NCBI GenBank assembly: GCA_029256705.1
Contig: JAQSXK010000001.1
Location: forward strand, 29,864-93,863
Origin: Clostridia bacterium
GTDB lineage: Bacteria; Bacillota; Clostridia; TANB77; CAG-465
DNA length: 64,000 nt
Direction of reading: 5' to 3'
Shown one piece after another: positions 1-64,000 of this stretch (its first letter is position 1; the number at the start of each line of letters is the position of its first letter). The notes under the pieces are model-generated. The model made no database searches. It was given only the letters and a program-made list of their open reading frames with translations, and was not told where the DNA came from. The position numbers and the translations under genes were made by a program.

Positions 1-515
1 ACTAATATATTTTTTTCTATCCCATTTTCTAAGTATTTTTGCCTTAATTTAGCTCCTTCATCTAAAGACAACCTAAGTCTTATTGCTTCTCTTTTTATTA
101 GCTTATCGTCCTCTTTTTGATTGTTTTCTGTATCTCCCCAACCTCTTGCACCGCAAATTATATATTCTTCAGTATCTATAGCATTATTTTGTAGTATATG
201 TATATTACTTATATTAGTTTCTTTTAAAAAACTTTCTAACTTACTCTTAGTATCAAAATAATAATCGTGATTTCCTTTAAGTATTATTTTATTTCCTGGC
301 AAACTATTTATATAGTCAAAATCCCCTTTTGCTTCAGATAAATATGTAGCCCAAGATATATCTCCTGCAATTATAACAAAATCATCTTGTTTAACTTCAT
401 TTTTCCAATTTAATTTTATCTTATCCTCATAATTACACCATACTTTTCCAAATATATTCATCGGTTTATTTGTTCCAAATGATAAATGTAAATCGGATAT
501 TCCAAACACTGACAT
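1..515 (-). CDS. Calcineurin-like metallophosphoesterase (runs off the window edge)
   Basis: Hand translation from ATG at 515: MSVFGISDLHLSFG...AGDISWA...KGNHDY (DxH, GD, GNHD motifs); AGGGGG SD upstream. Not in the ORF track. Confidence 0.88.
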   Translation of the reverse strand, partial: MSVFGISDLHLSFGTNKPMNIFGKVWCNYEDKIKLNWKNEVKQDDFVIIAGDISWATYLSEAKGDFDYINSLPGNKIILKGNHDYYFDTKSKLESFLKETNISNIHILQNNAIDTEEYIICGARGWGDTENNQKEDDKLIKREAIRLRLSLDEGAKLRQKYLENGIEKNIL

Positions 516-544
516 TATTTGTCCCCCTATTTATAAATTATATT

Positions 545-976
545 TTATCTATTATTTTTTAAATTTATTGCTCTTTTAATATCTTCTATAACTTTACTAT
601 CGTCTACACCTATCATAAGCCATTTACAACCATTCATAGATCCACTATTCTTTATTATATCTAAAAAATATTTTGAGTAGACATCTTTTTGCTGCATTAT
701 TTTATTTATTTCTAATTCACGTATTATCAAAAGAATAGTAAAGTATTCTCTATCAGGGTAAATTGTACAAAATGATTTACTCCCTTTTTTATACTTTATA
801 TTCCATCCCGGCATAGCTGAACATTTACTATACCTAACCACTGGAGCAGCATTATATTCATCAGTTAAAAAATTAGCTATTTTAATACAATTTTCTCTTG
901 TGTAATTATTCATATAATCGAGTATTTTTTTTAAGCTAGGCTCTACAAATTGATTTTTAATTATATCCTCAGACAT
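545..976 (-). CDS. DUF3788-family protein
   Basis: GWNIKYKKGSKSFCTIYP and KWLMI motifs typical of DUF3788; AGGAG SD. Confidence 0.7.
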   Translation of the reverse strand: MSEDIIKNQFVEPSLKKILDYMNNYTRENCIKIANFLTDEYNAAPVVRYSKCSAMPGWNIKYKKGSKSFCTIYPDREYFTILLIIRELEINKIMQQKDVYSKYFLDIIKNSGSMNGCKWLMIGVDDSKVIEDIKRAINLKNNR

Positions 977-1001
977 ATTATTTCTCCTCTATTACTATAA
1001 A

Positions 1002-2021
1002 TTACTTGTTATTTTCACCTATTTTCAAATTTGCTTTTGCATTTAAATCAAGGTTTCTTAGTATATTGAATTTAGATTTATCTTCCTCACATATATAATT
1101 ATAATATGCAGCACTAGCTATCATTGCTGCATTATCTGTACAATATTTTAATTCTGGTATATAAGCTTTGAAATTATTTTTATTCGCCTCTTTAACTAAA
1201 TACTCTCTTAAATATTTATTGGCAGCAACTCCTCCTGCAAGTACAACAGTATCAATATTAAGATCTTTCATTGCGTTTAATGTATGTTCAACTAATGTTT
1301 CTACCACATTAACTTCAAAACTTTTTGCCATATCTGCTTTTCTTATATTGTCTCCCTCTTTATGTACTAAATTTATAACTGCTGTTTTAATTCCACTAAA
1401 ACTAAAATCGTAGTTTTCAAACTTTGTTTTAGGTAATTTATATGTAGCCTCTCCATTTTCTGCTAACTTTGAAACTTCAGGTCCACCTGGATATGGTAGT
1501 CCTAATGTTCTTGCTACTTTATCAAAAGCCTCTCCAACGGCGTCATCCCTTGTTTTAGCGATTATTTCTAGTTTAGTGTAATCTTTTACATATATTAGAT
1601 GTGAATGTCCACCTGACACAACTAGAGCTAAAAAAGGTGGTTTTAAATCTGGGTGTGAAATGTAATTTGCAGCTATATGTCCCTCAATATGATGGACAGG
1701 TACTATTGGTAAATTTAAAGCGTATGCTAAAGACTTAGCATATGATACTCCGACAAGTAATGCACCTACCAATCCGGGTCCATACGTTACTCCTATATAT
1801 TCTAAATCATTAAATGTCACGTTTGCCTCATTTAATGATTCTTCTACAACATAAGAAATATTAGACACATGATGCCTTGAAGCAATTTCCGGAACTACTC
1901 CACCATATTGTTTATGTATTTCTATTTGAGATGAGACAATATTTGAAAGAATTTCTCTTCCATCTTTTATCACTGATACTGATGTTTCATCACAACTTGA
2001 TTCTATAACTAATCCTATCAT
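1002..2021 (-). CDS. tsaD: tRNA N6-adenosine threonylcarbamoyltransferase TsaD
   Basis: IESSCDETS, GGVVPEIASRHH, HHIEGH, VSGGHS, DDAVGEAFDK, CTDNAAMI. Confidence 0.97.
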   Translation of the reverse strand: MIGLVIESSCDETSVSVIKDGREILSNIVSSQIEIHKQYGGVVPEIASRHHVSNISYVVEESLNEANVTFNDLEYIGVTYGPGLVGALLVGVSYAKSLAYALNLPIVPVHHIEGHIAANYISHPDLKPPFLALVVSGGHSHLIYVKDYTKLEIIAKTRDDAVGEAFDKVARTLGLPYPGGPEVSKLAENGEATYKLPKTKFENYDFSFSGIKTAVINLVHKEGDNIRKADMAKSFEVNVVETLVEHTLNAMKDLNIDTVVLAGGVAANKYLREYLVKEANKNNFKAYIPELKYCTDNAAMIASAAYYNYICEEDKSKFNILRNLDLNAKANLKIGENNK

Positions 2022-2033
2022 AAGTTTTCCTTT

Positions 2034-2678
2034 CTAAAGATTCAATATTATATTAAGTAAATATGTTATTCCATTTATAAATGGATTCATAATATAATTG
2101 AAAACTCCAGTTACAAGTAATATTATAATTATATAAAATGAGTATTGTTCCATACTATATATGATTTTTTTTGCTCTATATGGTAAAAAATGTAATAACA
2201 CTTTTGAACCATCTAATGGTGGAATTGGTAACATATTAAATACCGCAAATACAACATTATATTGAATAAACAACATAAACATAGTTAATACAATTGAACC
2301 AATATTATTTGCTGAAACTGCATCTAATATATTTGCCATAGATAATAACTTAAGTATTATAGTAGATATAACTGCTAAAAACAAATTAGATAATGGTCCT
2401 GCTAAAGAAACTAGCATATTATCTCTACTCTTATTTTTAAAGTTACTATCATCTACATAAACAGGTTTTCCCCAACCAAAATTAAATACCATTATAGATA
2501 TGAAACCAATTATATCCATATGAACTAGAGGGTCAAGAGTCATCCTACCCTGAAGTTTTTGTGATCTATCTCCTAGTTTATACGCAACATATGAATGTGA
2601 ACATTCATGAACAGCTATAGCTAGCAAAATTATTGGTGCTAAATATAACTTTAAAATTAGACTGTCTCCAAATAACAT
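2034..2678 (-). CDS. Site-2 protease (peptidase M50 family)
   Basis: HECSH zinc motif in a TM segment, AGPLSN, FNMLPIPPLDG. Confidence 0.93.
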   Translation of the reverse strand: MLFGDSLILKLYLAPIILLAIAVHECSHSYVAYKLGDRSQKLQGRMTLDPLVHMDIIGFISIMVFNFGWGKPVYVDDSNFKNKSRDNMLVSLAGPLSNLFLAVISTIILKLLSMANILDAVSANNIGSIVLTMFMLFIQYNVVFAVFNMLPIPPLDGSKVLLHFLPYRAKKIIYSMEQYSFYIIIILLVTGVFNYIMNPFINGITYLLNIILNL

Positions 2679-2824
2679 AAAATTTCTCCTTTTTATTTTT
2701 ACTTATAAATTATATCATATATTAGTTTAAATATCAAAGGTTTTTAATATTTTAATTGTATTGATTAAAATAAATTTTATAACCAAAAACAACTTTTTCT
2801 TTTTGTATTATCTAATTAAAATAA

Positions 2825-2855
2825 AATAGCAAGATATATTTTATACCTTGCTATT
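2825..2855 (-). terminator. Probable intrinsic terminator after mnmA
   Basis: AATAGCAAG...CTTGCTATT inverted repeat just past the stop codon, T-rich on the minus strand. Confidence 0.6.
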
Positions 2856-2859
2856 AAAA

Positions 2860-3933
2860 CTATATTATTTTTCCTCCACCTAAAACGCAGTCATCTATAT
2901 AAAATACTATAGATTGTCCTGGTGTTACGGCCCTTTGCTTATTTTCAAATACAATTTTAGCTGTATTATCTGTTAAAGGATATAACTTTGCCTTCTCCTC
3001 CTTAGCAGAGTAACGTATTTTAGCTGTTATATCTAAAGGTTTATCTATTATATCGAATAAAAGATAATTTATATCTTCTACCAAAACCTCAGTAGAATAA
3101 ATATCTTTTTCTTCGCCTACTATTACATTGTTATTTTTCTTATCTAATTTAACAACATATAATGGCGTACTCTTGGATAATCCTAAACCTTTTCTTTGAC
3201 CTATCGTATAATTAATTATACCTTTATGTCTTGTTAGAATCTTACCATTTGTATCTACTATATTACCTTCTTTTATTTCATCATTCATATTCTCTTTTAA
3301 AAATTTAACATAATCATTATCCGGTATAAAACAGATTTCTTGACTATCTGGTTTTTTAGCGATAAGTAAATTATGCTGCTCTGCAATTTTCCTAACATCA
3401 CTTTTTTCTTCAAAACTACCAAGCGGAAATAATACTTTATCTACTATTTCTTTTGGTATGTTATATAGTGCATATGTTTGGTCTTTTTTTAAAGCTTTAG
3501 ATTTTTTAAGGACATGCTTGTTATACTTTTCACTATATTCAGTTTTAGCATAATGGCCTGTCGCAATATAATCTATTCCTAATTGCTTTGCTTTTTTATA
3601 CATTATATCAAATTTAAGATATCTATTACATTCTATACAAGGATTAGGTGTTTTACCAACTTTATATTGATTTATAAAATCATCTATAACATGCTGTTTA
3701 AATTCATCCATAAAATTAAATACATAATGTGGTATACCTAGTAAGTCACATACCCTTTTTGCATCATATGTTGAACTTAAACTACAACATCCACTATTAC
3801 ATTCCGGTTCTTCATCATTTTGCCATAGTTTCATTGTTGCTCCAATTACATCATAACCTTGCTCTTTAAGCAGAATAGCAGCGACGCTGCTATCTACGCC
3901 ACCACTCATTCCTAATAAAACTTTAGGTTTCAT
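2860..3933 (-). CDS. mnmA: tRNA 2-thiouridylase MnmA
   Basis: GMSGGVDSS, TPNPCIECN, ATGHYA, KDQTY, DSQEICF, YTIGQRKGL, RAVTPGQ. Confidence 0.97.
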   Translation of the reverse strand: MKPKVLLGMSGGVDSSVAAILLKEQGYDVIGATMKLWQNDEEPECNSGCCSLSSTYDAKRVCDLLGIPHYVFNFMDEFKQHVIDDFINQYKVGKTPNPCIECNRYLKFDIMYKKAKQLGIDYIATGHYAKTEYSEKYNKHVLKKSKALKKDQTYALYNIPKEIVDKVLFPLGSFEEKSDVRKIAEQHNLLIAKKPDSQEICFIPDNDYVKFLKENMNDEIKEGNIVDTNGKILTRHKGIINYTIGQRKGLGLSKSTPLYVVKLDKKNNNVIVGEEKDIYSTEVLVEDINYLLFDIIDKPLDITAKIRYSAKEEKAKLYPLTDNTAKIVFENKQRAVTPGQSIVFYIDDCVLGGGKII

Positions 3934-3935
3934 AA

Positions 3936-4382
3936 TTATTCTTGTCCTATATCATGACTATGTACGCATACAGTATTTTTTAAACTACATACTTTATCAA
4001 TATCTTCTTTACTCATACCTTTTTTAGTATAATAATCTGCTATTGCTGCTTTGATAGCTTCTTCAGCTAAAACTGAACAATGCATTTTAGCAGGTGGTAG
4101 TCCATCTAATTCATCAACAACCCTTTTATTAGTTATATCCAATGCTTCTTCAATTGTTTTGCCTTTAACTAGTTCTGTAGATATACTACTTGTAGCTATT
4201 GCTGCTCCACAACCAAATGTTTTAAATTTTACATCCACTATTACGTTATCTTTTATTTTTAAATATATTTTCATGATATCTCCACATACTGGATTACCAA
4301 CTTTTCCTACTCCATCAGCACCTACGATTTGTCCAACATTTCTTGGGTGTTCATAATGGTCCATTACTTTTTTTGAATACAT
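3936..4382 (-). CDS. iscU: Fe-S cluster scaffold protein IscU/NifU
   Basis: YSKKVMDH..PRNVG, GNPVCGD, FGCGAAIA, LPPAKMHCS. Confidence 0.95.
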   Translation of the reverse strand: MYSKKVMDHYEHPRNVGQIVGADGVGKVGNPVCGDIMKIYLKIKDNVIVDVKFKTFGCGAAIATSSISTELVKGKTIEEALDITNKRVVDELDGLPPAKMHCSVLAEEAIKAAIADYYTKKGMSKEDIDKVCSLKNTVCVHSHDIGQE

Positions 4383-4402
4383 TCTTTCTTTCCTCCTATT
4401 AT

Positions 4403-5587
4403 TTACATAGTATATGTTCCGTCTACGAAATCTTCGTAAAGCGGTGACATTTCTCTAAGTCTATTTACTATTTCTTCTAATTCAGTAATTAATTCAATTA
4501 CGTCTTCTTTAGTATTTTCTATACCAAAAGTTACTCTAAGTGATCCATGTGCTACTTCATGTATTAAACCAATAGCGAGTAATACATGAGACGGATCTAA
4601 ACTACCAGATGTACATGCACTACCACTAGATGCGCATATTCCTTTTATATCTAAATTAAGTAGCAAAGATTCTCCTTCTATAAACTTAAATGATATGTTA
4701 GCGTTACCTGGAAGACGTTTTTCTCTATGACCATTTAATTTAACATATGGTATTTTTTCCTCTATTTCAGATATATATAAGTCTCTTAATTCTTTCAAGT
4801 GTCTATTATTTTCATCTAATTTTTCATAAGCCATTTCTATTGCTTTTGAAAGTCCTACAATACCTGCAACATTTTCCGTTCCAGCTCTCTTATTTCTTTC
4901 TTGATGTCCGCCATCTATAAACTTATTAAATCTTACTGTTTTTCTAACATATAACGCACCTACACCTTTTGGTCCATAGAATTTATGTGCGGATAAAGAT
5001 AATAAATCTATATTTAACTTGTTTACATCTATATCTATATTTCCAACTGCTTGTACTGCATCTGTATGGAAATATATCTTATGTTGCTTTGCTATTTTAC
5101 CTATTTCTTCAATAGGTTGAATAGTACCTATTTCATTATTTGCAAACATTATAGTTATTAATATAGTTTTATCTGTTATAGCATTTTTAAGTTCTTCTAA
5201 ATCTACAAGTCCTTCAGAATCTACATTTAAATATGTTACTTCAAAACCATCTTTTTCTAATGATTTACAAGTGTCTAAAACTGCCGGATGTTCTATTTTA
5301 GTTGTTATTATATGATTACCTTTTTTTCTATTAGCATATGCTACACCTTTGATAGCTGTGTTGTCTGATTCACTACCACTTCCAGTAAAGTATATTTCTT
5401 TAGCATCTGCATTAAATACTTTAGCAACCTTTTCTCTTGCGTCTTCTATTGCTTTTTTATTACTTCTACCTAAGCTATATATTGATGATGGATTACCATA
5501 TTCCTCAGTTAAATAAGGAAGCATTTCTTTTAATACATCTTCGTTTAATTTAGTTGTTGCTGCATGATCAAAATATTTTATTTTCAT
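4403..5587 (-). CDS. iscS: Cysteine desulfurase IscS/NifS
   Basis: YFDHAATT, HTDAVQ, SAHKFYGPKG (PLP lysine), SSGSACTS. Confidence 0.96.
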   Translation of the reverse strand: MKIKYFDHAATTKLNEDVLKEMLPYLTEEYGNPSSIYSLGRSNKKAIEDAREKVAKVFNADAKEIYFTGSGSESDNTAIKGVAYANRKKGNHIITTKIEHPAVLDTCKSLEKDGFEVTYLNVDSEGLVDLEELKNAITDKTILITIMFANNEIGTIQPIEEIGKIAKQHKIYFHTDAVQAVGNIDIDVNKLNIDLLSLSAHKFYGPKGVGALYVRKTVRFNKFIDGGHQERNKRAGTENVAGIVGLSKAIEMAYEKLDENNRHLKELRDLYISEIEEKIPYVKLNGHREKRLPGNANISFKFIEGESLLLNLDIKGICASSGSACTSGSLDPSHVLLAIGLIHEVAHGSLRVTFGIENTKEDVIELITELEEIVNRLREMSPLYEDFVDGTYTM

Positions 5588-5671
5588 TATTCCTCCTTTT
5601 TGTTAGCACACGCTAACATTGTTTCAAAAATATATGAGACAGAACACCCATCCCAATATTAATATGTATTT

Positions 5672-5700
5672 AGTATAACATATTATTTTTATATTGTCAA
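5672..5700 (-). promoter_or_regulatory. Sigma-A-type promoter of iscS-iscU-mnmA
   Basis: TTGACA-17 nt-TATACT with extended TG on the minus strand. Confidence 0.7.
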
Positions 5701-5828
5701 TAATATTATTTAAATTTAATTATAATATTAACTATTTAATAATTTATAATTTATCTATACAATTAGTCTTTTCATTTTTATTAAAAATATTCATTTTATA
5801 TAATTATGATCTGTAATAAAAATCTTAT

Positions 5829-5880
5829 ATATAAACAAAAATATAGAATTTATTAAATAATTCTATATTTTTGTTTATAT
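5829..5880. terminator. Long inverted repeat, probable terminator of the 5901-6221 gene
   Basis: 22-bp perfect arms ATATAAACAAAAATATAGAATT with an 8-nt loop. Confidence 0.65.
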
Positions 5881-5900
5881 CATTTTCATTATAAATACCA

Positions 5901-6221
5901 TTACTTAGATATATTTGGCAAATACCATTGTTGCAGAGGTCTGTCAAGTACCCACTCTTTTTCATTAGAATATCTTAAGTATATGACTTCTTTCCCAAGG
6001 GTTACTTTCATGTCTTCTTCAATTTTTTTCACAAAAACTTTATCAAATTCTGTTACATGATGTATTTGTTGCAACTCTTCAGTAATATCAGCGGAAATAT
6101 GTTGAGGCATTCCCATCATATCATCGTCATACTCAACAACAAAAAATACCCGCTTATCATCACTTCTTACAAATAAAGAATCTAGTCTTCCTGAGACAAC
6201 AGTACTATTCATTTTATTCAC
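5901..6221 (-). CDS. Hypothetical protein (true start probably ATG at 6212)
   Basis: Isolated ORF with GAGGAG SD, upstream TTGAAT/TATAAT promoter-like motif and downstream hairpin; no family recognised. Confidence 0.6.
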   Translation of the reverse strand: MNKMNSTVVSGRLDSLFVRSDDKRVFFVVEYDDDMMGMPQHISADITEELQQIHHVTEFDKVFVKKIEEDMKVTLGKEVIYLRYSNEKEWVLDRPLQQWYLPNISK

Positions 6222-6502
6222 TCCTCTAGCAGCATTAGCTACTTAAATTAAATTTTAATACCCATATATTATATCATGTTTTTTTTATAATTCAACCATT
6301 AAATTGTCGAAAGTATACAATAAAAATGTATAAATATAGTTTATATGGACATTTACATATTATTTAAATAAATATATGTTATCTCATATTTTGTAAAATA
6401 TTGTTAAAAATTGTTGACAAAAATTTATATTTATTATAAAATTAATTTAGTATTTAGTATAGTTATAATAACTAATTATTAAATAAAAATAGGAGGATTT
6501 AT

Positions 6503-8047
6503 ATGAAAAAAAATGAAGGTGTTTCTTTAATTGTATTAGTAATAACTATAATAGTTATATTAATATTAGCAGGAACAGTAATATTAAATTTATCAAATAA
6601 TAACCCAATAAATGCAGCAAATGAAGCAAAATTCAAATCAAATGTAAAAACATATGATACGGAATTATCCATAATTTTAACAGATAAATATTTAAAAAAT
6701 AATTTATTTAATCCTAACAATTTTAATGCAGGTATATGGAACGGAACTGGTAATGTACTCGGAACAATAAAAGAATATATAACTAGTATAACAAAAGATG
6801 ATGCAAAAAAATTTGAAATACAGGCAAGTAAATTAGTATATATAGGAACAAATGCTTTAGAGATGCAATGGGCGTCTGAAGCAGGACTATCATCTGGTAC
6901 AATTGTTTTTGATAGTTCTGTATATAACGAAGAAGCTGAATTTTATCAATACTGTTTAAAAGCACTTGAATATAAAACAGATAGTGGAAACGATATAGAT
7001 ATCGATGGTTACTTTGGAAACCAATCAAAAAGTGTACTAAATAAATTTTTAGTAGCAGAAGGATTTTCAAACTTTACATACGAAGCAAGAAACAAACTTG
7101 TTCAATTAGCAGAAAGTAAACCTTACCCTGTTTATAATACTGGATTTATCACTAGCCAAAATAACTTGTCTCATCTATCTTTCGTATATTGTAAATTATC
7201 CAATATAGATAATAGGAGTGATCCTTTTTATTCTATTAATGTATTAAAAAATCTTCCATATATCGTTACTGCAGAACCATCTGAATTATCTTATTCATCA
7301 AAAATGGTTACAGAAGCTATAAAAAGTACCACAAAATTATTTGGATATGTAAATTTAGGACCAAATAATCCTACTGACGCTAAAGCATCATGGATAATGT
7401 CAGATTTGAATGAAGTCAAAGCTCAAATAGATAATATAGCAAATGCTAAATGGTATGGAGTATTTATAGATCAATTTGGTTATGACTGGAATGAAACAAG
7501 AGCAAGGCAAAATGAAATTGTAGATTATGCACATAGTAAAGGTTTATCAGTAATGGCTAATGGTTGGTTTGTAGATGATATATTTGCTTCTATAGTAAAT
7601 GATTCTAATCCTACTGGTACCCCTACTCATCTAGGTTCAAATGATTGGTATCTAATTGAAAGTTTCTTTACAGATGGAACTTCTTATAGAGCTGATAGCT
7701 CATACATAGATAAATATATAAAGGCTATGCAATATCATCAAAGTACTGGAATAAAAATTACTACATTATCATATAAGGTAAGTGCAAAAAGTTGGTCAGA
7801 ATCTTCTGAAGATATAAGAATATCATATATACTTGCGGAATGTTTAAACTATAATGGATGGTGGTTTGGAAAGTCTGACACAAGCGATAATTTAACTTAT
7901 GGACAAGATCCAAGTATAGATTTAGGTACTTTCACACAATATTTGACATATGTTAGTGGTACTAAATACATTGCAAAAACAACAAAATATACAATAGAAT
8001 ATTATGCTGATTCAACTCCTACTATAAATTTATTGCCAAATCCATAG
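6503..8047 (+). CDS. Type IV pilin-like protein fused to a peptidoglycan-binding-like motif and a probable TIM-barrel glycoside hydrolase domain
   Basis: Class III signal MKKNEG|VSLIVLVITIIVILILAG; IDGYFGNQSKSVLNKF resembles PG_binding_1; FGYVNLG...GVFIDQFGYD...WYLIESF resembles GH114/GH135-type barrels; AGGAGG SD and TTGACA-17-TAAAAT promoter. Confidence 0.75.
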   Translation: MKKNEGVSLIVLVITIIVILILAGTVILNLSNNNPINAANEAKFKSNVKTYDTELSIILTDKYLKNNLFNPNNFNAGIWNGTGNVLGTIKEYITSITKDDAKKFEIQASKLVYIGTNALEMQWASEAGLSSGTIVFDSSVYNEEAEFYQYCLKALEYKTDSGNDIDIDGYFGNQSKSVLNKFLVAEGFSNFTYEARNKLVQLAESKPYPVYNTGFITSQNNLSHLSFVYCKLSNIDNRSDPFYSINVLKNLPYIVTAEPSELSYSSKMVTEAIKSTTKLFGYVNLGPNNPTDAKASWIMSDLNEVKAQIDNIANAKWYGVFIDQFGYDWNETRARQNEIVDYAHSKGLSVMANGWFVDDIFASIVNDSNPTGTPTHLGSNDWYLIESFFTDGTSYRADSSYIDKYIKAMQYHQSTGIKITTLSYKVSAKSWSESSEDIRISYILAECLNYNGWWFGKSDTSDNLTYGQDPSIDLGTFTQYLTYVSGTKYIAKTTKYTIEYYADSTPTINLLPNP

Positions 8048-8057
8048 ATAAAAAATT

Positions 8058-8097
8058 AACCCATCCTTTAATATGATATCATATTAAAGGATGGGTT
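8058..8097. terminator. 40-bp perfect palindrome between convergent genes (bidirectional terminator)
   Basis: AACCCATCCTTTAATATGAT|ATCATATTAAAGGATGGGTT. Confidence 0.75.
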
Positions 8098-8112
8098 TTA
8101 TAATATTTATAA

Positions 8113-9723
<1,611 letters not shown>

Positions 9724-9743
9724 CTAACAATTAAAACTAATAC

Positions 9744-10208
9744 TTATTTTAACTTTTTTTTCAACCTACTTTTTGCTGTTTTTTTAACACAGCTTTTACA
9801 CTTAGCACTTTCTGGATTATAACAGCATTCCAAATCACTAACATCTATTATACTTTGTATATATGTTTCTAACTTATTTATTGTATCTTCAGAAACTGAA
9901 TGTTTCATAGTTTTAGCTTCATTTTCTGCAATATCTTTATCTACTTCTAAAACCTCTACTAAAAAAGCTTTCAAAGTATTATGCCTCTTTAATATGTTTT
10001 TAGCAATAGTTTTTCCTATATCAGTAAGTTCAATATCTCCATAATTTTCATATTCAATTAACCCTTCAGATTTTAAAACTTTAAGTGCCCTATTAACACT
10101 TGCTTTTGAATAATTCAAATATTTTGCAATATCTGTTACCCTTGCAAAAGAAAATTTTTGTATTAATATATATATCGTTTTTAAATATTCTTCTAATGAT
10201 GCACTCAT
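9744..10208 (-). CDS. DtxR/MntR-family metal-dependent transcriptional regulator
   Basis: SLEEYLKTIY, ARVTDIA..L..SKASV HTH, RH..LKAFL, EA..MKH. Confidence 0.9.
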   Translation of the reverse strand: MSASLEEYLKTIYILIQKFSFARVTDIAKYLNYSKASVNRALKVLKSEGLIEYENYGDIELTDIGKTIAKNILKRHNTLKAFLVEVLEVDKDIAENEAKTMKHSVSEDTINKLETYIQSIIDVSDLECCYNPESAKCKSCVKKTAKSRLKKKLK

Positions 10209-10265
10209 ATATTCACTCCTTTCTTTATATTTTTTGTAATATTATTTTAAGCTTATATAATGAAA

Positions 10266-10961
10266 TTAAAATGCTATATATAACAAATATAGCGCCATTA
10301 TTAATGTTATAATTCCAAAAACTATTTTTAATATTTGTCCTACTTTCATATATTTATTACTAACTGAAAGTTTATTAATTGCTTCTAATGAAGTTCCAGC
10401 TAGTATAATTACTGCGCAATGACCTATAGAATATACCGCCATAAGCAAAGCTCCAATTAGTATATTTCCTTGATTTGAAGTATATGTAAGTATTACTGCA
10501 AGAGCTGGAGTTGAACAAGGTGAATCAAATATTCCGCCTAGTATTCCTAAAAAGAATGCTCCAAGTACTCCTTTTCTTAATTTTGGTTTATGACAATGAT
10601 CTTTTTCTTTATGTTTTATAACACCAAAAAGTTGTAACGTTACAAATATAAGGATAAATGCTAATATGTAATACCATAGATCCCCAAATATTCTAAGCCT
10701 ATCTCCTATTAGAACTGAAGAAATACCAATTATAGTAAATGTAATTACTATACCTATTGAAAAGAATATACTATATAGCCATCCTTTTTTACTTGAGCAA
10801 TCTTTACACTCTGTACCAACGTACCCTATTATTAAAGGAAGTGTAGATAAACTACAAGGGCTAAATGATGATACTAGTCCAGCTATCAAAGCTATGAATA
10901 TTCCTAAAAATATATTTTGATTTAATGCTCCTGCAAAATTATTCAATATACCATCCATCAT
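10266..10961 (-). CDS. ccdA: CcdA/DsbD-family disulfide-transfer membrane protein
   Basis: SFSPCSLSTLP and SPCSTPAL cysteine motifs, multiple TM helices. Confidence 0.88.
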   Translation of the reverse strand: MMDGILNNFAGALNQNIFLGIFIALIAGLVSSFSPCSLSTLPLIIGYVGTECKDCSSKKGWLYSIFFSIGIVITFTIIGISSVLIGDRLRIFGDLWYYILAFILIFVTLQLFGVIKHKEKDHCHKPKLRKGVLGAFFLGILGGIFDSPCSTPALAVILTYTSNQGNILIGALLMAVYSIGHCAVIILAGTSLEAINKLSVSNKYMKVGQILKIVFGIITLIMALYLLYIAF

Positions 10962-11413
10962 TTATTACCCCATTTATCTATAAATTTTCTAAATTCATCT
11001 TCTGGTACATAACCTATTAACTTATCTACTTTTGCACCTTTTTCATCTACCACAACAAATGTAGGAGTATATGCTATCCCATAAGTATAACACAATTTTG
11101 TATTTTTTTCATCATCTACATCGATATATTCAAATTTAATTGATGATTTATACTCTTCCTTTATTTTTTCATATATAGGATCCATTTGTCTACATGCCAA
11201 GCAAAACTCAGATCCGAAATTATATACTTTATATGTTTTTATAGTTACTTCTTCGTTATGATCTAAGCAATTTGGATCGCTGCAATCACTTGAGACACTT
11301 CCATTTAACTTTTTAGCAACAAATACTGCTAGAATAAGAAGCACTATTACTCCAATTATTATATATGACCTATTGTTTTTTATTTTATCCAAAATACAAA
11401 ACTCCTTTAACAT
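10958..11413 (-). CDS. Membrane-anchored thioredoxin-like protein (start probably TTG at 11392)
   Basis: N-terminal TM helix, CLAC active site, YTPTF cis-Pro loop; AAAGGAG SD precedes TTG 11392. Confidence 0.85.
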   Translation of the reverse strand: MLKEFCILDKIKNNRSYIIIGVIVLLILAVFVAKKLNGSVSSDCSDPNCLDHNEEVTIKTYKVYNFGSEFCLACRQMDPIYEKIKEEYKSSIKFEYIDVDDEKNTKLCYTYGIAYTPTFVVVDEKGAKVDKLIGYVPEDEFRKFIDKWGNK

Positions 11414-14400
11414 AAATTTTCTTTTCTACAAATACTACTAAATTCACAATACTTGCAGTGATTTACTTTCTTATTTGGTTTTATACTAACATTACCAGAG
11501 AGTATATCGTTACCTATATCTCTTAATATATCTGTAATATCTAAACATAGTTTTTCAAATTCTTCTTTTGTCTGAAATTTGCTACTTTTCTTATCACTTG
11601 TAACTGAACCTGGAAATACCTCAATTAATTTATCTGTTTCATCTATCTTATTATCCATTAGTTTTAATATTTCGATATCCTTTAAAAATATACCGTCCAT
11701 TCTTAAACTCTCAATAATCTTTTTAGATATTTTGCTCTCGTCTTTAGTATATTCTTTTATATTTATCAATTTTTCAGATAACGTAAAATAAAGCATTCCA
11801 GCTGGAATAATTTCTTCATTATTATCTTTTTTTGAACTATTTATAAATGAGGATAAATATGTTATTAATTGAAGAGAAATTCCTTCTTTAATATCTTCTA
11901 ATTTTAATTTCTTAGTTGAAGATTTATAGTCTACTATTCTAGCATATATTGCATCACCTAATTTTAATGTGTCTATTCTATCTATTTTTCCAACTATATA
12001 CATAGAACTATTACTAAGTTTTATTTCTATAGGTGCAAATAATCCGCCGTTTTTAAATTCTATTTCATAGCCAAATGGTAAAAACTTACTTTGATTAAAA
12101 CTCTGTGCTATCGTTATGATAACTTTATTCATAGTTACTTTTAACTTTTGTTTTAATATTAAATATTTAACATTTTCCTTATGTTTATAAAAAGTTTTAT
12201 CTAGCTCATTATTTATTTGTTCTTCTAATATTTTGTAATACTTTTCTTTATCTAATAAAATTTCATGCCAATTTATATTATTTTCAAGTAAGTATATAGA
12301 AAACTTTTCTAATACATTATGCATAAAGCTTCCTGTATCCATACTTGTTATCGAGAATATTTTTCTTTCATTTAACTTTAAACCATATTTCATAAAATAT
12401 GAAAACGGACATCTTTTAAATAATTCTAATTTAGATACACTTGTCACAAAATCATTTTTATTTATATCCTTCATAGTTTGTTTAGTTAAATTTTCGTTTT
12501 CTCTAATATATTTTAATATATCTTCTAAATCCGAATATTGCGATATATACTTGTATAGTGAAAGCATTTCATCAGTTATACCTTCATCTTTATTAAATAA
12601 CCTAATCAATTTTTCAAATGCATTTTTTCTAGAATAAATATTTTCAAATTCACTTTCGGATATTACATTACCTGTAACCTCCACTTTCAGTAGTTTCTTT
12701 AAAATTATTATTAAACTAGAAGGTCTTAAAGATTTTCCATCTACACTAGATGAAACAAATGAAAAATATAGCTTATCTTCTACATTATTTATTAATTCGT
12801 ATATATTATATAATTGCATATTTAATTTAAATAAACTTGTTTCTTTAAATTTTATATTATAGTTTTCAAGATTTGCAAGCTCAATATCATCAAATAATAG
12901 ATCATCATCAATCTTTTTAGGTAGTTTGTCTTCATTTACACCTACAAAAAACATTATTTTTTTAATACCAGATTTAGATGTATTTACATCTAAAACTTGA
13001 ACTTCATCTATAGTAGGTTCAATACCTTTTACTTTAATATCCTTAAGCGAATATTTTAAAAGTTTATCAAAATCTGCAATAGTTATCTTAGTGTCTTCAT
13101 ATATTTTGGTTACTGATGAAAATACTTCACACAAATTATCCCACATTTGATATCCAAGATTTCCGTTATATTTAATTGTAGGGTCATTATTATTTTTCAT
13201 CTTGTCTATAACTATATAATAATTATCCAATATTTTATTTTCTAACAAATGATCGTATATTTTTTCTATTATTTCTAAAGTTGTATGTTTAACAGAAGTA
13301 AATTTAGATATACCTTGAAATATATTTATTACTTGTTTTCTTGTTTCGTTTAATTTATCTAAATTGTATATAGTGCCATTAGATGAGTTATTATATAAAA
13401 ATTCTCTCTCAAACTTATATCTATCATTATTAAATTCTAAAACATAATTTTCCAAATATGATATATCTTCTATACTTATGTCGTTTAAACCAAATTTTAA
13501 TATTTGAAAAATATTTTCTATCTTATATCCTGTTTTACATATTTCAATTAGCTTTTGTATGTATTTAATCAAAACATTGCTTTGTATATTAACTTTAGAA
13601 TCTATATACACAGGTATATTATATTCATAAAAAGTTTTACGCACAACATATGAATATTCATCAACATTTGATGTATATATTACAAAATCTTTGTATCTAC
13701 ATCCTTGTCTTATTTTTTCAGATATTATATTTGCTATTTTATCTATTTCTGTATATATATTAGTCGTTAAACTTACTAATATATTATTTGCTTCTATTTT
13801 ATTATTTGAAATATCAGACATAAAAATATTATTTGATAAATATTTTATATCCTCTTTTGCATTAGAAAAATTAGAACGCATTATTTCTGTATCTATTTTC
13901 AAATTTAATTTTTTAGCGTATTTTAACAGAGTAATTAAAGTTAAATTTGCTTGTGTAAATATATTTGAAATATCTTCCATAAGTAGATTTGAAAGTTCGT
14001 TAGGGCTATAGCATGTTATATCATTTTCTAATATATCTGCAACATTTGTAGTTATACTAAATGTAACATTAAAGTTAAGTTTTAAAAGTAATTTAATAAA
14101 TTTAAACTCATGATTGGTAAAATTATTATATGCATCAAAATATACACATGTACTACTAACATCTTTTCCTTCATAGAGCCTTTCAAACAAATTTAAAAAT
14201 ATGTCTGTTTCATCTATTACATCTATAAATTTATTTTCAGTATAATCAATATATTCTTTATATACATTTGTTATTTCTTTTAGTTTATATTCTAATAACT
14301 TATCTGAAAGTTGTAAAGAATTTATTTCATCTATATTAATATCTTCTTTTTTAAATATATCCATATATATGTTTAAATTTTCTAAAAAACCTTCTTTATT

Positions 14401-14730
14401 TTTAACTTTTTTAAACATATTAAATAAATCAGGGTTTTCAAGCATTATTTTAGTTAAAATAAGTTTCCTGTCTAGTTTAGATATAAATTTATCTTCATGA
14501 TTTACATTATATTGGTTTAAAAAGTCTTTAATATATGAACTTATAGTGGTTACATTTAAATCTATGATACCAGGTTTATTTTGAAAGCTTATATAGTTTT
14601 CCTCTGCCAAAACCCTTGTTTGAGAGGGAACAAAATATATAACCTTTTTACCTAATAGTATATCATTATCTATTTGATCATATATATATTTTGACTTTCC
14701 TGTTTTACTCTTACCTAGTACTAGATTCAT
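11407..14730 (-). CDS. addB: ATP-dependent helicase/nuclease subunit AddB
   Basis: N-terminal GKSKTGKS, SVSKLE..RCPFSYF, GKIDRID..IVDYKS nuclease motif, CKYCEFSSIC Fe-S staple. Confidence 0.9.
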   Translation of the reverse strand: MNLVLGKSKTGKSKYIYDQIDNDILLGKKVIYFVPSQTRVLAEENYISFQNKPGIIDLNVTTISSYIKDFLNQYNVNHEDKFISKLDRKLILTKIMLENPDLFNMFKKVKNKEGFLENLNIYMDIFKKEDINIDEINSLQLSDKLLEYKLKEITNVYKEYIDYTENKFIDVIDETDIFLNLFERLYEGKDVSSTCVYFDAYNNFTNHEFKFIKLLLKLNFNVTFSITTNVADILENDITCYSPNELSNLLMEDISNIFTQANLTLITLLKYAKKLNLKIDTEIMRSNFSNAKEDIKYLSNNIFMSDISNNKIEANNILVSLTTNIYTEIDKIANIISEKIRQGCRYKDFVIYTSNVDEYSYVVRKTFYEYNIPVYIDSKVNIQSNVLIKYIQKLIEICKTGYKIENIFQILKFGLNDISIEDISYLENYVLEFNNDRYKFEREFLYNNSSNGTIYNLDKLNETRKQVINIFQGISKFTSVKHTTLEIIEKIYDHLLENKILDNYYIVIDKMKNNNDPTIKYNGNLGYQMWDNLCEVFSSVTKIYEDTKITIADFDKLLKYSLKDIKVKGIEPTIDEVQVLDVNTSKSGIKKIMFFVGVNEDKLPKKIDDDLLFDDIELANLENYNIKFKETSLFKLNMQLYNIYELINNVEDKLYFSFVSSSVDGKSLRPSSLIIILKKLLKVEVTGNVISESEFENIYSRKNAFEKLIRLFNKDEGITDEMLSLYKYISQYSDLEDILKYIRENENLTKQTMKDINKNDFVTSVSKLELFKRCPFSYFMKYGLKLNERKIFSITSMDTGSFMHNVLEKFSIYLLENNINWHEILLDKEKYYKILEEQINNELDKTFYKHKENVKYLILKQKLKVTMNKVIITIAQSFNQSKFLPFGYEIEFKNGGLFAPIEIKLSNSSMYIVGKIDRIDTLKLGDAIYARIVDYKSSTKKLKLEDIKEGISLQLITYLSSFINSSKKDNNEEIIPAGMLYFTLSEKLINIKEYTKDESKISKKIIESLRMDGIFLKDIEILKLMDNKIDETDKLIEVFPGSVTSDKKSSKFQTKEEFEKLCLDITDILRDIGNDILSGNVSIKPNKKVNHCKYCEFSSICRKENLC

Positions 14731-14740
14731 TACTTCACCT

Positions 14741-15286
14741 TCAATTCTCTATATCATTTATCATCATTTGTTCATCTTTAATTTTTATATCTTCATAATT
14801 AGGAAGTTCAGATATATTCTTTATATTACAGTTTTTTAAAAACTCTCTTGTTACTGAATATATAGCTGGTCTACCAGGAGCATTAAGTCTTGCAACTTCT
14901 TCAATTAGTCCACATTCTAGTAATCTACCTACTGCAAAGTCACTACTTACTCCTCTTATTCTTTCTATTTCTGCCTTTGTTATTTTGGAATTATATGCAA
15001 TTATTGTTAGCGTTTCCATTGCAGATGAAGATAAATTCTGCCTTTTAGTATTTTCAATGAATAAATTAACATACTCATAATATTTTTTATTTGTTACAAG
15101 TTGTACACTATCTTCAATGAGATATAAAACAATAGCATTTGATTCGTTATACTTTTTCTTTAAATTTTCCACTCCACTATTTATTTCATTCAAATCTACC
15201 TTTAAAGTTTGAGATAATTCATCTAAAGTGATACTTCTTCCTAAAGCAAATAAAACTGCTTCTATAATATTTTCTATGTTTTCCAT
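14741..15286 (-). CDS. scpB: SMC-Scp complex subunit ScpB
   Basis: IEAVLF, LS..AMETL.IIAY, ITKAEIERIRGV, PGRPAIY..T.EFL. Confidence 0.93.
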   Translation of the reverse strand: MENIENIIEAVLFALGRSITLDELSQTLKVDLNEINSGVENLKKKYNESNAIVLYLIEDSVQLVTNKKYYEYVNLFIENTKRQNLSSSAMETLTIIAYNSKITKAEIERIRGVSSDFAVGRLLECGLIEEVARLNAPGRPAIYSVTREFLKNCNIKNISELPNYEDIKIKDEQMMINDIEN

Positions 15287-15299
15287 TTAAATTTTCCCC

Positions 15300-18044
15300 C
15301 TAATTATTACTTTCTAAAATGTTAGCACAATCATAACAAGCATAGCGGTATTTTATATGCCTACCTACATCGTTTTTATAATTATGACACCTTTCACATT
15401 TTTGTGCTTCAGATTTTTGCAATAAAACAACAAATTTATTAGAAATTTCAACATCAATATTTGATATATTTAATGCTTTTAAGATGTCATTATTATTTTG
15501 CTGTATAAACTCACACATTTTCTTTTTACATTTTACTAAAATAGATGCTTGTAATGTATCACCTATTATATTATCATTTTGGGCACTTGATATATATTTT
15601 CTTATTTTCTTTTTAAAATTAAATATTTTATTCCACTTTTCACATTCTTTAAAATAATGATCTATATTATTTTCTTTATTTTCTCTTTCATATAACAAAT
15701 TATCAAAATCAGTTAAATATGAACAACTTTCAATAAATAAATATGGTACAATTGGGCTAAGATAAATATTAAGCATGTTAAATATATCATATAACATAGA
15801 TTGAGTTGACCTTCTAATTATACTATCTTGTTTTAAAATATACAAGTTGTATTTTATAGAATTGAAATATTCTTCACATAAAGTTTCTAAACAAAAGTCT
15901 TTAATTAAAATATATGCCTCATAAAAATCAAATTCATTATAGCACCTTATAAGTTTTTTGCGTAAATCATTAGTTTTAGTATAAATATACTTGTCCAAAT
16001 CTGTTCTATTTTCTATATTTATATAATGTTTTTTAAAATCAAAGTCAGATATGTTAGATATTATAAACCCAAGTGTTTTTCTTATATTGGTATATATTCT
16101 TTCTTCATATCTTACATTATTTTCGTCTATTAATATACTTTTGTTTTTGGATTTATGTAATGCCCATAACCTTAATATATCAGGCCCATATTTATTTATT
16201 ATATCCTCGATATCTATATTTGTTATTATAAAATCTTGATCATCCTTAAGATTTTTTATATCTTCTTTCAAATAGAATTTTGGAACACCTAAAATCTTTT
16301 TATTTTTAATTATATTTCCATATATGAAAAACTTATCTATTTTTTTCATTTCTTCATTAAATCTGTCATTATATCTATTTATCTCTACACTTTTAATAAA
16401 CTTATCTATATTTGAAATAAATATATTATTTATTTTTTCATAACTTGAATCTATACTTGTTATATCTGAAGATAATATTTCAAATGATTCATTAAATAAA
16501 TTTTCATTCTTATAAAAAAATATACCACCACAATCACAGGCTATAACACCATCTAATAATTCTTCCGGGGTCATTTTATATACATTTTCACTGCCGTACT
16601 TTTCAATTTTATCTTTATATTGTTTAATAACCTTTTCGTTTATTATTTTTTTATTACAAAGACCACAAGTAATAGATGGAATTATAACACCCCTATTTGT
16701 ATTTTTTGATATTTTTAAATATTGAGATTTTTTACCCAAAAAATTAATATGCATACTAGACTTTTTTAATATTTTATTTATATCATTTTCTATGGATTTA
16801 TTATCACTTTCTTTTATATACCATTCTGAAAGGTATCTATATACAAGTTCACTATCACAATTACTACATTTAGGAATATTAATTTTTTTTCTATCTATGA
16901 AAAGTAACATATCTGATTTTCTAAGTTTATCGATTATATTAAAGTTGACATCTTTGTAATCCATAAATTTATATTCATCTATAACTGCGCAAATTTTTCC
17001 ATCCATATCTATATAGTTTCTTATTTGATTTAAACCATTTTCTTTAAATATAGAATACTCTAAATAACTATGCGCAGGCGTTATAGTTATTGCTTTAGTA
17101 TTTATTTTTGATAAATCCATATTTGTAGTCAAACATTTTATTTTTTTACTAGAATCTATGGAACTCGAGAACGTCATATTTTCTAACATATTCCCAGATA
17201 AAGTTTTTTTAATTTTATATTTAAAAATAAGTGCATTTGCCATATAATCTTCTACATATTTACTAGCAATTATATAATGCAATTCTACTCCCTGCTGCGA
17301 TATAACCTCTACTATACTATACTCTTCGTCTTTTTGAACAGCAATATTACTGATTCCAATTAAAGTCCAAGGTCTTATTGTGGAAGCAATAATAAAGGTA
17401 TTTCTTAAATTATTATATTCAGCTAAAACATAATCTGGATCATCTTGAGCTCTAAATAATATATGAAATATTGAAACATTAATTTTATTATTTACCTCTA
17501 TTACATTTTTACATTTTGTACAACATTTAGTAGGTGTATCCACACTATATATTTTACCAGAATTGTATAATTCAAAAAATAAATCAATCATCTTTTGTGA
17601 AAATCTAAGACTAGTAGTAGTGTTATATAATTTTGTAAAATCAATAATACTACCAGATTTATTTATTGTGTTTATTTCTTTTTTTATAACATCATTCATG
17701 CTTTTAAATTTTTTGTTATTACTTTCTGTACTATTTGTATATGAAAGTAATAATTTAGTTTCCGCTATTTGTCCACTCATTAGTGAATATCTTATAATAA
17801 TATCTTTCAAAATATTACCTAAGAGATCATTGTTAGTAAGTTTAGTATCTAGTTCAATAGGTACCTCAGATATATACGTTTTTATTTTTGAGTTACGGTT
17901 TATTTCTAATGATTTTATATAGTTATTACTTGTTAATAACTTATCATTAAAATATCCTGTTCTTAATTCTAAACTTGCATACACACTCAAAGTTTTTTTA
18001 GGTAGATTTAAAGTTTTTTCAAAATTTCTATTATTTATATCCAT
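15300..18044 (-). CDS. Degenerate full-length isoleucyl-tRNA synthetase paralog (HIGH and KMSKS lost)
   Basis: KTLNLPK, ILKDIIIRY, PWTL, YGPDILRLW, RRSTQS, KCERCH...CYDCA are colinear with type 1 IleRS; catalytic motifs absent. Confidence 0.85.
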   Translation of the reverse strand: MDINNRNFEKTLNLPKKTLSVYASLELRTGYFNDKLLTSNNYIKSLEINRNSKIKTYISEVPIELDTKLTNNDLLGNILKDIIIRYSLMSGQIAETKLLLSYTNSTESNNKKFKSMNDVIKKEINTINKSGSIIDFTKLYNTTTSLRFSQKMIDLFFELYNSGKIYSVDTPTKCCTKCKNVIEVNNKINVSIFHILFRAQDDPDYVLAEYNNLRNTFIIASTIRPWTLIGISNIAVQKDEEYSIVEVISQQGVELHYIIASKYVEDYMANALIFKYKIKKTLSGNMLENMTFSSSIDSSKKIKCLTTNMDLSKINTKAITITPAHSYLEYSIFKENGLNQIRNYIDMDGKICAVIDEYKFMDYKDVNFNIIDKLRKSDMLLFIDRKKINIPKCSNCDSELVYRYLSEWYIKESDNKSIENDINKILKKSSMHINFLGKKSQYLKISKNTNRGVIIPSITCGLCNKKIINEKVIKQYKDKIEKYGSENVYKMTPEELLDGVIACDCGGIFFYKNENLFNESFEILSSDITSIDSSYEKINNIFISNIDKFIKSVEINRYNDRFNEEMKKIDKFFIYGNIIKNKKILGVPKFYLKEDIKNLKDDQDFIITNIDIEDIINKYGPDILRLWALHKSKNKSILIDENNVRYEERIYTNIRKTLGFIISNISDFDFKKHYINIENRTDLDKYIYTKTNDLRKKLIRCYNEFDFYEAYILIKDFCLETLCEEYFNSIKYNLYILKQDSIIRRSTQSMLYDIFNMLNIYLSPIVPYLFIESCSYLTDFDNLLYERENKENNIDHYFKECEKWNKIFNFKKKIRKYISSAQNDNIIGDTLQASILVKCKKKMCEFIQQNNNDILKALNISNIDVEISNKFVVLLQKSEAQKCERCHNYKNDVGRHIKYRYACYDCANILESNN

Positions 18045-18079
18045 ATAATAACTCCTTCATTTGAAGATTTATGGCAATT

Positions 18080-19186
18080 TTATTTTCTTTTAAATTTTAA
18101 AATATGTTTAATTCCTACTGCATGAACTGGACAATGCTCTAAACAACAAAAACATCTTATACATTTATTTTTGTCTTTTAAAACAACTTTATTATTTATT
18201 AATTTAAGTGCATTAACTGGGCACCTATCTATACATAATTTGCATCTTATACACTTCTTACTATTAAATGTTGGATAAGGTTTAATAAATTTAGTTAATC
18301 TAAAAACTTGGCCAAAACGCTTTTTAGATAAAGTATCTGGAAGTTTAAAATCTTTCATGGTTATGTCTTTTAGTTTTTCTCCCACAACTTCAATTGATTT
18401 TGGATTAGTAAGTATACCTCTTTCAATACTGTTTTTAACAATATATGAATCTTCTAATTTTAAATTTATTAATTTAGAAGCTATATAATCTATTTCAAAT
18501 TGATTACTCGAAGCTATTACTAGTCCAGTATTTCTTGGACTACCAGAATTGGGTCCATTACCTTCCATCGAATATATTGCATCAACTATTGTTATTTGAT
18601 TTTTAACATAACTAGATATATCTATTATTGCATCCGCAAAATCACTATAGTTTGGATAAATAGAATGAATTTCAGCCTTTCTTTCACCTGGAACTATTCC
18701 AAATAGATTTTTAACTGCACATGTTAAATTCATCATAGCATGAGTTTTAAGTTTTGGAAGATTTATAACTAAATCTGCATTTAATATTGGATTTATAATC
18801 TCTATATTTTTTACAAATTTTCCACTTATATTAACTAATTTAGATGTAGTATCTAAATTTAAAATAGCACCTGTATCCTCTATCTCTGAATAGCCTAATT
18901 TTTCATAAACTTTAGATAAACCTCTACTACTATATTTTCCTGGTGGACTATCACAAATTATACATTTAGCCCCAAGAGATACGACTTTCTTTGCTACACA
19001 CTTTGTAAACAAATGATGAGTAGTAGTTGCTGTATTTTCATCCCTTATAGCTAATAAATTTGGTTTCAATACAACGTTCATGCCACTTATTATTTTTTCA
19101 TTAAATTTTAAATCAAAAAATATCTTTTGGATTGAATCATCAATTAATTTTTCATCATAAGTTTCACATTTATATATACCAACCAT
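18080..19186 (-). CDS. DUF362 protein with C-terminal 2x[4Fe-4S] ferredoxin domain
   Basis: VLKPNL, INLPKLKTH, AVKNLFG, MEGNGP; two CxxCxxCxxxCP motifs. Confidence 0.9.
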   Translation of the reverse strand: MVGIYKCETYDEKLIDDSIQKIFFDLKFNEKIISGMNVVLKPNLLAIRDENTATTTHHLFTKCVAKKVVSLGAKCIICDSPPGKYSSRGLSKVYEKLGYSEIEDTGAILNLDTTSKLVNISGKFVKNIEIINPILNADLVINLPKLKTHAMMNLTCAVKNLFGIVPGERKAEIHSIYPNYSDFADAIIDISSYVKNQITIVDAIYSMEGNGPNSGSPRNTGLVIASSNQFEIDYIASKLINLKLEDSYIVKNSIERGILTNPKSIEVVGEKLKDITMKDFKLPDTLSKKRFGQVFRLTKFIKPYPTFNSKKCIRCKLCIDRCPVNALKLINNKVVLKDKNKCIRCFCCLEHCPVHAVGIKHILKFKRK

Positions 19187-19890
19187 TAATCTCCTCTTTT
19201 ACTATTTATTATATTTTCTAATTCAATAATTCTTTTAGAAATATCATCTAAATTTGAAGTTAAATAACTTCCCACAACAAAACTATCTACTCCTAATTTA
19301 TTTGGTCTAATTATTGTACTATCATTTATTCCACCATCTATTTGGACTAGTTTCTTCATATCTAAAGCTATTTCTATCTTTTTATTTACCTTATTAATAT
19401 AAGTTTGACCTCCCATACCAGGTTTTACACTCATTAAAAGAATAACATCACACATACTTGAATAATTAAATATTTTTTTAATATCTGTATCTGGTTTTAT
19501 TGATATACCAATAGATAATTTCTTTTTTTCTTTTTTTAAACTATCTTTAATAGTATTCAAATATTTTAAATTGTCATATAGGTTGTCAATTTCATAATGA
19601 ATAGTTATATTATCTGCGCCTAACTCTAATGCCTTATCTATATACTCTTTAGGATTAGAGCACATTAAATGTACATCAACAAAAAAATTATATTTTTTAA
19701 CAACTCTTATTAACTCTATATTAATACCATGATTAGCTACAAAATCTCCATCCATTACATCAAAATGAATAATTAAGTTATTTAAACTAAATTCTTTTTT
19801 TATTTCATTTAATTTAAATAAAAAGTTTTCTAAATCATCTACATTCAAAATAGATATTGAAATAGTTTTTTCTTTTAAAAAATTACTCAT
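19186..19890 (-). CDS. rpe: Ribulose-phosphate 3-epimerase
   Basis: HFDVMDG.FV, DVHLM, MSVKPG.GGQ, IDGGIN, VVGS. Confidence 0.93.
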   Translation of the reverse strand: MSNFLKEKTISISILNVDDLENFLFKLNEIKKEFSLNNLIIHFDVMDGDFVANHGINIELIRVVKKYNFFVDVHLMCSNPKEYIDKALELGADNITIHYEIDNLYDNLKYLNTIKDSLKKEKKKLSIGISIKPDTDIKKIFNYSSMCDVILLMSVKPGMGGQTYINKVNKKIEIALDMKKLVQIDGGINDSTIIRPNKLGVDSFVVGSYLTSNLDDISKRIIELENIINSKRGD

Positions 19891-19901
19891 ACACTACCTC
19901 T

Positions 19902-20802
19902 TCACTTATATTTAACATCTTCTTTTTCCTTTAAAGATGTATATATATATTTATACCTTTCATATCTTTGCGCATCTATTTCACTATTATCTACTGCCTG
20001 TTTAACCTTACATACTTTTATGCCTTCGTTTATATGATTACAATCTAAATAATCACATGTATATTTATCAAATTCCTCATAGTATTTTTTTAAATCTTCA
20101 GATTCTATATCATATAAATCATAGCTTGAAAACCCTGGAGTATCTAAGATATATGAATTTTGGCATATACTATATAATTTTACATACTTTGTTGTATGCT
20201 TACCTTTGTTTATTTTAGAAGCTATCTCTCCAACTTCTATATTCAGTAAATTATTATTTAATAGTTTCATTATTACAGAAGATTTACCGTACGCCAGAAT
20301 TACCTGAAAAAGCAGATGTTTTACTTAATAATTTTTCTTTCAATTTTTCTAAGCCAATTTCATCTTTACTACTTATTTCTAGAATTTCAATATTAGAATA
20401 AGTTTTTTTAATATACTCTAAATCAATATTTAAATCATCATTAAGTAAATCAATTTTATTAATACATATTATTGGAGTAATATTTTTACTTCTACATAGA
20501 ACTAATTGTTTATCTAATAAAATATAATCTGGTTTAGGATTATCTATAGATACTAATAGTATCATTTGATCGATATTGCTTACAGGTGGACGTATAACGA
20601 AATTTTTTCTTTGGTATATTTCTGTTATAACATAAGTATCATAACTTTTGTTTATATTAACAATATCTCCAACATATATTTTATTTTTTTTCATATTACC
20701 AGGTAAAATAGCAGTATGAAGAGAATTACTCTCTTCATCTACTGTTATATACTTATCTAGTAATATCTCTATTACTTTTGACTTAATAAAATCCTTATTC
20801 AA
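19902..20802 (-). pseudogene. rsgA: Ribosome small-subunit GTPase RsgA split by a +1 frameshift (pseudogene, sequence error or recoded gene)
   Basis: ORF 20284-20802 (RPPVSNID, INKID, GNSGV) and ORF 19902-20270 (GKHTT, DTPG, Cys/His Zn finger) join as GNSGVGKSS if one base near 20289 is skipped. Confidence 0.92.
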
Positions 20803-20813
20803 ATTAATCTCCT

Positions 20814-22841
20814 TTATTCAGTAAATTTAATTGTTTGTGATTTAACTTCTTTTCCATTTATATATATTTTTAAAGACGCAGATGTATATCCATTAAGTGT
20901 AAACTCTGCCTTAGTAGCAGTTGGTGCAAATGATTTATCAAATACTGTATTAGCAGCTGATCCATCTGTACTTGCAGTTACTTTTACTTCAATATTATCT
21001 GTATATTCAGTTGTACCTTTTAATTCAGTTAAATTTAACGAAACTACTTTGCTTACAGAAAGTCTATTAACAGTTATTGTAACTAAGTCCCCCTCTTTTA
21101 ATTCCTGATTTTGAGGATAGCTTTGAGCAATTACGGTTCCATTAGCTTTACTTTCATCTTTTCCAGTCTCAACCTTTACTGTTAATTTTAAATCTGTTAA
21201 AGTTTTGTTTGCAGCAGCTTCTGTAGAACCTAACACTGATGGCATAACTATTCTAGCTTTTCCATCGCCTTTACTTACTTTAATCTTTATAGTACTTCCA
21301 AAAGGCAGTTGTGTATCTTTAACAGGATCTTGTGATATAACTATATTTTGCAATATTTTAGTACTTACCTCTTCTTCAGCAACAATTACAAAACCAAGTG
21401 TATCTTCAAGTTCATATTTAACAACCTTAATATCTTTACCTGTAACATCCGGAACAGTAACCATTTTTTGACCTTTACTTACAACAACATAAATTTTTCT
21501 ATCTGTTGTTGAAGTAGCCTTTTCAGGTGTTTGCGATATTATTAATCCAATTACTAAAGTAGCATCATATTCAGCTTTGTCTTGAATAATTTCAATGTTT
21601 TGAGTTGCATATTCTTTTACTACTTCTTCAAAACTTCTACCAACTAGATTTGGAACTTCGTATGAAATAGCAGGTTTATTATCTGCATTAATTTTGTTTA
21701 TTATTTTAACCGTAAAAAATATTATAATAGATAGAAGAATTATACCTACAACTGCAGCAATTATAATTATTGTTTTTTTGCTTAACTTTTTATCTGATTT
21801 TTCTACTTCTTCATTTACTTCATCATCTTTTACTATTTCTTTATTTTCTTGTTTTAATTCATTTTTTGAAGTTTTTGATGTTACCAAATTCATTCTACGA
21901 GCATTTCTTGTTCTTAGATTTGGTACTATGTTTTCTTCAATTATTTCATCTGTTATAACAGGAATAATTTGTGTATTTCCAGCTTCTACAGATGAATTTA
22001 TTTTAGCATATTTACTAGAATTATTAAGTGCATTATGAATATCCTCTAACATTTCAGTTGCACTCTTATATCTACTAGCGGTATTTTTTGCCATTGCTTT
22101 TAAAATTATACCATTTAACTGCTCAGATATTTTATCATTAACAACAATAGGTTCAATAGGCATTTCTTGTATATGTTTGAGCGCAACAGAAACTGGAGAA
22201 TCACTATTAAATGGTACTCTACCAGTAGCCATTTCGTACATAACAACGCCAAGTGAATATATATCTGATTTTTCATCTGTATATCCACCTTTAGCATGCT
22301 CTGGAGAAAAATAATGTACTGATCCCATAGTTGTTCCAAAATTAGTTATTGTTGTTGAAGTAGTTGCTTTTGCTATACCAAAATCTGTTACCTTAGCAAC
22401 CATATTTCTATTTAAAACTATATTCTGTGGTTTTATATCTCTATGTATAATATGTTCTTTATGTGCAGCTTCTAACGCTGATGCTATTTGCATAGATATT
22501 TTTAATGTTTCCTCTGTAGAAAGAGCACCTTTTTCTTCTATATAATCTTTTAAAGATCTACTTTCCAAAAGTTCCATAACTATATAGTTTATTCCGTTTT
22601 CTTCACCAACATCATATACAGAAACTATATTTGGATGAGTTAAAGAAGCTGCAGATTGTGCCTCAGTTTTAAATCTTTTAACAAATGTATCATCTTTAGC
22701 ATACTCTGGTTTGAGTACTTTAACAGCAACGTTTCTGTTTAGTAATCTACATCTAGCTTTATACACGTAAGCCATTCCACCTACACCAATTTCTTCAATT
22801 ATCTCATATCTATTAGATAATACCTTACCTATAAGTTCCAT
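20814..22841 (-). CDS. prkC: PASTA-domain Ser/Thr kinase PrkC/PknB
   Basis: IGVGGMAYVY, VAVK, HRDIKPQN, DFGIA, TM helix, three PASTA repeats. Confidence 0.96.
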   Translation of the reverse strand: MELIGKVLSNRYEIIEEIGVGGMAYVYKARCRLLNRNVAVKVLKPEYAKDDTFVKRFKTEAQSAASLTHPNIVSVYDVGEENGINYIVMELLESRSLKDYIEEKGALSTEETLKISMQIASALEAAHKEHIIHRDIKPQNIVLNRNMVAKVTDFGIAKATTSTTITNFGTTMGSVHYFSPEHAKGGYTDEKSDIYSLGVVMYEMATGRVPFNSDSPVSVALKHIQEMPIEPIVVNDKISEQLNGIILKAMAKNTASRYKSATEMLEDIHNALNNSSKYAKINSSVEAGNTQIIPVITDEIIEENIVPNLRTRNARRMNLVTSKTSKNELKQENKEIVKDDEVNEEVEKSDKKLSKKTIIIIAAVVGIILLSIIIFFTVKIINKINADNKPAISYEVPNLVGRSFEEVVKEYATQNIEIIQDKAEYDATLVIGLIISQTPEKATSTTDRKIYVVVSKGQKMVTVPDVTGKDIKVVKYELEDTLGFVIVAEEEVSTKILQNIVISQDPVKDTQLPFGSTIKIKVSKGDGKARIVMPSVLGSTEAAANKTLTDLKLTVKVETGKDESKANGTVIAQSYPQNQELKEGDLVTITVNRLSVSKVVSLNLTELKGTTEYTDNIEVKVTASTDGSAANTVFDKSFAPTATKAEFTLNGYTSASLKIYINGKEVKSQTIKFTE

Positions 22842-22855
22842 AATCCAAACTCCTT

Positions 22856-23611
22856 TTAATTTAAACTTGAAATATCAATTACAAGAGCAGTAATATTATC
22901 AATTCCGCCTTTATCATTTGATTCTTCAACTATTTTTTGTGCTATTATATCAAATTCATTATCTTTAAATATATTTAATATCTCATGGTCTTTAATCATA
23001 TTTGTTACACCATCAGTGCATAAAAGAATGTAACCATCAAGTTTATCATCTACTTTACTAACTTCAGTATCTATTTCCTTAAATACTCCTACTGCTTTTG
23101 TAAGAATATGTTTTTGTGGATGATTTTTAGATTCTTCATAAGTTATAATATTTGTTTTAACTAATGTATTTACATAAGTATCATCTTCGGTCAAACGTAC
23201 TATTTCAGTCAAATTTCTATTTATATAATATATTCTACTATCACCAATAGATAAGTAATATATAGTGTCAAAATATCTAAATACTACTAATAATGTAGTA
23301 CCCATTCCTTTATATTTAATGTCTGTTTTTTCAAGATTAAATATCTTTTCATTAACGTTGGAAACTATATTTTTTAACATATTAGACACATATTTATCTT
23401 TATTTTTACTTTTAGATATACCTTCATATTCATATAATATACTTTCATATATAGATTCTGCGCATATTTTACTTGCGACTTCACCACATTCATATCCGCC
23501 AAGTCCATCAGCCACAATATATATATCACATGCACTATCTATTTTTTTTACTAAATAGTAATCTTCATTTATTTCTCTTTTTTTACCTACGTCACTTCTA
23601 ACAACATACAT
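22856..23611 (-). CDS. prpC: PP2C-type Ser/Thr phosphatase PrpC/Stp1
   Basis: G.KRE.NED, VADGLGG, GDSRIY, LCTDG, DNIT; adjacent to the kinase. Confidence 0.93.
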   Translation of the reverse strand: MYVVRSDVGKKREINEDYYLVKKIDSACDIYIVADGLGGYECGEVASKICAESIYESILYEYEGISKSKNKDKYVSNMLKNIVSNVNEKIFNLEKTDIKYKGMGTTLLVVFRYFDTIYYLSIGDSRIYYINRNLTEIVRLTEDDTYVNTLVKTNIITYEESKNHPQKHILTKAVGVFKEIDTEVSKVDDKLDGYILLCTDGVTNMIKDHEILNIFKDNEFDIIAQKIVEESNDKGGIDNITALVIDISSLN

Positions 23612-23766
23612 GAATAAAAACCACCTACTTTCATATGATATATTTTACTACATAATACATTATATTGCAAGACTTGTCAAAAAATTTAATATAATTTAAT
23701 GCAATATGGTAGCAACTTGAAAAAATACATTCATACCAACTTATATAAGCTGATATGAATATTTTA

Positions 23767-24804
23767 TTACCCTTTATTTTCTTCTATATGTTTTTGCCTC
23801 AATTGTCCACAAGCAGCATCTATATCACTACCTAATTCTCTTCTTACTGTTGTAACAATACCAGATGAATTTAGTGTATCCATAAATATTTGTATATTTT
23901 TTTCTTTAGGTTTAGAATACATACCATTTTTGATCTCGTTTACAGGAATTAAATTTACGTGAGCAATCATACCACGTAAAAGTTTTGCTAAACTAAGTGC
24001 TACTTCTTTCGTGTCATTTACTTCATTAATTAAAGCATATTCAAAACTAATTCTTCTACCTGTTGTTTTTATATAATATTTGCAAGCATCAAGTAATTCT
24101 TTAATTGTATATTTATTTGCTATAGGCATAATTTTTCTTCTCTCTTCATCAGTAGTACTATGTAGAGAAATAGACAAGGTACATTGTATATTTTCGTCTG
24201 CTAGTTTATATATATTTGGAACAATACCACATGTAGATAAACTTATATGTCTAGCCCCTATATTTAGTCCTAAAGGATAATTAATTATTCTAATAGATTT
24301 TACTACATTATCATAATTATCTAAAGGTTCACCAATTCCCATATATACAACATTTGAAATTCTTTCTTTCGTATATTTTTCAACAGCAATTATTTGCCCC
24401 TCAATTTCGCTTGCAAGTAAACTTCTCTCATACCCAGCTTTAGTAGAAGCACAAAATTTACATCCCATTTTACATCCAACTTGTGTAGATACACATATTG
24501 TATTTCCATGATTATATTTCATAAATACAGCTTCAATAGCACAATTATCAGGAAGCTTAATTAAAAACTTAATTGTATCGTCTTTTGTAGATTTTTGAGC
24601 TTCTAAAATAGTTAATTTTATTATACTAGTATTTTCTTTTAATTTATCTCTTAAACTTTTAGATATATCCGTCATTTCATCAAAGCTTTCTACTTTTTCT
24701 CTATGTAGCCATTTATATATTTGTTTTGCATGAAACTTCTTTTCACCTAGTTCGTCAATGTATTTTTCTAATTCTTCTAATGTATATTCATTCAAAATTA
24801 TCAT
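23767..24804 (-). CDS. rlmN: 23S rRNA/tRNA m2A methyltransferase RlmN
   Basis: CVSTQVGCKMGCKFCAS, MGIGEP, IDAACGQL. Confidence 0.96.
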   Translation of the reverse strand: MIILNEYTLEELEKYIDELGEKKFHAKQIYKWLHREKVESFDEMTDISKSLRDKLKENTSIIKLTILEAQKSTKDDTIKFLIKLPDNCAIEAVFMKYNHGNTICVSTQVGCKMGCKFCASTKAGYERSLLASEIEGQIIAVEKYTKERISNVVYMGIGEPLDNYDNVVKSIRIINYPLGLNIGARHISLSTCGIVPNIYKLADENIQCTLSISLHSTTDEERRKIMPIANKYTIKELLDACKYYIKTTGRRISFEYALINEVNDTKEVALSLAKLLRGMIAHVNLIPVNEIKNGMYSKPKEKNIQIFMDTLNSSGIVTTVRRELGSDIDAACGQLRQKHIEENKG

Positions 24805-25745
24805 TCAAACATATCTCCTAATTCTATTTTATTTCCATTTAAAAATGCAGATATCTCCATAACTTTACTACCTTGTGGTTGTATTTTAATTACTTCAATA
24901 CAGCTATCTTTGCATTTGATAACTAATCTATTTTTATTAACATAAACAACTTGACCAATATTTCCTTCAATATTTTCAGTTGTTTTTACTTCTAATACTT
25001 TAAATTTTCTTCCATCATTATGGATTATATAACTACCTATGTATGGAGAAAGTCCTCTTACAAAATTAAATATTTCTCTAGCAGATTTATTAAAATCTAT
25101 TTTTGTCATCTCTTTTTCTATCATAGGAGCAATAGTAAAATCACCTTCTTGTTTTATTCTAACTATATCTCCAATAACTATTTTATCTAAAGTTTTAACT
25201 AATAAATCACTACCAACTTGCATAAGTTTGTTTGTCATTGTTTCCAAATTATCTTCATCAAATATTTTCACTACTTCTGTAAGTAACATATCTCCTGTAT
25301 CCATACCTATATCCATAAACATGGTAGTTATACCAGTTTCAGACTCACCATTAATTATAGCGTGATGTATTGGAGCAGCACCTCTATATTTAGGAAGTAA
25401 TGATCCATGAACATTTATACAGCCTAATCTTGGAAAATCTAATATTTCTTTTGGTAATATCTTTCCATAAGCAGTTACTGCAATTATGTCTGGTTTTAAT
25501 TCATTTAATATTCCAATAACTTCTTCATTTTTTCTAATCTTTTGTGGTTGAAACACAGGTATATTTTTGCTTAGTGCATACTCTTTTACAACTGAAGCTT
25601 TTAACTTCATGCCTCTACCACTTAAAGTATCTGGGTTTGTAAAAACTCCAACTACATTATATCCGCTTTCGTATAAACCTTCTAACGAACATTTAGCAAA
25701 TTCTGGTGTTCCCATAAATACAACTTTAATATCTTTTCTATTCAT
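24801..25745 (-). CDS. fmt: Methionyl-tRNA formyltransferase
   Basis: VFMGTPEFA, AYGKILP, NVHGSLLPKYRGAAPI, MDTGD. Confidence 0.96.
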   Translation of the reverse strand: MNRKDIKVVFMGTPEFAKCSLEGLYESGYNVVGVFTNPDTLSGRGMKLKASVVKEYALSKNIPVFQPQKIRKNEEVIGILNELKPDIIAVTAYGKILPKEILDFPRLGCINVHGSLLPKYRGAAPIHHAIINGESETGITTMFMDIGMDTGDMLLTEVVKIFDEDNLETMTNKLMQVGSDLLVKTLDKIVIGDIVRIKQEGDFTIAPMIEKEMTKIDFNKSAREIFNFVRGLSPYIGSYIIHNDGRKFKVLEVKTTENIEGNIGQVVYVNKNRLVIKCKDSCIEVIKIQPQGSKVMEISAFLNGNKIELGDMFE

Positions 25746-25824
25746 ATATACCTCCGCTTAAAACTAGATTAATTATATCACAAATATGCTTGTTTAGCAA
25801 TACTTTATGTTAATACATATATAA

Positions 25825-25860
25825 AAATAGCGCTACAAAATACTGTAACGCCATTTTAAA
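25825..25860 (-). terminator. Probable terminator downstream of the 1795-aa adhesin gene
   Basis: AAAATGGCGTTACA...TGTAGCGCTATTTT hairpin on the minus strand followed by Ts. Confidence 0.55.
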
Positions 25861-25949
25861 TTTTATTTTTTCTTATATGTCACAAAAAAGTGTACGTAAC
25901 CCAAATGTTCAATTTCTATAGCAGATTTATCACTTGATTTACTTTAATT

Positions 25950-28900
25950 TTATGGATAAATTTCATACAATCTTATACTAGCATATGCGACTTGTGTAAA
26001 ATATTTTATATACTTTGTATTCGCTGGTACTGTATATATATCGGTATATAATGTAACACCATTTATTTTACTATTTCTAGTAAACGTACTTATGACTGCT
26101 TTTTGAGAATTTAAAAAGCTTATACCTGGTATTCCTTCACCCATATCCCATTTGCATTTTATTGTTTTTCCTATCATACTTGTATCTACTTCTATATATT
26201 GATCTGTCTTAGTATAAGTAGATGTATTCAAATTATTATCAAACGCTTCTACTTTTAAAGCATCTGCCACATTTGCCGTATAACTAGATATTATTCTTGT
26301 TTCACTTCCATATTGATCTATTCCTTTTGCATATATTGTCTGACCTTGATCTACTTTGATAGGATTATTAATATAATTTAACCATTCTCCGGTTGTTCCT
26401 ATTCTATATAATTTTTGTATACTACTTTGAAAATATGAAATTGATACCATTTGATGTGGTAGTCTTACAGCATTTGCTGGATCTGCTGTTAATATCATAT
26501 ATCCATCTGTTGTAGTAAATGTTGGTTCATTACTTATTCCAATTTCATATAAATATGTGTAATTTGCTGAACTAGATGTGACACTTATCCATTTTGTATT
26601 ATCTGGTACAGTATATATCTCATCAAATGTTCCACCAGTTTTGCTATAAGTATTTATTACTTGTTTGCTCTCATTTAGAAAGCTAAATGAAATAGTCCAC
26701 TGCCAGCTATATGAATACCATTTTATTCTCATTTTCTTACCTATCATATTACTGTCTACTGCCATCAGTTGATTATTTCCTCCTGATATATATGTGGAAT
26801 CGTTTTTATCATAAGCAGCAGCTCCTAAAGCATCATTCATAGTAGCAGTATAACTTGATACAATTCTAGTTTCAATTCCACTTTGATCTATTCCTTTTGT
26901 ATATATTGTTTGACCTTGTAATATTTTTATAGGTTGATCATTATAATTTAACCAATCTCCTGTAGCTCCTATCCTATATAATCTTTGAACACTTGTTGGA
27001 AAATAATTTACAGTTACCATTTGATATGGTTCTCTTACATCTCTTGTTGGATCAGCTGATAGTACCATATAAGAATTTGCTGCACTGAATGTTGGTTCAT
27101 TACCTGTTTGTATCTCATATAATCCATAAATATTAACTACCTTTATCCACTTTGTATTTAGTGGAATAGTATATACTTCATCATACATAAGATTTTGATT
27201 ATACACAGTTTTATCAATTTGACTTATTATTTGTCTACTTTCATTTAAGAATACAATACTTTGAGTTGATGGACCATTTGCTGCAACATTCCACTTAACC
27301 CTCATATTTTTTCCTTGCATAGTACTATCTACAGCCATATATTGATTTGTTGCATTAGAAATATATGTACTGTTATTACCATCATACGCTTGCGCTTTCA
27401 ATGCATCGGCTGGCATAGTTACTGTTTGACTAACTGATACTTCTAATCCACTACCTTTTTTAACGCTTTTGGCTATTATTGTTCCACTTGAAACATGTAT
27501 TGAGGCTGTATATAATGTCCATGTTGTTCCATTATTCGTACTATAGTAATTATCTATATCTGTTCTATTATCATATACTATAGTCGTAGTATCATCAAAT
27601 ATTACACCATATGAAGCTAATATTGGATAACTAGCTGTTGAATTTATAACTGGTAACTTTGGTTTATCTAGATCTAGACTTACTACCTTCTTTTGAACAG
27701 TTATTTCATTTCCAGCTGTATCTTTACCTTTTGCATATATTGTTACTGTTCCGTCTGCATTTTGCCAATTGTTTGCTAATATTGTATTTGATGTTATTGC
27801 AAATGTAGCTGTATAATTAGTCCAAACCGCATTACTTGTTCCAATCTTATACTGTTTTAAAGTAGCATCGCCATAGTTTATTGTTACATTTGCATTTAAT
27901 CCTACTGTAGTTTCTGGACTAACTTGTATATCTATTTTTGGAGCAGTTAAGTCTACATTTGTTACATTTAATGTATATACTTGTTTATTTCCTACTCTAT
28001 CTTCTGCGTAGAATGTATAGTAACCATTACTTGTTATATTTACTATACTATTATTCGCTATACTAGTTCCCCCACTTGAAAAGTAACTTTCCCCTAAAAT
28101 TCCTGGGGCCCACTTAACAATTCCAACTTCTACATCATCTGTTACATTTACTTTTACTGCTACTTTTTGCATTGCAGTATTTAAATCTGCTGTTAAATTA
28201 ATTATTGGAGGATTCTCATCAATATTTGTTACTTTAAGCATTCCTTCCTTAGACCATACTTCACTTTCATCCATTCCTTTTGCATATATTACTGCGTTAT
28301 TTCTATCTACAGTTATTGGACCAGTATAATCTTGCCAGTCTCCTAGTGTTTCATTTGGATTTAATATTCTATACTGTTTTGTTATAAGTGATTGATCATA
28401 TATAATAGTTACATTTACCTCTTTAGCTGGATTAGTTGTATTTAATACAATTTGTGGAGCTCCAGCTGCAACTCTATCCCATCTCATAAATATATTTTCA
28501 AACATTTCGCTTATTGGTACATTAATTAAATAATAATCTCCCATAAATGTTATCAAATTACCATTTTCATCTTCTATTTTTACTAGTGTTCCATTTTGTA
28601 TAACAGTATCTTTAAATTCTGGTTTTATTAATAATATTCCATCATTTTTATAACTTTTCCAATCACCAGTTGAAGTCCATTTGTACTCTCTACCATTTGA
28701 ACCTTCTGGATAATTTAATTTTAATATATAATAACTTCCTTTATCCAGTACAAGTACTGGTGGTGGCGGAACTATATTACTTACAGTATATGTTGAATTA
28801 GAACTTTGTCCTTTAATATTTTCACTATATGCAAATATTTTAGTACCGTTTTTTGTTACTTCAATATCTCCTGTATAATCTCTCAAAGATCCACCATCTA

Positions 28901-31337
28901 TACTATATCTTTTAATTGTTGCATATTTATCATAGTTTATTTTAATAGTCACTTTACTTGCTTGTATTTTATTTGACGGAATTGCAGTTATTTCAGGTTC
29001 AGATATTCCATCTACTATATTATCTATAGTTTTAGCTGTTTGACCTAATGAATTTGGTGCTTTTGCATATGCATATACTGTGCAGCTTTTATCTACGTCA
29101 AACGCTCCAGTATATTCTTTCAAATCACCATTTGAACCAATTTTATAGTACTTTTCTACTGCTTTTGCATCATATTCTATATTTACTGTAGCCTTTGCTA
29201 CCTTTGTAGTAGAAAGCGCTGGTTCAGGGTTTACATTTATATTTATAGCTAAATTTTGAGTAGTCTTTGGAGGTGTTAATTTTCCTATGTTTGTTATATC
29301 TAAATATGTATCTGTTACTCCATTTACGTTAGTACCTCTAGCATATATTCTTTTATTTTCAGTTATTGTAATAGGTGCAGTATATGGTACATAAATAATT
29401 CCATCCTCACTATATTGTATTTTATCTGCATCATTATATTTTACTGTCACAATTACTGAACTTTGCCCATATGTAGAACTCCACGGATATACTACTGCAT
29501 CTATATATACATATGGTTTAGTAGCCGAAGTACTACCTGTATCTCCAGGTTTTTTAATATTTTGGATTCTTGCCCTTGCTTCTTGTGATTGTCTACCGTC
29601 AGCTGTTTTATAATATGCATAAATTTCCATATTATCTCTAACAACAATTGATGATTTATATTCTACGTAATCTCCATATCTACCAACTTTTAAATATGTT
29701 TTGTTTGCTCCAGCAGGTGATGATACACTTACTGTTACCGATGATACAAATCCACTGGTTGGATCTAAATTTATTATAGGAGCAATAGGTATAGTATCTA
29801 TCACAGGTGGCTCTGGATAAGTATCCGGTGGCGTTACCACTTCGTTTATCCTAATATACGCTATATTTGACTTATTTCCATCTGAATCATAATAATATGC
29901 CATTATGAAAGTTCCCCAATTATTAACAATTATATCTTGTGAATAATTTTGTTCTAATCCATAATTTTGTATATATATTTTTTTAGCAGCATTTGCTGGA
30001 TAAGTTATCTGTACTCTTGCTTTTTCATCAGCATTTTGTCCTGCATTTCTAGTAATAGTAGGTGCTACTAAATTATTATTAGTAGACGTTTTCGGTGGTT
30101 CAAAAGGAGGTGGATTTTTTGGTTCATAAGGAGGTAATGGTTCATGTGGAGTAGGTTCCTTCGGAGGATTACCAGTTGTTGTATCATTTATATATATTGA
30201 TGTTGAAACAGATTTTTTTCCACTAGCGTCATAGTAATATGCTATTATGTATGTTCCATAATTTTGTACATTTACTTCGCTTGTATAATTTTCTTCTATT
30301 CCATAATTTATTGTATATATTTTTCTAGTGGCATTCTCTGGATATGTTACTTTTACTCTTGCTTTTTCTGTTCCTACTGGATCTAATCTAGTTATTGTTG
30401 GTGCTGCCAAAGTAATTTCCTTTATTTCTATATTTCCTATATATACACTATCACTTCCAGAAATATCTCTTGTAAGAAGTAACGAACCATCTGTGTTATA
30501 TATATTTTCAGTCTTTTTTGCTCTTGCTTCTATTATACAGTTTTCAGTGATAATGAAAGGGCCTGTATATGTCATCCAACCGCTTTCACCAACTCTATAT
30601 TCTTTAATTGTTGCAGTTTCATCATAATTTATATTTACATTTACTTGCTCAACTTTTGTAGTTCCGCTACTATCTGGAACTATATCTACTAAAAGCGTTC
30701 CTGCTGGTGGAATAACTACCTCTTTACCATTTACTTTATATTTTATCCATACATCTTTAGTTCTATCTAGTGGAATAGTTATTGGTCCTGTGTAATTTTG
30801 CCACATAAGCATAGGATCAACTCTAATTTCACCTTCACTACCAAGCCTCCACTTTTTTTCCGTTGAATTTGCTGGATAATATAACGTCAATTTTATCCAA
30901 CCATCCCACATCTCCTGATTTTCTTCAGGTCCAGTAATACTTCCATTATCTATTATCCCGTTATCTAAAGTATGCCACCTTTTACCTTCAAAACTATCTC
31001 CAACATAATCATAAATTTGGTTTGTTTTTACGTCTATTATATATCCTTTATCTTTCTTATTACTTGCTAAACCATTTACTCCGGCTTGACTTTCATTTAT
31101 CCAATATAAATCTATATCATCTACTGTTTTACCAGGATTTAATTGTTCGATTGTTGTGCTAAGTGATGGCACATTACTTGTTATGTCTTGTTTATCACTT
31201 AAACTTAGTTTACCTTCTAATGGGAGTTTAAAACTGTTTGGACTAGATATATCTATATTACTAACTGAATACAGATTTACCCCTTCTTCAACATTTTTAA
31301 AATCACTCATGAATCTTGCCTTTTTAGAACTATCCAT
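25950..31337 (-). CDS. Giant pilin-related adhesin A lacking the pilin leader; Ig/Fn3-like repeats, Pro-rich linkers, three C-terminal beta-sandwich repeats
   Basis: N-terminus aligns with the post-helix part of the pilin at 6503; many ~80-aa repeats (I.Y...KEY.IG..W..YT.PI.V..N..IYA); C-terminal 3x DAL...AYD.N.ST...LYEI. Confidence 0.8.
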   Translation of the reverse strand: MDSSKKARFMSDFKNVEEGVNLYSVSNIDISSPNSFKLPLEGKLSLSDKQDITSNVPSLSTTIEQLNPGKTVDDIDLYWINESQAGVNGLASNKKDKGYIIDVKTNQIYDYVGDSFEGKRWHTLDNGIIDNGSITGPEENQEMWDGWIKLTLYYPANSTEKKWRLGSEGEIRVDPMLMWQNYTGPITIPLDRTKDVWIKYKVNGKEVVIPPAGTLLVDIVPDSSGTTKVEQVNVNINYDETATIKEYRVGESGWMTYTGPFIITENCIIEARAKKTENIYNTDGSLLLTRDISGSDSVYIGNIEIKEITLAAPTITRLDPVGTEKARVKVTYPENATRKIYTINYGIEENYTSEVNVQNYGTYIIAYYYDASGKKSVSTSIYINDTTTGNPPKEPTPHEPLPPYEPKNPPPFEPPKTSTNNNLVAPTITRNAGQNADEKARVQITYPANAAKKIYIQNYGLEQNYSQDIIVNNWGTFIMAYYYDSDGNKSNIAYIRINEVVTPPDTYPEPPVIDTIPIAPIINLDPTSGFVSSVTVSVSSPAGANKTYLKVGRYGDYVEYKSSIVVRDNMEIYAYYKTADGRQSQEARARIQNIKKPGDTGSTSATKPYVYIDAVVYPWSSTYGQSSVIVTVKYNDADKIQYSEDGIIYVPYTAPITITENKRIYARGTNVNGVTDTYLDITNIGKLTPPKTTQNLAININVNPEPALSTTKVAKATVNIEYDAKAVEKYYKIGSNGDLKEYTGAFDVDKSCTVYAYAKAPNSLGQTAKTIDNIVDGISEPEITAIPSNKIQASKVTIKINYDKYATIKRYSIDGGSLRDYTGDIEVTKNGTKIFAYSENIKGQSSNSTYTVSNIVPPPPVLVLDKGSYYILKLNYPEGSNGREYKWTSTGDWKSYKNDGILLIKPEFKDTVIQNGTLVKIEDENGNLITFMGDYYLINVPISEMFENIFMRWDRVAAGAPQIVLNTTNPAKEVNVTIIYDQSLITKQYRILNPNETLGDWQDYTGPITVDRNNAVIYAKGMDESEVWSKEGMLKVTNIDENPPIINLTADLNTAMQKVAVKVNVTDDVEVGIVKWAPGILGESYFSSGGTSIANNSIVNITSNGYYTFYAEDRVGNKQVYTLNVTNVDLTAPKIDIQVSPETTVGLNANVTINYGDATLKQYKIGTSNAVWTNYTATFAITSNTILANNWQNADGTVTIYAKGKDTAGNEITVQKKVVSLDLDKPKLPVINSTASYPILASYGVIFDDTTTIVYDNRTDIDNYYSTNNGTTWTLYTASIHVSSGTIIAKSVKKGSGLEVSVSQTVTMPADALKAQAYDGNNSTYISNATNQYMAVDSTMQGKNMRVKWNVAANGPSTQSIVFLNESRQIISQIDKTVYNQNLMYDEVYTIPLNTKWIKVVNIYGLYEIQTGNEPTFSAANSYMVLSADPTRDVREPYQMVTVNYFPTSVQRLYRIGATGDWLNYNDQPIKILQGQTIYTKGIDQSGIETRIVSSYTATMNDALGAAAYDKNDSTYISGGNNQLMAVDSNMIGKKMRIKWYSYSWQWTISFSFLNESKQVINTYSKTGGTFDEIYTVPDNTKWISVTSSSANYTYLYEIGISNEPTFTTTDGYMILTADPANAVRLPHQMVSISYFQSSIQKLYRIGTTGEWLNYINNPIKVDQGQTIYAKGIDQYGSETRIISSYTANVADALKVEAFDNNLNTSTYTKTDQYIEVDTSMIGKTIKCKWDMGEGIPGISFLNSQKAVISTFTRNSKINGVTLYTDIYTVPANTKYIKYFTQVAYASIRLYEIYP

Positions 31338-31346
31338 GATACCATA
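31245..31346. repeat. 102-bp identical direct repeat, copy 1 (5' end of adhesin A)
   Basis: Base-by-base identical to 39260-39361 (offset 8015). Confidence 0.95.
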
Positions 31347-31405
31347 TATTTATTATATCCATTTATTGATTTTCTAATAAACTTTTATTAACATATTTTT
31401 ACATA

Positions 31406-31525
31406 AATAAAATTGCTAATAAACCTACTTATATTAGCAATTTTATTATATTATATATGTTTTTTTTTGTCAATATCTTTTACACTTATTATATGTTAAA
31501 TTATGATTTGTAATATATTTGTAAT
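31406..31525 (-). promoter_or_regulatory. Regulatory module of adhesin A: consensus sigma-A promoter, overlapping 15-bp inverted repeat, upstream TGTAAT-N5-TGTAAT box
   Basis: TTGACA (31468-73)-17-TATAAT (31445-50); AATAAAATTGCTAAT-N12-ATTAGCAATTTTATT (31406-47); direct repeat at 31509-25. Confidence 0.8.
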
Positions 31526-31679
31526 CTTAAAACATATTATCTATTTAATTGTTGTTTTAAAATATTTTATTATCCCATTTTATGAAATTTGACATATGTG
31601 TTATAATATATGATATTTAATATTTTAATGTATACAAAAACTTTTGTATACACTTACAATAATTTAAGGAGGGGCTACT

Positions 31680-32597
31680 ATGATATCATTAAATTCTTTC
31701 ATATATCTACTAAAAAACACTCTGCCTACTGGTTTAGATGATATTTCAAAAGCAAAATATCTATATATAAGATTGGGGGAAATTATTTCTTTCGATCCTC
31801 TATATTCATTTGGATCAAGCAAGGATCGATATCGGATATATAATAATATACAATACAAATATGATGATTTAAACGAATTATTTGAAAGCAAATTATTAAT
31901 TTGTAAATCTATTTCATATATCTATAAATATATACTCAATGAATTTGAAATTAATTCATATGTACGTTATGATAATCCAGATGATAATCACGTGTTTAAT
32001 ATCATTATAACCCAGAATAACATTAAAATTTCTGCTGATGTACAACGTGATTTAGAATTTATACAAACTAAGTCAAAAACACGGTATTTTGATTTTATCA
32101 ATAGTACTTTATATGATCAAGTAGAAATTGATAAGAAAATTGGCTATTTGCAAAATGATAATGATTATTTTGATATTAAGTTGCTTGAGTTTAAAAATTT
32201 GCTTAAAGAAAATACCTCGCTGATTAGTAAAGTTGAATCAATATTTAATTTCTTATTTTGTAATAATAACATAAATAATTTAAAATTCTCAGAAAATATA
32301 AAATATTATAAATATGTATTAAAAGAAATTTTAGATTACAGAGAATTTAATAGATTATATTTCTCAATATGTTATGAGATCTGTAATAATAAGCAAAAGT
32401 ATATTCCTATAATATGTATACGTTCTAATCCCTCAACAATTTTTATTTACTCTAAAAAGAATCATAAGTATGATTTGATTTCTGAAATAGAGTTGTTAAA
32501 AAAGTTAAAAAGTAAATTACTCTTTATTCAAAGAGGTTCAATTTATATTATGAAAAAAGAAATAATATCTACAACAAACTTAAACAAAATCTTATAA
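31680..32597 (+). CDS. Transglutaminase-like / cysteine-protease-fold protein
   Basis: Putative Cys-His-Asp triad with typical spacing: LICKSISYIY..., NHVFNII, SADVQ; AGGAGGGG SD; no signal peptide. Confidence 0.6.
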   Translation: MISLNSFIYLLKNTLPTGLDDISKAKYLYIRLGEIISFDPLYSFGSSKDRYRIYNNIQYKYDDLNELFESKLLICKSISYIYKYILNEFEINSYVRYDNPDDNHVFNIIITQNNIKISADVQRDLEFIQTKSKTRYFDFINSTLYDQVEIDKKIGYLQNDNDYFDIKLLEFKNLLKENTSLISKVESIFNFLFCNNNINNLKFSENIKYYKYVLKEILDYREFNRLYFSICYEICNNKQKYIPIICIRSNPSTIFIYSKKNHKYDLISEIELLKKLKSKLLFIQRGSIYIMKKEIISTTNLNKIL

Positions 32598-32617
32598 TTA
32601 ATAACCCAGCTGTAAAT

Positions 32618-32661
32618 AAAAATAAATATTGAAATGTAATTACATTTCAATATTTATTTTT
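32618..32661. terminator. 44-bp perfect palindrome between convergent genes
   Basis: AAAAATAAATATTGAAATGTAA|TTACATTTCAATATTTATTTTT. Confidence 0.7.
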
Positions 32662-32782
32662 TATATCTTTTTTTACGTTATATGAAAGCTATCCTTACAA
32701 AACATACAACAAAAATATTATTCAATATAATATTGCTATAGTACTAGTTTTTAAACTTTATACTATAATATATTTAAATATT

Positions 32783-35700
32783 TTACAAGCCAGAATTTAC
32801 CACAATTACAGGAATAAATCCACATCCAGTATTTCCACCATAAGTATTATACATAGCAAATATTCCTGACGTTTTTGGTGTATTTTGATTCCAATATTCT
32901 CCACCACGTACACAGAAGCCATTACTATAGTCTGGTGTTACTAGGTAGTTATAAAACCATGCGTAAGCTCCTGAATATTCAGCTATCTCATACATTGCAT
33001 GACCTTTTGGAGATGTAGTGCTAAATAATGTTGTCGGTGTATATACATCTTTATATTGTGCTGGTGCATTAATTAAATTATTTCCCCAACCTAAAGATAC
33101 ATCATTTCTATATGCAGCTACAAAACTTCCTTTTATGGAAGACATATCATATATACCATATATATTTCCTGTTGTAGTTTGAGCAACATTTGAAATATAT
33201 CCTGTTCCTGTTCCACCACCAGTAATTGTTGTATTATTCTTAGTTATCTCAATAGTATTTTTTCCATAAGAAGATTTACTTAAATATGCGACAGCTCCCC
33301 ATTCTACATTTTTAATCAAATGAGTATCTAACCCTGATCCTGTAGTGCCCCATCCATATCTACTATTTGTTTCCATATTTCTACTTGCTGTATATGCACC
33401 ATTTATTCCACTATTATACATATCTAGCACTGTTATACCTGGTTTAAAATCTGGATTAGTTGTACTTCCACTAGCCATAAATTTTGCAACCCATATTCCA
33501 GTTAGTTCTGTAGTTCCGAAAGTGAAAGCTGGATGAGTAGTCCATGCATTATTTGACGTAGTTACTGCACTACCCGTATTTACTGTTCTATTAGAATTCC
33601 ATAAATCATTTATGCCTTGACTAAATTGTATATTTATTATTCCTGTAGTACTTGTTTGATGCCATCCTGAAGATATTTTATATACATACCTTGGTATCCA
33701 TACCCACATACTTCCGTCTGCTGTTTGCGCATTTGCCCATTCCTTATTTGTATAGTTATACCAATTAGTATTATTATCTGGATCTGTTACTGTATCCCAT
33801 GTGCTTGTTGAAGTGTTCCAAATTTTTGCTGTCATTCCTGGTGCAAGCATTGGTTTATTTGCAACACCTTCCTCAATATTGGTTATAGTAATAGTGCTTT
33901 GGCCACTATAATTTCCAGCTGCATTTCTTCCTCTAGCATAAATAGTAGTATTATTTACTGTAACTACTATAGGCGATGTATATGTAAGCCAAGTCGTTCC
34001 ATTTAAACTGTATTGTTTTGTTGTTACATCTGAAGAGTATGTAATCGTAACTGTTACATTTCCACTTGTAAGTCCTGTAGGAGAAGCTGACATAATAGGA
34101 TTTATTGGTGATATATTAGTTACTGTATATGTAGTTTCGGGAGACCAAAATCCATTTTGATCTAACGCTTTAGCATATATAATTGTAGTATTTTTATTTA
34201 CTATAAACGGACCCGTATAGTCTAACCAATTACCTAGTGTTCCACCTGGTTCTAGAATCCTATATTTTCTTTCTACTGAACCTTGTTCATATGCAATTGT
34301 AGCTGTAACTTCAGGTGCATTTGAAGTAGGATTTACTGTGACTTTAGGTTCTTCAGGCGCTACAACTATTATTGGTCTAATAATCCCATTTTCGTTACTG
34401 TATGTATTTTCTAAACTAAATATACCAGCTTTATATGTACTATAATAATATCCTCCTCTCATGAAGAATGGTGAATATGAATACGGCTTATCTATAAAGT
34501 TACCAAACCATTCTAGATTTCCACTATAATTACTTGAAGTTTCATAAAAAGCATCACCTTTTTTAGATGTTGCACTATATATATCTGTAATAGAATACAT
34601 ATCTCTATATTTAGCATTGGCATTTATCATAGTCGGTGCATAAGCTAAATATCCGTTAGAATTATCATTTAAATATGCAGCTATAAAAGTATATTTCATT
34701 GCTGACATATCGTATACTCCATGTACATTTCCTGTAGTACTTTGTGCTCCATTAGATATATATGAAATCCCTGTTCCACCACCTGCATAATATGAAGTAC
34801 TAGGATTTATAGATATTTCAACTGTATTTTTTCCATATGAAGATTTACTTAAATATGCAACTGCTCCCCATTCCGTATTTTTTATCATATGGGTGTCTAC
34901 CCTTTCACCGCTAGTTCCCCAACCATATCTGCTGTTTACTTCCATATTTCTAACTGCTGTAAATGTTCCATCTAAACGCCCTATATTATATGCATCTAAC
35001 ATTGTACCACCAGGCTTCGAATCAATTGCTGAGCTCGTTCCACTAGCTGCAAATTTTGCAACCCATATTCCAGTTAATTCTTGTGTTCCAAATGTAAATG
35101 CCGGATGATTCGTCCAAATATTATTTGATGCTGTTGCTAAATTCGAAGTATTTATTGCACCTATTACTGGACTATTCCAATTATCATCTATACCTTTACT
35201 AAATTGTATATTTATAACTCCTGTATTTGTTGTTTGATGCCATCCTGAAGATATTTTATATACATATCTAGGTATCCATACCCACATACTACCATCGGCT
35301 GTTTGTGCATTTGCCCATTCTTTCCCAGCATAATTATACCATGTTGTATCAGTATCTGGATTAGTTACCGTATCCCAAGTATTACTAGAACTATTCCATA
35401 TTTTTGCTGTCATACCTGGTGCAAGTAATGGTTTATTTACTACTACTTGAATTGCAAGTACAAAGGCATTAGTTTTACTTACTACAGTATTTCCCGCATT
35501 ATCTGTTCCCTTTACCCATAAATAATAAGTTCCTTCAACACCTGTTTTTGTTATTAATGAAGAATTAGTAAATGCTACCCATCCTGAAGTTGGTGTAGTC
35601 ATATTTTGTACATCCCAAACATACTGTAATGTTGATGCATCTACTCCACTACCGTCAGTATCTGTTACTGTAACTGTTGTACTAGCAGTTTCTACATTAT

Positions 35701-38700
35701 TTGCTCCATTAGTACTAAATCCAACCACAGGATTTACTTTATCTATATTTGAAACGGTAAGGGTACTTTGACCACTTTGATTCCCAGCTTCATCTTTTGC
35801 TTTGGCATATACAGTTGTATTATTATTTGTAATTACTATTGGGTTTACGTAAGTTTGCCAAGAAGTACCATTAGTACTATACTCCTTAATCACAGAACTT
35901 TCACTATATACTATTGTAACAGTCACGCTTCCTTTAGTCCATGATGTAGGTGCTGCTGAAAGAATAGGATTCTCTGGAGGCAACACGTCTATATTCTCAA
36001 CATTTAAAGTATATACCTGTTTATTTCCTACCTGATCTTCCGCATAGAAAGTATAGTATCCATTTTCTGTTATGTTAACATTACTATTATTTGCTATTAC
36101 AACTCCATTTGAAGTAAAATAACTTTCACCTTGAGTGCCAGGTGCCCATTTTACTATACCCACAGCCACATCATCTGTTACATCTACTTTCACAGCTACA
36201 CTTTGTTTTACAGATGTAAGATCTGCTGTTAGTTTTATTACTGGTGCAACCTCATCAATATTAGTTACTTTAAGCATTGCCTCTTGAGACCAAACTTCAC
36301 TATTATCCATAGCTTTTGCATATATTATAGTATTATTTCTGTCTATTGTTATAGGTCCATTATAATTTAACCAATCTCCAAGTGTTCCGCCAGGTTGTAA
36401 TATTCTATATTGTTTTTTTACCATTTCTGTATCATAAACAATCGTTGCAGTAACTTGCTTTGTCGGTTCTATAGGATTTATTACTATTTGTGGAGCTAAT
36501 GGTGCTACTCTATCCCATCTCATAGATATATTAGCAAATAACTGACTTATAGGTACATCTATTAAATAATAATCACCTTCAAACGTCAATAATTTTCCAT
36601 TTTCATCCTCTATTTTAATTAATGTACCATTTTTTATAACTGAATCTTTAAATTCTGGTTTTATTAATAATATCCCAGCTTCTTTATACGATTTCCAATC
36701 TCCATTTTCCTTCCACTTATATTCTCTACCATTTGAGCCTTCTGGATAACTTAGTTTTAATAAATAGTAATTTCCTTTATCCAGTGCAAGAACTGGTGGT
36801 GGTGGTATTATATTTTCTACTGTATAACTTGAACTAGATTTTTCACCAGAACTGTTTTCACTATATGCATACACAGTTGTACCATTTGTAGTTATATCAA
36901 ATGGTACTGTATAGTCAGTTAGCGCTGAACCATTTATACTATATTTTTTTATAGTTGCATACTTATCATACGTTATGTTTATTCCAACTTTACTTGCTTG
37001 TATACTATTACTTGGACTTGGAACTATTACGGGATTAGATATTCCAATTAGTAAATTATCTATTACTTTAGAGGTTTCCCCTTTTCCATTTTTAGATTTT
37101 GCATATGCATATATAGTACAACTACTTGTGATATCAAATGGTACTGTATACGTTTTTAAATCTCCATATTTTCCAATTGAATAATATTTTTCTGTTGCTT
37201 TGCTATCATATTCAATACTTACTTTTGCACTCGCAACCTTTGACGTAGATAATGAAGGTTCAGGATCTACATTTATATTTACAGCTAAAATCTCAATAGC
37301 ATCTGGTACTTTTATTGCGCCAATATTTGTTATATCCAAATACGCTTCTGATACACCATACGCATTTGTTGCTCTAGCATATATTCTTTTATTTTCCTTT
37401 ACTACGAAAGGAGTCGTATATGGATTATATACTATTCCATCATTACTATATTCTACTTTATCTGCATAACTAGATGCTATATTTACTACAACTTCACTTG
37501 ATTTAGCTGCTCCACTCCATGGATATGGATTTGCATTTATATAGACATATGGCTTCTTATTTGCTGTTCCGTCATCATTTTTCAAAATATTGGTTATTCT
37601 TGAATGAGCTTCAAGTGACTTTTCCCCTGCAGAATTTCTATAGTATGCATATAATTCAACATTATCCCTTACTACTATTGGAGCTGTATATTCATGATAT
37701 GTTCCATATCTTCCTATTTTCAGGTATGTAACAGTTGCTCCAGCTGGAGAAGTTACACTAACTGATACCTCTGATACCAAACCACTATTTGGGTTTATAT
37801 TAATAACAGGAGCTGGAACTATTTCTGAAGGCTCTATTGGAACCGGCTCTAAAACTCCTGGCTCTGTTGGAATCTCGTTTACCCTAATCCATGCTATCTG
37901 AGATTTATTACCATCTACATCATAATAATATGCCATTATATATGTTCCCCAAGTTGTTACACTTATCTCATTTACATAATTTTGTTCTACTCCATAATTT
38001 TGTGTAAATATTTTTCTATCTGCATTTGATGGATATGTTATTTGAATTCTTGCCTTTTCACTTCCATTTGAAGCATCAAGTCTAGTTATAATTGGTGGTG
38101 GAAGTTTTATTTTTGTATCAGGCTCATATGGCAACGGAACTTCTGGCACATACGGTGGAAGTGCCTCATAAGGTTTAGGATCTTCTGCGGCTTTTACCGT
38201 AGTATCGTTTATATATATCGATGTAGACAATGATTTTTTACCACTTACATCATAATAGTAGGCTATAATATGTGTTCCATAACTTTTTATACTTACTTCA
38301 CTTGTATAGTTTTGTTCTACTCCATAATTTATCTTAAATATTTTTCTAACTGCATTTTCTGGATATGTTATTTGCAGCCTTGCTTTTTCATCACCAGCAG
38401 CAGGCGGAAGTCTTTTTATAACCGGAGCAGCAAGGTTAGTTTCTTCAACACCTATATTCCCTATATATACTAGATCTTTTCCAACTATATCTCTTGACAC
38501 AAGTAAAGTTCCATCTGTATTATATATTTTTTCTGTCTTTTTTGCTCTTGCTTGTATAAGACAATTTTCTGTAACAGCAAATCCTCCAATATATGGCATC
38601 CAATCGCTATTTCCCACTTTGTATTCTTTTGTTGTAGCATCACTATCATAATTTATATTTACATTTACTTCAGAGACTTTTGTTGTTCCAGTTTTGTCTG

Positions 38701-39397
38701 GAACTATATCTACTAAAAGTGTTCCTGCTGGTGGCACTATAACATCTTCATTATTAATTTTATACTTTATCCATACATCTTTTACTCTATCTAACGGTAT
38801 TGATATAGGACCCGTATACTCTTGCCACATAAGCATAGGATCTACTCTAATTTCACCTTCATTTCCAAGTCTCCACATTTTAGCAGTTGAATTTGTTGGA
38901 TAGTATAAAGTTAGATTTATCCAGCCGTTCCATAATTCTTGTGTGTCTGGAACAACAGCTATTTCAGTAACTCCACCATCTAATGTATGCCATCTTTTGG
39001 TTTCAAAGAAATCTCCTACATAATCATATATTTGATTTGTTGCTACATCTATAACATAACCTTTATCTTTCTTATTACTTGCCAAACCTTTTACTCCGGC
39101 ATCAGCTTCATTTATCCAGTACAAATCAATATCATTTATTGTTTTACCAGGATTTAATTCTTCTATTTTTGTCTTAAGTGTTGGAACATTATTTGCTATA
39201 TCTTGTTTATCACTTAAACTTAGTTTACCTTCTAATGGAAGCTTAAAACTGTTTGAACCAGATATATCTATATTACTAACTGAATACAGATTTACCCCTT
39301 CTTCAACATTTTTAAAATCACTCATGAATCTTGCCTTTTTAGAACTATCCATGATACCATACCCATTTATTTGTTTGCTAATAAACTTTATTAACAA
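32783..39397 (-). CDS. Giant pilin-related adhesin B lacking the pilin leader; Ig/Fn3-like repeats and two C-type-lectin/FGE-sulfatase-like domains (ATG equivalent to A is at 39352)
   Basis: First ~1130 aa paralogous to adhesin A; two copies of MWVWIPRY...HPAF...IWVAKF...EWGAVAYL...TTGN..G.YDMS...RGG. Confidence 0.8.
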   Translation of the reverse strand: MLIKFISKQINGYGIMDSSKKARFMSDFKNVEEGVNLYSVSNIDISGSNSFKLPLEGKLSLSDKQDIANNVPTLKTKIEELNPGKTINDIDLYWINEADAGVKGLASNKKDKGYVIDVATNQIYDYVGDFFETKRWHTLDGGVTEIAVVPDTQELWNGWINLTLYYPTNSTAKMWRLGNEGEIRVDPMLMWQEYTGPISIPLDRVKDVWIKYKINNEDVIVPPAGTLLVDIVPDKTGTTKVSEVNVNINYDSDATTKEYKVGNSDWMPYIGGFAVTENCLIQARAKKTEKIYNTDGTLLVSRDIVGKDLVYIGNIGVEETNLAAPVIKRLPPAAGDEKARLQITYPENAVRKIFKINYGVEQNYTSEVSIKSYGTHIIAYYYDVSGKKSLSTSIYINDTTVKAAEDPKPYEALPPYVPEVPLPYEPDTKIKLPPPIITRLDASNGSEKARIQITYPSNADRKIFTQNYGVEQNYVNEISVTTWGTYIMAYYYDVDGNKSQIAWIRVNEIPTEPGVLEPVPIEPSEIVPAPVININPNSGLVSEVSVSVTSPAGATVTYLKIGRYGTYHEYTAPIVVRDNVELYAYYRNSAGEKSLEAHSRITNILKNDDGTANKKPYVYINANPYPWSGAAKSSEVVVNIASSYADKVEYSNDGIVYNPYTTPFVVKENKRIYARATNAYGVSEAYLDITNIGAIKVPDAIEILAVNINVDPEPSLSTSKVASAKVSIEYDSKATEKYYSIGKYGDLKTYTVPFDITSSCTIYAYAKSKNGKGETSKVIDNLLIGISNPVIVPSPSNSIQASKVGINITYDKYATIKKYSINGSALTDYTVPFDITTNGTTVYAYSENSSGEKSSSSYTVENIIPPPPVLALDKGNYYLLKLSYPEGSNGREYKWKENGDWKSYKEAGILLIKPEFKDSVIKNGTLIKIEDENGKLLTFEGDYYLIDVPISQLFANISMRWDRVAPLAPQIVINPIEPTKQVTATIVYDTEMVKKQYRILQPGGTLGDWLNYNGPITIDRNNTIIYAKAMDNSEVWSQEAMLKVTNIDEVAPVIKLTADLTSVKQSVAVKVDVTDDVAVGIVKWAPGTQGESYFTSNGVVIANNSNVNITENGYYTFYAEDQVGNKQVYTLNVENIDVLPPENPILSAAPTSWTKGSVTVTIVYSESSVIKEYSTNGTSWQTYVNPIVITNNNTTVYAKAKDEAGNQSGQSTLTVSNIDKVNPVVGFSTNGANNVETASTTVTVTDTDGSGVDASTLQYVWDVQNMTTPTSGWVAFTNSSLITKTGVEGTYYLWVKGTDNAGNTVVSKTNAFVLAIQVVVNKPLLAPGMTAKIWNSSSNTWDTVTNPDTDTTWYNYAGKEWANAQTADGSMWVWIPRYVYKISSGWHQTTNTGVINIQFSKGIDDNWNSPVIGAINTSNLATASNNIWTNHPAFTFGTQELTGIWVAKFAASGTSSAIDSKPGGTMLDAYNIGRLDGTFTAVRNMEVNSRYGWGTSGERVDTHMIKNTEWGAVAYLSKSSYGKNTVEISINPSTSYYAGGGTGISYISNGAQSTTGNVHGVYDMSAMKYTFIAAYLNDNSNGYLAYAPTMINANAKYRDMYSITDIYSATSKKGDAFYETSSNYSGNLEWFGNFIDKPYSYSPFFMRGGYYYSTYKAGIFSLENTYSNENGIIRPIIVVAPEEPKVTVNPTSNAPEVTATIAYEQGSVERKYRILEPGGTLGNWLDYTGPFIVNKNTTIIYAKALDQNGFWSPETTYTVTNISPINPIMSASPTGLTSGNVTVTITYSSDVTTKQYSLNGTTWLTYTSPIVVTVNNTTIYARGRNAAGNYSGQSTITITNIEEGVANKPMLAPGMTAKIWNTSTSTWDTVTDPDNNTNWYNYTNKEWANAQTADGSMWVWIPRYVYKISSGWHQTSTTGIINIQFSQGINDLWNSNRTVNTGSAVTTSNNAWTTHPAFTFGTTELTGIWVAKFMASGSTTNPDFKPGITVLDMYNSGINGAYTASRNMETNSRYGWGTTGSGLDTHLIKNVEWGAVAYLSKSSYGKNTIEITKNNTTITGGGTGTGYISNVAQTTTGNIYGIYDMSSIKGSFVAAYRNDVSLGWGNNLINAPAQYKDVYTPTTLFSTTSPKGHAMYEIAEYSGAYAWFYNYLVTPDYSNGFCVRGGEYWNQNTPKTSGIFAMYNTYGGNTGCGFIPVIVVNSGL
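39260..39361. repeat. 102-bp identical direct repeat, copy 2 (5' end of adhesin B)
   Basis: Identical to 31245-31346. Confidence 0.95.
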
Positions 39398-39408
39398 ATT
39401 TTTACATA

Positions 39409-39528
39409 AATAAAATTGCTAATTAAATACGTTATATTAGCAATTTTATTATACTTTATATATTTTTTTTTGTCAATAATTTTTATACTTATTACATGTT
39501 AAATTATTATTTGTAATATATTTGTAAT
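39409..39528 (-). promoter_or_regulatory. Regulatory module of adhesin B, same layout as for adhesin A
   Basis: TTGACA (39471-76)-17-TATAAT (39448-53); same 15-bp inverted arms with a different 12-nt spacer (39409-50); TGTAAT-ATATT-TGTAAT at 39512-28. Confidence 0.8.
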
Positions 39529-39587
39529 TTAAAAATATACAAAGAAAAAACAACTATCTATATAATAGTTGTCTTAAAAATATTTTA

Positions 39588-39998
39588 TTATCCTCTTTTA
39601 TGTAAATCTTTTAAAAATATGCTAAGAGTTGGTAATTCATTTGAAATTATATCATACATATATTTACTAGTAACTTCATCATAATTAAAAATTAATTTGT
39701 TTCTAATATTCAACATACTATAATACTTGTCCAAATTTTTAGAATCTAATTTACCATTTTTACATAGTATTTCAAAAATTTCATTATAATTTGAACCATT
39801 TTGAAGTTTAAACTTCTGAATAGTATGGGCGGACAAAAATATGGCAGTTTGAATCGCTCCATACATATATGTTTGCGATGCGGCAGCATTCTTAGAATTT
39901 TCACAAAAACTTTTCTCATCCAGCTTTAGAAAATTTGATAATTCAATAACACATTTCTTAAAGAACTTAACTTTATCTGTTACCACTTTATTATCCAT
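39588..39998 (-). CDS. DUF86/HepT-like HEPN protein, catalytic His apparently lost
   Basis: AIQ..I....H, NY.EIFEIL...G.L, M..IRNKLIFNY (canonical RN.LVH.Y); AAAGGAG SD. Confidence 0.75.
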   Translation of the reverse strand: MDNKVVTDKVKFFKKCVIELSNFLKLDEKSFCENSKNAAASQTYMYGAIQTAIFLSAHTIQKFKLQNGSNYNEIFEILCKNGKLDSKNLDKYYSMLNIRNKLIFNYDEVTSKYMYDIISNELPTLSIFLKDLHKRG

Positions 39999-40022
39999 AT
40001 TTTTTACTCCTTTAAAATATAT

Positions 40023-40559
40023 TTATTTTTTACTTTTCTTATATTTTTTATTATTCTTACTATCCTTTGTATTATCTTCCTTCTCTCCTACGTATGTATT
40101 GTATGCAATATCCACAAAAACTCTTCCATCCAGATGATCAATTTCATGTTGTAACACAATAGACTCTACATCTTTTGCATGAATTATTATTTTGCTTCCA
40201 TTTAAATCTTTTGCTTCTACTGTTATTTTTTCATGTCTATCTACATATCCAAATAAATCAGGAAAACTTAAGCATCCTTCTTCAGTAGTTACCATTTGTT
40301 TAGATGATTTAGTAATTACAGGGTTAATAAGAACCTTCGGATTCTTAACTCCATCATCTTTTACATATTCTGAGTCATAAACGACTATTCTTTTCAAAAT
40401 TCCAACTTGACATGCAGCAATTCCTATACCATCATATTTATACATAGTTTCTATCATGTCATTTGCAATTTCTTTTATTTTGTCATCAATTACTTCTACT
40501 TCTCTAGATTTTTTATATAGTAATTCATCTTTTAGTTTACGTATTTCTCTAACTGCCAT
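40023..40559 (-). CDS. def: Peptide deformylase
   Basis: GIGIAACQVG, EGCLS, QHEIDHLDG. Confidence 0.96.
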   Translation of the reverse strand: MAVREIRKLKDELLYKKSREVEVIDDKIKEIANDMIETMYKYDGIGIAACQVGILKRIVVYDSEYVKDDGVKNPKVLINPVITKSSKQMVTTEEGCLSFPDLFGYVDRHEKITVEAKDLNGSKIIIHAKDVESIVLQHEIDHLDGRVFVDIAYNTYVGEKEDNTKDSKNNKKYKKSKK

Positions 40560-40582
40560 AACATATTTCCTTTCTATTTTTT

Positions 40583-42958
40583 TTATTCTTGTTCCTGTTT
40601 AGCAGCTTGTTGCATGCTAAACTTTATTTCTTGCCATTCTTCTTTAGATATTAATAATTGTCTTGGCTTACTTCCATCATAACCAGATATTAAACCCCTT
40701 GCTTCCATTTGATCTACTATTCTACCAGCTCTTGAATAGCCAATTTTGAATCTTCTTTGTAGCATTGAAGCAGATGCTTGACCCATATCTACTACCATAT
40801 CTATTGCATCGTTTAATATTGGATCTGATTCATCAGCATTTTCACCATGTTCACTATCTTTACCTTTAGTATTAGCCTTTTCTATACTTTCTATTATATC
40901 ATCGCTATAAACGGCTTCTGAATTTCTTTTTATTGTACTCACTACAGATTCTATTTCTTTTTCAGAAATCCAAGTACCTTGTATTCTTTGTGGTTTGTTA
41001 GCACCAACAGGGAAATATAGCATGTCCCCTTTACCAAGTAACTTCTCTGCGCCAGCCATATCTAATATAGTTCTAGAATCTATTTGAGATGATACAGTAA
41101 ATGCAATTCTAGATGGAATATTTGCTTTAATTATTCCTGTAATTACATCTACAGAAGGTCTTTGAGTTGCAACAACTAAATGCATACCTGCAGCTCTGGC
41201 CATTTGAGCTAATCTGCATATTGCATCTTCAACATCATTTGGAGCCACCATCATAAGATCTGCAAGCTCATCAATTATTATTACTATTTGAGGTAATTTT
41301 GCAGCATCTTTTTCTTTTTCTATTTCTGCGTTATATCCTTTTATATCCTTAACACCCTTTGATGCAAATAAATTATATCTATTTACCATCTCTTGAACAG
41401 CCCAATTAAGAGCTCCAGCAGCCTTTTTAGGATCAGTAACAACAGGTATTAATAAATGTGGTATACCATTGTAGCCTGAAAGTTCTACCATCTTTGGATC
41501 TACTAATATCATTTTCACATCGCTAGGCTTAGCTTTATATAATATTGAAACAATAAGTGAATTAATACATACACTCTTACCTGAACCTGTTGCCCCAGCT
41601 ATTAACATATGTGGCATTTTTGCTATATCTCCAACTATTATATCTCCGGCTGCATCTTTTCCTAAAGAATAAGCAAGATTAGAATTACTATGTTTAAATT
41701 CTTTTGACTCAATTACTTCTCTTAAAAATACTGATTCTGGTTCTGGATTTGGAACTTCAATACCTACTGCAGCTTTACCTGGAATAGGCGCTTCGATTCT
41801 TATACTCTTAGCCGCTAAATTAAGAGCTATATCATCTGCTAAATTAACTATTTTACTAACTTTTACACCAGTATTTGGAGATAATTCATATCTAGTTACT
41901 GTTGGTCCTTTTGTAATGTTGGTAACCTTTGCATCAACACCAAAACTAGATAAAGTTTTTTGTAGTTTTACAGCTGTTGCGTGTATAGCTTTTTTATCAA
42001 AATTCTTATCTGCATTTGCATTAACACCTAAAAGTTCAATAGGCGGAAATTCATAATTTTCTTCAAAAGAAAGTTTTGCATGGTCAAGTGTAAGAACTTC
42101 TTTAATGCTTTTATCTTCTTTTTTCTCAATTTGTTTTTTGAAAAAATCATCTCTTTGTTGTTTTGCTTGAGTTTGTTCATCACTAGGTTTTCCACCTAAT
42201 TTATTGAAATCAAATTCAATCTGTTCAGATTTATCTGTATTAATATTCTTAAGTGCATCACTGCTACCTTTTTCCTTCATTTTTTCTTCTATCATTTTTT
42301 GTTTTAATTCTTGTTTTCTAAGTTCTCTTTTACTTAATCCCTTTTCTGCTTTTATATCAAATTTATCTTTACTAAATACAGAAGTAAATATATTATAAAT
42401 ACCATTAGCTAAAAATGCAAATGTATTATATAATATATATATAAGTTGTCTGAGTGACATCTTTAAAAAATATAGAGTTGCTATTATAGCAATAAATAAA
42501 ACAACAATTCTACTACCTATAACACCAATAAATTTAACAAAAGTTACAGCTATAATTCCACCTAGTGTACCAGATAAACTCAAAGTAGTTACTCCGTTAT
42601 TAAAAGTGGTGCTGCAAAATTTAAATACATTATCAAATAACGTATAATTTGATTCAGTAAATACATATATTACTGAAGATATTGTTATAGCGGCTACAAG
42701 TCCTTTAAGTAATTCTCCAACTACCTTTACTTTCTCATCAGACATAATAGAATTAATTCCTACTAACATAAAAATAGCAGGAATAGTATAAGCAGCTACA
42801 CCTAAGCAACCTTTTAAAATATTATTTGATACTTCGGAAAATACACCAATATTATCAAATGTCAAAAAAACAATAAAAACCAATGATAGTACTATAAGTA
42901 TACCACCCAATAAGTCGTTTTTTATTGTTTTTGTTTGCTTCTTTTTTTTTCTACCCAT
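40583..42958 (-). CDS. ftsK: DNA translocase FtsK/SpoIIIE
   Basis: N-terminal TM helices, PHMLIAGATGSGKS, IIDELADLM, ATQRPSVDV, gamma domain ASASMLQRRFKIGYSRA. Confidence 0.96.
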   Translation of the reverse strand: MGRKKKKQTKTIKNDLLGGILIVLSLVFIVFLTFDNIGVFSEVSNNILKGCLGVAAYTIPAIFMLVGINSIMSDEKVKVVGELLKGLVAAITISSVIYVFTESNYTLFDNVFKFCSTTFNNGVTTLSLSGTLGGIIAVTFVKFIGVIGSRIVVLFIAIIATLYFLKMSLRQLIYILYNTFAFLANGIYNIFTSVFSKDKFDIKAEKGLSKRELRKQELKQKMIEEKMKEKGSSDALKNINTDKSEQIEFDFNKLGGKPSDEQTQAKQQRDDFFKKQIEKKEDKSIKEVLTLDHAKLSFEENYEFPPIELLGVNANADKNFDKKAIHATAVKLQKTLSSFGVDAKVTNITKGPTVTRYELSPNTGVKVSKIVNLADDIALNLAAKSIRIEAPIPGKAAVGIEVPNPEPESVFLREVIESKEFKHSNSNLAYSLGKDAAGDIIVGDIAKMPHMLIAGATGSGKSVCINSLIVSILYKAKPSDVKMILVDPKMVELSGYNGIPHLLIPVVTDPKKAAGALNWAVQEMVNRYNLFASKGVKDIKGYNAEIEKEKDAAKLPQIVIIIDELADLMMVAPNDVEDAICRLAQMARAAGMHLVVATQRPSVDVITGIIKANIPSRIAFTVSSQIDSRTILDMAGAEKLLGKGDMLYFPVGANKPQRIQGTWISEKEIESVVSTIKRNSEAVYSDDIIESIEKANTKGKDSEHGENADESDPILNDAIDMVVDMGQASASMLQRRFKIGYSRAGRIVDQMEARGLISGYDGSKPRQLLISKEEWQEIKFSMQQAAKQEQE

Positions 42959-42988
42959 AGTACTTTAATCAACCCATTTCCGTAGATA

Positions 42989-43441
42989 TTATTTTAACTC
43001 TTTTCTGTTATTGTGTATTACTTGCATAGTCTCTCTTAAAACATCTTCTACTTTTTCTAATATAGCATCAGCATAATCACGTGTACCACAAGATATTTCT
43101 TTTGAAATTCTATTAGCATTTTCGACAATTTCTTCTTTTTGCATAATAGCTTGTTTAGTTATAACATGCTCGTCTACCATTTGAATTATCTTATTTTCTG
43201 CCTCTTTAAGTAATTCTTCAGATTCTTTTTGAGCATCATTAATAATGTTTAATCTTTCATCTTTTATTCTTTTAGCTTGCTTTAATTCATCTGGAAGTTT
43301 TAAACGAATTTCTTCTAAAATATCGCCTAATTCTTCTTTGTCAACCATAACCTTAGAAGAAAAAGGAACCTTAGAACTATTTTCAACTAACTCCTCTAAA
43401 TTCTCTAATAATGTAAAAATTTCCATAAAATTTACCTCCAC
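42989..43441 (-). CDS. Conserved coiled-coil protein normally found downstream of rsmD-coaD
   Basis: LE.LEELVE....VPFS.KVMVD.EE...LPDELKQA...YAD.IL motif. Confidence 0.75.
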   Translation of the reverse strand: MEVNFMEIFTLLENLEELVENSSKVPFSSKVMVDKEELGDILEEIRLKLPDELKQAKRIKDERLNIINDAQKESEELLKEAENKIIQMVDEHVITKQAIMQKEEIVENANRISKEISCGTRDYADAILEKVEDVLRETMQVIHNNRKELK

Positions 43442-43995
43442 TTATATATCTTTATAACGACTCTACCATAAAATTTGGTATTTATACATTCTAAATTTTC
43501 TAGATTATCATATTTTTCATCTAGAAAAGCTTTATCAAATTCGTATATTATTATACCATCTTTTGTTAGTACCTTACCCTTATTGTTTGAAATATATTCT
43601 AAAGACTTTATAGCATAATCGCTTTCATAAGGAGGATCTATAAATATTATGTCAAATAACATTTCGTCCTGAGTTATCTTCTTTAAACATTTCAAATAAT
43701 CTTTCATAGATATTTTAACATATTTTTCAGTATTAGTCAACTGTATATTAAATAATATTGTCGAAACTGCACTTTTTTCTCTATCGTTAATATAGCAAAA
43801 ACTAGCACCTCTACTTAGCATTTCTATAGCTATACTACCAGTACCAGAAAATAGATCTAACACCTTAGCATCCTGGATGTAAGGCATTGCCATAGAAAAC
43901 ACTGCTTCTTTTACTCTATCTAATGTAGGTCTTGTCTTATCTGTTGTAGGACTTTTTAACCTTTTACCTTTAAATTTACCTGCAATTATTCTCAT
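43432..43995 (-). CDS. rsmD: 16S rRNA m2G966 methyltransferase RsmD
   Basis: MRIIAGKFKG, TRPT.DRVKEA.F, LDLFSGTG, DPPY. Confidence 0.95.
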   Translation of the reverse strand: MRIIAGKFKGKRLKSPTTDKTRPTLDRVKEAVFSMAMPYIQDAKVLDLFSGTGSIAIEMLSRGASFCYINDREKSAVSTILFNIQLTNTEKYVKISMKDYLKCLKKITQDEMLFDIIFIDPPYESDYAIKSLEYISNNKGKVLTKDGIIIYEFDKAFLDEKYDNLENLECINTKFYGRVVIKIYKWR

Positions 43996-44003
43996 TTTGT
44001 CTC

Positions 44004-45383
44004 CTAACTTATAATATCTAAAATCACTGGTTTAGATTTTAAAATGTTTGCCATAGATTGCTCTATTTTATCTATATATATTGCATTTGTTATATACTCG
44101 AATGCATCTTTAAATTTTTGTTTATCATTATATAATACAGTTAATATTATGTCACCTTTTTTTACTTTACTTCCAACTTTTTTAGAAAATTCAAATCCTA
44201 CTCCATAGTCAATTTTATCTTCTTTTTTATTTCTTGAACCGCCCAACGCTACAAGCGCCTGACCAATTTTTTTACTATCTATACTTACAATATATCCATC
44301 TTTATCTGCATATATTTCTTTCATATATTTAACTTCATCTAATAAAACAGGCATATCAAGATTTAAATTTAACCAATCCATATAAACTTTATGTATGTAT
44401 CCACCTTGTGACTTAATTAACTCTATAAATTTATCATAAGCCTTTCGAGATGTTATAGTTTTCATAATTTCAATTTTATTTTTTTCTATGCTATCCCCTA
44501 AACCAGCCATTTTAAGCATCTGTGCTGCTATTTCAAATACAACTTCTTTTAATTCTTTATTTTCATAAAGGTCAAGTGTAGATTCATCAGCAAGTAAAAA
44601 TGAAATTGCCTCTTTAATTTCAACAACATTTCCTACACTTTTTCCAAGTGGTTGTTCCATTGAAGTAATTACTGCTTTTGTTTCTCTTCCAGCTCTTTTA
44701 CCTATATCTACCATTGTTCTTGCAAGTAACCTAGCACTTTCTAAGTCTTGCATAAATGCTCCACTACCAACCGTTACATCAAGAACTATTTTATCTACTC
44801 CAGATGCTATTTTTTTACTCATTATAGAAGAAGCAATTAAAGGTATTGAGGATACTGTGGCAGTAACATCACGAAGTGCATAAAGTTTCTTATCTGCTAT
44901 TGCAATTTCACTACTTTGAGATATTAAACAAACACCAATATCTTCAGTTTGATTAATTGCTTCATCCAAAGGTTTAAATAAATCATATCCTTTAATAGAC
45001 TCCAATTTATCTGCAGTTCCTCCTGTATATCCAAGTCCTCTACCAGACATCTTAACAATTTTAGCTCCAAGTGCAGCAACAATTGGAAGTACAAGTAATG
45101 TTACTTTATCTCCAACACCACCTGTAGAATGTTTATCTATTATTATACTACCATCTTCTTTTAATAAAGATAAGTCTAATATACTTGCAGAATTTGCCAT
45201 AGCCTTTGTCAAATAGTATAATTCATCATTTTCCATACCATTTAAATAAATAGCCATAAGTAAAGCCGACATTTGGTAATCTGGAATTTTTTCATTTACA
45301 TATTCAGTTATGAAAAAATCTATTTCTTCTTTACTTAATACTTTTTTATCCCTCTTTTTTTCAATAATATCATATATTCTCAT
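44004..45383 (-). CDS. pdp: Pyrimidine-nucleoside/thymidine phosphorylase
   Basis: DKHSTGGVGDK, KMSGRGLG.TGGT.DKLESI, LYALRDVTATV, SIMSKK. Confidence 0.95.
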   Translation of the reverse strand: MRIYDIIEKKRDKKVLSKEEIDFFITEYVNEKIPDYQMSALLMAIYLNGMENDELYYLTKAMANSASILDLSLLKEDGSIIIDKHSTGGVGDKVTLLVLPIVAALGAKIVKMSGRGLGYTGGTADKLESIKGYDLFKPLDEAINQTEDIGVCLISQSSEIAIADKKLYALRDVTATVSSIPLIASSIMSKKIASGVDKIVLDVTVGSGAFMQDLESARLLARTMVDIGKRAGRETKAVITSMEQPLGKSVGNVVEIKEAISFLLADESTLDLYENKELKEVVFEIAAQMLKMAGLGDSIEKNKIEIMKTITSRKAYDKFIELIKSQGGYIHKVYMDWLNLNLDMPVLLDEVKYMKEIYADKDGYIVSIDSKKIGQALVALGGSRNKKEDKIDYGVGFEFSKKVGSKVKKGDIILTVLYNDKQKFKDAFEYITNAIYIDKIEQSMANILKSKPVILDIIS

Positions 45384-45404
45384 ATATTCCCTCTCCTATT
45401 TTTA

Positions 45405-46040
45405 TTAGATAAAATGTTTACAAAAACTTGGTCTATGTATACTGCAAAGTCCATATTTTTTAATAGCATCTATATGCGCTTTTGTGCCATACCCCTTATT
45501 TTTACTAAAGTTATATTCTGGATACTCCTTGTCATATACTTGCATCATTCTATCTCTTGTAACTTTTGCTATTATACTAGCTGCCGCAATTGATGCACTT
45601 TTACTATCACCAGAAATTAAAGTATTACTTTGAATTTCTATATCTATATTTTGATTTCCATCTATTATAACGAAATCTGGTTTGACTCTTAAGTTATCAA
45701 TTGCTTGCTTCATAGCAAGTTTTGTAGCATTTAATATATTAACTTCTTCAATTACATCTATATCAGAAATTCCTATACCATAAAAAATTTCTTTATTATT
45801 TGTTAGTTCTTCATATATCTTTTCTCTTTTTTTCTCGGATAGTTTTTTTGAATCGTTTACACCTTCAATAAATAAATTAATTGGTAATATAACAGCTGCA
45901 GCTACTACAGGTCCGCATAAAGGGCCCCTACCAGCCTCATCAACACCCGCAACATGTGTATAACCTAAATTATTTAATTCTTGCTCATATATTAGCATTT
46001 CTTTTATTCTTTGCTCTTCTTCAATTTTCATTATATACAC
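45405..46040 (-). CDS. rnhB: Ribonuclease HII
   Basis: GVDEAGRGPL, DSKKL, IAAASIIAKVTRD, KGYGT. Confidence 0.96.
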   Translation of the reverse strand: MYIMKIEEEQRIKEMLIYEQELNNLGYTHVAGVDEAGRGPLCGPVVAAAVILPINLFIEGVNDSKKLSEKKREKIYEELTNNKEIFYGIGISDIDVIEEVNILNATKLAMKQAIDNLRVKPDFVIIDGNQNIDIEIQSNTLISGDSKSASIAAASIIAKVTRDRMMQVYDKEYPEYNFSKNKGYGTKAHIDAIKKYGLCSIHRPSFCKHFI

Positions 46041-46762
46041 ATCCCACCATCTACTGTTATTACTTGTCCAGTTATATATCTTGCATTATCACTAGCTAAA
46101 AATACAGTAAGTCCAGAAATATCCTCTGGATTTCCTAGTCTGTTTAATGGTATTTCTTCTTTTAAATTATTTAAATCGTCATTAGATAAAGAGTTAAGCA
46201 TATCTGTTTGTATTACTCCTGGAGCAATACTATTTACTGTTATATTAGATAACCCTAATTCTTTTGCTAGTGCTTTAGTCATTCCTATAACTCCAGCTTT
46301 TGAAGCGCTATAATGTACTTCACATGAAGATCCTGTTATCCCCCATATAGAAGATATATTTATTATACTACCGTTTTTTTCTTTTATCATGGTCTTATTT
46401 AAAACAGATTTTGTAACATTAAAAACACTAGTTAAATTAGTATTTATCATATTCATAAAACAATCTTCAGATATATCTGTAAACAGTGAATAATCGCAAA
46501 TACCAGCATTATTAACTAAACAATCTATTTTTCCATATTTTAAAACTATCTCATCTATAACAACATCTATATCTTCTTTTTTTATTATATCTAATTTATA
46601 AATATCTATATTAAAATTATCTCTTAATTTATTAGCTTCTTCTTCAGAGTTATTATATGTTATACATACGTTATATCCTTCATTTTTAAAATGTATAGCT
46701 ATTTGTTTACCTATACCTTTTGCTGCTCCTGTAATTAATACGGTTTTATTCATCATACTCAT
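46031..46762 (-). CDS. SDR oxidoreductase, FabG/YmfI-like (possible EF-P 5-aminopentanone reductase)
   Basis: TGAAKGIG, NNAG, SSIWGITGSSCEVHYSASK (YmfI-like signature). Confidence 0.85.
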   Translation of the reverse strand: MSMMNKTVLITGAAKGIGKQIAIHFKNEGYNVCITYNNSEEEANKLRDNFNIDIYKLDIIKKEDIDVVIDEIVLKYGKIDCLVNNAGICDYSLFTDISEDCFMNMINTNLTSVFNVTKSVLNKTMIKEKNGSIINISSIWGITGSSCEVHYSASKAGVIGMTKALAKELGLSNITVNSIAPGVIQTDMLNSLSNDDLNNLKEEIPLNRLGNPEDISGLTVFLASDNARYITGQVITVDGGMCI

Positions 46763-48219
46763 CCTTTATACTGTAATTTTGTTATAATATTTTCTATTCC
46801 ACTTTTAAAAGTTGGATAGTTTATTAGAAAATCTTCTAAATTACTATTATCTACCTTTTTAAATAAATAATTTCCTTGTATTTTATCTGCCTGACCATTT
46901 AATGCATATTTTAATTCATCTTCATTCTCAATACATATAACTGTAGTTAAGTAATCTAAATCTTTACAGACACTTATTATATTTTTTAATATATTTGGAT
47001 TAAAATCTGATTTTTTAGAAATATATCCCGCATTAATTTTTATCTCATCAATTCTAAGTTGTCTAAATAATTTTAGATTCTCATACTTTAATTCAAGATT
47101 CGATATACAAACTGATGCTCCGGCTTCTTTTAATCTATCTATTAGATATTTATAACTTTCTAAATACTTAATAATAACCATATTAGTAAATTCAATTTGT
47201 ATAACTCCCCTATTTAATTTATATTCATTTAAAATCTCAAATAGTTTATCTCCAAACTCATGTCTTTTTGCATGTGTATTTGAAAGATTAATAGAAATTT
47301 TAACATTTTTATATCCATTCAGATTTAAGTTATCTATTTTCTCACAAGATTTTCTTAAAACAAATTCATCTAGGTATATTACAATACCCATTTCTTCAGC
47401 TTGTTTTATAAAATACTCCGAGTTTAATTTTCCAAGTACTGGGTGATTCCAAAATATTAATGATTCTAAACAAATTTCATCTAAATTATTTAAATTAATT
47501 CTTGGTTGAAATTCGACATCAAATTCTTTGTTTTTTAAGGCATCTTTTAAATCTATTTCCATTTTCTTTTTATTATTAAGTTGTGCTTTTAAAGCTTCAT
47601 TATGGAAATAATAACTGTTTTTACCATTTTCTTTTATATAGTACATTGCATCATCAGCATATGTCATAAGTTCATTACGTGAGGTACCATCTGTTGGATA
47701 TATTGAAACACCTAAACTATATTCCAATACAATTTTAGTATCATCTATTACAACAGGTACTTTTAATCCTTCTTTTAATTTATCTAATATATTAGATATT
47801 TCTTCTATAGTATTAATATTATCCATTATTATACCAAATTCATCTCCACCTAACCTATAAGGTATACAAGTAGATGGTAAATTCTTTTCTAGCATATTAC
47901 CAAGTTCAATCAAAAGAAGATCTCCTGCATCATGACCCAATGTATCATTGACATGTTTAAATCCATCTAAATCCATAAAACAAACCGCAAATTTATTTTT
48001 TTTATTTAGATGATTATCTAATTCACTTAAGAATTTATGTCTATTTCCTCTTCCAGTTAGCGGATCAGTAAAGGCTTGTTTTTTTATTTTAGTATTTTCC
48101 TTTATCTTATTTAAAATGGAGTATCTATATAATATCATACCAGTAAGTAATACAGTTAAATATACTATTAGATTAATCCATACAGCTCTTACAAATTCTA
48201 CATCAATATTCATTCTCAT
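46759..48219 (-). CDS. Membrane-anchored diguanylate cyclase with a degenerate EAL domain
   Basis: One TM helix, D.LTG, DLDGFK.VND..GH..GD, intact GGDEF; EAL changed to ESL and DDFGTG absent. Confidence 0.9.
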   Translation of the reverse strand: MRMNIDVEFVRAVWINLIVYLTVLLTGMILYRYSILNKIKENTKIKKQAFTDPLTGRGNRHKFLSELDNHLNKKNKFAVCFMDLDGFKHVNDTLGHDAGDLLLIELGNMLEKNLPSTCIPYRLGGDEFGIIMDNINTIEEISNILDKLKEGLKVPVVIDDTKIVLEYSLGVSIYPTDGTSRNELMTYADDAMYYIKENGKNSYYFHNEALKAQLNNKKKMEIDLKDALKNKEFDVEFQPRINLNNLDEICLESLIFWNHPVLGKLNSEYFIKQAEEMGIVIYLDEFVLRKSCEKIDNLNLNGYKNVKISINLSNTHAKRHEFGDKLFEILNEYKLNRGVIQIEFTNMVIIKYLESYKYLIDRLKEAGASVCISNLELKYENLKLFRQLRIDEIKINAGYISKKSDFNPNILKNIISVCKDLDYLTTVICIENEDELKYALNGQADKIQGNYLFKKVDNSNLEDFLINYPTFKSGIENIITKLQYKG

Positions 48220-48250
48220 TCCCCTTTATAATAATAGATTTACTTAAATT

Positions 48251-50011
48251 TTAGTCTACATAGACATCCTGTTTGTTATATTTAGTATGTAGTAACTCAT
48301 GTGATTTTTTTCCATTAGGCTCACCTAAAAACTTTTCATAAATTAATTTAACATTTGGATTTTCATGTGATCTTCTATATTTTGCCTCTTTATCTGCAAC
48401 ATATAATGCTTTTGCTCTTAAAGAAATAACATCAACCTTACTAGCTTTATATTCATTTACTAAAGGTTGACCCCCACCGTTTATACATCCACCCGGACAA
48501 GTCATTACTTCTATAAAACTATATTTACTTGTTCCGTTTTTTATTTCATCTAGCACTTGTGAAACGCTTGCTAAACTTTGTGCAACAGCAATTTTATGTG
48601 TTTTACCAGCTATTTGTATTTCTGCTTCTTTTATGTTTTTAGATCCACGTATAGCATTAAATTCTACATTTTCTATTTCTGTTCCATCTAATAAGTACGA
48701 TACACTTCTTAGTGCCGCTTCCATTACTCCACCTGTAGTACCAAATATATGTCCAGCACCTGTTGCTTCTCCTAATGGTTCATCAAAGTCTTCATCATCT
48801 AGCATTGCTAAGTCTATATTTGACTCTTTAAGCATTCTTGCCATTTCTCTTGTAGTTACAACATTATCTACTGCTTGAAGTCCATTATCTAATTTTAATT
48901 CATCACGTACTATTTCAGCTTTTTTTGCAGAACATGGCATAAGAGCTACAGAATAAATATCTTTTGGATCAATATTCATTTTAGCAGCATAATATGTTTT
49001 TATTAAAGTTCCTAAAATCTCCATAGGTGATTTTGCTGTAGATAAATTTTCTAATTGTTCTGGATAAAACTTTTCTGCAAAAGTAATCCAACCACTACTA
49101 CAAGAAGTAATCATAGGAAGTTTTCCACCATTTTTAAGTCTTGAAATAAATTCAGTTGCCTCTTCCATAATAGTTATATCTGCACCTAAATCTGTATCAA
49201 AAACCCTGTCAAATCCTATTTTTCTTAAAGCAGCTACCATTTTACCTGTAACTAAACTACCAATTGGCATTCCAAATTCTTCGCCAATTGCAGCTCTCAC
49301 GGATGGAGCCGTTTGAATAACAACATGCTTTTTAGAATCTGCTAAAGCTTCTTTTAATTCTTTCACATTACTTTTTTCAGTAAGCGCACCGACAGGGCAA
49401 TGTATAATACATTGTCCACAACCAACACATGTAGATTTTTTAATACTCATATTAAGTGCAACACCAACTCTAGATTTAAATCCTCTATTCATTACAGATA
49501 TCGCAGATACACCTTGAACTTTTTTACAAACATTAACACATCTTCTACATAAAATACATTTAGCTGTATTTCTTACTATACATTCAGAGGCATCATCAAG
49601 AATTGCTTCTGGCATTTCACCTTCATAATCATAATCTTCAATCTCAAATTTTTTGCATAAATCTTGAAGTCTACAGTTTGTATTTCTTACACAACTTAAA
49701 CATTTTTTATCATGAGCAGATAATATAAGTTGCAAAACTTCTCTTTTTGTTTCAATTAGATCTTTTGTATTAGTTCTTACAACCATACCTTCTTCAGCAG
49801 GATAAACGCAAGAAGTTTTATATCCTCTTACACCCTCTATCTCTACCAAGCACATTCTACAATTTCCAACTTCATTTATTTCTTTTAAAAAACATAAAGT
49901 CGGTACGTCTATATCTATTTTTCTAGCAGCTTCTAGTATTGAAGTTCCCTCTTCTACTGAAACTTTTTTCCCATCTATAGTTAAATTTATCATTTTTTTA
50001 GCTTCTTCCAC
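48251..50011 (-). CDS. hydA: [FeFe]-hydrogenase catalytic subunit of a trimeric bifurcating enzyme (group A3-type)
   Basis: N-terminal 2Fe-2S and 4Fe-4S motifs; H-cluster motifs TSCSSGW, MPCSAKKAE, EVMTCPGGCINGGGQP. Confidence 0.93.
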   Translation of the reverse strand: MEEAKKMINLTIDGKKVSVEEGTSILEAARKIDIDVPTLCFLKEINEVGNCRMCLVEIEGVRGYKTSCVYPAEEGMVVRTNTKDLIETKREVLQLILSAHDKKCLSCVRNTNCRLQDLCKKFEIEDYDYEGEMPEAILDDASECIVRNTAKCILCRRCVNVCKKVQGVSAISVMNRGFKSRVGVALNMSIKKSTCVGCGQCIIHCPVGALTEKSNVKELKEALADSKKHVVIQTAPSVRAAIGEEFGMPIGSLVTGKMVAALRKIGFDRVFDTDLGADITIMEEATEFISRLKNGGKLPMITSCSSGWITFAEKFYPEQLENLSTAKSPMEILGTLIKTYYAAKMNIDPKDIYSVALMPCSAKKAEIVRDELKLDNGLQAVDNVVTTREMARMLKESNIDLAMLDDEDFDEPLGEATGAGHIFGTTGGVMEAALRSVSYLLDGTEIENVEFNAIRGSKNIKEAEIQIAGKTHKIAVAQSLASVSQVLDEIKNGTSKYSFIEVMTCPGGCINGGGQPLVNEYKASKVDVISLRAKALYVADKEAKYRRSHENPNVKLIYEKFLGEPNGKKSHELLHTKYNKQDVYVD

Positions 50012-50031
50012 GTATATTTCCCCCTCTAATA

Positions 50032-51855
50032 TTAACTTATTGCTTTAAAAGGACATTTAGCTACACATACTTTACATTTTATACATTTAGTTTGATCTAT
50101 TTCAAAAGGCCCTTTTCTAACTTCACCCATAATTGCATTTGTTGGACAATTCTTTTGACATATACCACACTCTTTACATTTTTCTGGATTTATAATTACT
50201 TTAGTTAAAGCTTTACATTCTCCAGCAGCACAATTTTTGTTTTCTATATGATCTACATATTCATCTCTAAAATATTTTAAAGTGCTAAGAACCGGATTTG
50301 GTGCTGTTTGACCAAGTCCACAAAGTGATGCATTCTTTATAACGTTAGCTAGTTTTTCTAATCTATCTATATCCTCAACTTTGCCTTTGCCTTCTGTAAT
50401 CCTAGTTAAAATTTCAAGCATTCTTTTCGTACCAATTCTACAAGATGGACATTTTCCGCATGATTCATCAACAGTAAACTCTAAGAAAAATTTAGCTATG
50501 TTTACCATACATTTAGTTTCGTCCATTACTATAAGTCCACCAGATCCCATCATAGATCCGATTTGTGTTAGTGATTCATAATCTATAGGAGTATCTAAAT
50601 GTTGGTTTGGTATACAACCACCACTAGGCCCACCTGTTTGAGCTGCTTTAAATTTCTTGCCTCCAGGTATTCCTCCACCTATATCATAAACTATTTCCCT
50701 AAGTGTTGTTCCCATAGGAACTTCAACTAATCCTACGTTATTTATATTACCACCTAAAGCAAATACTTTAGTTCCTTTAGAAGTATTTGTTCCAATAGAT
50801 GAAAACCACTCAGATCCATTTAATATTATTTGACATACATTAGCATATGTTTCTACATTATTAAGTAATGTAGGTTTTGCAAATAACCCTTTAACAGCAG
50901 GAAAAGGAGGTCTTGGTCTTGGCTCACCACGTTTACCTTCGATAGAATTCATAAGAGCTGTTTCTTCTCCACATACAAATGCTCCAGCTCCTAGTCTAAG
51001 TTCAATATCAAAATCAAAATCAGTTCCAAGTATATTTTTACCAAGTAATCCATATTTTTTAGCTTGCTTTATAGCAATTTTTAATCTTTCTACAGCAATT
51101 GGATATTCTGCTCTTACATAGATATATCCTTGATTTGACCCTATAGCATACCCAGCAATAGCCATAGCTTCAAGTACACTATGAGGATCACCTTCTAATA
51201 TACTTCTATCCATGAATGCTCCTGGATCGCCTTCATCAGCATTACAGCATACGTATTTAACATCACTTTTTGAAGCAGCTGTAAATTGCCACTTCTTACC
51301 AGTAGGAAAACCTGCCCCTCCTCTACCGCGAAGACCAGATTCTAATACTGTATTAATTACTTCATTTTTAGTTAATCCTGTTAAAACTTTTTCTAAAGCT
51401 AAATAACCGTCAACTGCTATATACTCATCTATATCTTCTGGATTTATATACCCACAGTTTTTAAGTGCTACTCTTTTTTGCTTATTATAAAAATTAAGTT
51501 CATGCCATTTTTGAATGAATTTATCATTTTCTGATGGCATTAATCTTTCTACTTTAGTTCCACTTATAACAGCTTTTATTATATCTTCACTATCTTCTAC
51601 TTTAACCATTTCATAGAAAGTTTGCTCTGGTTCTATAACTATAATAGGCCCTTTTGCACAAAATCCAAAACAACCTGTTTTTTCAATAATTACATCACTA
51701 CCTAATTCTTTACCCTTCTTTTTTAGTTCTTCTAATATTTTATCACTTTTCGATGATGTACAACCAGTACCAGAACATATCATTATTCTACTACTTTTAA
51801 ATTTTAATTTAGTATTACTTCTTATATCCCTTAATTCTTTAGATGTTTTTTGCAT
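50032..51855 (-). CDS. hydB: NADH/FMN-binding hydrogenase subunit (NuoF-like)
   Basis: GLRGRGGAGFPTG.KW, NADEGDPG, GAFVCGEETAL, ESCGKC..CR.G, C-terminal ferredoxins. Confidence 0.93.
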   Translation of the reverse strand: MQKTSKELRDIRSNTKLKFKSSRIMICSGTGCTSSKSDKILEELKKKGKELGSDVIIEKTGCFGFCAKGPIIVIEPEQTFYEMVKVEDSEDIIKAVISGTKVERLMPSENDKFIQKWHELNFYNKQKRVALKNCGYINPEDIDEYIAVDGYLALEKVLTGLTKNEVINTVLESGLRGRGGAGFPTGKKWQFTAASKSDVKYVCCNADEGDPGAFMDRSILEGDPHSVLEAMAIAGYAIGSNQGYIYVRAEYPIAVERLKIAIKQAKKYGLLGKNILGTDFDFDIELRLGAGAFVCGEETALMNSIEGKRGEPRPRPPFPAVKGLFAKPTLLNNVETYANVCQIILNGSEWFSSIGTNTSKGTKVFALGGNINNVGLVEVPMGTTLREIVYDIGGGIPGGKKFKAAQTGGPSGGCIPNQHLDTPIDYESLTQIGSMMGSGGLIVMDETKCMVNIAKFFLEFTVDESCGKCPSCRIGTKRMLEILTRITEGKGKVEDIDRLEKLANVIKNASLCGLGQTAPNPVLSTLKYFRDEYVDHIENKNCAAGECKALTKVIINPEKCKECGICQKNCPTNAIMGEVRKGPFEIDQTKCIKCKVCVAKCPFKAIS

Positions 51856-51872
51856 ATCATTTCTCCCCTTAA

Positions 51873-52355
51873 TTAATTATATTTAGATAAAATCTCTTTA
51901 ACTTTATCAGGTGACATTTTGCCATAAACTTCTGAATTAACTACAATTGCTGGAGCAAGTCCACAAGCACCAATACATCTAACAGATTCTAATGAAAATT
52001 TTCCATCTTCTGTTACTTGTCCAACATCTATTTTTAACTCATCTTTAAATTCTTTTAAAACATCTTCTGCACCTTTAACATAACAAGCAGTACCCATACA
52101 TACTTGAACATTATATTTGCCTTTTGGAACTAATGAAAATCTTGAATAAAATGTTATAATTCCATAAATATCTGACATAGGCACACTAAGTTCTTTTGAT
52201 AAATACTTTTGAACACTTTCTGATATATATCCATATTCATCCTGAACTTCATGAAGAGCAGACATTATACCTCCATCTACATCCTTAAATTTTTTAGCAA
52301 TTTTAACTACTTTATCATCTACAGTACAACCAGTACAACCATCACAATGACTCAT
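51873..52355 (-). CDS. hydC: 2Fe-2S hydrogenase subunit (NuoE-like)
   Basis: TFYSRF, VCMGTACYVKG, CIGACGLAP. Confidence 0.92.
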   Translation of the reverse strand: MSHCDGCTGCTVDDKVVKIAKKFKDVDGGIMSALHEVQDEYGYISESVQKYLSKELSVPMSDIYGIITFYSRFSLVPKGKYNVQVCMGTACYVKGAEDVLKEFKDELKIDVGQVTEDGKFSLESVRCIGACGLAPAIVVNSEVYGKMSPDKVKEILSKYN

Positions 52356-52383
52356 ATATTTTCCCCCTATATATGCTTTTAAA

Positions 52384-53328
52384 CTACATTTTATTATTAC
52401 ATCCTAAAACATTAACTATTTTATGTTCAACCATATCCATAACAGCGTTTCTAGCTTCACCTAAATAACTTCTAGGATCAAATACTTCTGGTGTTTTTTC
52501 AAAACATTGTCTAATATTTGCTGTCATAGCTAAACGGATATCACTATCTATATTTATTTTACAAACTCCATATTTTGCAGCTTCTCTAAGCATATCTTCT
52601 GGTACACCTTTAGCACCAGGAATATTGCCACCATATTTATTACACATATCCACAAATTCTTGTGGTACAGATGAAGCACCATGAAGTACAAGTGGGAACC
52701 CTGGTAATAGATTAGTTACTTTTTCTAGTATATCAAATCTAAGTTTTGGTTCACCTTTAAATTTAAATGCTCCATGACTTGTACCGATTGCTATAGCTAA
52801 ACTATCACATCCTGTTCTTTCAACAAATTCTTTTGCTTCCATTGGATCAGTAAACATAGCATCATCATTATTTACTTTAACATCATCTTCAATACCAGCT
52901 AATTTTCCAAGTTCTGCTTCAACCACAACACCTCTTGGATGTGCATAATCTACAACTTGTTTTGTTATTCTAATATTTTCTTCATAATCTAATTTACTTC
53001 CATCAAACATTACAGATGTAAAACCACTATCTATACAATCTTTACAAATTTCAAAACTATCTCCATGATCTAAATGTAATACTATATCTATATCTTTTCC
53101 TAAAGATTTAGTATATTCTATAGCAGCCTCAACTAATTTTCTTAAATAAATTGGATTTGCATATTTTCTTGCACCACTTGATACTTGCAATATAACAGGT
53201 GAATTTGTTTTTATTGCTGCATCTACTATTCCTTGAATAATTTCCATATTATTAACGTTAAATGCACCTATTGCATAACCACCATCATACGCCTTTTTAA
53301 ACATTTCTTTTGTTGTTACTAATCCCAT
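52384..53328 (-). CDS. fba: Fructose-1,6-bisphosphate aldolase class II
   Basis: YAIGAFNVNN, LHLDHG, SVMFDGS, GTSHGA, LVLHGAS, KINID. Confidence 0.97.
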   Translation of the reverse strand: MGLVTTKEMFKKAYDGGYAIGAFNVNNMEIIQGIVDAAIKTNSPVILQVSSGARKYANPIYLRKLVEAAIEYTKSLGKDIDIVLHLDHGDSFEICKDCIDSGFTSVMFDGSKLDYEENIRITKQVVDYAHPRGVVVEAELGKLAGIEDDVKVNNDDAMFTDPMEAKEFVERTGCDSLAIAIGTSHGAFKFKGEPKLRFDILEKVTNLLPGFPLVLHGASSVPQEFVDMCNKYGGNIPGAKGVPEDMLREAAKYGVCKINIDSDIRLAMTANIRQCFEKTPEVFDPRSYLGEARNAVMDMVEHKIVNVLGCNNKM

Positions 53329-53380
53329 ATTTTTGATTATATATCATACTATATAACCAATACACCTACCTTTCATATAT

Positions 53381-54829
53381 TTATCTTGATAATTCTTGTT
53401 CTTTTTCTATTATTTTTTCTGTTTTTTCAATTTCCTCTTTTGCTTCTCTAGCTAACACATTTTTACTTCTTTCTTCAGGTGTATTAACTGCTTTAGCACA
53501 TTCCTTTTGAACAGGAGATAATTCGATACTTTCACTTAAAATTTCAAATAAGTGCATATCTATTACATCTGTTTCATTAGCTTCATTAGTTACTTCTTCT
53601 CCACCGCCAGAAGAAACGTTACTTTTTAAAGTACTAGAAAAATCTGTTTTCTTATCTGCAGCTATATCTTCTACAGCATCATCACCAATTAATTTTTTAG
53701 CCTTATTAACTAATTTTGTAGCCTCTTTAGTATCCTTCTTTATTAATGCTGCTTCAGCTGCATCTACATATGAAGTAGCTACTTTAATATTTGTTTCGGC
53801 AAGTTCATTTTTTTCATCTTCTACAGCATTATCTAAAGACTTTTCTTTGCCAGCTACTTTTCTATCTAATCTTACTACATCAACATCCATTACTAATTTA
53901 TCTTTTCTTTTTTTATACATTGTTCCTACTACTTTAGTAGTAGTTTTCTCTTGCTCTTCTTTTTGCTCTTCTTGTCTATATAACTCTAAAATATTTGGTC
54001 TCATCATATGCATTTTTGCATTTAAAACTGCATATTCATTTTCAAGAATATCTAACTTTTCATCGTAATTTTGAATGTTTCCTTTTGCAGAGGCATTATT
54101 AAGCTGCATTATTTCATTTGCTTTATTTTCAATTTCCTCATTTAATGAATCAATTTCATTTATATTATCCTCATGCTCATTTAAAACTTTTCTTTCACTT
54201 TTTGCTTCGTCATAAGCATATTTATTTTCTTTTTTAGATATTTCTTCATCTTGATTTGATATATAACTACCTGTACTACTCTTAAATAATACATCACACT
54301 TTCTTAAATAATTTTCATATTTTAATAACTTTAAATAATTTCTATTATCTAAAGCTATGTCATTATCTCTTATTTGGTATTTATATAAACTTTCCCTTAA
54401 CTTATGATATTCATCTAGAGCAACTGAATACATATATTTTAATGTTTGTTCTCTTGTAGTAAGTTCAGTGCCAGAACTTAACTTTGTCTCTTTTTCATTT
54501 GGATCTAAACCTGTATCTTTATCTTTTTCCTCATCTATATCGCTAACTAATTTATTTAAATCTCCTCCAGACTTAACTTGCTTAGCCATATTAATATCTT
54601 TTTTAACCTCATCAACTTTTTTGACTCTAGGCTGTAAATCTTTTTTTAATTTATCTTCAAAAAAAGGTTTTACACTTTTCTTTAATGTTTCATGAAATTC
54701 ACTAATTGCTGCTTTATCCGGTTTATCTAAGATAGCCTGTAAAATTTTTTCTTGGTTTGTTTTAGCGTTTAATCTTACATTTAAAACCTCATGTAAAGTT
54801 TCTTGAAAATCTCTTGTATTATTTAACAT
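53381..54829 (-). CDS. Hypothetical acidic coiled-coil protein
   Basis: 482-aa ORF, E/K-rich heptad character, codon usage like neighbouring genes; no family recognised. Confidence 0.7.
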   Translation of the reverse strand: MLNNTRDFQETLHEVLNVRLNAKTNQEKILQAILDKPDKAAISEFHETLKKSVKPFFEDKLKKDLQPRVKKVDEVKKDINMAKQVKSGGDLNKLVSDIDEEKDKDTGLDPNEKETKLSSGTELTTREQTLKYMYSVALDEYHKLRESLYKYQIRDNDIALDNRNYLKLLKYENYLRKCDVLFKSSTGSYISNQDEEISKKENKYAYDEAKSERKVLNEHEDNINEIDSLNEEIENKANEIMQLNNASAKGNIQNYDEKLDILENEYAVLNAKMHMMRPNILELYRQEEQKEEQEKTTTKVVGTMYKKRKDKLVMDVDVVRLDRKVAGKEKSLDNAVEDEKNELAETNIKVATSYVDAAEAALIKKDTKEATKLVNKAKKLIGDDAVEDIAADKKTDFSSTLKSNVSSGGGEEVTNEANETDVIDMHLFEILSESIELSPVQKECAKAVNTPEERSKNVLAREAKEEIEKTEKIIEKEQELSR

Positions 54830-55304
54830 ATACTTACTAGTTAATGCTTTATAACTAGCAACTCACCTGCCTTTTCTATTAGAATCTTATACAATTATAT
54901 ATGTATATTTTACTCTACAATTTTATCACATAATTTATGTTTATTCAATAGGACCGATGGTTTTTACCCAATTTTACTACATATATAGCAGGGTTTTAAC
55001 TTTTTGATATTATGCAGTATGTTAACTAATATAATTTCCATTTTATATGATATTTACTTGAAAATAAATTACCATATTATTATTATATCTATTTATATTT
55101 TCTATTCTTTAAATATTAAAAGTATTCTACCTTTTTTGCACTACACCAAAATATAGAAAAATTATATCACATTAAATTTTTTTTTACAACAATAGATAAA
55201 GAATTACATTCAAATATGTTATTTTTTTACAAATGTATAATTACAAGATATATTAAATATTACATGCAGTTATATATTAAGTTATGTTTTCATATATTGT
55301 ATAA

Positions 55305-57095
55305 ATGAAAGGACGGATAATAAAAATGAATAGATATTTAGGAATAGTAAATTATTTAAGTGATATCTCTCAAAGCGATTACATCGAAAAAGCTTACGAT
55401 AATTTAAAAAATAAATTTAATATAAATCAAAAATTAGATTTATTTAAAACAAGTCATATCAATCTTTCAAATGGATTCTTAAATAAAAGTTTTGGAACCG
55501 ACAAATATGTTATAATGTATAATGGTCATATATATAATATAAAAGAAATAAAAAAAGACTTAACTGCAAAAGGATATAGATTTAGCACTAAAACAAATCT
55601 AAAGAAAGAAAAAATTGTTCCCATTCAAAATATAGATAAATATTTAGAAGCAGAAATTTTACTTACTAGTTATCATGAATATAAAGAAAAATTCTTAGAA
55701 CATTTAAATGGTGCATTTTCAATATGTATTTACGATAAAACAAATAATATTGTATTTTTATCTAGGGATAGACTTGGGATTAAACCGTTATACTATACTA
55801 ACAATAAAGAAAACAAATCTTTTATATTTTCTACTAATATAAAGGACATACTAAATGTTCCTACCATGAAAGCTACATTAGATAAACAAGGAATATTAGA
55901 ATTAATTGGTATGGGACCATTTCACACTCCTGGACTTACCTATTTCAAAGATATTTATGAAATATTACCCGGACATTATGCAATATACTCAAATATTGGT
56001 CTTACAACACATAAGTATTGGGAATTAAATAAGAAAAAATGCTTACAAAATGAATCAGATTGTATAAAGACCCTACAGTCATTACTTAAAGATTCAATTA
56101 AAACTAAAATAATAGATATTGAAAAAATAGGTATTCTCTCTCCAAAAAGCATAAATTCAGGTATAGCCATATCATATATACATAACACTACCCCTAATAT
56201 ACATACATTTTCATATAACAATTATATTAGTGATTCTAAGGAAAAAATTAAAGATTCTAATTATATAAAATTTATAAAGAGAACTTTTGGTGTGTGCAAC
56301 TACAATATTATTTCAGATACAAAAGTACTTCATTCATTACTTATTCCATCTATGATGGCGAGAGATATGCCAGGAATGGCCTATGATGATTCTACTATGT
56401 TAGAATTTTATTCAGCAATAAAAAATAATGGACTAGATAAATGCATGTCTAATTTATATTGTAATGAAATGAATAATACAAATCCAATATTTTTTTCACA
56501 AGATATAAGAAATCAAATAATTAATAAGAAAATCTTAAATAATAATTTATTAGAAGAATATATTAGTTTAAAATATGATGAATTTGTTAAAGATGTAATA
56601 TATTTAACCAATGACGATGAAAAAAACAAAAAACAAAAATATTTGAATATAAAATGGCATCTGTATTCACAAATAGAAAGAATAAATTATATTTCTTCAA
56701 ATATAGATTTAGAAGTATTTCTACCGTTTATAGATTATAGAATAATAGAATATATATATAATTTACCAGATAACATAGATGAAAATTATATATTTGAAAA
56801 AATATATGATAAATATTTTCCTAATGTAAAAATTAGTACAAATAATTCACAGATTAATCACGATAAAATATATATAAATACATTGGAACATGAATTAAAA
56901 AAAATATTAAATGATAGTGAATCAAAACTTTTAAAGATAGTTGATAAAAATTACATATTAAAAATTATAAATTCAAAAGAAACAGATTTAAATATAAAAA
57001 CAATGAATAATAATTTATCGTATATTCAAATTTTAACATACTTAATACAAATTGAATACTGGATTAATATTTATGATATAGAAATTGAGTTATAA
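55305..57095 (+). CDS. Degenerate asparagine synthetase (AsnB/AsnO-like); start probably ATG at 55326
   Basis: YNG.IYN, LNGAFS, RDRLGIKPLYY, PGH, ARDMPGMA..DS, PFIDYRIIEY; N-terminal Cys and SGGLDS missing. Confidence 0.8.
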   Translation: MKGRIIKMNRYLGIVNYLSDISQSDYIEKAYDNLKNKFNINQKLDLFKTSHINLSNGFLNKSFGTDKYVIMYNGHIYNIKEIKKDLTAKGYRFSTKTNLKKEKIVPIQNIDKYLEAEILLTSYHEYKEKFLEHLNGAFSICIYDKTNNIVFLSRDRLGIKPLYYTNNKENKSFIFSTNIKDILNVPTMKATLDKQGILELIGMGPFHTPGLTYFKDIYEILPGHYAIYSNIGLTTHKYWELNKKKCLQNESDCIKTLQSLLKDSIKTKIIDIEKIGILSPKSINSGIAISYIHNTTPNIHTFSYNNYISDSKEKIKDSNYIKFIKRTFGVCNYNIISDTKVLHSLLIPSMMARDMPGMAYDDSTMLEFYSAIKNNGLDKCMSNLYCNEMNNTNPIFFSQDIRNQIINKKILNNNLLEEYISLKYDEFVKDVIYLTNDDEKNKKQKYLNIKWHLYSQIERINYISSNIDLEVFLPFIDYRIIEYIYNLPDNIDENYIFEKIYDKYFPNVKISTNNSQINHDKIYINTLEHELKKILNDSESKLLKIVDKNYILKIINSKETDLNIKTMNNNLSYIQILTYLIQIEYWINIYDIEIEL

Positions 57096-57100
57096 AAACA

Positions 57101-57138
57101 AAAAAACATTAATACAAATACTTGTATTAATGTTTTTT
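57101..57138. terminator. Bidirectional terminator between the asnB-like gene and rplL
   Basis: AAAAAACATTAATACAA...TTGTATTAATGTTTTTT. Confidence 0.8.
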
Positions 57139-57179
57139 ACAATATTTAAATAATACAAATAATCTTAAATTATTTATAA

Positions 57180-57548
57180 TTATTTCATTTCAGCCATTGC
57201 ACCTGCTGCTTTTAATGCTTCAACTAATTTTTCAGCATCTTCTGTAGGCATAGCTTCTTTAACTGTGCTTGGTGCAGCATCTACTAAATCTTTAGCTTCT
57301 TTTAAACCTAATCCAGTTGCTTCTCTAACAACTTTGATTACAGCTATTTTAGTTGCTCCTGCATCTTTTAATACTATATCGAATTCTGATTTTGCTTCAG
57401 CTGCTGCTGCTCCACCAGCTACTGGTCCAGCTACAACTGCTGCTGCTGCTGATACCCCAAATTTTTCTTCTATTGCCTTAACTAAATCGCTAAGTTCAAT
57501 TACTGTTAATTTTTCTACTTCTGCTACTATTTTTTCTATTTTTTCCAT
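57180..57548 (-). CDS. rplL: 50S ribosomal protein L7/L12
   Basis: [32 protein letters not shown]. Confidence 0.98.
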
Positions 57549-57587
57549 TTTAAATTTCTCCCTTCAAATTCTTTAAAATTTTAATAA

Positions 57588-58091
57588 CTACGCGTTTGCT
57601 TCTTGTTTTTCTCTAGTTTGATCAAGTACAACTGCAAGATTACGGATATTTCCGATTAATGCAGATGCAACCATAGCGTACAATGTTTCTTTTGATGGTA
57701 AATTAGCTAATTTTTTAACTTCTTCAGAAGTTATTACTTTACCATCCATGATTCCAGCTTTAAATTTGTAGAAATCATGAGTTTTAGCATATTCATTTAA
57801 TGCTTTTGCTGGTGATACATAATCATCATAACCGATGATTACAGCTGTTGGTCCTTCTAATACTGTGTCTAATCCTTTAATTCCAACATCGTTTGCTGCA
57901 TGGTTTATAACTGAATTTTTTACTACCATACATTCGTTGTTTTCACTTCTTAATGTATTACGAAGTTTTGTGTCATCTGAAACACTTATTCCTCTATATT
58001 CAGTAAATATAACCATTTTAGCTTTTTTTAGCTTTTCAGCAAGTGAAGCTGCTTGATCCATTTTTTGTTTTAATATTTTTTCACTTGGCAT
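57588..58091 (-). CDS. rplJ: 50S ribosomal protein L10
   Basis: EYRG.SV, LR..LR, VVKN, L.GPTA, LA.LPSKE. Confidence 0.96.
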   Translation of the reverse strand: MPSEKILKQKMDQAASLAEKLKKAKMVIFTEYRGISVSDDTKLRNTLRSENNECMVVKNSVINHAANDVGIKGLDTVLEGPTAVIIGYDDYVSPAKALNEYAKTHDFYKFKAGIMDGKVITSEEVKKLANLPSKETLYAMVASALIGNIRNLAVVLDQTREKQEANA

Positions 58092-58099
58092 TCTTTTCG

Positions 58100-58216
58100 C
58101 CTCCTTTAAAATTAAAATTCTGCAAAGCGAGATGTTTGCAGAATTTAAAAATTTATTTTAAATCTAAACACCTCGGTAGGATTTATGAACTAAAAATTCA
58201 CCTACTGTCTTTGGTT
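58100..58216 (-). promoter_or_regulatory. L10 leader (ribosomal protein autoregulatory RNA)
   Basis: AAAGACAGTAGG...CCTACCGAGG core motif upstream of rplJ, followed by a TTCTGCAAA/TTTGCAGAA hairpin. Confidence 0.8.
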
Positions 58217-58233
58217 TATTATTTTTATTATAT

Positions 58234-58917
58234 TTATTTAGATGATGGACTAACTTTTATTCCAGCACCCATTGTTGTTGCAACAGCAATAGATTGTAAA
58301 TATGTACCTTTTGCTGCAGCTGGTTTAGCTTTAACTATAGCTTCTAATAAAGTTAAGTAGTTTTCTTTTATTTTTTCTGTTCCAAAAGATACTTTACCTA
58401 TTGGACAATGAACTATATTACCTTTATCTAGTCTATATTCAATTTTACCAGCTTTTGTTTCTGCAACTGCTTTAGCTACATCTAAAGTAACTGTTCCAGA
58501 TTTTGGATTTGGCATAAGACCTTTAGGTCCTAATATTTTAGCTACTTTACCAAGTGTAGGCATCATGTCAGGTGTCGCTATTATAACATCAAATCCAAAC
58601 CAGTTTTCTGATTGAATTTTTTGTATCATATCATCATCACCTACAAAATCAGCTCCTGCTGCTTTTGCTTGTTCAGCTCTTTCACCTTTTGCTAAAACTA
58701 AAACTTTTTTAGTTCTACCAGTTCCATTTGGAAGTACTACTACTCCTCTTACTTGTTGATCAGCTTGTTTAGAATCAACACCTAATTTGATATGCATTTC
58801 TACAGTTTCATCAAATTTTACTTTAGGCATTTTTTGTAATAATTCTAAAGCTTCAGTTAAATCATATAATTTACCTGTTTCTACAAGTTTAGCTGCTTCT
58901 TTCATTCTCTTACTCAT
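58234..58917 (-). CDS. rplA: 50S ribosomal protein L1
   Basis: [35 protein letters not shown]. Confidence 0.98.
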
Positions 58918-58921
58918 TATT

Positions 58922-58968
58922 TTTTCCCTCCTTTGGTTTTAGCGAATAATTTAAAATTATTCTCCCAT
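58922..58968 (-). promoter_or_regulatory. Probable L1-binding autoregulatory site before rplA
   Basis: TGGGAGAATAAT...ATTATTCGCTAAAACCA-AAGGAGG, the Firmicute rplK-rplA intergenic pattern. Confidence 0.6.
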
Positions 58969-58970
58969 TT

Positions 58971-59399
58971 TTAGTCTTTTACAACGATCCCCATTGATCT
59001 AGCTGTACCTTTTATAAGAGATACTGCTGATTCTAAAGATGAAGCGTTCAAATCTTTCATTTTCATATTAGCTATTTCTTCTACTTGTTTTGTTGTTACA
59101 TTTCCAACTTTGTCTTTTTGAGGTTTACCTGAACCCTTTTCAACCTTAGCTGCTTTTTTCAATAATACAGCTGCAGGTGGAGTTTTAAGCACATATTCAA
59201 AAGATTTATCACTATAAACTGTAAGTATTACTGGGAATATCATTCCAGCGTCTTTTGCAGTCTTTTCGTTGAAATCTTTACAAAATTGCATTATGTTTAT
59301 ACCTGTAGGTCCAAGTGCTGGTCCAACTGGTGGTGCAGGATTTGCTTTACCTGCTGCTATTTGTAATTTAACAACATGAGTTATTTTTTTCTCTGCCAT
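58971..59399 (-). CDS. rplK: 50S ribosomal protein L11
   Basis: [36 protein letters not shown]. Confidence 0.98.
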
Positions 59400-59437
59400 C
59401 TTAATTCACCCCCTTAAAATGCTTTGTATATTAATTA

Positions 59438-59998
59438 TTACATTTTTTGAACTTGGTCAAACTCTAAATCAACTGTAGTTTTTCTACCAAACATATCAAC
59501 AGTAACTACTACTCTTCTTTTCTCTTTTTGTATTTTTTCAATTACAGCTGGATAATTATAGAAAGGATCAGTTGTTATTCTTACGCTATCCCCAACTTCA
59601 TAATCTAAAGTTATGATATCATCTATTCCTAATGTTTTCATTTCTTCATCTGTAAGAGGCATAGGTTTTTCACCAACTCCAACAAAACTGAAAACACCTT
59701 TAATATGCTTTACTGCATACCAAGTTTCGTCACTCATATACATTTTTACAAGTATATATCCAGGAAATACTTTCTTTATAGATGTTTTTTGTTTTCCATC
59801 TTTAATTTCAATCTCTTCTTCCATAGGAATAACAACATCTTGAATTTTATCTTGTAAATTTCTGTTCTCAATAACTTTTTCTAAAGTTGCTTTAACTTTA
59901 TTTTCATAACCAGAATATGTATAAACTACATACCAACTTAATTCATTTGATGATAATTCATCTTTCATATTCTCGTTATTTATAACTTCATTATCCAA
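59438..59998 (-). CDS. nusG: Transcription antitermination factor NusG
   Basis: WYVV.TYSGYENKVK, FPGYILV, KOW domain, MFGR.T.V. Confidence 0.96.
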   Translation of the reverse strand: MDNEVINNENMKDELSSNELSWYVVYTYSGYENKVKATLEKVIENRNLQDKIQDVVIPMEEEIEIKDGKQKTSIKKVFPGYILVKMYMSDETWYAVKHIKGVFSFVGVGEKPMPLTDEEMKTLGIDDIITLDYEVGDSVRITTDPFYNYPAVIEKIQKEKRRVVVTVDMFGRKTTVDLEFDQVQKM

Positions 59999-60035
59999 AT
60001 TTAATCGCCCCTTTATAACAATTCTTTGCAGTATA

Positions 60036-60233
60036 CTAACCTATTTTATTTTTAATTAAATCCCAAAATTTTAAATCTAAGAATTCAACTACCATATCAA
60101 AAGTTAAAACTATAGCTGCTAAAGCAAGTACTAATAATATAACCATTACTGTGTTATTTATTAATTGTTTTTTTGTAGGCCATACAACTTTCTTTAGTTC
60201 TGCCTTTATACCTTTTAAAAAACTATTTGTCAT
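60036..60233 (-). CDS. secE: Preprotein translocase subunit SecE
   Basis: ELKKVVWPT plus TM helix, between rpmG and nusG. Confidence 0.94.
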   Translation of the reverse strand: MTNSFLKGIKAELKKVVWPTKKQLINNTVMVILLVLALAAIVLTFDMVVEFLDLKFWDLIKNKIG

Positions 60234-60253
60234 TTATAAAGCCACCCTTTCAA

Positions 60254-60403
60254 CTATTTTGTTTCTTTATGCATTGTATGTTTTTTACAGAATTTACAAA
60301 ACTTATTCATTTCTATCCTATCAGGATTAGTTTTTTTATTTTTTTCAGTTTCATAATTTCTTTGTTTACATTCTGTACATGCTAATGTTAAATTTTCTCT
60401 CAT
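60254..60403 (-). CDS. rpmG: 50S ribosomal protein L33 (Zn-binding type)
   Basis: Hand translation [49 protein letters not shown]; too short for the ORF track. Confidence 0.96.
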
Positions 60404-60551
60404 CTAAAAACACCCCCAAGACGCTACATATAAATATGTATATAATTTTTACTAATATATTCTAACACAAAAACATATAAATGTCAACAAAAAACATTAT
60501 TAATAATGTAATTTGTGCTAAATATATTCGTTTTCTAACTTTTTATTCCTC

Positions 60552-61463
60552 TTATAATAGTCCATTACGAATATTATGAAATAAATGTTGTTGTATAATT
60601 CCAGCATAGCTTCCAAAATAATCTTCTGCATACTCGAATATTTCTTTTATTGTTGATTCTTTATTCAAATATAATTTTTCCATAACTCTTTTTACCCAAA
60701 CATCAATTGGAAAAACATCTTGTCTACCATAAGAAAATAGCATAACACAATCAGCAACTTTTGGACCAACTCCAACAAATGACATAAGTACTTTTCTAAG
60801 TTGAGCATTTGTTAACTTTGATGTACACTGTACATAAATATTATTTTCCATTAAATCAGCAACAGTCTTTACTATATATTTATCTCTAAAGCCTACACCG
60901 CAAGATTTAAATTCTTCTACTGTAACTTCAGATAACTCTTGAAGAGTAGGAAATAAATAATATTCTTTATCTTCAAACATCACCATTTTTCCATATCTTC
61001 TAGATATTTCTTCTATAGATTTCTTTATTCTAGGTATATTGTTATTAGAAGATATTATGTATGAAATTAATGTTTCAAAAGTAGATTGATTAAGTATATG
61101 GATACCAGTTGTATTTCTTACAGCAATAGCTATATTTTTATCTAAAGTAACAATTTCTTTTTCAATTCTATCATAATTATTATATAAATCGAAATAATAT
61201 TCGATTGTTTCTTTTAATTTTTCTTTTTTATCAGAATATACATATATGTAATCATTTTTTTGTTTTATTCTAATTACTCTATCTGAGATAACACCAATAA
61301 ATTCAGAAATATATCTATTATTTTCTGAACTATCATCTATTCTTTTCCACCTAAAACATTGGCCACATTCTAATGTATCAAGTAAATTAAAACATTTAGT
61401 TTTTAAGATTAGATCTGGATCAACTGTTATTTCATCCTCTAGTTTTTCTTTTTCAATAACCAT
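60552..61463 (-). CDS. ogg: 8-oxoguanine DNA glycosylase (HhH-GPD); true start ATG at 61463
   Basis: TLECGQCFRW, SSNNNIPRI, GVGPKVADC, FPIDVW; AGGTGA SD before 61463. Confidence 0.92.
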   Translation of the reverse strand: MVIEKEKLEDEITVDPDLILKTKCFNLLDTLECGQCFRWKRIDDSSENNRYISEFIGVISDRVIRIKQKNDYIYVYSDKKEKLKETIEYYFDLYNNYDRIEKEIVTLDKNIAIAVRNTTGIHILNQSTFETLISYIISSNNNIPRIKKSIEEISRRYGKMVMFEDKEYYLFPTLQELSEVTVEEFKSCGVGFRDKYIVKTVADLMENNIYVQCTSKLTNAQLRKVLMSFVGVGPKVADCVMLFSYGRQDVFPIDVWVKRVMEKLYLNKESTIKEIFEYAEDYFGSYAGIIQQHLFHNIRNGLL

Positions 61464-61476
61464 ACAATCACCTAAA

Positions 61477-61502
61477 TAAAAAAAACCGATAGACTCGGTT
61501 CT
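61477..61502 (-). terminator. Intrinsic terminator after tRNA-Gly
   Basis: AACCGA-GTCTA-TCGGTT followed by a T run on the minus strand. Confidence 0.75.
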
Positions 61503-61505
61503 AAT

Positions 61506-61579
<74 letters not shown>

Positions 61580-61597
61580 ATTTCTTAATGCATATAT

Positions 61598-61626
61598 ATT
61601 ATACTAATTTTATTTTTATTTGTCAA
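61598..61626 (-). promoter_or_regulatory. Consensus sigma-A promoter of tRNA-Gly
   Basis: TTGACA-17-TATAAT, ending 18 nt upstream of the tRNA. Confidence 0.85.
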
Positions 61627-61700
61627 TAGTTTAGACAAAAAAGTTTTAAATTTTACATTTTTTTTATTTTTAATTTAATTTTAAAAAATATTATAATGGC

Positions 61701-61728
61701 TAGGATATGAGTTTTATCTCATATCCTA
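61701..61728 (-). terminator. Hairpin after folD
   Basis: TAGGATATGAG-6 nt-CTCATATCCTA. Confidence 0.6.
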
Positions 61729-61734
61729 CATATT

Positions 61735-62574
61735 TTAATTAAGTTTTTTATTAGCTACTTCAGTGACATTTTCAAGCAAAGAAAGTACAGTAGTAAGTCC
61801 AACTCCACCAGGAACTGGTGTTATATACTTTGCAATGTTTTGTATAATCTCAGTATCTACATCACCAACTATTTTTCCATCTATTCTATTTATACCTACA
61901 TCTATTATTGTGCTACCTTCTTTTACCATATCTGCAGTAATAAGCTTTGCTTTTCCTACTGCTACTACAAGTATATCTGCTCTACTTGTGTGTTCTTTTA
62001 AGTCAGAAGTTTTAGAATGACAAATTGTAATTGTTGCACCTCTGTTTAGTAATAGATGTGCAATAGGTTTTCCTACTAGTACACTTCTACCAACCACTAC
62101 AGCATTTTTACCAGCTATATCTATCCCTAATTCATCTATTATAGTCATAATTCCCTTTGGTGTACATGAAACAAGGCCCTCTTGATCAGAAATTAATTTA
62201 CCTAAATTTAAAGGATGTAATCCATCAACATCTTTATCTGGACTTATACTATCTAATATTTTCTTATCATCTAAATGTTTATATACAGGTAGTTGAACTA
62301 GTATTCCATGAACAGACGGATCTTCATTTAAATTACTAATTATAGATATAATCTTATCTGTAGTTATACTTTCATCTAATAAAAACTCTTCTTCTTCTAT
62401 ACCAAGTTCTTTACACATATTTCTTTTCTTTGAGACATATATTTCAGAAGCTGGATCATTACTTGCAAAAACAACTACAAGTTTTGGAATTATTCCTTTT
62501 TCTTTTAAATATTCTACTTTTACCTTTAACTTTTCTTTTCTTTCTTTAACTATAGCTTTTACATCAACTATCAT
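61735..62574 (-). CDS. folD: Methylenetetrahydrofolate dehydrogenase/cyclohydrolase
   Basis: GILVQLP, KDVDG.HP.N, CTPKG, GRS.LVGKP, IDVGIN, TPVPGGVG. Confidence 0.96.
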   Translation of the reverse strand: MIVDVKAIVKERKEKLKVKVEYLKEKGIIPKLVVVFASNDPASEIYVSKKRNMCKELGIEEEEFLLDESITTDKIISIISNLNEDPSVHGILVQLPVYKHLDDKKILDSISPDKDVDGLHPLNLGKLISDQEGLVSCTPKGIMTIIDELGIDIAGKNAVVVGRSVLVGKPIAHLLLNRGATITICHSKTSDLKEHTSRADILVVAVGKAKLITADMVKEGSTIIDVGINRIDGKIVGDVDTEIIQNIAKYITPVPGGVGLTTVLSLLENVTEVANKKLN

Positions 62575-62592
62575 TAGTATCTCCTCTATTCC

Positions 62593-63378
62593 TTATTCTT
62601 CTAATATCTTATCTATTGCCTCTTTAATATACTTTGCAGACGAAAGTGGCGCAACTTTCCCTGGAAGTGCCAATGCCCATACAACATTTAAACCAATATC
62701 TTTTGCATATGCAAAGTCTATTCCACCAGGACTAGAAGCTAAATCTATAATACAACATTTTTTATCTATAATATCTAATTTTTCTTTACCTAATATTGTA
62801 GATGGAATTGTATTAAATATTATATCAAATTTATTCAAATATTCACTTAAATTGGTTAAATTAATAGGTATATATCCCATTGCACGTATTTCAGCTAAAT
62901 CTTTCTCTTTTCTTGCCTCTACATATACATTGGAACCTATTCCATGTAACATTTTGCTAAGTATCTTACCTATTCTTCCAAATCCCATAACCAAAACATT
63001 TGCTGAACATAGAGTAAAATCCGTCATTTCCATTGCCGTAGCAATAGCTCCTTCTGCCGTTGGTATACCATTTAATATAGCTATTTCATCTAAATCCATT
63101 AAATCATGATATTTGATATTATCTTTATTCATCTTATCTTTTATATTATTTTGTATTGCTCCTGAAAATATTACTTTATCTTTTATATTAGGTAAAGTGA
63201 AAATTTCGTCTAAAGTTAAAATTTCTCCATTAATTTTTTCACCATCTCTAGAAAGTGGTATCGGAGCAATTATATAATCTCCATCAATATAATCTGAAAT
63301 TTTTTTACCTTCATTCACATATAATTCTCTTAATTTTACGCTTCTACCATCTGTTCCAAGAATACAATATTTTTTCAT
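62593..63378 (-). CDS. spoVFA: Dipicolinate synthase subunit A
   Basis: AILN.IPTAEGAI..AM, GFGRIG, NTIP, IDLAS.PGG.DF, ALPGKVAP. Confidence 0.92.
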   Translation of the reverse strand: MKKYCILGTDGRSVKLRELYVNEGKKISDYIDGDYIIAPIPLSRDGEKINGEILTLDEIFTLPNIKDKVIFSGAIQNNIKDKMNKDNIKYHDLMDLDEIAILNGIPTAEGAIATAMEMTDFTLCSANVLVMGFGRIGKILSKMLHGIGSNVYVEARKEKDLAEIRAMGYIPINLTNLSEYLNKFDIIFNTIPSTILGKEKLDIIDKKCCIIDLASSPGGIDFAYAKDIGLNVVWALALPGKVAPLSSAKYIKEAIDKILEE

Positions 63379-63419
63379 ATAATCACCTAATTAACTATAT
63401 TCGAAAAAATATATTAATA

Positions 63420-64000
63420 TTACTTTATTTCTAAGTTTTTAACTAATCTATATATTACCTCATCTAACTTACTCTTATTTTTAATTCTTATTTTACTCTT
63501 AACTAAACTTAAAAAATCCTTAAATTCATATACCTTAAATTGTTCTATATTTTCTTTTAAGGCTACATATTCTACAAGTGCTTGTATTACATCTTTATAT
63601 GTTACCACGCCCTTAAAACCTATTTTGCTAATTAAAGCAGGTATGACTATTTCAAGTAAAGATTTTTTAGAATCATGGCTTGTTAGTTTAAGTAATGTAT
63701 ATATTTTGTTTAATTCTATTTGATCATATTCAATTAAACTATTTAAATATATTTCTTCTGGAAGTGGATTAAAGTAGTATTCAAATCCATCTAAATTATC
63801 TAACACTTTTAAGGCATCATAATATCCTAAATTAAGTAGATAATTTGATGTTTTACTTTCAAAATTAAGTATGTTAGGTAAAGCATTTCTTGGCTCTACA
63901 ATCTTAAGTGATATATCATTTTGTTTTCTTATCCTATTAATATCTTTAATCTTAAAAAAAGAACCAGTCCTTATAACAAAGATCTTTTTAAAATTATTAT
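63420..64000 (-). CDS. C-terminal part of a probable patatin-like phospholipase (5' end outside the window)
   Basis: Frame is open to the window edge; ...VEPRNALPNILNF...LGYYDALKVL..LDG..YY resembles clostridial patatin C-termini; catalytic motifs not visible. Confidence 0.55.
   Translation of the reverse strand, partial: NNFKKIFVIRTGSFFKIKDINRIRKQNDISLKIVEPRNALPNILNFESKTSNYLLNLGYYDALKVLDNLDGFEYYFNPLPEEIYLNSLIEYDQIELNKIYTLLKLTSHDSKKSLLEIVIPALISKIGFKGVVTYKDVIQALVEYVALKENIEQFKVYEFKDFLSLVKSKIRIKNKSKLDEVIYRLVKNLEIK

Follow-up and report, generated by a model that had tools for sequence, protein, structure and literature searches.

The window analysed here (the whole stretch of 64,000 nt from contig JAQSXK010000001.1 of a Clostridia bacterium) contains two giant paralogous genes, A and B, which lie in tandem on the minus strand and are separated by an open reading frame (ORF) of 305 aa (Table 1). 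Searches of Pfam and NCBIfam with A and B returned OmpL47-type domain matches only, and those with the 305-aa ORF found no sequence match in Pfam, NCBIfam or PDB. For the latter, the ESM Atlas leads to Transglut_core clusters (with scores of 0.92-0.94, to be taken as a lead only), and the product is possibly transglutaminase-like. Both giant genes are preceded by a promoter and a 5' leader hairpin, and the arms of the hairpin of A are kept in B and in the sister genome G001, while the loop differs.

Table 1. Coordinates of the features discussed (positions in the window; the assembled gene limits are those of the ORF list).
Feature	Position	Strand	Description
Gene A as assembled	25950..31337	-	1795 aa; true product 1832 aa
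Assembly junction in A	31343..31344		about 120 nt missing (GGAGG, ATG, leader codons)
Tract copy 1	31245..31346	-	assembled-ORF codons 1-31 plus 9 nt upstream; exact match to 39260-39361
A 5' leader hairpin	31396..31444	-	13-bp stem immediately past the -10 box; RNA fold -11.8 kcal/mol, z -3.5
Promoter of A	31445..31473	-	TTGACA, 17 nt, TATAAT; 12/12 consensus match
305-aa ORF between the paralogs	31680..32597	+	divergent from A; possibly transglutaminase-like
Gene B as assembled	32783..39352	-	2189 aa; true product 2226 aa with leader
Assembly junction in B	39358..39359		about 129 nt missing
Tract copy 2	39260..39361	-	exact match to 31245-31346
B 5' leader hairpin	39399..39447	-	12-bp stem; RNA fold -9.6 kcal/mol, z -2.9
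Promoter of B	39448..39476	-	TTGACA, 17 nt, TATAAT; 12/12 consensus match

An identical tract in two diverged genes

The feature that had drawn attention to this locus in the initial annotation, a 102-nt tract shared by the 5' ends of A and B, was borne out base for base, and an exact repeat comparison could extend it at neither end (the first mismatch between the copies lies at 31244). No other exact direct repeat in the window is as long (the runners-up measure 38, 37 and 30 nt), and no other exact repeat in the whole 1.39-Mb assembly exceeds 99 nt; given 90% local identity across 340 nt, 7e-4 runs of 102 nt or more would be expected. The same annotation had described the remainder of the paralogs as diverged, with upstream DNA alike and not identical, and this also holds: the rest of the shared coding sequence has about 70% nucleotide identity, the proteins share 64% of their amino acids over residues 1-1225, and the DNA upstream of the two genes is 77-87% identical. 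Scattered tracts of comparable length, which had been named as evidence against a special 5' segment, were looked for along A and B, and no further long identical tract was found.

A leader segment lost at the upstream edge of the tract

In the sister genome G001, an extra 120 nt in A and 129 nt in B lie exactly at the upstream edge of the tract, and in both genes this insert consists of a GGAGG ribosome-binding site (RBS), an ATG and a 37-codon leader. The segment is also present in other assemblies of the strain itself. The JGI/IMG protein P0002 (1832 aa) is identical to A in its last 1795 aa and has the leader as its first 37 aa, and the protein P0003 (2226 aa) is identical to B in its last 2189 aa, which follow a 37-aa leader. 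Each of these two proteins is recorded from three JGI/IMG contigs; the leaderless forms are recorded from one contig only, that of the present assembly. Additionally, the Logan contigs of three sequencing runs that hold the strain (X1-X3) depart from the window at 31344 and at 39359, with no other letter differing among the long pieces listed. Past these points their tails continue for 62 letters in A and 71 in B, a difference of 9 that equals 129 minus 120. An attempt to predict the tail lengths from 31-mers common to the A and B leaders of G001 failed, as G001 has no such word; the tails fit only if the leaders of this strain are more alike than those of G001, and the protein leaders of A and B confirm this, with 2 differences in this strain and 5 in G001. 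Runs X1-X3 and the JGI contigs may derive from the same three samples, and they are independent of the method of the present assembly, not of one another. The runs (including X4, see below) were examined as assembled contigs, which lose rare variants, and a minority of cells with truly deleted leaders could therefore exist.

Taken together, these comparisons place the true start of A 37 codons upstream of the assembled one (as given by P0002). The ATGs at 31337 and 39352 are internal methionine codons, because an RBS, an ATG and a leader are found further upstream in G001 and the JGI proteins, and the Logan contigs diverge at this point. The leaderless look of A and B is almost certainly an assembly error. 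The identity had originally been described as ending 9 nt ahead of the ATG, at the point where homology to pilins would stop; according to G001, P0002/P0003 and the Logan contigs, that edge is an assembly junction. A caution about the assembly had been voiced at the same time, and it was justified in that a problem exists, its nature being a dropped segment and not collapsed differences between the copies. The spacing of 8015 bp likewise holds for the assembled sequence, but the true spacing in the organism is about 8135 nt (8015 + 120), close to the 8138 of G001. Small upstream ORFs that overlap the assembled ATG were also considered, but their frames differ between A and B and they cross the artefactual junction, which makes them meaningless.

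The position of the junction carries the signature of an assembler overlap. From 31343/31344 to the first A/B mismatch there are 99-100 nt, which puts the junction at the edge of a unitig, a single overlap away from where the copies begin to differ; seven pairs of contig ends in this assembly overlap by exactly 99 nt. The length of 102 nt is made up of 99-100 nt from this overlap and 2-3 chance matches, and the true tract is somewhat longer, given the missing segment. Of the 28 contig ends, 18 fall within the family to which A and B belong, and its copy number and arrangement are uncertain for this reason. Short-read assembly errors are known to arise at repeats longer than k, usually with a contig break as the outcome. 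The present case is similar in that the junction lies one 99-nt overlap from the end of the shared sequence and all other repeats in the assembly measure 99 nt or less; it differs in that the pieces appear to have been abutted, with the loss of 120-129 nt.

The explanation that we consider probable is that A and B are tandem paralogs and complete genes, with an old homogenisation of their 5' ends, and that about 120 and 129 nt of them were lost in assembly. Each gene has its own consensus promoter, 5' hairpin, GGAGG RBS and 37-codon hydrophobic leader, and the 5' modules (the leader and the next 30-100 codons or so) were homogenised in the past, as at the 5' ends throughout the family, leaving an identical tract somewhat longer than 100 nt. 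Because this tract would exceed the 99-nt overlap of the assembler, a unitig starting 99 nt before the first A/B difference may have been abutted to the upstream contig, the exact assembler step being our reconstruction. The loss of the segments in this way would explain the sharp upstream edge, as well as why both genes seem to begin at the assembled ATG and to lack a leader. The right ends of the two gaps are identical; their left ends differ by 11 aligned nt and are not accounted for by k.

It is very unlikely that the leader deletions are instead real in the sampled population, whether fixed or in a subpopulation. Deletions of this kind would turn off the export of both proteins with the frames kept intact, for instance in response to pressure from phages or immunity, or as a phase switch that works in one direction only. 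They would suit an assembly in which both genes are deleted with the same right end and both ORFs are intact, the more so as words absent from the reads are not normally produced by de Bruijn and other graph assemblers. Nevertheless, the three JGI contigs and the Logan contigs from three runs of the identical strain differ from the assembly at both junctions, the right end lies exactly one 99-nt overlap from the first mismatch (with a chance of about 3 in 100), and the assembled ATG is not preceded by an RBS. Two independent deletions, or a single one spread by conversion, were considered in view of the differing left and identical right ends; neither direction of conversion yields both junctions, and these ideas gave way to the artefact reading when the 99-nt signature appeared.

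Age and cause of the 5' homogenisation

The synonymous divergence between A and B (Nei-Gojobori dS) starts at 0.08 in codons 1-50 and reaches 0.23, 0.38 and 0.75 in the next windows, a climb that spans the first 100-125 codons or so, and it amounts to about 0.85 across all 1225 codons (omega 0.29). The dS and identity profiles thus describe a local trough of synonymous divergence with diverged flanks, as gene conversion would leave, and they support a 5' end homogenised beyond what protein constraint would explain. On the evidence of this dS trough, gene conversion is the most likely cause of the identity. Other pairs within the family also share exact tracts (of at least 99, at least 99, 77, 62, 51, 50 and 48 nt), almost only within the first 300 nt or so.

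With respect to age, the tract of B in G001 equals both copies in the window and that of A differs by 1 nt, which leaves one change in 4 x 102 nt across four gene copies from two genomes. The 3.7 kb that follow the leader, compared between this assembly and G001, hold 1085 variable sites, of which 883 follow orthology and none groups the paralogs by genome or in the crossed arrangement; the paralogs within a genome are not more alike than the orthologs. Since the B copy of G001 equals both copies and none of the 1085 sites groups by genome, the tract can be placed, on this comparison, before the split of the two genomes. Of the recent gene conversion proposed in the initial annotation, the homogenisation is retained, but its recency is not, given the tract in G001 and the lack of exchange sites.

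Two other accounts of the identity have to be weighed against old conversion. It is unlikely, in our view, that the copies are kept identical by purifying selection acting directly on the nucleotides (for a signal in the mRNA or DNA of the first codons past the leader), even though such selection would agree with the near-invariance of the tract in the two genomes, with the absence of visible A/B exchange after the split from G001 and with the family-wide conservation of the encoded N-terminal segment. Within the corresponding 80 nt, other members of the family match A at only about 80-84% of positions, which makes the constraint far from absolute; the tract lies 37 codons from the true start codon and is hence no initiation region; dS decays gradually over about 100 codons, as nested conversion tracts would give; and among the first 200 aligned columns of A, 7 differ between the orthologs, so that the neighbourhood is not frozen. 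An active crossover at the tract, looping out about 8.1 kb (B and the 305-aa gene) and making a hybrid of the 5' part of B and the 3' part of A, is most improbable. RecA-dependent deletion can act on direct repeats of more than 100 nt in tandem genes, and two contigs of run X4 contain joints, one from 30952 to 38970 in paralogy register and the other from 39035 to 31029. These joints, however, lie about 385 nt inside the genes and outside the tract, have short sides (78 letters) and in one case a depth of 1700, typical of a shared repeat word. Because X4 holds a strain that is 3-5% diverged and covers the whole interval at the usual depth, they fit a hybrid gene, a mosaic ortholog or another paralog alike, and they were set aside. 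In the contigs of the runs, the loop-out of B and the transglutaminase-like gene that had been foreseen for recombination between the copies found no clear support, the only in-register joint being the short-sided one of X4, and both genes are kept in this assembly, in G001 and in the JGI contigs. Placing A behind the promoter of B, the other outcome foreseen, would change little, since each gene has its own full consensus promoter and the hybrid would gain no new one.

The gene family and its relation to known systems

The family of A and B has about 15 members, giant proteins that begin with a prepilin-like leader, and would take up roughly 6% of the 1.4-Mb genome (an estimate in which the members broken at contig ends, roughly 9, are counted whole). 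In an alignment of eleven family 5' ends to residue 1 of A, all nine besides A and B show an in-frame leader; four additional leaders were located at contig ends, and 14 of the 15 family 5' ends have TTGACA at the aligned position. A pattern search for the upstream motif gave no matches in metagenome contigs and, in genome contigs, only two places, both in G001 and both identical to L021. The family leader reads K-G followed by ISLIALVITIIV, with Ala or Val at the position (+5) where Glu is expected, and neither PF07963 nor TIGR02532 matched the family leaders even at E values up to 1; the full set of class III signal features (basic stretch, Gly at -1, hydrophobic helix, Glu at +5, PF07963/TIGR02532) was not found. 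Nonetheless, the Pfam N_methyl domain (PF07963) is carried by 7 of 118 homologs, which makes it probable that the family derives from pilins, and the genome encodes a prepilin peptidase (PF01478 at G000:C8:87139-87459, 69.8 bits, above the cut-off).

It is conceivable, and we regard it as quite unlikely, that the family is a variation system in which a near-identical cassette of promoter, leader and N-terminus serves as a recombination anchor, the A/B tract being one footprint of it. Gene bodies or domain blocks could then be swapped between loci and, in a bolder reading, the short junctions would be real minority molecules and leader loss a recurrent off-switch.

Tandem paralogs with a homogenised 5' module are already known, and the biological import of the present case is small. 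The tufA/tufB pair is an example of bacterial paralogs that evolve in concert through gene conversion. Here, too, two paralogs of the same genome have in common a stretch that is nearly free of synonymous differences and lies between diverged flanks, and the homogenised stretch falls within a conserved module; the difference is that only a 5' module of about 100-300 nt in genes of 5-6 kb is affected, and that the homogenisation must be old or rare, because no exchange is detectable after the split from G001. Concerted evolution of this kind is treated in two published accounts (PMC6053082, PMC8223754).

The practical consequence is one of caution, as two surface-protein genes of 5-6 kb stand annotated without RBS, start codon or export leader, and anyone reading them as cytoplasmic, as silent cassettes or as genes in decay would be relying on an assembly error. 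In the pilE/pilS system of Neisseria, pilin variation uses 5'-truncated silent copies. The resemblance lies in a pilin-like family whose N-terminal part is conserved and whose bodies vary, and the window as assembled even mimics truncated silent copies. The truncation of A and B is not real, however: pilS-like copies, suggested by the leader in the nine other family 5' ends, are ruled out by G001 and P0002/P0003. Both genes have their own promoters, RBSs and leaders, unlike donors that lack a promoter and the 5' coding part, and neither an expression locus nor a donor relation was seen.

A further comparison is offered by the modular type IV pilins, among them Streptococcus sanguinis PilB (PMC8179133). 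In both cases a short pilin-type N-terminal module is fused to large functional modules, and the prepilin peptidase gene and the N_methyl-bearing homologs agree with this likeness. Unlike PilB-type pilins, the family combines leaders without an N_methyl/TIGR02532 match or Glu at +5 with proteins of 1700-2200 aa in about 15 copies. It is noteworthy that a genome this small encodes so many giant proteins of the pilin-leader type, every one of them behind a consensus promoter.

Identical tract, gene family and neighbourhood

The initial annotation reported a perfect 102-nt identity at the 5' junction of two tandem giant surface-protein paralogs (A and B), and this identity is exact, base for base: 31245-31346 equals 39260-39361, with no extension possible at either end, and each copy lies at the 5' end of a minus-strand ORF. 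The tract is the longest exact direct repeat within the window (the runners-up have 38, 37 and 30 nt) and, across all 1,385,642 nt of the assembly (G000), the only exact repeat to exceed 99 nt; if local identity is taken as 90% over 340 nt, 7e-4 runs of such length are expected. At the nucleotide level, A and B match completely between -9 and +93; identity falls to 96% in the window after that, to 85-88% as far as about +340 and to about 70% beyond, and the 300 nt upstream show 77-87%. Across residues 1-1225 the two proteins share 64% identity, after which their architectures differ; neither was assigned a Pfam family, and NCBIfam returned only OmpL47-type domain repeats. In the C-terminal half of B (32783-35900, minus strand), a ~400-aa domain containing the motif DGSMWVWIPRYVYK occurs twice, and A lacks it; one distant homolog found by protein search carries PF03781 (FGE-sulfatase).

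By tblastn of the genome, A and B belong to a large family, with about 15 giant genes (1700-2200 aa) in G000 that combine a pilin-like, hydrophobic leader with the conserved N-terminus LDSSKKARFMSD (for example at C4:28572, C5:95651, C9:7627 and C1:137581, contigs of G000). Eleven family 5' ends were aligned to residue 1 of A, and all nine besides A and B show an in-frame leader M-K-K-K-G-ISLIVLIITIIVVIIIA...NNNI followed by LDSSKKARFMSD; four further leaders of the M-K-K-K-G type are located at contig ends. Genome-wide, a family-type leader is present on 25 ORFs. TTGACA is aligned in 14 of 15 family 5' ends, and weaker relatives of the A/B upstream sequence precede other members (C4:28429-28523, C8:165704-165789). 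The arms of the inverted repeats after the A and B promoters are identical in A, B and the sister genome (G001), while the loop differs; these repeats could act as a stabilising 5' RNA hairpin or as an operator.

Features around the two paralogs
Feature	Position	Strand	Basis
Gene A as assembled	25950-31337	minus	ORF, 1795 aa
Gene B as assembled	32783-39352 (from ATG)	minus	ORF, 2189 aa
305-aa ORF	31680-32597	plus	between A and B
HepT-like ribonuclease toxin gene	39588-39998	minus	PF01934, E 2.5e-16
Promoter of A	31473-31445	minus	promoter scan, 12/12 matches
Promoter of B	39476-39448	minus	promoter scan, 12/12 matches
Hairpin of A	31396-31444	minus	12-13-bp inverted repeat directly after -10 box
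Hairpin of B	39399-39447	minus	12-13-bp inverted repeat directly after -10 box

The genes def and fmt are usually adjacent in Bacillota. Here they are separated by about 14 kb that contain HepT, B, the 305-aa ORF and A, with def at 40023-40559 and fmt at 24801-25745, an arrangement also present in G001. No ORF of at least 80 aa adjoining the HepT-like gene is a candidate MntA-type partner. The 305-aa ORF had been called transglutaminase-like; Transglut_core clusters are among its neighbours in the ESM Atlas (0.92-0.94), but it has no HMM or PDB sequence match, and the label serves as a lead only.

Leader segments missing from the assembly

The assembled A and B have a promoter and hairpin, but GGAGG, a leader and a plausible ribosome-binding site were not found in them. 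Among 41 related genomes searched, seven contain the family, and G001 (same genus) has a syntenic A/B pair, 96-98% identical to the window. The alignment is continuous except at 31344 and 39359, where the G001 sequence is longer by 120 nt in A and 129 nt in B, the surplus consisting of GGAGG, ATG and 37 leader codons ending in ...NGGI, followed by the Met used as start in the window. Two JGI/IMG proteins, P0002 (1832 aa) and P0003 (2226 aa), each from three contigs, have as their last 1795 and 2189 residues exactly A and B, preceded by 37 residues reading MKKYN(V/E)KGISLIALVITIIVIIILAGAVI(L/I)TLSNGGI; the leaderless forms are recorded from one contig only, 361,739 nt long, that of this assembly. 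In the Logan contigs of three sequencing runs that contain the window strain (X1-X3), every listed long piece matches the window with no other letters. The pieces over the upstream region of A fit down to 31344 only and continue for 62 letters, and those over B fit down to 39359 only and continue for 71, alike in all three runs; the difference of 9 letters equals that between the G001 inserts.

The leaderless state of A and B is almost certainly a product of assembly and not real, and the ATG triplets at 31337 and 39352 encode internal Met residues; the earlier statement that the identity stops at the end of pilin homology refers to the assembly junction, not to the organism. A small share of truly leader-deleted molecules may exist in the population, the runs being seen as contigs only. 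With the first A/B mismatch at 31244 and the junction in A at 31343/31344 (1-nt ambiguity), the A/B tract kept at the junction comes to 99-100 nt, precisely the length that a unitig beginning within the repeat would bring along; the further 2-3 letters of identity arose by chance where the left pieces were abutted. All other repeats in the assembly reach 99 nt at most, and seven pairs of contig ends share exactly 99 nt. The two gaps share their right end and differ in their left ends, as would fit two contig ends abutted to two unitig starts. Since family members contain 18 of the 28 contig ends (9 in their 5' parts, 9 in their 3' parts), the family is a main site of assembly breaks. Among internal exact repeats, a single one measures precisely 99 nt (C3:908-1006 and 1402-1500); it falls in the 3' portion of a contig-end family member and may mark another k-limited place.

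Cause and age of the identity

The repeat itself is real, old and ordinary. In G001 the tract spans -6 to +99, one mismatch included, and the copies are 8138 nt apart (about 8135 nt in the window strain, with the missing segment counted). In the window strain it probably reaches upstream to about the L30I codon, ~20 nt further, because only two residues, V6E and L30I, distinguish the A and B leaders. Over 1225 codons (Nei-Gojobori), dS is 0.85, dN 0.25 and omega 0.29, and dS in consecutive 50-codon windows, counted from the 5' end, is 0.08, 0.23, 0.38 and 0.75. Protein constraint or an initiation-region effect explain this trough poorly, since it lies at synonymous sites and 37 codons from the true start. 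Other family pairs have common exact tracts in the first ~300 nt (at least 99, at least 99, 77, 62, 51, 50 and 48 nt) and a single one elsewhere (54 nt); the homogenised 5' module is thus a family property, for which the sequence comparisons make gene conversion the most likely cause. The initial annotation had proposed conversion that was recent, and it is the recency that fails: G001 shares the tract (its B equals both window copies, its A differs by one base), and in an alignment of A and B of both genomes over the 3.7 kb after the leader, 883 sites follow orthology, 148 are singletons (34, 32, 38, 44), 54 fit neither pattern, and at no site are the paralogs grouped by genome.

Direct repeats of about 102 nt can recombine, and the geometry of the 8015-bp loop-out suggested earlier is right apart from 120 nt; nevertheless, none of the contigs clearly supported it, and both genes are kept in G000, G001 and the JGI contigs. 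In-register joints occur only in X4, a run with a 3-5% diverged strain (30952 to 38970 and 39035 to 31029), and were set aside as loop-out evidence: they lie ~385 nt inside the genes, their sides are short or their depth is very high, and the diverged strain still covers the interval. Nor would placing A behind the promoter of B, as had been envisaged, bring the B-5'/A-3' hybrid any regulatory gain, the two promoters being equivalent.

Comparison with known systems

The A/B pattern is a case of concerted evolution, affecting one conserved module within a multigene family. A likeness to pilS silent cassettes was also considered, and vanishes once the leaderless state is recognised as an artefact. 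The A and B leaders differ from those of type IV pilins in having no match to PF07963 or TIGR02532 and no Glu at +5; PF07963 is carried by 7 of 118 homologs, and the genome encodes a prepilin peptidase. The genes of this family are candidate modular type IV pilins, which they resemble in overall design: a pilin-type N-terminus joined to large functional modules (PMC8179133).
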